Part shown: in pieces, positions 1 through 64,000 of the stretch
Position numbering within the stretch: position 1 is the stretch's first letter
Layout of the letters: each line of letters begins with the position of its first letter
Origin: Squalus acanthias
Lineage: Eukaryota
Direction of reading: 5' to 3'
Assembly: GCA_030390025.1 (NCBI GenBank)
Contig: CM059434.1
Location: 37,262,001 to 37,326,000, forward strand
Length of the DNA stretch: 64,000 bases
Notes under the pieces: model-generated
Database searches by the model: none
The model's input: only the letters and a program-made list of their open reading frames with translations
What the model was told of the DNA's origin: nothing
Translations under genes and position numbers: made by a program

Positions 1-826
1 TTCCCTTCAGATACTTATCCAATTCCCTTTTGAAAGCCACAATTGAACCTGCCTCCACCACCCTTTCAGGCAGTGCATTTCAGATCATAACCACTCGTTA
101 CGAAAAAAGTTTTTCCTCTTTTCGCCTTTGGTTCTTCTGTCAATCACATTAAATCTGTGTCCTCTGGTTCTCGACCCTTCCACCAATGGGAACAGTTTCT
201 CTCTATCTACTCTGTCCAGACCCCTCATGATTTTGAACACCTCTATCTAATCTCCTGTCGACCTTCTCTGCTCCAAGGAGAACAACCCCAGCTTCTCTAG
301 TTTATCCACGTAACTAAAGTCCCTCATCCCTGGAACCATTCTTGTAAATCTTTTCTGCACCCTCTCTAAGACCTTCACATCCTTCCTAAAGTGCGGTGCC
401 CAGAATTGGACACAATACTCCAATTGAGGCCAAACCAGTGATATATAAAGGTTCACCATAACTTTCTTGCTTTTGTACTCTATGTCTCTATGTATGAAGC
501 CCAGGATCCCGTATGCTTTTTCAACCGCTTTCTCAAGCTGCCCTGCCACCTTCAACGATTTATGCCCATATACCCCCAGGTCTCTCTGTTCATGCACCCA
601 CTTTAGAACTGTAGCCTTTCCTCGTTCTTCCTACCAAAATGTATCACTTTGCACTTTTCTGTATTAAATTTCATCCAGTGGAATGGACCACATGTCTGCC
701 CATTCCACCAGCCTGTCTATGTCCTCTTGAAGTCTATCACTATCCTCTTCACTGTTCACTATACTTCCAAGTTTTGTGTCATCTGCAAATTTTGAAATTG
801 TGCCCTGTACACCCAAGTCCAAGTCA
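1..826 (-). mobile_element. CR1 (HER1-like) LINE ORF2 3' fragment, running off the window start
   Basis: ORF 247..597(-) reads RDLGVY...QLEYCVQFWAPHFRKDVKVLERVQKRFTRM, the typical CR1 RT C-terminal region; nearly identical to the copy at ~48980-49800. Confidence 0.93.
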
Positions 827-1209
827 TTTTACAACCTCAGCGTGTCTCAAAGTGCTTTACAGCCAATGAAGTACTTTTAAAGTGTAGTCACTGTTGTAAT
901 GTAGGAAATGGAGCAGTCAATTTGCACACACTAAGATCCCACAAGCAGCAATGTGATAATATCCAGATGATCTCCTGGTCTTCTTAGAATAGTGCCATTA
1001 TATCTTTTACATCCACCTGAGAGGGCAGACTAGGCATTGATTTAATATCTCATCCAAAAGATAGCACCTCCAACAATACAGCACTCCCTCAGTACTGCGC
1101 TGGAGTGTCAGCCTAGATTTTGTGCTCAAGTCTTTTGAGTGGGAATATGAACCTACTAACCTTCTGACTCAAAGGTGAGAGCACTACCATTGAGCCATAG
1201 CTGACACCT
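827..1209 (-). mobile_element. SacSINE1/Deu-domain tRNA-derived SINE, near full length
   Basis: Minus strand has a tRNA-like head (gtgtcagctatggctcaatggtag...ggttcat), Deu core (tcaggtggatgtaaaagat) and tail motif cattggctgtaaagcacttt. Confidence 0.85.
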
Positions 1210-1211
1210 AG

Positions 1212-1415
1212 CTAATATTATTCCCTCAACCAATACCATCAACGACAGATTAACTGGTCATTCATCTGGTTTCTGGGTATGGGATCTTGCTGTATGCAAA
1301 ATGGCTACTGCCTAGATAAGGACTGTCACCGCATTATGAAAATAATTCATTGTGTGTAAAATGCATTGATATGTTTTGAAAGCAGGATAAGACACTATAT
1401 CAATGCAAGTTACTT
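1212..1415 (+). mobile_element. Decayed Deu-SINE 3' half
   Basis: tattccctcaacc...agattaactggtcatt...gggatcttgctgtatgcaaaatggct...atatcaatgcaag resembles the SINE at 39100-39415. Confidence 0.6.
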
Positions 1416-4365
1416 TCCTTTTAGACAGCCAGGATTCAGTGGGGAGCAGCTGCAGAAGAGTAGAAACCTGTGGCTCACCATCCTCTAGTCACATGAATTC
1501 CAGTCGAGGTGCATATCATGAGGTATTTATGTAGGGAGGAACAGTACAACTCCTGGTTTGTTTCCACTAAACATTGGCTATCAGCAGTTCCAGCAAAAGT
1601 AGAGTCAGGCATGTGATGAAACTGTTTGATGTTAGAAAAAGAGCCATCAGGAAGCAAGGAGGGAAGAATGAACATTCTTTTATGGTTTTCTTCTATGAAA
1701 GATATGCTTCCGGGAGCATTGCGTGAAATTGAGATTCTGGGGAGAACTTGTAACCCAGTTTGGATATTAGGATATTTTGAAAGGTATGAAAACTGTGAAA
1801 AGTTCTACTGTTATGGGGAAGGAATATAGTATGCTGTTGTTAATAGCAGAAGTGTTTTGTTTTCTGAATTCTATTGTTATTATAAAGCGTATATAATTCA
1901 ATAAGCAAAGAAATCATTGATAAAGATTTGATGAATACAACTTCCTTGCCTGTACCATCAGCTCCAGTTGTTGGTTCTTGATCATCTTTACCACCTTTCT
2001 CATCCATGTTCTTCTCCAGCTGTGCTCTATCCATTGTAGTGCTCCATACAGCAAGCTAACATGACCTTTCTGACACGTTCAGGGTCATATTGTAAAGTGG
2101 CCTCTGACCAATCCAGGCAACAGAAGCATTCCCTGGGGACCAAAAGCCTTATCTGTAAAATTTTGGAGGTAACAGATGTGTACTGGGTTAGAACAATGCC
2201 CTTTTACCTTGATGACTAGCGTTCAAATCCAGTTGATATTGATGAGATAAATGTTTGTGAACTTGAAGAATTCCAAGTGAAATAAATTTGAACTGTCTTA
2301 ATCTGGTTCTAGTGGATGTAATTCACAGCACAACATTGATCAAATTCGGTACTAGCCATCTCCTTATCTAGAAGTTCTCCTTTTGTTTCAAAGTGAAATA
2401 AATAATAATACACACCTAACTATCTTTAATGCATGGCAAAACAGCTGGGCTACAATTTGAGATGTTCTTTTTCTTTCCAGAGTGAAATGTTGAGTAACTT
2501 ATGACCAAAACCATAGTGTTGGGTACAGTATTATTATTCATTTTGCATAGCTGATAGCCTGATATGTTCTACAAAACCTTTCAAAATCTTTCACGTCATG
2601 TAGTTCCTTCAAATTGTTCAGATCATGTAAGCACTGAAATAAATGTGCCCTAAATAACTTAAGCCAAGGGTATCTAAATTCAAGGAACTGATGTTGAGGT
2701 AGGGAAAGGAAGTGTAAAGGGAATCCAACCCTTGAATTAACAAAAGTAGCATGGAAAAATCAACTTTACCTGGAAAGTAGAATGGCTCAATGAACATGCT
2801 ATTTGCACCAATATTAGTTTTAAACTAATTCAGTTTTAAATTCTACCAGTGCTATTTAACGCTATCCAGAAATCCTAGCCAGAAGCCAATGCTAAAGCCG
2901 TGGTATGGAAGGAGTCACTATTGGAGCCATTATTGGGGCCACTATTGGCTATATGTTTTGAAGCTGATCAGTTATCTTAAATTCTAGACAGATGCGCTTA
3001 TTTAACTGTCAGACCTGTTTGGCCAGTTCAGGATCCTGGAAGATGCAATTAAGTTTACTGATTTTTATCATTGGTCTGCCATCGGCAAGAGATAGTTTTG
3101 CAACACTGAAGAAATAGCAATACCTCTGTAAACAATTTTGACAGAGTCTATTGGGTGAAATGCATCAATTTCAAGTTCTAAGGTAGAATTAAATTCTGTC
3201 ATGTGACCGGCTATGCTGAAGGATCTTCTGCTAAATATGATGGAGGTGGTTGTAAAGCATTTGATGACATGATGAGTGCCTCTTTCTCTTCCCAAAAATT
3301 ATAGATCGTCTTAGGCTGGTCACTGGTTTGCTGGTAAGTGTATTGGCCACAAAATATATAAATGCAGGATAAGAGATGTAGGTGTGCGATGGAATGTAAC
3401 AATGCAATGTTATGAAATGTTTTCTCTATTATGTAAACTTGCTTCATGCGATTTTAATTATGAGACATGGAGATTAAAAAGAATGTGGCTCCACAGTGGT
3501 ATCAGAAATTTGAGGCAGATGACTATATTTAAGATTTTGGCTTACCATATTCACCAATTTAAACCACAGTCCTTGCCTGACAGAATTATCTGGATTCACT
3601 TTGCAGTTATGAGAAATTAAGCACTCTGTAATTTTGTTAACTGTTGCAGTAATACTAATTTTACTGAGAGAAATTAACTTTTTTCAGTTATATCTTCTCT
3701 GCCAAACATCATTAATATTCACTGAGAGTTTTTGAACTACTTAAATTTTAACCTTAGTGGAGCATTGCTACTTACTAAAAAAGCAATGGGGCTGCACATA
3801 AAAATACTTTGAGAACATATCTGAAACTGCGGAGGGAGGCTGGCTCACTAACTTTGTTCATAGCTGCATAAAAGTAACAGTGAGCAGGGGTAGTATTGAT
3901 TAACATGCTGCACTATGAATGGGTTATTTTTTCCCTCTGTGCTTCTTCACATAGCATGGGTTCCTAATCTCATTTGGGGAGGTGCTGAGTAGAGTTGAGA
4001 TGCTTTCTCTGGTGAGGAGAAAATTGGATGGTGTCTACTAACATTCACACCAAGAGCAGTACAAGAAGAAGCCTGGGGCAAGGAAGCAAGAGAAAACAGC
4101 TAATGCTACTGTCAAATAAAAGGTTTTAAATTTCCTGCGTGGGAGTATACCTGACCTCACATTGCTCAATCTCAGTGGCATCACAACACACTCTGATGCA
4201 ATTGGCATCCAATCAATGTACTATTAAAGTAAACAAAAATCCTATTAAAAAAACACGATGGTTTGAGTAGAATGGACAAAGTGAAAAGTTAATCGACATT
4301 TCACTGTTGAAGATCAGATTTTTGTCTTTGTGGACTGCATGGCTACATGTAAAAAAAATTTTTTT

Positions 4366-4974
4366 CAAAAGTAAAATATTGCAGATGGTGGAAAGCTGGA
4401 ATAAAAACAGAAAATGCTGGAAATACTCAGCAGGTCAGGCAGCATCTGTGGAGAAAAAGAAAGATTTGCATTTCTATAGCACTTTTCACGACCCAAAGCG
4501 CTTTACAGTCAATGAAGTACTTTTGAAGTGTAGTCACTGTTGTAATGTAGGAAACGCGGCAGCCGATTTGAGCACAGCAAGCTCCCACAAACAGCAATGT
4601 GATAATGACCAAATAATCTGTTTGATGATGTTGATTGAGGGATAAATATTGGCCAGGGGATAATTCCCCTGCTCTTCTTCAAAATAGTGCCATAGGATCT
4701 TTTACATCCACCTGAGTGGGCAGACAGGGCCTCGGTTTAACGTCTCATCCAAAAGACAGCACCTCTGACAGTACAGCACTCCACTGGAGTGTCAGCCCAG
4801 AATTTTGTGCTCAAAGTCTCTGGAGTGGGACTTGAACCAACAACCTTCTAACGCAGAAGGCGAGGGTGCTACCAACTGAGAGAGAAATGTTTCAGGGCGA
4901 CCTGAAACGTTAACTGTTTCTCTCTCCACAGATACTGTCTGACCTGCTGAGTATTTCCAGCAGTTCCTGTTTTA
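4366..4974. repeat. Palindromic shark repeat (probably Penelope-terminal-repeat derived), split by a nested SINE
   Basis: Arm acagaaaatgctggaaatactcagcaggtcaggcagcatctgtggaga (~4407-4454) is the reverse complement of tctccacagatactgtctgacctgctgagtatttccagcagttcctgt (~4923-4970); central gacctgaaacgttaact. Confidence 0.7.
4461..4880 (-). mobile_element. SacSINE1/Deu SINE nested in the palindromic repeat
   Basis: Same head, Deu core and tail as 827-1209 and 39100-39415. Confidence 0.88.
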
Positions 4975-5134
4975 ATTGTAAAGTTTTAAATATATGTCCC
5001 CATGAAGCTAGGGATACTAACAGTTCTTGCTGCTCTGATTTAGGGTTTAATCACACTCAAACTGATCTTTTTACATCTCCAGGTCTAAAAAATTCAAACA
5101 TAAACCAGAAAATAAGGAATATAAGCGCAAATAT

Positions 5135-5228
5135 AATTCGGCTCAAGTGGAGCATAAACGCCGACATGGACTGGTTGGGCCGAATGGCCTGTTTCTGTGC
5201 CGTATATCCTAGGTAATCCTATGTAATT
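5135..5228 (+). mobile_element. CR1/HE1-type 3' tail fragment
   Basis: ggctcaagtggagcataaacgccgacatggactggttgggccgaatggcctgtttctgtgccgta is almost identical to 46328-46400. Confidence 0.8.
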
Positions 5229-5899
5229 GAGTTGCCTGGATTTAAAAGTCTGGATTGGCGGGGTTTCGGGGGGAGGAATACATGGACCGAGGGCCACAGT
5301 TTGGGAAAGGTACGAAATTAGAATCTGTATTAATTTCGCTTTTAATTTTTCGGGAATATTTACTCAGCGAAAATAACCATATTTTATTTTCAATGGAAAT
5401 TACAGGAAAAGGGGTGCGTGAAGTAAGGTGTGAGGTGCACACGAGAACAAAGATAGTTTGCTGTTTGCCTCGACACCAATTGGTGGCAGTATTTTTTTGC
5501 ATTTCGGGGCGAATCCCGGGAGTATCTGGCTAAGTTTTAGAAAAAATGTAACCTTGTATGTAATCGACCACTCAGTCTGGTACGTTTCTCAACCATTAGA
5601 AGGGACTAGCAGCAACATTCACGTTAGTGGGGGTTTTTTTTGTTCTTGTTTTCGGTGGTAAAGAAACCTGCTTGCTCAAAATGAAACACTTGTTGCAATA
5701 TCATACTTCCCATTCCCAGGGCATATCTGATTTTCAACGCGTAGATTGAACTTTAGAAAACAATGATAAAACTACGTGTCGGAAGCTTAATATCAATGCA
5801 ATCGTTGCTCTGCTTAAGCGACACCCTTTTCCAAAGCTCCTGTGGCACTGAGCCAAATCTGCAAATTCTTCAAGTCAGCCTAACTTCCATCTGTGGTGG

Positions 5900-6165
5900 G
5901 GGGAGGAGAGGATGAGCAAGTCCCGCCTCTTCTCGCTTCTGATTGGTCGGCAGGGAGTCAAGGATTTCGCAACATGAAAGGGTAAGCGTGCGGGGCTGCC
6001 CTGCTGATTGGCTAAGCCGCGCCGTCAATCAGAGAGTGTGGCCGGGTTTCCGCTGGCGAGTTGGGTTGTCGCTGGGGGGAGGGAGGGAAGAAGTGTCCAG
6101 CGGGGAAACTGTTGGCTGCAGGGCAGCGGGCTGAAGGCGCGCTTGTGTGTCGGTACATTGTAACC
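5900..6165 (+). promoter_or_regulatory. LRP5 proximal promoter / 5' leader in a CpG-rich region
   Basis: GC box cccgcct (~5922) and two inverted CCAAT boxes ctgATTGG (5942-5946, 6007-6011); CpG retention from ~5250 to ~7050 against a CpG-poor background; directly upstream of exon 1. TSS not determinable. Confidence 0.75.
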
Positions 6166-6180
6166 ATGGGGCCCGAGTGA
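6166..6180 (+). promoter_or_regulatory. Upstream ORF M-G-P-E-stop in the LRP5 5' leader
   Basis: aaccATGGGGCCCGAGTGA has a strong Kozak context (A at -3, G at +4) and ends 29 nt before the LRP5 ATG; assumes the TSS lies upstream of 6166. Confidence 0.6.
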
Positions 6181-6209
6181 AACATTTTCACTTGTTCTTC
6201 TGACTACAA

Positions 6210-6264
6210 ATGGAGACTTTATTACTAACGCTGATCGCTTTTAGTCACTACTTGGTCGCAACAG
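6210..6264 (+). CDS. LRP5: LRP5 coding exon 1 (signal peptide METLLLTLIAFSHYLVAT)
   Basis: ATG at 6210 with an in-frame upstream TGA at 6201, hydrophobic 18-aa leader and donor CAG|GTAGGT; the phase-1 G joins CA of exon 2 to give Ala, in frame. Too short for the ORF track. Confidence 0.85.
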
Positions 6265-8289
6265 GTAGGTGTGGATTGTCCAAGTGGGGACTGGGTGTTG
6301 CTGTCTGTGATCAGACCCTGGGGTCCGCGTTGTTAGCCCATTCCGTTGTTATTTGTAGTAAATGAAAGTTTTGAGAAAATCCGGTGCTGGATGTGTCTTG
6401 TGGCAGCTCCACGACGTCTTCAGACCCCTATCATCGCAAAGCGATTTTGTTTTTAAAGCCAAAGAGTCGTTTCCCAGATAAAAGATCGCAGTCCCCTTTC
6501 AGTCTAGACGCCAGTTGGTCTTCAGTGGCTTTGGTAACGGTGTAGATCCTGGACCGTAAATGTAAAATTGTGCCTTTGTTAAATTGAAATAGGTTGGCCG
6601 TGTGAAAAAGTTTCTTTGTAAAAAAAATAATGACACTAAGGCCGCAGACACAGGAGTTTAAGACGTGGTGTCGGGTGTCACTTCACAGTGTTCTGAAAAG
6701 TTCGTCAAAATCTAAGTCGCGCGACCTGTAGAAACTCGATGTTTGTAATAAATGCAATACAGTAAACACCAAGCGTTCGCCCAAATGTACTTACTTGTCT
6801 TTGTGACTGCTGGCAATGTATTCGGATTAGTAAGATCAACTCATTTATTTGGTGTATGTGTGTTCATTTCTATATATTTGTGTGATATTTCTGTTCGTGA
6901 AAATGACATTTGTACAGCTTCAAGAAGTTGCAGGTTTCAGACTGATAGCTAACGTGTTGGTTAATGAATAATATCCAGCGCACAGAATCTGGAGACACAC
7001 ACACGGGTTTTCACCGAATCTGGAGACCTTTATATAAGAGAGCGGTAGTGAATAGGTTGACAATAAAAAAATCGAGATTTTGAAAAGTGAACATTCAAGG
7101 GAGCAGAATTTTCTTTTGATAAAATATACTAAGGAACTGGATCGAAGATCATGTACATGAAGCTGTTGGTAGGAAATAAAATGGTATATTAATTCCTTGT
7201 GCTGAGTTCGCTCTGATCCAGGCTGTTTTATTTGAACCCAGTGTTTTTTTTTTGAAAGATAATTTTTTAAAAATATAACGAGGTCCAACATGACCTAAGC
7301 TTTCTAAATTATCATTTTTTGTACCTCATAATGACTTGTTTGTTTAATTTCACAAGATGATAGATTTTCTTGAAACACGTTTCATATAAAAGTACATTTT
7401 TAAATTATATTTCGGTGTATTGCTACTGAAAGGACTATAAATTGGAAAATGTTCTGTGGATCTGTTCACATATCTAACTTTGTAATTTTATTTACCATTG
7501 GAAACTTAATGTACATTAGTTTAACATCTACTGTTAGAAAGTGTGGGTACATCACAAAGGCTAGAAATAGTATTCCAACTGGTATCAAGTGTGGGAAATA
7601 ACATTAAAGCTTCCTTTTTAATAAATACAGTGATATACCAAATTGTCTTAACTATTGTATTTGGAAAATATAAATTTATTCAGTTTTAAAGGCATTTGAC
7701 CATGGGCTCAGCACATATTTGTGGTCCTGAGAGTCCGATACTGTATTCAGAATGTAGCTTGGCTCTTGGGAAAACGTAACTTCTGTGTACCAAATGTTGA
7801 TGGAATGTTTATGGTGAATTTTATAAGAAACTTGTTTTATGGAGTGCTTTTAATTGTCGCAGCTTCATAACATTAAAAGAATGATCAGATAATACTACAT
7901 AAGTGCTTCTCTTATGTATGTTGTGTGAGAGAGAAATTCAGACAAAGTTAGCATGTTATCTGTTTACAACAACAACTTGTATTTATATACAATAATTGGA
8001 TAGTGACAGTTGAGGGTACCTGATAAGTTCACTTGACAAAATATTTAATTTTTCTGTTAAGCCACTTTCCACACTTCAACGGTGTGTAGATATACAGCGG
8101 GTTACTTTTTAGTTTTATTGTATGGAAAGGATTTTTAGTGTTCTTGTAATGAACAAGAATTGAACTGTCAGATTATATATATTTTTTAATCTGTCACTTG
8201 GACCTACGAACAATGCAGTCTCATAAGAGAAAGTGTTTGCTCATCATGCACTGGCATTTTAGAGGCATTAAACAGGTTTAAAGCATTCG

Positions 8290-8600
8290 ATGGCTCAGTG
8301 AGTTACTCAGCTAAGCCATACAATCCAGGAAGGTCCCAGGTTTGTTTCTCCATTCTGTGCTAAACTAGCTAATCTCAGCTGGCCAGTTAGGGAAGGGAAA
8401 AATCTGCCCAACCCTGATCGCTATCCAGTGACCTCAGCTGGAAGTACAGGTACGTGGATGTTGAGTGAGGACATATTGGGTGTGGTCCCTACTGACACTT
8501 GTGGACAAAGTTCAACACATGATTGATGACTACCAGAGGGCAACTGGTGTTTGTGGAATCACAGCACAGAAAAGGATCAGGAGGAGAGGAAAGAAAATTG
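8290..8600 (+). mobile_element. Old tRNA-derived SINE (family not identified)
   Basis: ggctcagtg...ccaggaaggtcccaggtt A/B-box-like head; related sequence on the minus strand at ~18660-18850. Confidence 0.45.
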
Positions 8601-8894
8601 GCAAAGAAAAATTAGGGAAATTTATAATTATAAAGAAATTGGCCTGTGATCACAATCGTTTTACCTGACCATTTAGGTTATTTTTGTGAAAAAAAAATTC
8701 TTTGGCATTTCGTATGAAATATATGGGGCTTGAACATATCTTCCGACTTAGGTGAGAATGATACAACTGAGCCAAGGCTGACTCCCTAAGTAGAATAGAA
8801 CAGTTAGAACAAATTGAAGGACTCTTGCTGAAAAGGAACCGAATTCAACAGGGAAAACCGGATTTTCAGTTATGTTATTCACTTGTCTCTATTG

Positions 8895-10120
8895 CAACAA
8901 CAATTTGCCATTTATGTAGCACCTTTAAAGTAGTAAAACTTCCCAAGGCACGAATGGGAGTGTAATCAGATAAAAATTGATACTGAGCCAAAGAAGGTGT
9001 CATGAGGACAGATGACCAATAGCTTGGTCAAAGAGGTAGGTTTTAAGGAGCATCTTAAAGGAGGAAAGAGAGATGAAGGAAAGAGAGATGGAGGGAATTC
9101 CAGAGTTTAGTGCCTATACGGCTGAAGGCAGAGCCACCAATGGTGGGGCAAAGGAAGTTGGGGATGCCCAAAAGGCCAAACGTTGGAGGAACGGAGAGTT
9201 CTCGGAAGGTTGTTGGGTTGGAGGAGGTTACAGAGATAGGGAGGGGCAAGACCATGGATGGATTTGAACACTTAGATGAGAATTTTAAAATCGAGGTGTT
9301 GGTAAACTGGGAGCCAATGTAGGTCAGCGAACACGGGTGATAGGTGAATGGGACTTGGTGTGACTTGGGATACGGGCAGCAGAGTTCTAGATGAGCTTAA
9401 GTTTATGGAGAGTGGAAGCTGGGAGGCTGGCCGGAGAGCATTGGAGTAGTCGAGTCTGGAGATAACAAAAGCCTGGATGAGGGTTTCAGCAGTAGATAGG
9501 CAGAGATAGAGATGAGTGATATTACAGAGGTGGAAGTAGGCAAAAGGTCGCCGAGGTTGCAAACAGTCTGGTTCAGCCTGGGACAGTGGCCAGGGAGGTG
9601 GCTAACAAATGGAGTTTGTGGTTGGGCGGGGGGGGGGGGGGTGCAAAGGCAATGGCTTCAGTCCTCCCAGTGTTTAATTAGAGGAGATTTCGGCTCATTT
9701 GAGACTGGATGACAAGCAGTTTGACAACACACAGAGGCAGTGGAGGGGTCGAGAGAGGTGGTGGGTGGTGAGGTAGAGTTGGGTGTCATCAGCATATATG
9801 TGGAACATGTGTTTTCAGATGCTGTTGCTGAGGGGCAGCCTGTAGATGAGAAATAGTAGTGAGCCAAGAATAGATCCTTGGGTGAACTCCACAGGTAACG
9901 GTGCAGGGCAGGAAGAGAAGCCATTGCAGGAGATTCTCTGGCTACGACTGTATAGGTACGAGTGGCACCAGGCGAGTGCAGTCCCACTCAGTTGGACAAC
10001 GGAGGAGAGGCGTTGGAGGAGGATGGTGTGGTCAACAGTGTCAAAGGCTGCAGACAGTTCGTGAAGGGTGAGGAGGGTCACAGTCACGTAGGATGTCACT
10101 TGTGCTTTTGATTAGGGCTG
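8895..10120 (-). mobile_element. L2 LINE 3' fragment
   Basis: Minus ORFs contain LSAAFDTVDHTILLQRL, QGSILGSLLFLIY, AETLIQAFVISRLDYSNA and LHWLPV (L2 RT motifs); tail ends in ttgttg repeats. Confidence 0.9.
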
Positions 10121-11343
10121 CGACAGGGATTCTGATTTTGTTACATGTACTACACAGAGGAAATATTTTCCTATTTGTTCTGAAATTAGTCTTTGTACTT
10201 GTATTATAAAATAATTATGAATACTCTCTTGATCAGTTCAAAAGATGTAAGGATTGCATGAACACCAGTCTAAAAAATCTGGCATCTAACTGACACATGG
10301 GAGCATGATGGTTGTGACAGGAAGAATGGCAAAAGATGATTCAGGATGGCATTCATACTAATTATCTCGGTGTAATTTCTTGGCCCTTATTTTGCAGCAC
10401 CAAATATGTATGTATAGATGAGGACTTTTTTCTTTTCAATTATAATACCTGGAAAATTATAGGCCCCTTGCACTTCAAATTATTTTGCATAGCAGCTGCT
10501 TTGAACATTCTGCATCTGCTGGAGTCTGTTCAAAAGGTGCACAATTGATTTATGATGCTTCTGAAATTTAAATTAAGAAACTCAAAGAATAAAGGAATGC
10601 TGTTTCTTTCATTTTTTTGACCACCGCAGATTTTAACTTTATTGTCAGAAGCTTTGGTTGCTTGTTCCTGTGATCAAGCCAGACAGATCAGCTGTTCCTA
10701 TTTCCCTTGCAAGTACATTTGATACCAGAATCATTTATTGACAGATAGTGATAATAGCTTACCCAGCTGCACTTCACTTCATAAGTTTGTTTTATTTACA
10801 AGGAGGTAGAAACATTGAATCATATGCAGAATACTTCATGTAAACATTACAACACAGAAGTCTAGTATTATTTATGGCTTGTAATTAAATACCGTCACAA
10901 CTCAAGATTTACTGTACCTGATGTTTACAGTGCCTATAGTTTGTAGATGTTTCTAACTGAAATTGCTAACTTTTGTAGCTGGTCTATTAAAACTGCCATA
11001 ATTGCATTTTGTTGCAAAGGCACATATTGAACTGTTTCTAATTGTTATGTAACAGTGTTGTCACTCTGCATGTTAAATGTATTTTTTCCAATACATTATA
11101 GGGAAAATCACACTAAAACCAGTATGCTTTCACGTACTATACTTTAAATTGCTCCCATCTCTGTAACCACGAGCACGTCACTTTATACAGATTTGTATAG
11201 CTCAAAATGCTCTCCAGACACAACCCATGTTTGAAAGGGCAGAATTCATGTCCGTGATCTGCAGTAAAAATGGCAAGGTTGCCTGTCAGCATAACGTAAG
11301 AAGCTTCTTGCTTTATCTGATGAGCAGGTGTTGGTATCCTAAT

Positions 11344-11981
11344 GGGCCAGATTTTGCTGTAGCAGGGCATCTGCCATTAGTTAGACTTGCCCCTGTAACC
11401 TTCAGCTCAAAAAATATTTGGTCACAAAGTTGCTGAATGTGCAAGCTAATAATGGCGCGGTGAGGGAAACAGGGCATCTGGGACCTGAGTGAACGTCGGG
11501 ACCAACAGTGTATTTCCTTAATGAATGAGATTAAAGGATTGAGAAATTAACAGAGGAAGGACTAAGAAGGAGTCAAATCAGATACAGAAAGACAAACAAA
11601 GAGGGAGAAAGAAGGATTGTATTAAGGGAAAGGAAAAGTAAGAAAAATAAATAAAAAATTTGACATTTTTTAAATCTCCTTTAAGAATTCAAAACCTGAA
11701 GGAATAAGACTCCATACTTGTAATAATTAATTTTCAGTGCCAAAGAGGTTGATTGGCAGACAGCAATGCTTATCACATCGTTAAAAGAATACTTGCGCTT
11801 GTAATGACAGGACTTAACTTTCTGTGGTGAGTTTAATGGGCAAATACAGCCAATTCCTAAAGAAAAACGGGGAGGCTAAGTACGGGAAGCCATTTTCGCT
11901 AAGCTAATGACAGAGTGGCACAACTTGGACAGCAACTTTTGGATATTCACATTAGCCATTATTTTGACAGCAAATTCTGCC
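11344..11981. mobile_element. Non-autonomous TIR element (family B)
   Basis: Ends GGGCCAGATTTTGCTGT ... ACAGCAAATTCTGCC; internal agactccatacttg...ttttcagtgccaaagagg block shared with ~29920, and inverted with ~16110 and ~47320. Confidence 0.7.
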
Positions 11982-12710
11982 AGAATTCACGGTCCCGATG
12001 CTGGCGAACTGGCAGCGTTCGCTGTCATTTCGCCTTTGAAACTGACCGCAACTTCAGGATCTAGTGCATGTGCAGCCTAATGCGGAAGTCCTGCAGTCGC
12101 GGTCAGTCACTCACTGCTCCTCCACAGGCTGCGATGTACCCCCCACACCCCCACAGAGCCGGCAATCAGTGAAATCTCTCAGATCATGGAAACTGACCAA
12201 AACTTCGGCTCTACCGCAGTAATTACGCTATTAAATACCCCATTAAAAGTTAGATTCAAAGGCATTAGGTGTAACTGGAAAAACTAATTTTAATTTTGTG
12301 CAGTTTCAAATTTATCCATTTTAATAAAAATTAAAATTTTTAAGAGACTTAAAAAAATTGTTGAAAATGTTTTTTTAAGTTTGTTCATCTTTATTTCAGG
12401 TTTGCATTTTCCCTATATGAGAGCCCAATCTTTTGTTTTGCTCTTTCAAACATTTTAAAAAAGTTAGAATTTTAAGAGCTTGCTCACTTCCCGGTTCGCT
12501 AAGAATTCTGCGTTTTGATTGGCTGCTTAGACAGCTTCTTGGCGTCACAGCAGCTCGCACTATGGGATTCCCACTATACTACGTTGATTTGAATTACACA
12601 TTGGAAAATCCGAACTTCTCGACACAGAGATGGCGAGATCTTTGTGCGAAGCTTACTTCAGGGCCAGTGGCGAATGCCTTTGCTTCGCCGCTGACCGCAC
12701 ATTCCGGGTC
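11979..12710. mobile_element. TIR element related to 47034-47746, abutting the previous one
   Basis: Shares caacttc..gcatgtgcag..tgctcctccacaggctgcg and the terminal ccgctgaccgca with 47034-47746. Confidence 0.65.
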
Positions 12711-13024
12711 AGTATACTGTATTTACCGGTCGTCAGACGAACCGTGCTTCAGCTTTTTATGGTCACTTACTTGATGTGCTGGCTTCAGCTTCATGGACCA
12801 TTGTTATTATCAGGGTAACATGATACCTACATTGTAAGAAGTGAGGTTTAAAGCTTAACCATCAGAAAAAGAACATATGATTTTCAATTTTATTTATATT
12901 TTCCAAATGTATTTTTTTTTTTAAAAGGGCAGTAGCACTTTGATATACTGCATAAGCCAAGTCAGTCAATTCCTGAAACTACAATCTCCCAGCAACAGAT
13001 TGTAAGATTTTTATTAGGGGTCAT

Positions 13025-14000
13025 TACAAAGTTACAAAGTATCTGCAGCACAGAAACAGGCCATTTGTCCCAACAGGTCCATGCCGGTGGTTTATGCTCC
13101 TCACGAGCCTCCTCCCACCCCTCTTCATCTAACTCCATCAACATATCCTTCTATTCCTTTCTCCCTCATGTGTTTATCTAGCTTCCCCCTTAAATGCATC
13201 TATGGTATTCGCCTCAACTACTCCTTGTGGTAGCGAGTTCCACAGTCTAACCACTCTGGGTAAAGAAGTTTCTCCTGAATTCCCGATTGGATTTATTGGT
13301 GACTGTTATATTTATGGCCCCTAGTTCTGGTTTCCCTCACAAGTGGAATCATCTTCTCTACGTCTACCCTATCAAACCCTTTCATAATCTTGAAGACTTC
13401 TATCAGGTCACCCCTCAGTCTTCTCTTTTCTAAAGAAAAGAGCCCCAGCCTGTTTAATCTTTCATCGAATCATAGAAACTTACAGCACAGAAGGAAGCTA
13501 TTCGGCCCATCGTGCTTGTGCTGGCTCTTTGAAAGAGCAGTCGTACTTAGTCCCACCCCCCCGCTTTTTGTCCGTAACCCTGTAAGTTCCTCCATCCTCA
13601 AGAACCTGTCCAACTCCCTTTTAAAATTATTTAAAGAATCAGCTTCCACCACATTTTCAGGTAGAGCATTCCAGATCCCGACAACTCTGAGTGAAAACTT
13701 TTCTGCTCATCTCCCCTCTAGATCTTCCTGATGGGTATAATCTCTCAGTTCTGATATCATTCTAGTAAATATTTTTTGCACCTTCTCCAGTGCCTCTATA
13801 TCCTTTTTTTATAATATGGAGACCAGAACTGTTCACAGTATTCCAAGTGTGGTCTAACCAAGGTTCTATACAAGTTTAACATAACTTTTCTGCTTTTCAA
13901 TTCTATTCCTCTAGAAATGAACCCCAGTGCTTTGTTTGCTTTTTTTAATGGCCTTATTAACCTGCATGGCTACTTTTAGTAATCTGTGAATCTGTGACTT
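13025..14000 (-). mobile_element. CR1 3' fragment with a second CR1 3' end nested at ~13466-13727
   Basis: ORF 13470..13652(-) VEADSLNNFKRELDRFL; two separate CR1 tail motifs (acagcacagaa...ggcc). Confidence 0.85.
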
Positions 14001-15820
14001 ATAAAGAGCAGATGTGGTTCATTTTTAACCAGGATATAATTTTCAGATTAAAACCGAATCCAGAAATGTAAAATGGGTGAAGACGGAAAGATTTGGGTTA
14101 AATCGGTTGAAAAGGCTACCGCTAATGGCTCACATTTGAGTAATAGCCAATTGGGTGAAATATCAGAGCAAGTCTGGCTTGTAGAGCCATACCACTAGGA
14201 AGGAGCTGATGAATATTGGTGAAGAAAAAAAAATTAGATGAAACCTCAAAATGTATACCTTGGTTAAAATTTATTGAACAATGTATCTGTACTATATGAA
14301 TGTAGGATGCATACGAGACGTGATGTGCTTTGATGAAGATTAAAAGGAGAAACAGCTGTGGTTATATCACTATTACAAGCAATTTAAATGGAGGATATAG
14401 ATGGGAATCATTTGGATATGATATTTCAATGGGTAGCCTTGTCAGATTAAATTTAAGTGATTATATCTTAAGGCAGTGGGTGGGAAAAATGCTGGTTCTG
14501 TTATCATTCTGGTTGGAGCAGCAATGTACAAACTATGACTCTGGGTGGGGAGTGCCTACATGTGGCCCCCAAACCATGCAAATGTGGCCAATTGCAACCT
14601 GATTCCAATTCATGCTTATTTTTCTTGCTGGTCTATCCTGTTTGAACATTGTGGCCTCAACTGGTGGCTAAATCTTGAATCAGAATGTCCAGATCTGCTA
14701 CTGTCAGCTGCTTCAGATGTATGCAAACTAATGGGAACATTGATGAAGCTTTATGTGCGGCCCACCAGGTATTGAAGTGGCCCACAATAGCTGTTTATAT
14801 ATTGTGCTAGTGCCGTCAGGATTTTATATTTTGTCTGGCGTTGCTGGAACAGCGGCGCAGAAGACCTGGTAAAACGGCTCTTCAACCAGCTGGTCTGAGT
14901 GAGTCCCGGTAATTTTATGTTGAGCTTTCTCTAAACCTGTGCTTGCAGAATCTGATGGTATTGGCATGAATTTTGTGTGTTTATAAAGTCATGGTAAAAA
15001 GATTTTAAGAAAACTTTGGACACTTCTGGACTAGAGGTACCAACCAGTTTTTAATTAGTTAGTTTAGGGTTCCTGTTTATTTGTTGCTTGGAGAATGATT
15101 ATTTAATGGGTGTGTTCCTCCCCCCTCCCACAAGAAAATAAAAAGCTGGGTTCAGCATGCCCCATTCGCTCCATATTTAAAACCAAATATTTCATTGTAT
15201 TTCTTTGGTATCATCTCATTGGCTGAATAATGCAGATTACCTCCCAAAGCTTCTCATCTTGTATTCTGTTTGTACCACATGCCAGTTAAGCAATTAAAAT
15301 AGCAAACATTAATTATAGATTTTGATTGTAAGGGTGCACTATATGGATGTGTAGATTGAGTGATTCTGGTGATGTCTCGGTGAAACATACTTTTGTGCCT
15401 CCCATCACCCCACAATATCACCCCGCATAATGTATCGTCTGTCAATTATGATATTTCAATAAAAGCTGAGATATATTTTATGGAGATGCAGGGCATTCTG
15501 GCTACCCTATTTTTATAAATTTGTTAAAATTATTGTTTTTTTAAATTTTGTTGATTGAAAACATTTCCACGCTTGAAAAAAAATAAGTATTACACAATTC
15601 GCCTGGGTTTTGTACAAAATAGCATTCTTCTCTTTACTGCACTCCCCTTTTGCCTCACAGTGGAAGAGGAGAATACAATACTAGCAGTACAGGGAAGAAT
15701 GGAGATTAGTGGAAGGGGAGAAACTTACAGGTTGTTTTTTCTTTTAACATCCTTGGGTGGGAGCCTGTCTGGGCCTGGAAGTGTAGCTGGCTTCAATCCC
15801 ATAAGTTTATTCATTACAAT

Positions 15821-16486
15821 GGCTCAGAAATTGTTGCAAAAATAATGGTGTGTTCACAGCGCTCACCATTATTAGTGTGTTAAAAAAGCACAGCAATTTG
15901 TACCGAGAAAGAGATACGCCACAAATTGCTGGTCGATTTGTGCCTCCCCATGAGCGTCAAGAAATTGCTGGATTTGCGCCGTAAATACAAATGAATCTCT
16001 CTGCAGACATTTAGGGCTAGTATTTCATGTCGTTGGGGCCATTAATGACGTGGTTTATGGTTCTGACATGAAACTCAACCTTGGAGGCCCAGAAAGGGAA
16101 CAATTGAAATTATGGAGTCTCACTCCTGCAGGTAGGAAATTGTTCCTAGAGATTTTTTAAATTTCAAATGTTTTAATTTTTTCCTTCCTCTCTTTTTTCC
16201 TCTCTCTCTTGATCCAATTTTTCTTTTCCTTTTTCTCTCTAATTTGACTCTAATCGCACCCTATTTCCTTCTCGCTTGTTCACTGTTTCTTTCTCTATCC
16301 TTAAATTTCATTGGTTAAGAGATAGACCACTGGACTCGATGTTCATGTTGTCCCAGATGCCCTATTGACCTCACCACGCCGATATCAAGTCGCATTTGCG
16401 GCGCAAAAAAAGCTCGCAGGGTGAGGAAAAAAATTAGAGTTCACGCGCTCGCCGCGAGATGTGCCGCTCCCAACAATCTCTGGGCC
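15821..16486. mobile_element. Family B TIR element with AAT target-site duplication
   Basis: AAT|GGCTCAGAAATTGTTG ... CAACAATCTCTGGGCC|AAT (14/16 inverted match). Confidence 0.8.
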
Positions 16487-16608
16487 AATGTTCCTGCATT
16501 TAATATACCAGCAGAGGCTAATCTTCCAAAACTTGCTGAGTACAGAGGGTTTGGACGTTTACACCATTATTCAAGAAGGGTAGAAGAGGAAGAAACAAGC
16601 AGCTACAG

Positions 16609-16745
16609 CAACGTTCCCTCTGTGTAGCTATCTGCCGGTTCTGTACAGCCCGGGACCGGCTTTTCCAATGTGAAAAGAAACTTTGAATGGGCCGTGCCGC
16701 CCGTTAAAGGGGCCGCGCACCCAAAAAGAATTAGGGGGCACATTG
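16609..16745. mobile_element. Mini TIR element (hAT-like)
   Basis: CAACGTTCCC ... GGGCACATTG ends; shares ggccgtgccgc and cccaaaaa with 34881-34962. Confidence 0.55.
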
Positions 16746-16784
16746 GCTCAGGCCAGTGAGTTTAATGTTAATAATGGAAAAATT

Positions 16785-17030
16785 ACCCACTATCTGGATG
16801 AACAAGTGAAGATGATCAAGGAGCTTGGAGATCACATCACCAACTTGTAGAGACTGAGTTCCCTGCCTTGTAGGCAATGATGGCTTGTGACTTTGTACAA
16901 AAAGCTGAACTTGAGCTCTTTAAATGTCATTAACTGTAAATAAAATGTTCAAATTTTAAATAAAAAAAATTAAAAAAAAAATTAAAAAAAAGAAAACTTG
17001 AAATAAAACTTAACAAATTAAAAAAAAACA
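16785..17030 (+). pseudogene. 5'-truncated processed ferritin (H/M-type) pseudogene with poly(A)
   Basis: Translates [23 protein letters not shown] (ferritin helix D signature), then decayed C-terminus, AATAAA at 16939 and A-rich tail ~16958-17030. Confidence 0.88.
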
Positions 17031-17189
17031 AGGGGAGGGGTTAAGCATTAAAACTGCACCCTCTGCTCGTAGAGCACACCAAGGCCATTACCACCATCAG
17101 GCCTGAGACCAGGGGTGAGTGTAGCCCTTCGAAGATTGACCCCATGATGGCGACTCCATCTTCGCCGGTGGCGGGGCAAGAAAAAAAAT

Positions 17190-18590
17190 AGTGGAAAAAT
17201 TGCTAGAATCCATTATCAGGGACAGAATACATGAGCACGAACGAAGTGCAAGTTAATTAGGAAGAGTTATCATTGGTGAACAGTAAGTGATGTCTAACTT
17301 GAGCGAATAGAATTCTATATTAGTCACTGAAGCAGAGTTGTTAAGTCACTGAGAAGTACAGAAAAAAGATCAATGGATGTTATAGACCTTGATTTTCAGA
17401 AGGCTTTTGATGAGATTCTGTATAACAGGGTAATTGGATAAATCTGGGGTGCATGGAACTGGAAGTGGCTTTGTGTCATAGGCAGGAAGTTGGTTGGAAG
17501 GTAGGTGGCAGAGCGTTGGGGTGCAAGGGACCATCTTGGATTAGCAGGCAATAATCAGTGACTTCCCACAGGAACAAACGGGTGTTGGGGCTCCAGCTTT
17601 TCAGACTATATGTAAATCACTTTGATTTGGGAATAGAGGCAGGCATATCGATATTTTCAGAAAACTAAGGGGTGAATTGTGAAGAAGCATGTAAAATTCC
17701 AAAAGAACATAGATAGGCTAGGTCAACAGGCAGAACAATGGCAGTTTAATGTAACAAAGTGTGAGGTCATACACTTTGGACAAAAGACTGGGAGATGAAA
17801 ATGCAACCAAAATGGGGAAGCACGGGAGAGAGGGTTGCTAAACAAAGGGATTTACCACATAAGTGACTAAAAGCAACCTTGCAGGCTCAAATTTGACCAG
17901 AAAGGCTAAAATGGGGATGCTGAGCTTCATGAGGTGTAGAATATAAAAGCGCCTTTCATGACCTCCGGACGTCCCAAAGCGCTTTACAGCCAATGGATTA
18001 CTTTTGAAGTGTAGTCACTGTTGTAATGTAGGAAATGCGACAGCCAATTTGCACACAGCAAGCTCTCACTAACAGCAATGTGATAATGACCAGATAATCT
18101 GTTTTAGTGATAACTTTAAGGAACAATACCCTGGACGTGGAGAAAGTCCAGCAATGATTCAGCAGGTGAGGGGGCTTATCTATGATGAGAAACTGGGTAA
18201 ACTTAGGTTTTGTATCCTGGAGATGAGATGGTTAACAGGTGATCAGATTGAAGTAATTAAAATAATAAAGATAATTAACAGGGTTACGAGGGAATGACCT
18301 CTCTTTAGAGGGCTATCCAAACCAAGGGGACATAATCTTAACATTCAGACTGAGGTAGTTAAAAGCAAATTCATAAAACATCTCTTCATGCAAATAGGTT
18401 GTGGAGTGCATTGCCCAAAAGTGCAAAATAATTGATATGTATTTAAAAGAAAAAAGAGATTGATGCTTACTCGGGGAAATAAGGGTATTGAAGGACATGG
18501 AGCAATGGCAGGGTATTCGGAATTAAAAATATAAAGAGCGGCCATGCATAGCTGAGCAGCTCAGTGGGCTGAATGATCTACTTGCTGGAG
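17190..18590 (+). mobile_element. Highly decayed CR1 ORF2 with a nested Deu-SINE fragment (~17940-18110, minus)
   Basis: gattttcagaaggcttttga (DFQKAFD), aagtgtgaggtcatacactttgg (KCEVIHFG), tail gggctgaatgatcta. Confidence 0.75.
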
Positions 18591-19104
18591 TGAGTACTGG
18601 TCACTGATAACTTGGCTATTGGTTTTTATTCATGTGTGAGTATCCACAGGCCTTTTGACTAAGGGAGCATCACACCTGAACTTGATCCTGATGCTCACAT
18701 ATGAGTGGAATTCCTGGTGGATTTTCCCCTCCCAAACCCAGGAATGTTAAGGTCAGTCGTAGCACCCCTACTGCTACCTTGGCCAACATAAGCACAGCCT
18801 GGGGATTGACACTGGACCTTCTTGGTGTGTGTGGCTTAAATACTCACTGATTAAAATTTATGGGAAGCATTACATAGTCTGGTTTATATTTCACACCATT
18901 TTTAACAGGTTTTCGCTCCCCTGATATTTTACCCAATTTATTTAGTAAATGCACATAATAGTAAATATTACTCTTCCCTTACAGTGTGAAGCATTGTAGC
19001 AGTAATGGGTACCCATACAAGACTGATCTCTCCTATGGATAAACATTTGTGTCAAATTACTTCTAAATATGTACATCTTTACTGCTTTGTGTATTTATAC
19101 TGTG

Positions 19105-19380
19105 TGCGGATTCAGTGGTGGGCATAAAAGATCCCAGGGCACTATTTGAAGCAGAGCAGGGGAGTACTCCTCGGTGTCCTGGACAATATTTATCCCTCAT
19201 TTAAAACGCCCCCAGATTATCTGGTCATTATCACATTGCTGTTTGTGGGGCCTTATTGTGCGTAAATTCGCTGTCATACTTCCTACATTGCAACAGTGAC
19301 TACAAAAGTACTTCATTGGCTGTAATACCCGTTAGGACGTCCTGAGGCCGTGAAAGACGCTATATAAATGCATGCTCTTT
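19105..19380 (+). mobile_element. Deu-SINE fragment
   Basis: taaaagatcccagggcactatttgaagcagagcaggggagt...gacgctatataaatgca. Confidence 0.8.
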
Positions 19381-20458
19381 CTATATTTGGCTTGAACAAT
19401 AGAAATGATTAAAACGTCTGCTTCAGCAGTAAAGTGAATAATGGAAAAATGTTGTAATTTTTGTCTTGCGTTCGTGGCCATTTAAACCAGCTGTAGACAT
19501 TGTTAAAAGACACTAATTGATGTTAAATGTTTGCCTACAGAACAACAGTGATTGCACTTCAAAAATAATCATTGGTTGTAAAGCGCTTTGGGACATCCTG
19601 TGGATGTGATAAGGGACTATTTAAATGCAAGTTCTTTCTTTATGTTGTGCGGTGGCTTCGTGCTCCCGGCAGTCTCCTAGAACAATGCCAAATGGGTGTG
19701 CTGAGAGGCTCTTTTAGAGGTATGAAGCTGTGTTGTTTGTGCAGCTGGGGGAATGGGTGCAGCTATGGGAACGCTGCATGTTTTTGTGAACTTAAACTGT
19801 AAGGTGAGAAGGAGGTTGAGAAAACTTGCCAAAGCATCTGCCATATAATAAAAAAAAATTAACTGAGCATTTGAATTTCAGATTTTCACTGTCTAATCCC
19901 ATCTTTTTTATTTTTATTGACTCATCTGAAATTAGCTTTTACTTTAAATGGGAACATCGATAGAAATTATGCTTTTCAGAGAAGGAGGAGTAAACATTCG
20001 CTTTCCTTGATATTGTGACATAGCCCTCACCAAATTGTTCCACCAGCTAATCGTTACTGGCAGTTGTTTGCCTGCATAACAACAGTCACTGTACTTCAAA
20101 AAGCAATTTATTGTGTTGTTTGTTGTGAAAGCCACTAAATAAATTCATTAGCATATATAAAAGGATTTTTTTAATTGGTTTAAATACTTAGAAACTGGTC
20201 AGCTAATGAATGAAATATTGATAACTGTGTGTTGCAGGGAGACTACAGACTATACAAACAGGGATGTCAAGATATAGGTTTAGTTATGGCTTTTTGTATC
20301 CGTGTCTGTGTCATTAATATAATGCTGTTATTACTACCCTTTGATCTACAAACATGAAGAAAGTGTCCCTTTCCCTGCAGATATATTATCCAGGTGAAAA
20401 GACAGTTGAAACTCTTTAGACTGATGCATCGTGATTGAAGAAGTTTTTCTATATCTAT

Positions 20459-21274
20459 GGGTGCAATTTTGCCAGCCCTGGGGAGGCGGGTTTGGAGGTG
20501 GGACTGCCAGGAAAGTGGCAGAATTTGGGGGAGGGTGCCCAACCTGCCTCTGTGCCATCTTGCCAGGAGGCAGGAAGCCGTCCCGCGCCGGGTCCCGTCT
20601 CCTTGGAGGCGGGAAGGGATTACAGCCACTTAACTGCCAGTTAACAGGCAGATAAGCGGATTATCCCCATTTTGCCCACACAAGTGCGGGCTTCCCGAAG
20701 GCTCCAAAACCCGCCAGGGTCACCGAGGCAAGTAGTGGGTCTGCGGGGGTAGGAGGGTTCCAAAAGTGTGCTGTGGAGGTGAGTGATGGGTGCAAGTGTG
20801 GAGAGGTGAGTATCTGAAGTAAGTGCAAAGTGTTATTAAAAGTGTACTTACCTTTGTTTCTTCCTGCAGGCTTCAGTTGGTGGGTATGCGGAGAGTCTCG
20901 CACCTCCGCGGTAGAGATGACAGATGGCCGTTGCATGCAACAACCATCTAATTTCTACAAAAGAAAGAGTTTTGATGAGGTCTTGAATTCAAGAACTCAT
21001 CAAACTACAGAGAATGTCAGTGTTTGACAGCTTCACAGAGCTGTCAAACGATGACAATTCATCTGTCAAAAATTTTTGACAGATGAAGTGTCATACGTTC
21101 ACATTCTCTGTAACCGGCTTCCCCTTAATTGGGCTACTAAGCCCGCTGGGCGGGCGTAACAAGGTCAATCAAGGGAAAATAGCGTGGGTTGGCCAGAAGT
21201 TGATGGAGGCGGGACTGAAACCCGACAAGTGGGAGTCCTGCCTCCAAAAGCTCCCCATTGGCAAAATCCAGCCC
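20459..21274. mobile_element. Family A TIR element (Harbinger-like MITE)
   Basis: GGGTGCAATTTTGCCA ... TGGCAAAATCCAGCCC, flanks TAT/TTT; interior collinear with 44167-44923. Confidence 0.75.
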
Positions 21275-21289
21275 TTTGTCTCTATATTC

Positions 21290-23320
21290 AGGTAGATGGA
21301 CAAATCTAGAGCTCCCTGGATGTCAAGGGGCATACAGGGAAGGATAAATAAAAAAGGGAAGCTTATGACAGATACCGAGGGCACAATACTGCAGAAACCT
21401 GAGAGGAGTATAGAAAGTGCAGGGGGGAAATTAAAAAGGAAATTAGGAAAGCAAAGAGAGGGCATGAAAAAATATTGGCAAGTAAAATCAAGGAAAACCC
21501 AAAGATGTTTTTTTAATACATTAAGAGCAAGAGGATAACTAAAGTAAGAGTAGGACCTATTAGGGACCATAAAGGTAACCTGTGTGTGGAGGCGGAAGAG
21601 ATGGGTATGGTTCTAAATGAATACTTTGCGTCTGTTTTCACAAAAGAGAGGGACGATGCAGTAATTGCAATCAGGGAGGAGGAGTGTGAAATATTAGATG
21701 AAATAAACATAGTGAAAGAGGAAGTATTAAGGGGTTTAGCATCTTTGAAAGTGGATAAATCCCCAGGCCTGGATGAAATGTATCCCAGACTGTTAAGAGA
21801 AGTAAGAGAGGAAATAGCAGAGGCTCTGACCATCATTTTCCAATCCTCTCTGGCTACAGGTGTGGTGCTGGAGGACTGCTAACGTGGTACCGTTGTTTAA
21901 AAAGGGAGAAAGGGATAGACCCGAGTAATTACAGGCCAGTCAGCCAAACCTTGGTGCTGGAAAAATTATTGGAAAAAATTCTGAGGGACAGGATAAATCT
22001 TCATTTAGAAAGACACGGATTAATCAGGGACAGTCAGCATGGATTTGTTAAGGGACGGTCATGTCTGACTAACTTGACTGAATTTTTTGAGGAGGTAACA
22101 AGGAGGGTCGATGAGGGTAGTGTGTTTGATATAGTCTATATGGATTTTAGCAAGGCTTTTGATAAGGTCCCGCATGGCAGACTGGTCACGAAAGTAAAAG
22201 CCCATGGGATCCAAGGCAAAGTGACAAGTTGGATCCAAAATTGGTTCAGAGGCAGGAAACAAAGGGTAATGGTCGAAGGGTGTTTTTGTGACTGGAAGGC
22301 TGTTTCCAGTGGGGTTCCGCAGGGCTCAGTACTGGGTCCTTTGCTTTTTGTGGTATATATCAATGATTTGGACTTGAATGTAGGAAGTATTATTAAGAAG
22401 TTTGCAGATGATACAAAAATTGGCCGTGTGGTTGATAATGAAGAAGAAAGCTGTAGACTGCAGGAAGATATCAATGGACTGGTCAGGTGGGCAGAATACT
22501 GACAAATGGAATTCAACCCGGAGAAGTGTGAGGTAATGCATTTGGGGAGGGCTCACAAGGCAAGGGAATACACAATAAATGGTAGGACACTGAGCAGTGC
22601 AGAGGATCAGAGGGACCTTGGAGTGCATGTCCACAGATCCCTGAAGGTAGCAGGACAGGTAGATAAGGTGGTTAAGAACGCAAACGGAATACTTGCCTTT
22701 ATTAGCCGAGGCATAGAATATACGAGCAGGGAGGTTATGCTTGAACTGTATAAAACACTAGTTAGGCCGCAGCTAGAATACTGCGTGCAGTTCTGGTCAC
22801 CACATTACAGGAAGGATGTGATTGCACTAGAGAGTGTGCAGAGGAGATTTACGAGGATCTTGCCTGGGCTGGGGAATTTTAGCTATGAGGAAAGATTGGA
22901 TAGGCTGGGTTGTTTTCTTTGGAACAGAGGAGGCTGAGGGGAGACTTGACTGAGGTGTATAAAATTATGAGGGGCCTAGATAGAGTGGATAGGAAGGACC
23001 TATTTCCCTTAGCAGAAGGGTCAATAACCAGGGGGCATAGATTTAAAGTAATTGGTGGGAGGTTTAGAGGGGATTTGAGGAGAAATCTTTTCACCCAGAG
23101 GGTGGTGGGGGTCTGGAACTCACTGCCTGAAAGGTGGTAGAGGCAGAGACCCTCATCACATTTAAAAAGTACTTGGATATGCACTTGAAGTGCCGTAACC
23201 TACAAGGCTACAGACCAAATGCTGGAAAGTGGGATAGGGGGGATAGCTCTTTGTCGGCCGGCACGGACAAGATGGGCCAAATGGCCTCCTTCTGTGCTGT
23301 CAATTTCTGTGATTCTATGA
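21290..23320 (+). mobile_element. CR1 LINE, 5'-truncated, frameshifted ORF2
   Basis: ORFs 21586-23349 contain [41 protein letters not shown] and FADDTK; CR1 3' tail. Confidence 0.95.
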
Positions 23321-25544
23321 AAGGATTGAGAGCAGCAATTCACTGCTGAGAGACCACCGTGACATTGGGGTCTGAGTTTTAAGTGCGAGTGGATTATGAA
23401 GTCCATTACATGGTTTATTTTGCTACCGATATTTTCTGATTTGTAGCAAATGGTGTCTGCTTAACTCAATTGAGATGGAGGAAAAAGTGTAGGAAGTATT
23501 TGTAGCATTAGTTTGAAATGTTGATATTATGGGGGCCTATACAGGGGCAATGAAAACAGCATCAATGGAAAAAGAAACCCGTGCTTCTCAAACTACAACT
23601 TTGGTATAAATTAGAATCAGCGTGTTTTAATGTCTGCAAATGCATACAGTCTGTTTCTTTTATTGCTCTATATTTTCTCCCTGTTTCAGTGAATTTCTTT
23701 TTTAAAATATATATTTGCTGGAAGTTTGCTTTAAACCCTGTTCCATGACCAGAATACATTGTGGGGGGTCAACGTAAGTTTGATTTTGTGACAAAGACAA
23801 TGTCAATTAACTTGTGGTTTTGATGGATTGGTCCATACTTGACGACCTTCAGCAGTCTAACAATTAAATTCTAATTAAATAGGCTGCAAATATATTTGTG
23901 CATATGTCTATTCCTAATTGAGGACTCATTGGAGGCCAATTTCCTTGGGAATATTGACAGTAGCAGCCATGCAGATATACCCGTGTATACTTTAGAATTA
24001 TTCTACTCCGATTCGTCCTTTCCAACCATTGATGTAGATAAAAATTCTTTGTGTCATTTGAAAGGTTTTTTTAGTAAGCTTATTTGCAAATGTTTTTAGA
24101 AACACAAAATGTGATGTAGCCATTTGTTACACAGTGTCAAAGTGTTCAAATGATATTTTTCTGAGCATTTCTGTGGTTTGCTTCTTGAATCGGTTTAGTG
24201 GAGTCTGTAATTGCCCTTGCAGACTTTACGTAATTTATTTTTGTTTTTAAAACTGGTCTCTGTCTTCAGGCTGGGTAGTTGTCTGAGGGGAAAAATAACC
24301 CGTGAGGATGCCAAAAAATACATATGGAGAGCAAGCTGGGGGACTTGGAAAAGGAACAAGATAATTATATAGCATTTGCTTGGAGGTTGGCAACCATTGG
24401 CCTATGCAACTAAGCAGGGATAGTGTATGGCGCGTGGAGGAGCACTGGTGTGGGATGCAAGCTGAGAAAGATAGCTGGCACATAAAAGGCTGAAAATTAA
24501 AGACAGATCCAAGGCTAAGGGCAGACACAATTAATAGAGAAAATGGTATTGGGACCAGTCCAGATGCATTGCAAGTTAGTTTTAAGGAGGCAGTGAGGAG
24601 TTTAAGAGGCTCTGATTGGTGCCAAAAGGGAAAACCACACACAAAAGTTTCTATGATGGGGTGCGGCTTTAGGAAACTGACATTAGTAGTTACAGTCCAA
24701 ACCTTGCGTGTGTTTCTGTTGACTAACAGGAGAGGACAGGAAAGGTCTATCTTGCTCTGGACAGTTTGACATTTACTTTTTGTAAATTGGGTTCCTGATA
24801 TTTTAGTAGGAAAAGCAAGTGTGATTTTTGTGAGGAAACTAACTTGAGTCCCCAGAACAAAATTTAAGAATGTTAAAATTCATATGACTTTCTTGTACAA
24901 AATAGAATGTTTTTAAAATATTACGATGAGACAGTTTTGTTACCTTGGGCAGCACCAGGAATCCATGATCTTCACACCAGTGATGCTCCCTCAATCCCAG
25001 AACTGCATCTTGATCGGCTATGATCCGTGCTTCTTAAAAATATGTTTTGTTTATTTCCAAAATTCTCTTCCATTTCCCTCATCAACCCCATATGTGGCCA
25101 GTACAGAGGCTCATTAAAAAAATCAAATTTGATCACAAGTCTGTGATTTTCTTTCAATAGGACTTTTTGTTGGGCTTTCTCCCTTTCTTCTTGTTCCTTA
25201 TCTTTTTCACCTGCTTGACCTGACATCTCTCGAATCAGCAGCAGGTGTATGTCCAGTTCCCAGGCTGCAACAGTATCCCTTATATTTGCCTGTCAGATAT
25301 GGCAGATAATTAATGAAAACTTGAGAGAGTGCCATAATTTCATACTGGACTCAAACATCTAACCTTTTAAGTTTATACTATTTTCATTCCTGTTTGATTG
25401 AGGTCCTCAAAATTTTTATGAAGACTTAAAAAAAGAAAAAATCTTTTTGGGAATATTCCTAAACAGAATTAACAAATCTATTGTTATACAACCAGTGGTG
25501 CTACATTTGTTCATCTAACACTTTCTTCTGAAAAGTTAAATGAG

Positions 25545-25935
25545 GTGATCTCTAAATTGTCAGACTGCTTGTCCGACATCCAGTACTGGATGAGCAGAAA
25601 TTTCCTCCAACTAAGTATTGGGAAGACCAAAGCCATTGTCTTAAGTCCCCATCACAAACTCCGTTCCTTATCCACCAACTCCATCCCTCTTCCTGGCAAT
25701 TGTCTGAGGCTGAACCATACCGCTTGCAACCTTGGTGTCGTATTTAAACCCGAAATGAACTTCCAACCACATATCCACGCCATCACCAAGACCGCCTACT
25801 TCCACCTCCGTAACATCGCCCGACTCCGCCCCTGCCTCAGCCCATTTGCTGCAGAAACCCTCATCTATGCCTTTGTTTCCTCCAAACATGACTCTTCCAA
25901 CCCTCTCCTGGCTGGCCTCTCATCTTCCAGCCTGT
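25545..25935 (+). mobile_element. L2 ORF2 fragment
   Basis: CLSDIQYWMSRNFLQL..KT..AYFHLRNIARLRPCL..AAETLI. Confidence 0.9.
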
Positions 25936-26254
25936 TGTTGTAATCTTATAGCAGTCAAATGAATCTGCTATTAAAGATTTTAGGTACAAGCACATGTTAT
26001 TAAATGTTTCAGCATTTTATTAAAGGGAGTTCCCATTTGCCTGAAATACTGCTTGTACAACTATAATAGCCCTTTATATAACCCATTCTCATATACCATA
26101 CCCTATCATATAAAATGCAGTTTCTCAGTAAGAACAATCCAGTAGCAGTACAGCAGTTGTCTGCCATCAAATAGTACAGTGCAGGTTGTTGCCCAAGACT
26201 TCACCACTAGTTGAGTTTCTGATTTCAGTTGTGATATCAAGAAGCAAAGATAAT

Positions 26255-26893
26255 GGGCTGGATTTTCATTGACCCGTGGACGGGGGTTTGGAGGCGTGTG
26301 GGGAGTTAAAATTGCGAAAACTGGTGGGCGGGCACAAGTCCGCCTCCATCCCGTCTCCACGCAATTTTCATTAAATCGTGTCTGCTGGTCCTGACTCTGT
26401 CCCGCCTTTAAGAGGCGGGATAGGCTGTTAAGGCCCTTAACAAGCACTAAATTGGCTCTATAATGCCATTTTGAAAGGCCCTTGTGATTTTAACCCTTGT
26501 TCTACGTGAAGCACGCCTGTTCTCAACCACGATTGTTGAAACCTGGCTGGCTATGGGGATGCATATATGGATGGATGGAGAGGAGACATATCTGGGAGTG
26601 GTGGTGTAAAAATATCTGGGAGCAGACTTAGGGCTGCTGCTTATTTTGCAGGTCCTCTCACAACAAAGGCCAGGCAGTCTTTGAAGACCTTCAATGCAGC
26701 AGCAATGATGACATCATCAAAGGCGACTTTCAGACTGAAAACACCAATTGGTTCATGGGTTCCCACATGCTGGAACTCAATTGCCCAATTAGGTGAAAAT
26801 TGCATCAATCTCCCACATCCAATTGCAGTCGGGTGGATAACACGAAAAGTGGATGACACGACCCCAACCCGCCCCAGTATCAAAATCCAGCCC
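26255..26893. mobile_element. Family A TIR element with AAT TSD
   Basis: AAT|GGGCTGGATTTT ... AAAATCCAGCCC|AAT, a perfect 12-bp TIR; interior homologous to 54669-55453. Confidence 0.88.
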
Positions 26894-26959
26894 AATGTCT
26901 TTTTTTCTGTTCTTCCCTCCCTCTTCTCTTTCTGTCCCCCCACACCACAAAATCCTGTG

Positions 26960-28230
26960 CTGAGTCAACTTGTCACGTATTGCGCTGATTATTAGAGATG
27001 ACCATCCTCTTCCGATCCGAGAATGGTCCATGGTATGGGGAACCTGGAGAAGGGGGAAAGACGGTCATTTAAGCTTATTGTGATTTTGTTTGTTCTTGAA
27101 CTATTTGGTATAAAAATCATGTACTTTGTAGCGTGCTTCTGAATAAAATACAGCTTTTGTATGGTTCCAAAAGAAAGTGTTCTTGAAGGAGTTTATTATG
27201 TAACAAAAATAATTTTCTCCCGGACGGTTAGTGTCTCCATTATTATTGGGCATTTCTGAGCTCCTATTGACCTTCTGGGAGTCTATGAAGTGTAGGCTCC
27301 GTAGGGGAATTGTCTGTGAGGCTCTGGATTCCATGCCTAACCAAGAGTTGTGGACGCAGGTCAGGATCCAGGGAATTACTCCCCAGTATTGTGCTGTTAC
27401 AGTGATGTGCATCGTTGAACAGATGTCTGGTATTGTCCCCCGAGTGGCAGCCTCGTATAAAGTCTGGTCAGCATTAGATTAGACCGAGGACAACTGCATC
27501 CAGTTTTGCAGCTAAGATCTTGGCCGATATTGTGTAATCCGTGTTGAGTGGGGATACAGATCTTTAGGAAGAATAAAGGGTTGGGTCTTTGTCTTTTTTG
27601 TGTGTTCATTTGATTGAGGCTGCCTTGAGTGTGTTTGAATGGCTCATCTCATCACTGTGGTGATGCTTCAGCAAGAAAAAGAACTTCAAGTAACAGTTCA
27701 GGGAGTTGGGCCTTGTAGAACACAGCTGGGTAGTCATTAAGTCTAAAGGCTTTCCTGGATTTGAGGCTTCACATTGCTGCTTTGATCTCTCTAACTGAGA
27801 CTTGGCAGTCTTGTGATTGAGCCTTGAGAGAGGGGCGAGGTTGGCGAGATGGTGCGATGTTTCTTTTGGGGCATTCAGGACTCTGGTGTATCATGAAGAA
27901 TTAAAGGTCTGCAAATTCCTTGTTGATTTCAGTGGGGTCAGAGTTAGTTTTCCCTCTGCTTTTCTAATTGATGTGACTGTTCTGATCAGCACTTGTTGTC
28001 GTGGGACATACGATGAGAGTTTTTCCAGTTTGTCTCCCTGCGTATAATATTTAGGCACTGTGTCAGATGAACTTTCTGCTCCCACAGGCAACAGGCTGTA
28101 GGGTTCGCCTCTGGCTTGTAGCAGGGCTTGCTCATTGCTCTTCAATTGGTCTAGGTCTGTATCTCTCTGGAAATGCTTCAGAGCCTATTGGCCCTTTCCC
28201 CAATCCATTTTATTAATATGACCATCATCG
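26960..28230 (-). mobile_element. Decayed L1/Tx1-clade LINE ORF2 relic
   Basis: Manual minus-strand translation gives KDKDPTLYSS*RSVSPLNTDYTISAKILAAKL...FIRGCHSGDNTRHLFN (cf. L1 YRPISLLNxDxKILAKIL...GFIxGR...DN), and upstream YYTQGDK...TSIRKAEGK / DPTEINKEFAD; boundaries approximate. Confidence 0.7.
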
Positions 28231-29039
28231 CAACTGATTTACTTCTGTTATCTTGCATGCTTGCTGACGTCAACACTTTTTTTTGAGGAAGGGGGATTCA
28301 AATTTTGGCTTACGGAGCATTTATGCACCTATATAACAATAAAAAATGGAGTTGGACTCTTACCTCTGGGTGAGAAGCTTATGGGTCAGAGCCAACACCA
28401 ATCTAGGCTGACACTCCTGTGCATTTCAGATGTGTTGCCAATTGAATGAAAGTTATACTGAGGTCCTGTCTGACTGTTCAGCTGGCTGTTAAAGCTGCAA
28501 TGGAAAGATTGTAGGGTTGATATGCTGGAAGGATGAGATTAAATGGGCTGAGGGGCCACCTTCATCCATTTTATCTTGTGATTTTGTGTTCCGAAGGTTA
28601 ACACAGTGTATTTTAGGGATGCACATTTTAGCGTGTTGATATTAATTATAAATCTACACATTTGAAATTCTATTCAAGATGAAACCTGTACTCTTAGAGC
28701 AGTATGAACAAAAATATTTGGTAAATTTTCTAACTGTTAATGTGGCTTGTTGAATGTTCCAGTGTATTTAATGCAGAAATATAGATGCAGAGAGTCAAAT
28801 AATGTGCTGTTTAATAAGGGACAAGCCACTTCCAGCATTAAGCACATGAATACAATAGTACACTCCTGCGCTACTGCTTTTGACCAAAGAATACAGATCA
28901 TTAATGTGAACTGGCCAACTGGATCAATTTATTCATTTTTCTGCTCCTTACCTGTTTTACACTGCAATATATTCAATTGTTTCTTTCATTGAATACAGAG
29001 ATTGGTAGGGAGTTGTTTATGTACTTTGCATTGTACAAT

Positions 29040-29860
29040 TCTGGCCTCTTGCGCGTCCCTGATTTTTATCACTCCACCATTGGTGGCTGTGCCTTCAGCT
29101 GCCTCGGCCCTGAGCTCTGGAATTCCCTCCCTAAACCTCTCTGCCTCTCTACCTTTCCTCCTTTTAAGATGCTGCTTAAAACCTATTTCTTTGCCCAAGC
29201 TTTTGGTCACCTGTCTTAATATTTTCTTTGGCTCGGTTTCAAATTTTGTTTGATAACACTCCTGTGACGCACCTTGGGATGTTTTACTACTTAAGGGTGC
29301 TGTATAAATACAAGTTGTCGTTTTTAATCATTTATGTTGTGCATGTAGCCTTTGCACCTTGTTTGTCCTTGTCTTAGTACATGTGACTTTGTTTTGTGTG
29401 TGAGAGAGTTAAATGTGACCCGTTGGTGCACATCAGAGCTGAGCTTCCGACCCAATATCCGCTCCATCTGCAAGTCTGCCTACTTCCACCTCCATAACAT
29501 CGCCCGCCTCCGCCTCTGCCTCAGCTCATCTGCTGCTGAAACCCTCATCCATGCCTTTGTTACCTCTAGACCCGACTTCTCCAATGCTTACCTGGCCGAC
29601 CTCCCACCTTGCACCCTCAGGAAACTAGAACTCATCCAAACCTCTGCTGCCCGTATCCTAACTCGCACCAAGTCCCTTTCACCCATCACCTCTGTGCTCG
29701 CTGACCTACAATTGGCTCCCGGTCCGGCAATACCTTGATTTAAAAATTCTCATCCTTGTTTTCAAATCCCTCCGTGGCTTTGACCCTCCCTATCTCTGTA
29801 ACCTCTTCCATCCCTACAACACGCCGAGATCTCTGCACTTCTCCAATTCTGGCCTTGTGT
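29040..29860 (+). mobile_element. Two L2 fragments (3' end 29040-29320; ORF2 piece 29437-29860)
   Basis: TIGGCAFSCLGPELWNSLP and AYFHLHNIARLR..AAETLIHAFVTSR. Confidence 0.88.
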
Positions 29861-29864
29861 GGCA

Positions 29865-30278
29865 TTTAAAATTTTTTACATTTTACATTTTTAAAATCTC
29901 TAACTACAATTAAAACCTGAAGGAATGAGACTCCACACATGTAATAGTTAATTTTCAGCACCAGAGAGGTTGTTTGGCAGCAAGTAACACTTCTTATGTC
30001 ATTAATAGGGTACATAGACAGGAATGGACATGACTTAAATTTTTGTTGCGAGATTAGTTCTGATCTACCGAGCAACTTCACATCATTCAAGGTATTTCAA
30101 TGATGAGCCAGTCAGCGAGATGGCGTTTACGCTACCGGTGGCGCGGTGCACCTCGGACAGCAACTTCTGGATATTTCAGTTTAATCGCGCACCTGCCCCG
30201 CGCCTGAAGTTGCTGTAACATTTGCGCATAAAAAATGGTGCCATTAGCCTCGCCATTATTTTGACAACAATTCTGGCC
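29865..30278. mobile_element. Truncated family B TIR element
   Basis: Collinear with ~11660-11980 and ending ccattattttgacaacaattctggcc. Confidence 0.7.
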
Positions 30279-33200
30279 TAATCACTTTAATCCAAAAAGT
30301 AGTTTTTGCACATTTTGGTAACCCTGCAGTTGTTGTGTGAGGTGATCAGAAATGGCACTATGCAAGATCTCAAACTGTCACTGTTGGCTTGTGCTTCCAT
30401 TTATGTAGATTTGCCGACAAATGGTTGTTGTCGATGTTCCCTCAGATTTTATGCTCGTAAAACGTCCTTTAACTATTAAAGTCCTGTGCTGTGCCTTGGG
30501 TTTTAATTGGTGCTTTGTCCTTAATCCAGCATGAAACGTACACTTAAAAAAATAATGAGGTTGTGTTGTAAGGGTAAGTACTGAATATAGTGAGATTTGC
30601 AACAGGAGAAATGCTGGAAAGATTTACATTGAGTAGTCTAAAAGAGTACAAAGCCCTGATTTATTATGCAACATGAACATTCCTGAATATAAATCTATAT
30701 TCAATGTTGGCTAATGATTGCTTAATGCATTTGTGTGTCCACTATTTTAACAGGTGTTACCATTTACTTCAAATGGTAAAACCTCTGCCAAAATAGCAGT
30801 GGAATATCGTACAAATGTGCAGTGTTTCTCTGCTAATATCTGCAACAGTAATTTCTCGGCCATACTTAGCATAGCGAGCAGAGTATAAAAAGAATGCCCA
30901 AAGGTGAAGTTTAACATTTTTAATGAGATTTGATTGTCAAGCTACTGCATTGAAGATTTTCCAGCTCCTTACCATTGGTTTGTATACAGACCTATCTCGT
31001 TCCCATGAATTTAGAACCATAATCCATTTATCTTTACACTGTCTTGGACCACTTCAATTTTAAAATCTATTACTTGCTTTGCCATTGTTATGAATACAAC
31101 TCTTCAACTTAATTTTAAAATTAAATTGAATAGATATGTTGGCGTACCTGCTATTTCCACAGCTGTTACTCAATTACGGTGTTCTGATGACTTCCTTAAC
31201 TGCGAGAGGTTTAGGAGTAGTGGAGTTCAGATTAGGTGATGGCCTTTTAATCACGCTTTGCGTCTTTTGTTTTTAATATATACTATTCCAACTTTTCGCA
31301 GGAGTCTCGGCCAGGTAGTGGCTGTCAGTAATGCTGCCAGCTGTTAATGTGCTTCACGTCCTTAAGGCATAATAAAGTGTACGCAAGGACTGTGATACCA
31401 TTAGTGCAAATTTATTGAAAAATAATTTGCAGTTGCCCACAACAGTGAGTCACTGGGCTCCTGAGTTTTCTTGATTAAAATCCCAGTTTTACTTGGCGTT
31501 CTTGATGGATGCAGAAGTTAATGGAAATTTTGTGAAGCTACTTATTCTTGGAACATCCCATTTTGCACTTTTTTTACAGGGAAGATTCAGTAAGATAAAT
31601 TTACAAGTTTAGGAAACCTACAATGTTTGCTGTTGCAGGATTGGGCGGAGCACTGTTTGGAACACTATCCTCCGAGACCTGGATTCACATCCAGCGTGGA
31701 CAGTTCAGTTAGAGTTTGATTTCCTCTCTTTGAAAACCATGCTCAAAATTGTAAGTCCTGACAGTTTGTTTAGTTCCCAGTGAACAAGAGACTGCTTAAC
31801 AAAAACATTCTTGCATATAATTCTCAAATTGGATATATCTGGCAAATGCTTAAACGAAAAAGTTAGCAATTGTTTATGTTACTTAGGCCTGAACTTGAAA
31901 TGGAGAAAGAAAACAACCAAATTTAGTTTCTCACCAAGTTAGCTACTATGAATCTAACTTGCAAATGCTGATCTTCAGCACTGTCTGTGGTGTCCTCAAT
32001 ATTGCATTTTCTCTGTTAACTATTATTAATTATTTGAAATGTTAAAATTCCTAATCAAGCATCTGGCAAAAAAAGATGTTTTCTTTAACTGTAAAGATCT
32101 TTGAAAAGCTAAGATGTCCATAAGCTGCTACATGGTATAAGTGAAGCCAACCTCCCCCCTGAACCCCCACCCCTAGGTTGTGAAGCAGTCAGTCCTTGGT
32201 CTGTGCTGTTTCTTGGTTGCATCAGGAGCGTACTGTATGCATAAAGTCGAACACCATGAAACTCTGTGGCACAGCATACTAATGCTCATGTGTTACTAAG
32301 TGCCTATCTGAATTTTTCCTGTTTCAAAATGCTGCTTTATGGTAGCCCGACTCAATCAGTAACTCGACTGATAGCATTATCTCCCAACCCGGAGACTCCT
32401 GAGCAGGCCTTGAAAATTCTGCTTGCAAGCTAGCCAGCACTGAGTTACTATCCAGCTTTGACTGAAAGTAGACCTGGTGGTAGTGTTCTGTGGGTACCCA
32501 TACAATTTTTAGGTCATACATATGGTAATGTGCTCTGTTATGTTATAGGATGTACCAAAAAGTTGATTGAATCATATAATTAATGGAATATCCAGTTACG
32601 AAACTAAATAACTTTTACAGCTCTAAACACTGTTGGAATCTAACAGTCACAACACGTCTCGCCATTCTTTGAAGGTTATGTTTTAGTCCTTCACTGGCTC
32701 AGCAGGCACTCGTTGACAGCTGAATTTCAAATGCTGCATTATGAAGAGTGAACTGCAACATTGACTGCTCAATGAATCTCTGAGCAATCTTCAGCAAATG
32801 GTTTCAGCTGTAAAAATTAAAAAAAAAGCACATTATTTACAGATTAATCTTCCAACCCTCTCTTTAATAAAAATGCATAGTTTTCAGTAAGTACATATTA
32901 GAGAACTTGGTCATGGAATTTACTCCTTTCCAGTAGCCTGCTTGTTCACAGGTGAATTTTGACTAATAGAGTAATATGCCATTCTATGGTCCGAATAATG
33001 ATTGGGATGTGATTCTGAGTCTTGACAAGCACGAACTGCTTTTGATCAAAACACCCATTTATATTCTGTATGGTTTTGCCTCCAACCTTGCTGCTACTGT
33101 TTGGTACTTAAGCAGTTTTAATAAGATATATGTAGTTCTTATGATGAAAATAAAATTCTCGTCCTGTTAAGCATATATATTATGCATATCATAGAAATAT

Positions 33201-33327
33201 ATAAAACATATATCTTTTAAGTATGTCAGTCTTTTAAAAATGGTGGAACCCAAATTCTAAAATGGACTCAAGTGCTTTATTGGAAACTAAAATGGCTGCT
33301 GAGAAACTCTGACTCTTTGGGGGTGGC

Positions 33328-33501
33328 GGGATCATTTTAACCTAACTCGGCAGGTGGGGAACCCACGGGATCGGGTGGACCGCCCGCTTTACACCCTGCC
33401 CAATATGACTTCAATGGAGAGTAAAATGGGGCAGGGTGTAAAACCAGCCTTGCACCCAATCTCGTCCCTTCCCCCACGGGTGGATTAAGTTAAAATTGCC
33501 C
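33328..33501. mobile_element. Short palindromic MITE
   Basis: GGGATCATTTTAACCTAA ... TTAAGTTAAAATTGCCC termini plus inner perfect inverted repeat tttacaccctgccc / gggcagggtgtaaa. Confidence 0.7.
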
Positions 33502-33524
33502 ACTTAGTTACAGAAGTCTCTTTG

Positions 33525-33990
33525 ATCACAAGCTCCATACAAATGGGGAAGACCATTTGGCCCATTTTAGCGCATCCATCTGGAAAGACCTTACGGTCTC
33601 CCCACTCCGCACCACCCTTCATCACAACATCGAATTATTTCTTAAATGATCTCGGATTTTTCCTTCCACTACCCAACCAATCCATATATTGCTCACTCTG
33701 TGTGGGGGGAAATAAAACTTCCTGACATCAGTCCTGCATTTCCCTTTTATTAGCTAGCACCTGTACCCCTGTCGTGGTTTAATTTGAAGTACTGTCATGA
33801 ATTTACCTATTCAATACTGTTTCCTATCTTATATACCTCTCTTCACCTCAGTTCAAAAGGCCCAGGTTTCTCCAGTCTTTTCTCATAATTGATGCTGGGG
33901 ATCAGTCTCGGTGCTCTTTTCCACGGCTTGAATGTCTCCATGTGTGTTGGTGACAAGAGATAGACACTACAGAAATTGTGGTCTAAGCAG
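33525..33990 (-). mobile_element. Old CR1 3' fragment
   Basis: Minus ORF ...KRAPRLIPSINYEKRLEKPG..ELR; tail gaccatttggccca. Confidence 0.55.
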
Positions 33991-34460
33991 GGCAAAATAC
34001 AGTTTCCACATGATCTTTTTTGACAGTTTATATAATTTGGATCTATTTTCAACTTCATGCTTAGCTATTTAAGTACAATACTTGTTACTTCAAATTAATC
34101 ATCAGTTTACATGTTCAATAGTTCTATAGCTGCCTTCTCAGTTTGGTATCCCCTGCAAGTTTGACAGTTTCCATTTAGCTTTTGAATCCAAGTCATGGAA
34201 TCTTATTTGTAACAGATGGACGAATGTAAATTCTGATTATCATGCTGTAATTACTGTCTGGTTGAGATACAGGAAAGGAACTGTTACAAACCATTACATC
34301 TTTGTCTTCTAAGATGTTAAGACATTTTATTTTGACCTTTTTGAAGAAATTAGTTGAACTTCAAAGGGGAACATACCCTTCTAACCCCCTGAATCTTCTA
34401 GTGCTCATCATTTTTGTTCATTGTTGTACATATAGACGACATATGCATCATCACCACCCG

Positions 34461-35262
34461 AGACTCTGAACTGCAGCTGGGCTGGCCTTATCGAAATCGG
34501 CTAAAGATCGCGGAATTTCAAGTGCAAGTTATATCCAGCGCAAATAGAGTTTCCGCGATCTTTTGCGCTGCTTTAAAAAGCATGAGCTGGAAGCCGGCCC
34601 CGCCCACAAAATTGGCCACGCCCCCAGATCGAATTAATCACTATGGCGAGTTTCCGCTATTAGCGGCTGTTTGTGGGCCGTTGAGGAGGCTCATCAAATT
34701 AAGTTGCCTTTTTTAGGTGCAACGACACTAATCGGCACCTTTTAAAAGCTTTTAAATATTAAAATATATTTAATTTACTCAAACTAACCACACCAATGAA
34801 ACTAGTAAATGGTTCTGTATAGTTTTTAGTCATTTTCAGTTATTTAAAATCAGGTTATTCACCGGTGGTGGACGAGACACCATGTTCCCTTTAAGTTGTG
34901 TGGCCGTGCCGCTGTCTCGAGATCCCACACAGTGGCCCAAAAAAAAATGAGGGGAAACATTGCTAGACACCCTGATTAAAAATGCTTATTTTTTGTGATA
35001 AACCCATTTTCAGCTGTATTAATAAAACTGCACCAGGTTAACACTCTTAAATATATCCAGCAATATTTTTTTTAAGGCAATTAAAAAAAAAACGTTCTTA
35101 AACACTGCCCGATTGCGCTGGTTCAGGGCAGATTTTACGTTTGCTGATATGCAAATGAGTTTGAGCGGAAACTTGAGCAAAAAAGATCACTTCTGAAAAC
35201 TAGCGCAATTTTGAGTGCAGTTAGCGTCCGGATTGCCGATTGCGCCCAAAGCGGAAACGCTT
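34461..35262. repeat. CpG-rich interspersed repeat with AT-rich centre (probable MITE)
   Basis: Abrupt CpG-rich ends and AT-rich core, as in the other TIR elements; termini not clearly resolved. Confidence 0.4.
34881..34962. mobile_element. 82-bp hAT-like mini element with 8-bp TSD
   Basis: cgagacac|CATGTTCCC ... GGGAAACATTG|ctagacac (TSD 7/8). Confidence 0.6.
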
Positions 35263-35404
35263 GGTATCTGTCTATTCAAGCGTTTACCAAAAGGGCTGGG
35301 TGAACAATAAACTCTCAACGGTTCTGTGTTCTGTAAATTACTGAATGTAATTGGAATGAATGGGAACAGAGTAACTTCTCTCTTCCCCTAAATCTAATCA
35401 AAGT

Positions 35405-38400
35405 CTTCTTCTTAGGCAGTCCCTCGGAACCAAGGATGACTTGCTTCCACATTAAAAATTAGTTCTCAGGTGACTGATGAGTCCAATGCGGGACCTACAG
35501 TCTCTGTCACAGGTGGGGCAGACGGTGGTTGAAGGGGCGGGTGGGTGGGGTGCTTGGGTTGACGTGCGCTCCTTGCACTTGGCTTCCGCTTGCTCCCGGC
35601 GAAGAGACTCGAGGTATTCGGTGCCTTCCCGGATGCTTCTCCTCCACTTTGTGCGGTCTTGGGCCAGGGATTCCCAGATGTCGGTGGGGATGTTACACTT
35701 TTTCAAGGAGGCTTTGAGGGTGTCCTTGAAGCGTTTCCTCTGCCCACCTGGGGCTCTCTTGCCGTGTCGGAGCTCCGAGTAGAGCGCTTGTTTTGGGAGT
35801 CTCGTATCGGGCATGCGGACGATGTGACCCGTCCATCGGAGCTGATCGAGCGTGGTCAAAGCTTCGATGCTGGGGATGTTGGCCTGAGCGAGAACACGGA
35901 CGTTGGTGCACCTATTCTGCCAATGGATTTGCAGGATCTTGCGGAGGCAGCGTTGGTGGTACCTCTCCAGTGCTTTGAGGTGCCTGCTGTACATGGTCCA
36001 TGTCTCTGAGGCATACAGGAGGGCGGGTATTACTACTGCTCTGTAGACCATGAGCTTGGTGCCGGGTTTGAGGTCCTGGTCTTCAAACACTCTCTTCCTC
36101 AGGCGACCGAAGGCTGCACTGGCACACTGAAGGCGGTGTTGGACTTTGTCATCGACATCTGCCCTTGTTGACAGTAGGCTCCTGAGGTATGGAAAGTGGT
36201 CCACGTTGTCCAAGGCCTAGTCATGGATTTTGATAATCGGGGGGCAGAACTGTGTGTCGGAGGCAGGTTGGTAGAGGACCTTTGTCTTACGGATGTTTAG
36301 TGTAAGGCCCATGCTCTCGTACGCTCCGGTGAAGGTGTTAACGATGGTTTGGAGTTCGACCTCAGAGTGTGCGCAGACGCAAGCGTTGTCTGCATACTGT
36401 AATTCGATGACAGAGGATGGGACGACCTTGGATCTGGACTGGAGGCGACAGAGGTTGAACAGTTTCCCGTTTGTTTTGTAAATTAGCTCCACTCCAGCGG
36501 GGAGCTTACTGAGGGTGAGGTGGAGCATTGCAGCAAGGAAGATCGAGAAGAGCATTGGTGCGATGACACAGCCTTGCTTGACCCGGGTCCGTACATGAAT
36601 TGGGTCTGTGGTGGAACTGTTGGTCAGGATCACAGCTTGCATGTCGTCGTGAAGCAGGCGGAGAATGGTGACAAACTTTTGAGGGCAGCCGAATTTGAGG
36701 AGGACACTCCATAATCCCTCACGGTTGACAGTGTCAAAGGCCTTTGAGGTCAAAGAAGGCCATGTACAGCGGTTGGTGCTGTTCCCTGCATTTCTCTTGT
36801 AATTGGCGCGCGGTGAAGATCATGTCCATTGTGCCCCTTAGTGGGCGGAATCTGCATTGCGACTCTGAGAGGAGCTCTTCAGCTACTGGGAGAAGGCGAT
36901 TGAGGAGGATTCTTGCGATGACTTTCCCTGTGGCAGACAGCAGGGAAACTCCTCTGTAATTACCGCAATCGGACTAGTCACCTTTCTTGAAGATGGTCAC
37001 AATTACGGTGTCTCTGAGATCCCCTGGCATGCTCTCCTCCTTCCAGATAAGAGAAATGAGTTCATGAATTCACGCCAGTAGTGCTTCTCCGCCATGCTTT
37101 AATGCCTCAGCAGGGATTCCATCTGCTCCTGAGGCCTTGTTCTTCAGTTGTCGGATGGCCTCTTCAACCTCATGCCGGGCTGGGGTTGTGCTGAGGTGGT
37201 GGCGGGTAGCATGTTGCGGGATGGAGTTGAGGACACTCGCGTCGTAGACAGAGTCTCGGTTAAGGAGATCTTCAAAGTGCTCCTTCCAGTGGGCACTGAC
37301 TGCCTCTCTGTCCTTGATGAGTACCTCTCCGTTCTTGGCCCGCAGTGGAGTAGGACCTTGGGTGCTTGGGCCGTAGGTGGTCTTGACTGCGCTAAAGAGT
37401 CCACGCACGTCGTGGTTGTCGGCTAGCTGCTGGATCTCCTGCACTTTCTCCACCCACCACCTGTTCTTTAGGTCACGAGATTTTTGTTGGACCTCGGCCT
37501 TCAGGCATCTGTAGAGCTGCTTTCTTGCTCTCGAGTTGTGTTGCTGTTTCCAGATCAGGAATGTCTTGCGCTTGCGGCTTATTGGCTCCTGGATCTCCTG
37601 GTCGTTCTCGTCGAACCAGTCTTGGTGTTTCCTGGTCGAGTGACCGAGCGTCTCTTCACAGGTGCTGATTATGGAGGCCTTGAGTGCAGACCAGGCGCTG
37701 TGGACACTCTGTGTCTCTGAATCACTGGGAGTAGTCACGTTGTTTGTGAGGCGCAGGCTGAATAGGGCTTTCTTAGCAGGGTCTTTGAGTGTTCCAGCGT
37801 TGATTTTCCTGGGGCATTGTTTCTGTTGCCGCTGCTGTTTTGGGGCTACATTGATGGAGATGACCGAGCGGATTAGGCGGTGGTCTGTCCAGTGGTGGTC
37901 AGCTCCTGTCGGCGCGGGTGATGCGGTTGTCCTTGCGGTCCCTCGCTCGGACGATGACGTAATTCAGCAGATGCCAGTGCTTGGAGCGAGGGTGCTGCCA
38001 TGAAGCCTTGTCTCTCTGCCGGAACAAGGTGTTGGTTATGACAAGGCCATGTTCTAAGCATTTTGTCAGGAGGAGGGTACCATTGGAGTTGGCTTTCCCT
38101 ACCCCCTCTCTGCCGATCACACCTCCCCAGAGGTCTGTGTCCTTTCCAACTCTGGCGTTAAAGTTGCCAAGGAGGATCAGCTTGTCGCCCGTTGGGACTC
38201 AGGACAGGGATTGTTCAAGGCTGGAGTAGAATTCCTCTTTGGTCTCGTCTGTGGCTTCCAGTGTTGGGGCATACGCACTGATGACCGTAGTGCACTGGTT
38301 CCGGGCTAGGGTTAGCCAAAGAGTCATGAGGCGCAGGGAGTCTCTGAGACGCCCAACTAGTTGATTTTTTATGGCGAGGCCGACCCCATGGAGGCGGCGT

Positions 38401-38764
38401 TCTTCTTCAGGTTTGCCTTTCCAGAAGAAGGTGTAACCACTGCCTTGCTCCTTGAGCTGGCCTTCCCCTGCCCGCCGGGTCTCGCTTAGGGCGGCGATGT
38501 CAATGTCGAAACGTCTGAGCTCCCGGGCAACGATAGCAGTCCGGCGTTCCGGTCTGTCGCTGTTGGGGTTGTCCATGAGGGTCCTGACGTTCCAGGTCCC
38601 GAACTTCATTTTAAAGGGTGGAAGATGCCTGTGCGTGAATTCTTTTAACGTCGGGTGGCCGTTGCACACCAGCTACCACACGGGCTTGACAGAGCAAGGT
38701 CTTGGTCCAATGGCAAGGGGATCCAAGACGATTGGAGACCAGGTGCGCAAATTGGCTGCCATTG
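35405..38764 (-). mobile_element. Near-full-length RTE-clade LINE (APE + RT + C-terminal zinc finger), disrupted
   Basis: FGTWNVRTL...IAALSETR (APE), KAFDTVNREGLW, VKQGCVIAP, LQYADN (YADD lost), CPTCDRDCRSRIGLISHLRT; (AAG)n tail at 35404-35412; TSD TAATCAAAGT at 35395-35404 and 38765-38774. Confidence 0.95.
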
Positions 38765-39099
38765 TAATCAAAGTATTGCACAATTAACTACATGTATTTG
38801 TATTGTATAAATTGTACCTTAAGTACAAAAAAGAAAATGGCCTCATTCTTGCCCCTTCTAAAGAAATAGGTTAGTAAACTTAAGTATAGTTTTATGTAGT
38901 GCAGGCTTTGGTTAAAGGACGAGGTGTGTAGGCTTGCTTGTTTGTGTTGAGTTATACTGTCCGTTGCAAGAAAGCACCAGCTCCTGACCAGTATGTATGA
39001 ACAAGAATGCTGCAAGACTGAGTACTGACACAACTTGTTGGATTTCCCATATCCAGTCTTATTGGAAGATACCTGTATTGAAACTGTCTTCCTAAATTT

Positions 39100-39415
39100 G
39101 GAGGTGCCGTCTTTCGGATGAGACGTTAAACCGAGGCCCCGTCTGCTCTCTCAGGCGGATGTAAAAGATCCCATGGCACTATTTCGAAGGCGAGCAGGGG
39201 AGTTCTCCCCGGTGTCCTGGCCAATATTTATCCTTCAATCAACATCACAAAAACAGATTATCTGGTCATTATCGCATTGCTACTTGTGGGAGCTTGCTGT
39301 GCGCAAATTGGCTGCCGCGTTTCCGACATTACAACAGTGACTACACTTTAAAAAATATTTCATTGGCTGTAAAGCATTTTGGGACATCTGGTGGTTGTGA
39401 AAGGCGCTGTATAAT
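39100..39415 (+). mobile_element. Well-preserved SacSINE1/AmnSINE1-like Deu SINE (head missing)
   Basis: ggaggtgccgtctttcggatgagacgttaaaccgaggccccgtctgc..tcaggcggatgtaaaagatcccatggcactatttcgaag is the Deu domain. Confidence 0.9.
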
Positions 39416-39944
39416 TTCTTTAAATAAAAGCTCCCGAGCTGCTAGGAGGAGCTCTTGAACTGAGGGATAGCTTTAAAGCGGTAATCATCTTGTTTAAAGT
39501 TGTAGATTACTTGCGGGTACTTGCCATACATTAATGTTCCCTTTCAATACGTGTTTTCTTCTTAACTGGATCCTCTCTATTCTCCCCCCACCCCCATTCA
39601 TTTTTATAGTAGTAATTTTGATCAGAGGAAATGGTTCTCTTTAACTAAGATACTCTCCCATCTTTCTGCTGTTTTTCTTGCTTCTGTTCCAGTGCACAAA
39701 CAGCTGGCAAGGAGCTACTAAGACCTAACTTAGTCAATAAAAATTGCCATGCTTATATAGGTTAGTTTACATCCCTGTATATTTATCAGTTCTGGGATAA
39801 GTTTGTAACCATAAGGTCCTGATGAAAGCATTAATTTTGTGCTTTGTAATATTGTTAACAGCAAGTTATGTAAATGCGAATACTGGAGATAGCTCAGTCA
39901 AAGATCTCATTAAAGCTGCTATTAGAACTTTGCTTGGTTAATTT

Positions 39945-40592
39945 GTGACCAGGGCAAACCGCTCCGGGCAGGTAGGAGCCTACTTTACATTTGCCCTATT
40001 ACATCAACGGTACCACCACAACATTTTAACTTCCACATTCAGGAGCCCACATGGGGCAACTCCAACAGCCGAAAAATTCCGGCTTCGTGGAGCAGCCAGA
40101 AGAGGTCAAGGTAAGTTTAAAAATGTAACTTTTCTGTGGAATCCCTGTGGACCAGGAGGAGCAGGAATGTGCTCCCCATGACACCTGCAAGAAGTCCTTG
40201 GGCCTCCCGAGCCCTGGCCTTGCCTCTCCCTCCTATATCGGCTGCAAGCCTCCTTCCTCCTCGCTTGCTTTATGTCAGGGATTGGTCATTCCCTTGGGTC
40301 CCTGGCATACTCGGGCTCCTGACCCAATTTTTGCTCCTGCATGCCAGCTCTGACATCACTCCCAGCAGTTTCAGGTGAGAGACTGCCCTGCTTAATTGAA
40401 ATGTGGCCCAGGAGCTAAAGTGACCCCAAATATGTCCCCAGTCAAAATTAACCCCTTTAACTTGGCCATTGGATATGTAATTCTGCTCCCTACTCTGCCA
40501 CAAGGGAGGTGGAAATGGATTTCCTAGCAGAGCCTAGGTAAACCAATTACAAAACTGGGCAGGAAACATGTCCGGTAAAGTTGATTGGGCTC
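39945..40592. repeat. GC-rich interspersed repeat (probable decayed MITE)
   Basis: GC-rich block with ccaggaggagcagga motif and AAG|GTAAGT at 40111; termini unresolved. Confidence 0.4.
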
Positions 40593-40904
40593 CATAGGCT
40601 ATTGAATTTGTCGCTTTTGGGTAATTTATGCCAACAGTCTCTTCCCAATTGATGCTAGTCCTCCTTTCTTATGAACTGGAGTAATATGTACAAAAGGATC
40701 AAATACTGCTAAATCCAAAGGCATCGTTACTTGAAGGGGAAAAGGGAGCTTTAAAATCTCCAGGCTTTGCACAGTGGAGAATTGTAGCATTTTGCTGATG
40801 TACCATGACCTCTGACAAAGCGCACATTGCTTTCTGAGTTGACATATGAAGCACATTTTACAACCTGATCATCTCTTAAAAATTTTGTACGCTCAAATAG
40901 TCTT

Positions 40905-41160
40905 CTAGAGTTTGAAGACGAGCAAGGGAGTTCTCCCAGTGTCTTGGGCAACCTTTATCCCTCAACCAGCATCACTGAAAAACATTATCTGGTGATTTAT
41001 CTCATTGCTGTTTGTGGGATCTTGCTGTGCACCCATTGGCTTTCAGGTTTCCCTACGTTACAACAGAGACGACACATCAGAAGTACCTGTAGTTTATTGT
41101 CTGTTGAGCACTTTGGGATGTCCTGAAAATGTTTGAGGTTCTATTTAAATTCGTCTTTGT
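40905..41160 (+). mobile_element. Deu-SINE fragment
   Basis: tttgaagacgagcaagggagttctccc...tttatccctcaacc...cattgctgtttgtgggatcttgctgtgc. Confidence 0.75.
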
Positions 41161-42292
41161 CTCTGTCTTTTTCATCTTCATGTTTTCTGCAGTTCCTTTC
41201 ATCAGTTTTTTCCTTTTTTGATGCTCAATCTATTTACTACTTGCGAGCACCACTTTCTGTCCAAGTAGGTATCCCCCTGCCAGACATATGCCAATCTTGA
41301 GATGACTTGGTGCACCAACATACTAATCAAGCTGGCGTGACTTGTTTTCTCTCTTTCTGTTCCCTCCCTCACACTTCCATGGGAACCCACGGAAAAACAC
41401 TCTGGCACCAGAGGAACGTTATTGGAAGGCTGTTGCTCTTTCCCTCCCCTTCCATATCGCCAAACACATAGGACTGCGACATGGTAAATTGTATATTGTA
41501 AAAAAGGCCTGTGATAAACTCTGAGAACCGTTAATTACAGTTCTGGATAAGTCCATGAAGAAAACTTGAAAATTATACTGCACCACAATAAATCAGCCTC
41601 CTTCTGAAATGCATCCAAGAAACTAAATGTGGAAGTGTGTCCATATTATATTTGAAAGTAATTTTTAGTTGGATAAAAATGTAACTGAACTAGTATTTTA
41701 TGAATTAGGAAACTGATGTTTGCTGATTGAGATCATATGCGTAAACTAATGATGGGCAATGTACCAGTACAGTAGTTGCTAGGATTTTAGAAATAATAGG
41801 ATTTTGTTCCATTGCCAAATTCTTGTGCACATCCAAAGTATTGCCCCAGTGTTACTGAAATTTAATAATGAGGGGGGGGTAGGAATAAATGTAGCCTTGT
41901 CTCCAGTAGATTTGTTTTCTCATGGGGAATAATTTTCTTGATCACGTCATTTGAACTTTTTAAACAGTATTTACAGTAGCATGTATTTAAGATCATTCTG
42001 TTTGGGATGTGTAACGGTGCAGCAACTTTTTATGCTGTAGGATGTGAGCATGTTTTGATATCACTTTAAGATTATGCTGGGGAACACTGAATGTCGGCAG
42101 GTTCCATCACCAGCAAGGGAAGAAAGTCTGAGGCTGGGCCATCGTACTCTGTTCTGCCTTGCTCCTGGGCAGAAAATGATTGGGATCTGATGTTTGGCCT
42201 TAAAAGGATAGGGGGAGAAAAAAAACTTTAAAGATGTGGTGGTAAAATAAAAAAAATCTGGTAACTAACTCTATTTTCTTGTTTCTCCATAG

Positions 42293-42686
42293 CATCACCT
42301 CTGCTGCTTTTTGCTAATAGACGTGACGTCAGATTGGTAGATGCAGAAACAGCGAGACCTGAATCTACTGTAGTCGTCAGTGGTCTGGAGGATGCAGCTG
42401 CGGTTGATTTTTTGTACTCCGAAGGTGTGATTTACTGGACTGACGTGAGTGAAGAAGCCATTAAACAAACATACGTGAACCTAACTGGGAATGTGCAGAA
42501 AGTGATCATCTCTGGCCTGGTTTCACCAGATGGATTAGCTTGTGACTGGTTAGGCAAGAAGCTCTATTGGACAGACTCTGAAACTAATCGGATAGAGGTT
42601 GCCAATCTAGATGGAATGTCTCGAAAGGTCCTTTTCTGGCAGGATCTTGATCAACCAAGGGCTATTGCTCTTGATCCACAGCATGG
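42293..42686 (+). CDS. LRP5: LRP5 exon 2, start of YWTD beta-propeller 1
   Basis: Acceptor ttttcttgtttctccatAG, donor GG|GTAAGT; translates (A)[17 protein letters not shown]...[25 protein letters not shown]...[32 protein letters not shown]...[18 protein letters not shown]; residues FANRRDV, KQTY, GLVSP, KKL, QDL and HG are LRP5-type rather than LRP6-type. Confidence 0.96.
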
Positions 42687-44166
42687 GTAAGTGTTTAATT
42701 TTTGCCTTGCTTTTTCATTTCGAGAGCTGACAAGTTCATGATTTTTGAATTTTGGCATGGAAGTAGAAATTTGATATCTCTCCCCTGCTGCTACTACCTT
42801 TCAAAGGTATTATTTTCCTTCCATGTAACTGAACAGATGTTTAGACTTAACGAGAAATGCTATGGCATGCACTCGTGGACAATACCAACCTTCAATAAAA
42901 GCTAAATTGAAGTTAATGTGGAAAAAAAGGACAATATTGTTGTTTCCCCCTCCCTTTTAGAAGTCTGCTTTTCTTTTCAGCGATCTCCACATACCACTGG
43001 AATAGCCCATCAGGAATATTTTTATTCTCTATTATTCCACTGCAGCCATCTGGAATTTAATTTCAATTTATTTTCTGCAAAGCACATTTTGTAAGAAAGG
43101 AAGTTGATTAAACAGTCAGTAATTAATTAGTGTGGGATGTCGCAAATTGACAGAAAGCTGTTTTCCTTTGGAGGTTTATGTTAAGTGATAGAGTTTACTG
43201 TGCAAAACCTTTGATGGTTTCCCAGGATCATGTATATTTTTTCTGATGTAAATAAATGAGCTATGCTCTGTCAATATTGTAAGCTGACCTGTAGAAGTCT
43301 CTTTCTACAACTTGTGAATACAGAGGATATCGGGTGCAGTCGGTGGTCAGTCTGGTAACACGGTAGAGTTCTGGAAGGCAGTCGGTACCCATTGAACCAT
43401 ACCTCATCATGAAGAAATACTTCCACAATAAGAGGAGAAAACATTGGAGAGAGATTTAAAAAACTGGTTGCTTTTCACAGCCCTTGACTTTTTTAATTGC
43501 GTGCAACGATGTCCAAGAGTGAAGTGCTTGGTGACTTAAGCAACTGATGATGTTTAGAATGGCTGCAGTAAATAAAAATTTCCACGCAACAGAATTGGGA
43601 ACTCTGCCATGAAGTCTTGGACTTCCCAGTGCTGGTACCACAATACAGCTACTTTATGGAAGGGTTTGATGCTAGGAAGTCCAGGACATTATGTCAGAGC
43701 CCCTGATTTTGTCTTGGTCCCTGAAGGGACGATCAGTGGGAAATGAGAGCCAAGCAAGTTTGTGTTTGCCTTGGCTGTGAAAGGCCTCACTGTTGCAGCA
43801 ATTGTAAACTTCATACAAGCTGTAAAAGAGTTAGGGGAAACCATGCTCTTCAGTCATCTATTTTAACCCGGATGAACAGGTTGTACAGCTAAACCATTTA
43901 CCATTACTAAATATAAGCTTGATTTTTTTTTTACAGGAGCTATACACCATAATTAAAGTAAACTTTTGGTGACTGGTGTGAGCTTTGAGTGATTATTCTG
44001 TACATAACTCAATCGCTTTTTTAATTTAATTTTTTTCTTGAACAATTTTGGCTCAGATTCTTTTTATTCTTCCTCTCCTGAAGATGTTCACTTATGCTGG
44101 AGTATGATTCCATAGCATCAGCAGCACTCCAGTACTTCATGGCCAGTTTTCAATATTAGAAGCTAA

Positions 44167-44923
44167 GGGCTGGATTTTCAATGACCCGTGGAGTCGGATT
44201 TGGAGGGGGCGGGGGGGGGGGGTTAAAGTTGCAGATTCGGGGCTCCCGACCCCATCCCGCCCCCAACCCGCCTCCATGCCAGTTTCGCTGGCGGCGGGTT
44301 CCCGACCTGTGCTGGGACCCGACTCCCCGAGGCGGGAAGGGATTAGTGACAATTAACTGCCTGTTAACAGGTAGTTAACAGGCAGTTTTTTGCCTAATCC
44401 CTATTTTGAAAGGTGAAATGTGGGCTTCCCGACAGGTGCCAACCACGCCAAGTTATCGGGGCGGACCGTGGGTCTGCAGGGGTTGGAGGGGTCGATATGT
44501 CCGGTGGGCAGGTGAGTGATGGGTGCATGTGTGCAGAGGTAAGTGTGTAAGGTAAGTGTAAAGTGTGGGAAAAAGTTTTACTTACCTTAACTTCCTCCTG
44601 CAGGTGTCAGCCCTTCAGTTCTCAGGAGTCAGAAATCTCACCGGCACAGAAAGCAGAAAGGCCGTGGTGCTGTCAAAAACTGCAGCCTTCTGCTTTCTGT
44701 GCTGGAATGATTTCTAACTCAGCCTGAGAGGAAGGACTCAAGTTAGAAGACAAATTGTCAGTGTTTGACAGCTTCACAGAGCCTGCTGAGCTCACTGGGC
44801 GGGCTCAACCAGGTCAATCAAGGGAAAATACAGTGGGTTGGCCACAAGTCGATGGAGGCAGGTCTACAACCCAAAAAGTGGGATTCACGACCCCAACCCG
44901 ACCCCAGTATCAAAATCCAGCCC
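44167..44923. mobile_element. Family A TIR element with TAA TSD
   Basis: TAA|GGGCTGGATTTT ... AAAATCCAGCCC|TAA. Confidence 0.9.
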
Positions 44924-45254
44924 TAAATGTTGAATGTTAGAAGTCTATTTGATCATGAGGATTGGAAGGGACATCACAGCTAAGCCTGATTGACCATACC
45001 CGATGTATGTGTCCGTGCGTGCGCCAGACCTTCCCTGTTGGATTTGGGTCTCCATAGCTGTCTCATCCAGCATTTGTTACAGAACCACAATGATCGTAAC
45101 TATATAAAAAAACCTAAATCTGCCATTGTTGGTTAAGTAGTCCAGCAATTTCTGCAGTTTGTGCCTTGACTGCAATTGAAGTATTGAACGCCTTGAAGTT
45201 TAGAGATTGCAACATCTGTAGTTAGTATAAAGACTTGTTAGTTTGTAAAAAGCA

Positions 45255-46410
45255 GAGTGACTAATGAATAAGGTTAGAGAATGCAGAGTCAGGGGACAAG
45301 TAGCAGAATGGATTGCTGGCTGGCTTCAGGACAGAAAGCAGAGAGTAGGGGTAAAGGGTAGCTAGTCACAGTGGCAGAAGGTGGGTAGTGGTGTTCCACA
45401 AGGATCAGTGCTGGGACCACTGCTGTTCACAATTTATATTAATTTAGACTTTGGAATCAAAAACACAGTTTATAAATTTGCGGATGACACCAAATTGGGG
45501 GGAATAGTTAATACTGAGGAGGACTGCAACAAATTACAGGAGACATTAATAAACTTGCAGAATGGGCATATAATTGGCAAATGAAATTCAACACAGATAA
45601 ATGTGAGGTATTACATTTTGGTAGGAAGAATAGGGAGGTCACCTATCACTTGGAGGGTGTGAGTCTGGGTGGGGTAGAGGAACAAAGGGATCGCGGAGTA
45701 CAAATACACAAATCACTAAAATTAGCGACACAGGTTAACAAGGCCATAAAAAAAGCAAACCAGGCACTAGGGTTTATTTCTAGAGGGATAGAATTGAAAA
45801 GTAGTGAAGTTAAGCTAAAATTGTATCGAACCTTGGTTAGACCACACTTAGAGACTGCAGTACAGTTCTGGTCGTCATATTATAAAAAGGATATAGAGGC
45901 ACTGGAGAGGGTGCGGAGAAGATTTACAAGGATGATACCAGAAATGCGAGAGTATACATATGATACATATACAAAGGATGAACAGGCTGGGTCTCTTTTC
46001 TCTTGAAAAAAGAAGGCTGAGGGGTGAGCTAATAGAAGTCTTTAAAATTATGAAAGGTTTTGATAGAGTAGATACAGTGAGAGTGTTTCTATTTGTGGGG
46101 AAAAGCATAACTAGAGGCCATCAATAAAAGATAGTCACCAAGAAATCCAACAGAGAATTCAGAAGAAACTTCTTTACCCAGAGAGTGATGAGAATGTGGA
46201 ACTCGCAACCACAGGGAGTAGTTGAGGCAAATAATAAGATGCATTTAAGGGGAGGCTAGACAAGCATATGAGGGAGAAGGGAATAGAGGGTTATGCTGAT
46301 AGAATTAGATGAGGAAAGACAGGAGGAGGCTCGAGTGGAGCATAAACGCCGGCGTGGACTGGTAGGGCTGAATGGCCTGTTTCTGTGCCGTATATTCTAT
46401 GTAATCCTGT
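45255..46410 (+). mobile_element. CR1 3' fragment
   Basis: [38 protein letters not shown]; HE1-type tail. Confidence 0.93.
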
Positions 46411-47033
46411 GTAAACTTAAAATATTGCAAGTGGATGAAGTAGAGGGACAAATTTAATGTGACATAATCCTTCATAAAGATCTGTAAAGATCCAAATGTA
46501 GCCCTGGACTTCAGGACTAGGAAGTCCTTTAGTCCCTTCAACCTCATAAAAATTTTATAAAGTTTGTAGAAAAATTGAATTGTTTATCTTTTCTGCATTC
46601 TGGATTATATTGACTGTCAATTATCACAGCAATAGTCTTAAATCTTGCTTTATCCAATATTTTAGAATTGTGAAGGGAGACCTGAAATTAAGAATAATGA
46701 CTTCTCATTTTTAAAATTAATTCATAGAATGGACTACCTAAGACAGTGAATATGGGCTCAGATGAAGCTTTCATAGTCCTACTTTCTTACAAGTTGGTTT
46801 CACCAACTCAATCTAATTGAGGGAAGTTGAAAAAAACTGTAGAGGAGCGAACCAGGCACAAGAAAGCTTGGTTTGGGGTGGAGATTTGACAGAAAATGTA
46901 GTATCCTGGTAGTGTAATCAAATATCTAAGGTTCAATCTTCAGTTAGTTAGAGACAAGACAAGTTAGGAAAAATGTCATTGCTCAATGACAAAAGACTTG
47001 GGGATATTCACTATATTAAAACCATTTTATATT

Positions 47034-47746
47034 GGCCTAGATTTTGCATTAGGAATAACAGTGCTCACCGTTATTATGGAGTAAATCGGACAGCAACTTC
47101 TGGAGTACGCACATGCGCAGTTAAATGCAGAAATCTGGCAGTTGCTGTCTGAATTACCCTGCTCCTCCACAGGCTGCGCTATAACAATACCTCGCTGATG
47201 GACTCTGCATTCAAAGCCATGTAAGGGCGTGAAATTGCTGTATTTTCGGGCTGGTGCATTCAGGTATAAATTAATTTTAAACAGCACCATCATTCATAAT
47301 TACTGACAAATAACCTCTCTGGCACTGAAAATTTAATTTTACAAGTGTGGAGTCTCATTCTTTCAGAATTTAATTATTGTCGCAAATTTAAAAAAAATTT
47401 AATTTTTCTTTCTGTCTCGTAGCTCTCTCTCTCTTAATCCCATCTTTCTCTCTTTATTTTGCTTTCTGTAGATGACTTTAGAATGAGTTAAATATTCTAA
47501 TTTATACTTCCTGGTTTAGAATCTGCGTGTCTCAGTGAGGATTCTTCAATCTGATTGGTTGAAGAGCCATGCTGTTGCTTGCCCTGCTAACACAGGTCTC
47601 AGATCCCTTGTAGAGGACACCGCGCTAGAAATGATCTCTAGTAACCGTAAGTTGCCGCTCAAAAGCCCGCGAAAAGCCTGTGGGTAGCTGTAAGCATAAT
47701 GAACGGCGAGCACCATTCCTTCACCGCTGACCGCAAAATCCGTGCC
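47034..47746. mobile_element. Family B TIR element with ATT TSD
   Basis: ATT|GGCCTAGATTTTGC ... GCAAAATCCGTGCC|ATT. Confidence 0.8.
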
Positions 47747-48856
47747 ATTGTGTTCATCTGCCTAAAGTCCCCAGGGTATCTATTGCATTTCTAAAATTTG
47801 CACCCCTCATGACTTTACTAAGGGACTATAATTCACTGTGAATATGGCCAGTGTTCATCGAGCTCACATTTTAATTGAATTGGTAATAATGGTTACTGAT
47901 CATTACGCAGCACAAGGTAGGAGAGGCTGAGTTAGGAATTTGTGGCTGGGGATTAGAGCATAGCTGTTGTAGTTTCTAGAAGGCAAGAGCAATACAAAAT
48001 TTTTTTGCTCAAATTGAAACCACAAAAGGATAGGTTTTCATTTGGAAGATTATGGCACACTATATATAGAAATGAGAAAAAGAGGAATTTTCCAATAGAC
48101 CCCTTCAGCGAGTTGATAATGAATGTTGGACCATTTTTTGAATGGGAGACAAAGGAGAAAAATTGTATTGAAGTCATGTCTTTTTTTTTAAGTAAAAATG
48201 CTGTAAATATATATTCTAAAATATGTTTAGCAGAAAATGTTCTGCAGAGTATCATTATGATAAGGATATTTCTTAAACCAGCTTCCTACCACCTACAAAT
48301 AATGCTGCACATTTAAAGTAAGAGAATCAGGTAGATTTGTTTTGACCAAGTCTTTGATTTCTTGTATTGAATTAAATGTTTGACCCTAAATTAGAAATCA
48401 TGTGGCATTGAGGAAGTAGGGCATTGCTTTTTAGAGATAAGATACATTTTCAAAACCTTGTATATAAGCTTCCTTCACCTCACAGACTGGAAAGCAAGAC
48501 ATCATGAAAGAGTGCAGTACGTAAAAGACTGGAAATGGATGATGACGGTACTGTTTAAAAGACAGAATTTATCTAAGACCATCTGTTGAACTTAATTTGT
48601 AATCGACCCCTTGACTTACAGCTTATTAACAAAATAGTATGATTGCATAGTTCTCCTTTACTGTACAGCAAGTTAACTCTGAGGTGCTGAACTAAATTTA
48701 AATCTCTGGCCTCATCTTCTGAAGCAGGGAAGTGGTGGGTTGAAGGGCAGAGAGAGAGACCCAGTGATGGGCACCCCCTTTTTGACTGATTCTGGAACTG
48801 CTTTCAAGTAGAAAAGTAAGTAATTAAGCACATATCTGGCTGGAAGAATACAGATA

Positions 48857-49980
48857 GAATCATAGAATGGTTACAGCACAGAAGAAGGCCATTCGGCCCA
48901 TCGAGCTCGTGCCGGCTCTCTAAGAGCACTTCAGCTAGTCCCACTCCCCCGCTCTTTCCCCGTAGCTCTGCATATTTTTTCCTTCAGGTACTTATCCAAT
49001 TCCCTTTTGAAAGCCACGATTGAATCTGCCTCCACCACCCTTTCAGGCAGTGCATTCCAGATCATAACCACTCGCTGCGTAAAAAAGTTTTTCCTCATGT
49101 CGCCTTTGGTTCTTCTGCCAATCACCTTAAATCTTTGTCCTCTGGTTCTCGACCCATCTGCCAGTGGGAACAGTTTCTCTCTATCTACTCTGTCTAGACC
49201 CCTCATGATTTTGAACACCTCTATCAAATCTCCTCTCAACCTTCTCTGCTCTAAGGAGAACAACCCCAGCTTCTCCAGTCTATCCACGTAACTGAAGTCC
49301 CTCATCCTGAAACCATTCTTGCAAATCTTTTCTGCACTCTCTCTAAGGCCTTCACATCCTTCCTAAAGTGCGGTGCCCAGAATTGGACACAATACTCCAA
49401 TTGAGGCTGAACCAGTGTTTTATAAAGGTTCATCATAACTTCCTTGCTTTTGTATTCTATGCCTCTATTTATAAAACCCAGGATCCCGTATGCTTTTTTA
49501 ACCGCTTTCTCAACCTGCCCTGCCACCTTCAACGATTTGTGCACATATACCCCCAGGCCTCTCTGTTCCTCCACCCCTTTTAGAATTGTATCCTTCAGTT
49601 TATATTGCTTCTCCTAATTGTTCCTACCGAAATGTATCACTTCGCACTTTTCTAAATTTCATCTGTCACGTGTCTGCCCATTCCACCAGCCTGTCTGTGT
49701 CCTCTTGAAGTCTATCACTATCCTCCTCACTGTTCACTATACTTCCAAGTTTTGTGTCATCTGCAAATTTTGAAATTGTGCCCTGTACACCCAAGTCATT
49801 AATATACATCAAGAAAAGCAGTGGTCCTCGTACTGACCCCTGGGGAACACCACTGTATACCTTCCTCCAGTCTGGAAAAACAACCGTTCACCACTACTCT
49901 CTGTTTCCTATCACTTAGCCAATTTCGTATCCATGCTGCCACTGTCCCTTTTATTCCATGGGCTTCAACTTTGCTGGCAC
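48857..49980 (-). mobile_element. CR1 3' fragment, young subfamily
   Basis: ORFs 48931..49574(-); (ttcta)-type tail; near-identical to 1-826. Confidence 0.93.
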
Positions 49981-50081
49981 TTTATCAAACTCCATGTAAC
50001 ACTAAATGAATGGTTCATTTTAATATGTCTCAGTATGAATAAAAAATTGCATAACCTTGTAGATGAAGAATTTTCACCCCG

Positions 50082-50490
50082 AGTGTGAACTTGGCTCAGT
50101 TGGTAACACTTTGCCTGTGTGTCAGATGGTTGAGTTAGTTCAAAGTCCTACTCCAGGGCTTAAATATATGATCGAGGCAGTGCAGTACTGAGGGAGTGCC
50201 GCATTGTCTTTTGGATGAGACTTTGAATGAGGTCCTATCTGCTTGTTCAGGTGTGTAAAGAGTAACTATTTGAAGAGTATGTTGCAGTATTCTCGCCAAA
50301 ATTTCTCCCTCACCAAAAACGTATCAACCGGTCATCCATCTCATTTGTTGTTTGTGAGATCTTGCTCTCAGCACATTGGCTGCTGTGTTCACCTACATAT
50401 TAGTACATTTCAAAAGTAATTCATGGGATGTGAAAGAGTTTGGAAGATCGTGAGGATGTGATGAGGTATTATATATAACCACAAGTTCGT
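50082..50490 (+). mobile_element. Diverged full-length Deu-SINE
   Basis: ttggctcagttggtaacact...gttcaaagtcc head, gcagtactgagggagtg, and Deu-like body. Confidence 0.7.
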
Positions 50491-51404
50491 TTTTAAATGT
50501 CTTTAAAGCAGGCAATGGCTGTTTCACTGGATTTATGTGCTTACAGATGACTCTAGGGGCATCAAGGGATCTGGGGATTGGGCAGGATAGTGGAGTTGAG
50601 GTTGAAGATCAGTCATGATCTTATTGAATGGCGGAGCAGGCTCGAGGAGCCGTATGGCCTAATTCTTATGACGATCTTGTAACCATTGGTAGCTAATAGT
50701 AGGGGTGTTCCCAGAGATATGTAATAAAAGATGAATGATTTCCCCACTTTCTTCTCATTCAGCTGAAAGCAAGAGAGGAATATAAAAGGAAGAACAAATT
50801 CAAATGTACTCTCTAACATAAATCACTTTTTGTATTAAGTCTCACTTCCAGTCACTTTTTAGAAAGTTGGTTTTCTATTTAAATTGGTCACATCTGTCAG
50901 GGAAAAAAAAGATGGATAGAGGTTGAAGAGAGCAATTCAAAAAGATCAAGAATCACACTGGGAAGAAATGGTGGTGGCCAGAAAGGCAACTAAAAATTGG
51001 TTGTGCATTAGGTGATCATGGTTTTCTGCCGCAGGAAACAATTACTGGTTATGATATGCAGATTGTTACCCCAGTGACCCATTTGCGAATGGCATGGATC
51101 ACTTTGAAATGCAAAAATCATTAAGAACACCACGACTGAGATTACAGATTTATGCTGAAATATTTTTTATTGTTGCCATGTTTGATTTCTTAACTTTGCT
51201 CAGAAGTGTTTATTCTGAGACAAATTTTTTCCAGTGAAAACCAGAAGAGCATCTCTGAATCTAGTTGACCTAGAGTAGTATATTCCAACAAGTGTAAGCA
51301 TTAGATACATTTATATCCTTAGCACAGCTGTAAATATGAGTCATTTAAGAAGGGATTATTTTAACTCATCAACAAATCTGTAGGAGTTTATTTTAAGCGT
51401 ATAA

Positions 51405-51720
51405 ACTTCAAATCCCTCCGTAGGTTCGCCCTCCCTATATCTGTAACCTCCTCCAGCCCTACAACCCTCCGAGATCTCTGTGCTCCTCCAACTCTGGCCT
51501 CTTGTGCATACCCCACATCCTTCAACCTACCTTTGATATCCATGCCTTCAGCTGTCTGAGCCCCGAGCTCTGGAAATTCCTCCCTAAACCTTTCTGCCTC
51601 TCTTCTCCTTTAAGACGCTCCTTCGTCACCAGTCCTAATATCTCCTCAGTGTCAGTTTTTGTCAGATTACGCTCCCGTGAAGCGTCTCGTTAAATGCGCT
51701 ATATAAATGCACGTTGTTTT
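51405..51720 (+). mobile_element. L2 3' end
   Basis: AFSCLSPELWKFLPK; tail gcgctatataaatgcacgttgtt. Confidence 0.8.
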
Positions 51721-53689
51721 TATAGCACGTGTAGACCTAAAATCACTAAGGGAAACATTTGTTTCAATATAATGCAATAAAAATGTTCATAAAGTCTACT
51801 TTTCTGCAGTTTTTCTTGCATGTAATTATTTCAAAATTAATAAATTTTGACTACTGTTCAGAAAGTAGAGCCATCTGTGAAATTGATTCTCCTTGTCCCA
51901 TTCAGAAGCAAATACTGTCTAAATGTCTCTAGGTTTTCTGATCATCCAGTTTTAAATTTAAGTTCTGGCCACTATAGATTGTTATAAAATTGAAATAAAT
52001 ATCCATTTTTAGGACCGGCTTTAATTTAACATTTGATTGGTGAGCAGTTTTGTTTAGTTCAACGTTGACACCCCTGAAGAAAAAAAAGGTTTGTATGGGG
52101 CTCAAGTGACCAACCCAGTTCTTGTCACTCAAGTGTCAGTCAAGTTACATTAATGTTTGGATCTGGTGCTGCTGGAAGTTAAATGAAACATAGTGTAAAG
52201 TGATAGATTTTGCATAGTTTGCATGTCATGTCAGTTCAATAAGTTTACCAATGCAGAGACTTCCCAAAAAGGTTAAATGCTGTTTTTTTTTATATTAAGA
52301 AGCAGCCTTTCACCAGTTGAAGGAAATGTATTCTGATTCTGTGGCAATTTGAATGTCACTGATAGGTCCTTAAGTGCATTTTCGGGTAAAGAGACTTGAT
52401 TCTACCTCTACTTTCCTTCACATGGGTGGTATGTTAGACCAAATGGATAGTGTTTGGCACATTCCCTTGCTGGTTGGCAACATGCCTAACCCATTAAATC
52501 CGTCACCGATGGATAAGCGTGGAATGGGGTCTCGGTATCGTGTAGATTTTTTTTTTTCAAATGTTCTCATTCATAATGAGATTTCACTGCGAATGCACAA
52601 TCAAAGAGATGATGGCAAAGCAATGTAACGAGACTTTGCGCCTCTTGAGTGAAGAGAGAACTCTGCCTTATAACAGGATTGAGGGAGAGGGTTGCGGCCT
52701 CACTCCCTCCGAATAGTTTGTACCCATTGACCTTAAGAAGAACAGTACATGGCCTCCAGATCCTTCAGATTTTTTTGAATGTCATCCAGTTGAGTTTTAA
52801 GTCTCCTAGGGTAGTTTTAAGAAAATAGCATCTGAACCAAGATAACTATGATAAGACTATGATAACAGTAGTTAGTTATCCCAACCAATATTAAACTAGT
52901 CTCTTACCATAGCTGCACTAGATTTTTTTCTGCCTCGTGGCTTGATTATCTTAAATGAATTTTTGATGGCAACTGTTGTAAATCAACCAGCTGATTTGAA
53001 TTGGCTTGATAGTATCTGGTAACCTAAGCTAATGTCTTGCTGTTGTGTCTTCAATTTTACAGTGAAGTTCTATTGCTTGAGAGATGTTTTTGTGTTAGTG
53101 TATTGGTTTTCCTGTAACACTGCAAGAGATCTTGGCATGTTTACATTGCCCAAGAAATTTTCTGCTGTCCTGTTAATGGTTATCAGTTAGGTGTTCTAAA
53201 TTTTGTTATATCTATAACGTACTAAAAGTCTTGCATATGGCACACACTTTCGATAAATGTTGCACTTTAGTCATCACATTTAAGATGTCAGACTTTAGAG
53301 CATGCATTGATACACCATGAGCGATGCCACGAGACATTTATTAATACTGTTGATACAAAAACATTGCTCTTGGCCTGTGTTTGTCCATCATACCTTGGGT
53401 GTCTCACTTGATAAAGTATATGTTGCATTGGTACCTGTCTAGCTCAAAGTTCATATTCAGAAAACTGCTATAAAACACAACACTTTGGAAATATACCAAG
53501 CAGGAATGAAAACCATCAATTATGAAGTTCAAAAAACTACAAACGAAAAATGGGCAGTTAGAAACAGCAACCATTCAAATTGACCAAAATATTTTTTCAA
53601 AATCTTTTCAACTGCCATCTTGCAATTCCTATTGAGCTGAGGATGTACTGCAGGAACTAAGTGTTTTTTTTAACAAAATAAAGATGTAA

Positions 53690-53797
53690 AAGAAAGAACT
53701 TGCATTTGTAAAGTGCCTTTCAACAATCTCAGAATGTTCCAAAGTGCTTTACAGCCAATGAAGTACTTTTGAAGTGTAGTCACTGTTGCAATGTCGG
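53690..53797 (-). mobile_element. Deu-SINE 3' tail fragment
   Basis: aaagtgctttacagccaatgaagtacttttgaagtgtagtcactgttg. Confidence 0.75.
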
Positions 53798-54668
53798 GAT
53801 TTAATTGTTCAATAGCATTCAGTATGTTTTGAAGACCTGTAACATTTTTTCTGTCAAGAGGTCTGTTCCTATTTGAGAAGCCTCAGTCTGAGGTTCATGG
53901 GGATTACTGAGTTTTCAATCTCATCTGAAGAGACTCGCCAGTTTGTAGGCTGCAGTTCCTCCAACTTGCAGAATTTGTTTTGTAATTGGCAGCAAGATTG
54001 ACCATTCACAGACCGTCCAGCACTCGTGTTTTAAGCCGCATCCTGCACTCGTGTATCGAGGGATAATTACTACATATTAAAACCCCCAGTAGCAGTTAAC
54101 TTCATGTGATTTTTTTTTTGTACTTAAAAAATAAAGTATAACATGAACACTAACCTTTAACACTAAGGGTAATTTTAAAAGCAAAAATGCATACACTGCA
54201 TACTTGCTGTTCTCCTACAACTACAGTGGCAAGTACATTAAGAAAGCTGAACACTGACTAAGTTGGGGAGAGAACCATTTAGTGGGGATGGACCCGAAGC
54301 AGCTCTTTGTTTTGTAATCTAAATGATTACAGCAGTTGTATTTCTCTGCTTGCAGTTCAAGTTCTTTAGGCTTTTCAGCTAAGGGCTAGCTGCTGCATTC
54401 ATCCGAACCTGACCATTTCCCCTATTCTTGTCCGTACATAATAAAATGTAACCATTTTGTACCGTATTTACTTTCCATATAAACACCATCAGGTTGGGAA
54501 CCTGTGCAGGGAGACAGAGGAAAGGGAAGCAAGGATAGAAGCAAAAGACAGGAAGGAGAAAAGCAAAAGTGGCAGTCAGAGAAATCAAGGGTGTAAATCA
54601 AACATGGCCACAGTAAATAATAATTCTAAAAGGCCTAAGAGTGTTAAAAAAACAAGCCTGAAGGCTTT

Positions 54669-55163
54669 GGGCTGGATTTTCAATGACCCGTGGAGTCGGG
54701 TTTGGAGGCGTGTGGGGGGTTAAATTTGCGGGGTCGGGGGTCCAGACCCCATCCCGACTCCATCCCGCCTCCACGCAATTTTGACAAAATCAGTCGCGGG
54801 GTTCCCGACTCCGTCCCGCCTCCAAGAGGCGGGAGAGGCCATTAAAGCCCTTAACAAGCCCTAAATTGGCTCTGTAATGCCATTTTGAAACGTTTTAGCT
54901 AGTTTAACCCTTTTCCGACGTGAAGTACGCCTGATGTGAAACACGCCAGTGAAACCTGGCGGGAGCACAAGTGGATAGCTGACTATCAGCTGCAGGTCCA
55001 CTATTACAACGGAGATGTGATAAAGGTAGTAGTAGTATTAGGTCTGAAAGTTGATGCTGCTGCATTGAATGTATTCAGAGACTGCCTGGCCTTGCTGTGA
55101 GAGGACCTGGATGGAAAAAAAGTCTCTGTCTCTCTGTCTCTCTGTGTCTCTCTGTCTCTCTCT

Positions 55164-55198
<35 letters not shown>

Positions 55199-55453
55199 AT
55201 TTTGCATCCAGGTCCACTCACAGCAAAGGCCAGGCAATCTCTGAGACCAGGCAGTCTCTGCAATGATGACATCATCAGAGGCGACTTTCAGACTCAAACC
55301 ACTAATTGGTTCATGGGTTCCCACATGCTGGAACTCAATTGCCAATTAAGTTAAAATTGCATCAATCATCCACATTAATCTGGAGTCGGGGGGGGGGCAA
55401 CACGAAATGCGGATCACACGACCCCAACCCGACCCCAAGACAAAATCCAGCCC
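54669..55453. mobile_element. Family A TIR element with TTT TSD, nested in CR1 ORF2
   Basis: TTT|GGGCTGGATTTT ... AAAATCCAGCCC|TTT; removal restores aag gct ttg tgt ctt aat gcg (KALCLNA). Confidence 0.92.
55123..55197. repeat. Compound microsatellite (ctctgt)n + (ctg)n
   Basis: Direct reading. Confidence 0.9.
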
Positions 55454-58394
55454 TTTGTGTCTTAATGCGAGGAGCATTCGTAATAAGGTGGATGAATTAG
55501 CTGCGCAAATAGATGTAAACGGATATGATATAATTGGGATTACGGAGACATGGCTCCAAGGTGACCAAGGCTGGGAATTCAACATCCAGGGGTATTCAAT
55601 ATTCAGGAAAGACAGGCAAAAAGGAAAAGGAGGTGGGGTAGCATTGCTGGTTAAAGAGGAGATTAACGCAATAGTAAGGAAGGATATTAGCTCTGATGAT
55701 GTGGAATCTGTATGGGTAGAGCTGAGAAATACCAAGGGGCAGAAAACGTTAGTGGGAGTTGTATACAGACCCCCAAACAGTAATGCTGAGGTTGGGGATG
55801 GCATTAAACGGGAAATTAGAGACACGTGCAATAAGGGCACTGCGGTTATCAAGGGTGACTTTATCAACATATAGATTGGGCTAACCAAATTAGTAACAAT
55901 ACTGTGAAGGAGGAATTCCTAGAGTGTATACGGGATGGTTTCCTGGACCAATATGTCGAGGAACCAACTAGAGATCAGGCCATCTTAGACTGGGTATTAT
56001 GTAATGAGAAAGGATTAATTAGCAATCTTGTTGTGCGAGGCCCCTTGGGGAGAAGCAATCATAATATGATAGAATTCTTCATTAAGGTGGAGAGTGAAGT
56101 AGTTGACTCAGAGACTAGGGTCCTGAATTTAAATAAAGGAAACTACGATGGTATGAGGCGCGAATTGGTTAGGATGGATTGGGGAATGTTACTTAAAGGG
56201 TTGACGGTGGATAGGCAATGGCAAACATTTAAAGATCGCATGGATGAACTACAGAATTTGTTCATCCCTGTTTGGCATAAAAATAAAACAAAAAAGGTGA
56301 CTCAACCGTGGCTAACAAGGGAAATTCGGGATAGCATAAGATCCAAGGAGAGGACATATAAATTGGCCAGAAAAAGCAGCAAACCTGAGGATTGGGAGCA
56401 GTTTAGGATTCAGCAAAGGAGGACAAAGGGATTAATTAAGAGGGGGAAAATAGAGTATGAGAGTAAGCTTGCAGGGAACATAAAAACTGACTGTAAAAGC
56501 TTCTATAGATATGTGAAGAGAAAAAGATTGGTGAAGTCAAGCGTAGGTCCCTTGCAGTCAGAATCAGGGGAATTTATAATGGGGAACAAAGAAATGGCAG
56601 ACCAATTAAATACATACTTTGGTTCTGTCTTCACAAAGGAGGACACAAATAACCTCCCAGAGATGTCGGGGAACATAGGTTCCAATGAGAGGGAAGAACG
56701 GAATGAAATCAGTATTTGTAGGGAAATGGTGTTAGGGAAATTGACGGGATTGAAGGCCGATAAATCCCCAGGGCCTGATAATCTACATCCTAGGGTACTT
56801 AAGGAAGTGGCCCTAGAAATAGTAGATGCATTGCTGGTCATCTTCCAAAATTCTATAGACTCTGGAACAGTTTCCATGGATTGGAGGGTAGCTAATGTAA
56901 CCCCACTATTTAAAAAAGGTGGGAGAGAGAAAACGGGGAATTATAGACCGGTAAGCCTGACATCAGTAGTGGGGAAAATGCTAGAGTCCATTATAAAAGA
57001 TGTAATAGCAGAGCACTTGGAAAACAGTGACAGGATCAGACAAAGTCAACATGGATTTACTAAAGGTAAATCATGCGTGACTAATCTACTGGAATTTTTT
57101 GAGGATGTAACTGGTAGAATAGATAAGGGAGAACCAGTGGATGTGGTGTATTTGGACTTTCAGAAGGCTTTCGATAAGGTCCCGCATAAGAGATTAGCGT
57201 GCAAAGTTAAAGCACATGGGATTGGGGGTAAGGTACTGTCTTGGATGGAGAACTGGTTGGCAGACAGGAAGCAAAGAGTTGGAATAAACGGGTCTTTTTC
57301 CGAGTGGCAGGCAGTGACTAGTGGGGTACCGCAGGGATCGGTGCTAGGACCCCAGTTATTCACAATATATATTAATGATCTAGACGAGGGAACTAGATGT
57401 AATATCTCCAAGTTTGCAGACGACACAAAGCTGGGTGGGCGTGTGTGTTGTGAGGAGGATGCAGAGAAACTCCAGTATGATTTGGACAAGTTGGGTGATT
57501 GAGCAGATGCATGGCAGATGCAGTATAATGTGGATAAATGCGAGGTTATCCACTTTGGTGGCAAAAACAGGAAGACAGATTATTATCTGAATGGCAATAG
57601 ATTGGGAAAAGGGAAGTGCAACGAGACCTGGGAGTCCTTGTGCACCAGTCGTTGAAGGTAAGCATGCAGGTGCAGCAGGCGGTTAAGAAGGCAAATGGTA
57701 TGTTGGCCTTCATAGCGAGAGGATTCGAGTACAGGAGCAAGGATGTCTTGCTGCAGTTGTACAGGGCCTTGGTGAGACCACACCTTGAGTATTGTGTGCC
57801 GTTTTGGTCGCCTTATCTGAGGAAGGATGTTCTTGCCATGGAGGGAGTGCAGCGAAGATTCACCAGACTGATACCTGGGATGGCAGGAATGACGTATGAA
57901 GAGAGATTGGGACGATTGGGCTTGTATTCGCTAGAGATTAGAAGAATGAGAGGGGTTCTCATTGAAACTTATAAAATTCTAACAGGACTAGACAGACTAG
58001 ATGCAGGAAGGATGTTCCCGATGGCCGGGGAGTCCAGAACCAGGGGTCACAGTCTAAGGATAAGGGGTAAGCCATTTAGGACTGAGAAGAGGAGGAATTT
58101 CTTCACCCAGAGAGTGGTGAACCTGTGGAATTCTCTACCACAGAAGGCAGTTGAGGCCAATTCATTAAATATATTCAAGAAGGAGTTGGATATATTTCTT
58201 AAGGCTAAAGGGATCAAGGGATATGGGGAGAAAGCAGGGACAGGGTACTGAATTTGGATGATCAGCCATGATCTCATTAAATGGCGGAGCAGGCTCGAGG
58301 GGCCGAATGGCCTACTCCTGCTCCTATCTTCTATGCTTCTATGTAAATATCCGTAAAGTACAGTGATTCCACTGATTTTCAGAAATGCTGGTGG

Positions 58395-58930
58395 TGCAAC
58401 TTGTAAAATGCATCTCGCAGAGCAAACCTCCTAAAACATTTGTAGTGGAAGCAGACGGGGAGACGTTATTGGAGATGACCAAAGGCACCATCAAAGTAGT
58501 AAGTTTTGAAGGGGGAAGAGAGAGGTCGCATGACAAAGAGTTTAGGAAGAGAGTGTCAGAGTGCAGGACAAGGAAGCTGAAGGCTCTGTCAGCAGTGATG
58601 GAGATGAGAGAGGAAAAAGGCAAACTGGACCAGGGTCAGAATAGCGGGCGCTGTGTGCTGGGACATACGGTGGAGAATATAGCAGAGATGGGCTCGAGTG
58701 AGGTCATGGACAGATTTGAAGACAAGAACAGGGATATTAAAGTTAATATACTAGGGACAGGTAGGGAGCCAACAGAAGTTGTTGAAGCAAGGGTGATGAT
58801 ACAAGAGACTTTGTGTGGGCTATGATATGGGCCAGAGAGTTCTGTGAATTGAAGTTTGTGTAGAGTAGAGCTGGAAAGCCTTGGAAAAATCAGGTTTTTA
58901 ACTGATGAAGGTGTAAATGACAAGTAGGGA
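58395..58930 (-). mobile_element. Very decayed L2 3' fragment
   Basis: Faint collinearity with 8900-9490 (gagtttaggaagagagt..aagctgaaggc..ggtcatggacagatttgaagacaag..gggagcca). Confidence 0.5.
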
Positions 58931-58959
58931 GTCTTGGGCTCAGAGGTGGGTGATGATAA

Positions 58960-59335
58960 AGATTGATAAAAGGAGACCTGATAGAGGTCTTGAAAATGAC
59001 GAAGGGTTTGTTAGGGTAGACGTGGAGAAGCTGTTTCCATTTGCGGGTGAGTCCAGAACAAGGGAACATAAATATAAGATGATCACGGACAGATCAAAAA
59101 AGTAATTTGGGAGGAATTTCTTTATACTGAGAGTGGTGAGAATGTGGAACTTGTTGCTGCATGGACTGTTTGAATCAGATAGCAGTGGCACATTTATGGG
59201 GAGGATGGATACGGGGGCAGGGTGGGAAGAGGTAATTGGAGTGGGAGGAGGCTTATGTGGAATATAACCACCGGCATAGACCTGTTGGGCCGGCTAGCTT
59301 GTTATCTGTACTGTAGATTTTATGTAATTCTCTGT
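58960..59335 (+). mobile_element. Decayed CR1 3' end
   Basis: VDVEKLFPFAGESRTREHKYK; HE1-type tail. Confidence 0.75.
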
Positions 59336-60970
59336 AACATTACCAGAGTGGGGATGGGATTGTCCATATTTCATACTAAGTTTAAAAAGTTTCTGGAAGG
59401 ATCAGAGGATTGCGTGGAAATCTTTTAAATGTGGTTTTGCACTAGACTGGAGCTATGCCACACTTAGTGCAAACCCCAAGTGCTGTAAGACTACCCACTA
59501 AAGATACTACTTGGTTTTAGTCCATGTGGGAGCTAGATCAGACCCAGTTTCTGTGTTCTAGTTCCACTTTTTTCATGTGTAACCAAAATTCCTTGTATGG
59601 ATCTGAAAACTACAGTACATGGCTCTATGATTTATCACACAAGTATTTTGGTACAATATTAAAGCAGATTGGCTTAAATGCAAATTTTCCTACCCTTCTA
59701 CAACACCGCCCCCCACCACCACCATAATAGTACTATTATGCTATATTTTCCTATTGGCAGTACTGAGGAACACACACGTTGTTCTTTTGAGTGCCTCCAG
59801 TTGGTTGAAATTGGCCCTCATTCGATTCGGAATTGTGGCTGTGAATTGGGGTTTCTAACCATGTTACAGCACATCGGTATAACCAGGATACCCTCTCGTA
59901 TTTTCACTTGGATTTGCTGCATTTCTGGTTTTGGTTTTTTAACCCTAAATATTTGATTGCTGTACTTCTTGGCTTTCAGTTACGCACTTCTCTTTAGCGT
60001 TCTGCCTTATTGTGTAAGCTTGTTTTAATTTCTATTGTACTGCCAGAAAATGTTGTGAAGTACTTACTTGTTTCAACTGTTGGCAGCTTTACCAGCATTA
60101 TTAAAACAAGAATGAGTTGGTCATTTCTTTGAGGTTAATTCTATTTAACCATAACTGTTTATAGATCACCAGTGTGCATACTGCAGTAAAAAAATCTTCT
60201 TTTAAAATAAGCACGCCTTTAAAAAAAAATTGCTATTTAAGGATCTGTTCCTTTGAATCCTATATGCTCAACAGCTCTTTCAGCAAACTCTGGAGAAAAT
60301 GAACAGGTTTTACATCTGTTCTGTAATGCTGGTGAAATCCGATTCTTTAGCGAACAATTGTGGCAGCTTGTTAACTTTTCTTGTCTCTCCTGAAGATAAT
60401 GGAAGGCACAATATACAATAGTTTGAAAAAGTAATATACTTGAACAAATAAAATAAAATTTGCACAGATTTTAATAAAATCATTTTCCTCACTGGACTGG
60501 GTACAAACCCAGGCTGGATTGATATGATCTAAATCTGCTCTCTGGGTGTGCGAGCCCCAACTTAAATTGGATAGTCACCATCCAGCTCTGAGTGAACAAA
60601 AGTCCGTAGGACAAAATTACTGATAGTTTGGCACAGACTGCCAATCTCAATTGGAGGACCAAGGATGGCTGCTGTGGGAATTTCTGGGGTTGGGCTGAGG
60701 GAACTGCTGCCATAAGAACTGGTTCTGTACTGAGTTCTAGATTAAGGCTGCTTTGCAGCAATGCTGAAGTGTAGGGTCAGCGCCTAGCCTGACTCTGGAG
60801 CCAAATAGTCTTGATTTACACAACAATTTCTTGGGCACAGTACAAAATAAAATGGGTTTGTACCAGCATTACAGTTGTACAATAAATCCAGTTTACAGCA
60901 GGTTGTGAGGATGGGAGTAGAAGGGTGGACGGTCACTATATCTGATTTAAGAAGAGTTGATATTGACCCT

Positions 60971-61932
60971 GGGGGCTGAATTTTAATGGGGAAGACAGGT
61001 TGAGAGGGGGGGGGGCTCCGGTGCAGTCGGGAAACCCATTTAACAGCAGGGACTGATTTGCATGGGAAGCCTTTGTTTCCCACCCGCAGCCAGCCAGATT
61101 GAGAGGAAGCAGAGAGGAGAGAGGGAGGGATCGCTTGGGGGGGCGGGGGTTGCCAAGAGGATCACGGCCGGAAGAGTGGGAGTGGGCGGGGGAGTGTCGG
61201 AAGAAGATCGGTTGGGGCGGGAGGAACGGGACGCTGAAGATCATGGACCGGGAGCAGCACGGCGGGGTGTCTGAAGGGATAGTGGGCCACAAGCAACACG
61301 GAATGGTGGGTGTCTGAAAGGATAGTGCGCCGAGAGCAACATGGTGGGGGGGGGGGGCGGGTCTCAAGGGATCGGGGCCGGGAGTAGCATGGGGGAGGTG
61401 GGTCGCTGAAGGATCGGGAGCAGCACTGGGAGGGCCGGAGGAGGTGGGGTGAGGGAGGGAAGGCCTCGTGGGGGGATCGAAGGCCTGCTGGTGGGAGGGT
61501 GTCGGAGGCCTTGTGGAGGTGGGGGGGTCTCCGATCGCAGGGGTGGGTTAGGTAGGGACGTTGGATCCAGGAGGTAAGTGTAAAGGCACTTTGTCCTTGC
61601 CTTCCATTAGCTAACGGGTTACACGAGGCCTGCAAAACCCGACCAGCTAAAGATAAATTAAAAATGGAGGTTAAAGCAGAGGCTTCCAGCCTCATTATAA
61701 TATTTAAATAGAGGGCTTACCTCCTGGCAGCGGATTGGCTGCCCGCCCCCCCCCCCCGACCCGGAAGTGGGCGGGTTGGAGGTGGGGTCAGGTGAGGATT
61801 CACATTTTTAACACTAATTTCCCACACGCCCCCAATCCACCCCTTTTTAAAAAAATTCCCCCAGTGTCGAAAGTAGAAAACTGTTCCACCCTCAGCACTG
61901 ATTTCCCTCGCCTTGACCACGAAAATCCAATC
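60971..61932. mobile_element. GC-rich TIR-like element with internal short tandem units
   Basis: GGGGCTGAATTTT start and GAAAATCCAATC end (imperfect); repeats gggagcagcac and gtctgaa.ggatagtg; cccacacgcccccaa matches the reverse of the family A subterminal ttggaggcgtgtggg. Confidence 0.55.
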
Positions 61933-62825
61933 TGCAACTTGTATTTATATAGCGCCTTTAACGTAGTAAAATGTTCCAACGTTCCAAGGCGCTTCACAGG
62001 AGCATTATAAAGCAAAATTTGTCACCGAGCCATATAAGGAGATATTAGGGCAGAGGTTGGTCAAAGAGGTAGGTTTTATGGAGTGTCTTAAAGGAGGAAA
62101 GAGAGGTAGAGTCGCGGAGAGGTTTAGGGAGAGAATTCCAGAGCTTAGGGCCTAGGCAACAGAAGGCACGGCCACCAATGGTGGAGCAATTAAAATCAGG
62201 GGTGCTCAACAGGCCAGAATTAGAGGAGCACAGCTATCTCAGAGATTACAAAGATAGGGAGGGGCGAGGCCATGGAGGGATTTGAAAACAAGGATGAGAA
62301 TTTTAAAATCGAGGTATTGCTTAAGGGCCACTGTAGGTCAGCGAGCACAGGGGTGATGGGTGAACGGGACTTCGGCGAGTTAGGACACGGGGAGCAGAGT
62401 TTTGGATGACCTCAAGTTTATGTAGGGTAGAACGTGGGAGGCCAGCCAGGATTGCATTGGAATAGTCAAGTCTAGAGGTAACAAAGGCATGGATGAAGGT
62501 TTCAGCAGCAGATGATCTGAGGCAGGGGCAGAGTCGAGCAATGTTCCGGAGGTGGAAATAGGCGGTCTTAGTGATGGTGCGGATTTGTGGTTGGAAGGTC
62601 ATCTCGGGGTGAAATATGACACCATGGTTGCGAACAGTCTGGTTCAGCCTCAGACAGTTACCAGGGAGAGGGATGGAGTCGGAGGCTAGGGAACGGAGTT
62701 TGTGGCGGGGACCAAAGACAATGGCTTCAGTCTTCCCAATATTTAGTTGGCGGACATTTCTGCTCATCCAGTACTGGATGACGGACATTTAGAGACAGTG
62801 GAGGGGTCGAGAGAGGTGGTGGTAT
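61933..62825 (-). mobile_element. L2 3' fragment
   Basis: ORF 62321..62788(-) IQYWMSRN..KTEAIVFG..AYFHLRNIARL..HAFVTSRLDYSN. Confidence 0.92.
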
Positions 62826-62884
62826 AATACAATATTATACTAAATATGGAGATGATCAATAAGGTCATTGTTCACCATTAATAG

Positions 62885-63115
62885 TATTTATCTAGTGAAG
62901 GAAGTTCTCTCGATAGCCTGGCCAACATTTGACCCTCAACCACATCACTAAAACGAATTATCTGATCATTTATCTCATTGCTGTTTAAGGGACCTTGCTG
63001 TGCACAAATTGGCAGCTGCATTTCCCTGTGTTGCAATGCTGGCCACACTTCATAAAGTACTTTATTGGCTGTGAAGTGTTTTCCGATTTCTTGCAGTTGT
63101 ATAAATGTGAGTTCT
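62885..63115 (+). mobile_element. Deu-SINE fragment
   Basis: cctggccaacatttgaccctcaacc...ttgctgtgcacaaattggcagctgc...attggctgtgaagtg. Confidence 0.7.
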
Positions 63116-64000
63116 TTTTTCTCCTTTCTCAAGAATGTCTACAGTATATGTTTTTGTCACGAAAGATGAAGTATAGTCATAATTATAATTGTTTTGGCAT
63201 AGGCACTATACATGTGGCTTAATATTGGAAAGTCCCTAATGCAAAACAGCGATATAAGACCTCAGGCAGTCAGCCTCGGAGTCTGTACAGGGTAGCAAAC
63301 AGATCTGCTGAAATCACTAAAGTTATGTCATAATCGCGGTTTAGAAAAGATTTTAAAAAGCTCAAGTTTTAAACCTCAGTCTTCCTCTTGCGGGCCTCCA
63401 AACGGAACCTGCAGCATTACAGTAACTTTCCACCCCTGGATTTCTTTCATTGTTACCTTTATTAAGTTCAGTGTGCAACATACTCAGGCTGACAAAGGGT
63501 TCAAATTTAATTTCTTGTTCATTGTTAGATTTGCCAGTTCATAAATTAGACCTGGAAAACCTAAATTAAATCAATTAATGTATTATACAAAATTGTTTAA
63601 AAAGGGTGAGGAGTTTCTGAAGTAACATTCGGTGCAGTTGTTGCAGGTAACCTGTATAAAAGCAGTTTTAGAAAGCTTTTTCATGGAATGTTGCAGGACA
63701 TTTGGTCAGCAAGTATGCATTGGTGTTTTTCTACACATGAGCCAGAAAATCTAATCCCTCTCTCCTGCTCACTCCCTATACCGTTTAAAATTTCTCTTTG
63801 TCAAGCATTTCTGGGTTTCCTTTAGCAATGCTTTGTGGTGGAGAATTCCAAAATAATTCTTTTGTTTTACTGCATGGTTTTTCCACATTGTACAGCCCTC
63901 TCACAAAGACCTTATGTGTAAGCCATGGTCAGAAGTCAGTGTTTCAGTTTTGCAATAAGAGCTTTTGTCAGTGTGATGATGCATCTTAAAGAAAATGGTG

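Follow-up and report, generated by a model that had tools for sequence, protein, structure and literature searches.

A cassette of conserved splice signals, with a predicted short intron on each strand, inside a non-autonomous Harbinger element of Squalus acanthias

Why should a transposon that lies within a gene carry four strong 5' splice sites and an acceptor in 92 nt? One such element is found in the 64,000 nucleotides of Squalus acanthias DNA analysed here (the window), where the cluster of sites lies 1.8 kb downstream of the end (42686) of an exon. In this exon (42293..42686, plus strand) lies the coding sequence for the first YWTD propeller of a receptor of the LRP5/6 type, and its alignment begins at residue 1 of LRP6 chains; the gene is probably LRP5 rather than LRP6. 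The element that bears the module is intronic in this gene and is oriented in its sense direction. One can ask whether the signals are real, what has kept them, and whether they act on the gene or on the element itself.

All the signals listed in the original prediction were found in their places by direct reading. On the plus strand, donor 1 (CAG/GTGAGT, 44509..44517, intron start at 44512) is followed by donor 2 (GAG/GTAAGT, 44536..44544, intron start at 44539) and donor 3 (AAG/GTAAGT, 44549..44557, intron start at 44552). A motif at 44578..44588 can be read on both strands, as a plus-strand branch candidate with its A at 44584 and as a minus-strand donor, AAG/GTAAGT (44580-44588). It overlaps a CTTAAC (44586-44591) and the pyrimidine tract (89% pyrimidine) that leads to a CAG acceptor (44587..44603). 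The claim of four donors and an acceptor in 92 nt holds: four AGGTRAGT matches are seen where 0.006 are expected per 92 nt on both strands, and dinucleotide shuffling of the stretch, done 20,000 times, never gave more than two. It is confirmed that the splice signals are real and far beyond chance. The four donors are not independent, since donors 2 and 3 belong to a tandem repeat of 13 nt and donor 3 makes up an inverted repeat of 10 bp together with the antisense donor. Eight of the nine AGGTRAGT matches in the window fall in Harbinger-type elements.

From donor 1 to the acceptor a GT-AG intron of 92 nt is predicted (44512..44603, plus strand), with the features of a U2-type intron, i.e., a donor, a branch candidate, a pyrimidine tract, a YAG and a workable length. 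The mini-intron that was originally claimed is correct in length for donor 1; from donors 2 and 3 the introns would be 65 and 52 nt long. The element is covered in contigs, of uncertain kind, from five of the eight sequencing runs examined out of 24 listed, and no joint at either the plus or the antisense intron is present in those contigs, a result that speaks neither for nor against splicing.

The element spans 44167..44923 (plus strand) and lacks ~90 nt near 44781 relative to its 844-nt family. It is flanked by a TAA target-site duplication on the left (44164..44166) and on the right (44924..44926) and ends in perfect terminal inverted repeats of 12-13 bp at 44167 (44167..44178, plus) and 44912 (44912..44923, minus). 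Its full-length relatives have ~845 nt and are 96-97% identical to it. An exact 3-bp duplication was seen by eye in 20 of the 27 copies in which both ends could be placed (3 of 30 could not be placed); these duplications are A/T-rich and mostly not TWA, which was found in just 5 of the 20. Similar GACTC/GAGTC words are found to either side of several copies, as if a palindromic target longer than the 3-bp duplication were preferred. In the 3.7-Gb assembly, a 14-mer from the right half of the element has 17,065 exact matches compared with 13 for a control 14-mer, which puts the copy number at no less than 17,000. No match to a transposase or to a Myb protein was found inside the element, which is non-coding. 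With its inverted ends, its 3-bp duplication, the ends that it shares with coding relatives, its short non-coding sequence and its high copy number, it is a non-autonomous PIF/Harbinger element (MITE). The splice sites are found mid-way, 300-440 nt inside it. A sister-subfamily copy, ~30% diverged, lies in the same window (20459..21274, plus strand) and carries the same module at about 20740-20870. The module-bearing family is also deeply covered in contigs of three other organisms (runs X1-X4 and X9), which indicates a family common to related species.

Conservation was analyzed in 79 copies that were drawn regardless of the module, namely the first 90 of the 17,065 matches to the 14-mer outside it together with the two copies of the window, less 13 that were dropped (9 truncated or nested, 1 interrupted, and 3 from a distant family). 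The median pairwise distance among these copies is 0.22 and the maximum is 0.35. Donor 1 is kept in 75 copies, donor 2 in 73 and donor 3, which is lost in one subfamily, in 64; the CTYAC of the dual-reading motif is kept in 71 and the YAG of the acceptor in 77, and both ends of the plus intron are intact in 75 of the 79. Variation hits the positions that splicing leaves free, as donor position +3 switches only between A and G (one exception in 237) and acceptor position -4 varies while the CAG stays. When an allele found in three or more copies is called shared, shared alleles occur in 5 of 30 motif columns versus 407 of 706 other columns (p 1e-5; 1e-4 without CpG columns), in 29 of 59 columns of the module spacer (p 0.003 against the motif) and in 5 of 6 free positions. 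Alleles seen in a single copy, on the other hand, are as frequent in the motif as the background rate (0.67 per column versus 0.58 elsewhere). The contrast between shared and single-copy alleles, 5 versus 20 in the motif and 551 versus 415 in the rest, gives a Fisher p of 3e-4 (7e-4 and 2e-4 at other thresholds), with alleles counted rather than events; neither the columns nor the shared alleles are independent of one another.

Motif columns thus rarely differ between subfamilies and yet take single-copy changes normally, and we read this as a constraint that would have acted on the copies that kept transposing, with none after insertion. It agrees with the original view of a mobile, family-wide module in a Harbinger MITE whose signals are conserved between subfamilies. 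Neutral decay across copies, which that prediction had named as the finding that would speak against it, is what the inserted copies show; the divergence between subfamilies does not follow it.

One explanation for such conservation is that GGTRAG is a site at the DNA level, bound by a host factor or by the Myb-like protein of the element, or a product of conversion in tandem repeats and hairpins, so that the likeness to splice sites is incidental. The motif does occur in both orientations, several palindromes outside the module are conserved to the same degree as the donors, and the 3' flank of donor 1 is conserved past the splice consensus. For conservation, donors 1 and 2 are among the best 2% of 789 windows and donor 3 only among the best 12%. 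Moreover, two-sided changes between subfamilies are seen in other hairpins, among them the one at 44626-44720 and several in the right half. What this explanation leaves without a cause is the acceptor, with its kept CAG, its free -4 position, its pyrimidine tract and a TAG in the distant family, as well as the near-constant intron lengths; conversion between donor and anti-donor would also yield two-sided changes, and these are absent. We therefore consider it unlikely. In the family alignment, the best-kept blocks outside the module (44350-44392, a palindrome in the left half, and 44755-44780) are palindromes on AACTG/GTTAAC and TGACAG/CTGTCA, which presumably resemble Myb and TALE-homeodomain sites. 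The two-sided hairpin changes are compatible either with RNA structure or with DNA template switching.

In the original prediction the antisense donor was seen as a mimic of the U1 5' end that pairs with an adjacent donor and masks it in cis. A helix between donor 3 and this anti-donor is indeed predicted in the 44167-44923 copy with a pair probability of at least 0.99, and the sister copy pairs donor 2 instead. The covariation that such masking calls for was not seen in the 79 copies, where two-sided changes number 0 for donors 1 and 2 and fill 2 cells for donor 3; in 8 copies two donor/anti-donor pairs are broken with no compensating change. The CTYAC in the anti-donor puts its A 19 nt upstream of the last intron base, in the region expected for a branch site. 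Given this distance and its retention in 71 copies, the anti-donor is most simply explained as the branch site of the plus strand. The CTTAAC that had been proposed as the branch is present, as said above, but it is exact in just 28 of the 79 copies. The anti-donor is better read as the putative branch site of the 92-nt plus intron and, at the same time, as the candidate donor of a 112-nt antisense intron.

The same data bear on the gene. A self-masking, U1-docking switch that acts on the splicing or polyadenylation of the host gene might be suspected from a copy that lies in the sense direction 1.8 kb past an exon and whose donor-3 hairpin is predicted to be stable. Yet donor and anti-donor do not covary, the sister copy pairs a different donor, in inserted copies the loss of motif bases runs at background rate, and the copy in the gene is young (96-97% identical to other copies). 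Such a switch seems to us highly improbable. No sign of a role at the LRP5/6-type gene is found in the single-copy changes of the motif columns across 79 copies, which leaves the proposed host-gene function unsupported, and this copy is most probably a passenger in the gene.

Another hypothesis is a small non-coding RNA gene, in which a spliced transcript would carry exonic hairpins that give rise to small RNAs. It could draw on the long imperfect hairpin found directly past the plus acceptor (44626..44720), with its two-sided changes between subfamilies. However, no Rfam match reaches the gathering score (17 weak hairpin matches), and the sequence of the hairpin differs strongly between subfamilies, so that no seed is kept. 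This makes a small-RNA gene very unlikely.

On the minus strand a GT-AG intron of 112 nt is predicted (44474..44585), with its donor at 44585 and a C-rich tract before a CAG that ends at 44474; its ends are intact in 70 of the 79 copies. The three bases of its acceptor have no shared variant and the base at -4 varies. Its pyrimidine tract is weaker than that of the plus intron, being poor in U (12%). The plus donors read CTYAC on the minus strand and are antisense branch candidates, of which donor 1 (as CTCAC) lies 39 nt before the end of the intron. The reverse complement of a donor matches the branch consensus, which allows the same stretch to be used on both strands.

One copy of the family (L402, at G000:C15:67481719) has both ends and the duplication and lacks exactly the antisense intron. 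The junction is ambiguous by 2 nt only, and a 14-nt tandem duplication lies ~20 nt away. A wider deletion pattern, written after this copy turned up, returned the copy itself, one other deletion and one unrelated match. The exact antisense junction corresponds to 3 of 496 placements, or ~1% for two deletions, before microhomology bias and the testing of two strands are taken into account. Loss of an intron after splicing in the germ line is hinted at by this copy; it may also be a DNA repair event, with which the nearby 14-nt duplication fits. For the plus intron no intronless genomic copy was found: the exact-junction search gave one match, outside any MITE, and its control one, and a wider pattern gave 2 matches versus 9 for its control, with no such copy among the matches printed. 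Two further ideas were rejected. If the minus strand held the only real intron, derived from intron 1 of the Myb gene, homology would be expected, and a profile search found none; pairwise comparisons gave weak scores, with a nominal p of at most 0.03 in 4 of 10 on the minus strand and in 0 of 10 on the plus strand. A short reading frame across the plus intron begins at an ATG that is absent from the sister subfamilies.

The origin of the module can be approached from coding relatives with the same ends, which were reached by a Myb-domain search and which carry a transposase gene and a Myb-like gene that face each other. The left 295 nt of the element (44168..44461, plus) match the transposase-side end (E 5e-16), from which a promoter would face inward on the plus strand. 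The right end (44816..44923, minus) matches the Myb-gene side more weakly (E 0.023 for the 44167-44923 copy, 4e-5 for a full-length copy and 4e-12 to 2e-22 for more distant copies), and here a promoter would face inward on the minus strand. A distant family, ~43% diverged, is collinear with the element over its full length (E 1e-92 or better) and its alignment takes in the entire transposase leader on the left and, on the right, reaches the first codons of the Myb gene; homology of the module with the transposase leader is seen via this family (E 2e-29; profile positions 3-504). The element is therefore a derivative by internal deletion, with the module in the old transposase leader. The alignments show a transposase-side end joined to a Myb-side end, and the plus strand is the sense strand of the transposase.

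Could the module then be the relic of a spliced transposase leader, inherited from an unsampled coding parent and functionless since? The position fits, since the module lies in sequence homologous to that leader, and donor-like sites are present in leaders of other coding Harbingers of this genome. Forty coding regions were fetched, of which 32 leaders were usable (3 were without an anchor and 5 were filtered out), and GGTRAGT is found on neither strand in any of these 32 leaders of the matching clade. In addition, all subfamilies share one deleted structure, so that up to 35% divergence postdates the loss of the genes, and yet the motif resisted change during this time. The idea of a relic intron, which was part of the original prediction, is right about the position and finds no parental donor in the sampled leaders; we hold it to be doubtful. 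In the distant family (L274, L302, L338 and L372-L401, with 2,872 first-look candidate loci) a perfect plus donor is found at another place in 28 of 30 copies, a second donor in 24 and a YAG acceptor (TAG) in 28, and the antisense donor in none of the 30. The 32 coding leaders have no donor at that other place either. As the donors are absent from the leaders and displaced in the distant family, the non-coding lineage seems to have acquired them itself and to have replaced them over time, unless they go back to an unsampled parent. A coding element with the leader of the distant family was looked for, and no transposase continues from the leader in 30 loci (of 40 matches). The top-scoring transposases and the first Myb set were rejected as parents because they belong to other Harbinger families.

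Other Harbinger-type elements of this genome were also seen. Another MITE family of the same coding clade (54669-55453 and 26255-26893) is closer to the parent (E 1e-51) and shows only a weak AAG/GTAGTA site. GGTRAGT is found in none of 25 copies of this family, which indicates that such donors are not needed to spread. A further element (60973-61860) has an AG/GTAAGT at 61572 with an inverted counterpart near 61717, next to a CCAAT box and a GC box. Finally, many near-identical open Harbinger transposase frames of ~390 codons (L061-L090 and L207), with other ends, are paired with a Myb gene, and this family is probably active, as judged from its frames. For elephant shark no active family is reported (PMC9179366).

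The explanation that we favor, at a probability of about 0.45, is that the element carries mid-way a spliceable cassette, with a predicted short intron on each strand, which was kept because U1 recruitment and splicing by the element's own transcripts favored the copies that went on transposing. That the signals serve these transcripts rather than the host gene is likely. Both ends of the element may have remained active in the germ line as promoters that face inward, and a strong 5' splice site near the start would shield the transcript from early termination by Restrictor or by cryptic polyadenylation. In human cells such a site blocks Restrictor independently of splicing, and the fly ortholog of Restrictor was found via termination at transposons, as described in the available parts of the two reports (PMC12211998; PMC10760643). 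Shielded transcription might in turn keep source copies open to the transposase and make them better substrates. Several points count against this explanation: the MITE of the same clade that spread with no such donors, the want of a plus-intronless copy and the antisense donor missing from the distant family. In addition, a cut-and-paste DNA transposon moves without the need of a transcript. In a more specific version, which we regard as rather unlikely, the MITE would have evolved an ambisense intron after gene loss, with each donor as the branch site of the other strand, and its mRNA-like transcripts would escape termination or silencing and be selected through raised transposition. Escape from HUSH was rejected as the mechanism as it fits poorly: HUSH targets long intronless DNA and protection from it does not depend on splicing, according to the part of a review that was available (PMC7619638).

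If the favored explanation is true, selection on a MITE would extend past the ends that bind the transposase to signals of RNA processing. The spread of non-coding DNA transposons would then be linked to the U1/Restrictor checkpoint, with a bearing on why some MITEs outgrow their parents, and tens of thousands of ready first-exon cassettes would lie across the genome. The module is real, and the function suggested for it is an unproven proposal. In the literature searched, from which most subscription journals, Repbase and supplements were outside, neither splice signals in shark Harbinger MITEs nor a two-strand intron in a MITE was found.

Several known systems can be compared with this cassette. 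In introners and in the maize elements Ds and dSpm the whole element is removed from the host RNA via its ends, and in SOS splicing a DNA transposon is reportedly linked to RNA splicing as well. The likeness lies in the link between a DNA transposon and splicing; here, in contrast, splicing would take out no more than 92 or 112 of ~845 nt, and because the sites lie in its interior the element is not an introner. Vertebrate minimal U2-type introns have GT-AG ends, a GTRAGT donor, a branch-like motif ~20 nt before the end, a pyrimidine tract and a length of ~90 nt. The plus intron shares these ends, donor, branch spacing, tract and length, and differs in its stacked extra donors, in the overlapping antisense intron and in being known from DNA sequence only. 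In its short inverted repeats, 3-bp duplications, lack of coding sequence and ends common with elements that bear genes for a DDE transposase and a Myb-like protein, the element resembles Tourist-like PIF/Harbinger MITEs, as these are described in the available parts of two studies (PMC4482050; PMC9179366); unlike them, it has splice signals in its interior, which are conserved from one non-coding subfamily to another and which the sampled coding relatives lack. The strong donors shortly inside a promoter-like end also recall the protection by 5' splice sites from Restrictor (ZC3H4-WDR82) and U1 telescripting, which the accessible parts of the sources describe for host and reporter transcripts (PMC12211998; PMC10760643), whereas a transposon that carries such a signal for its own benefit is what we propose here.
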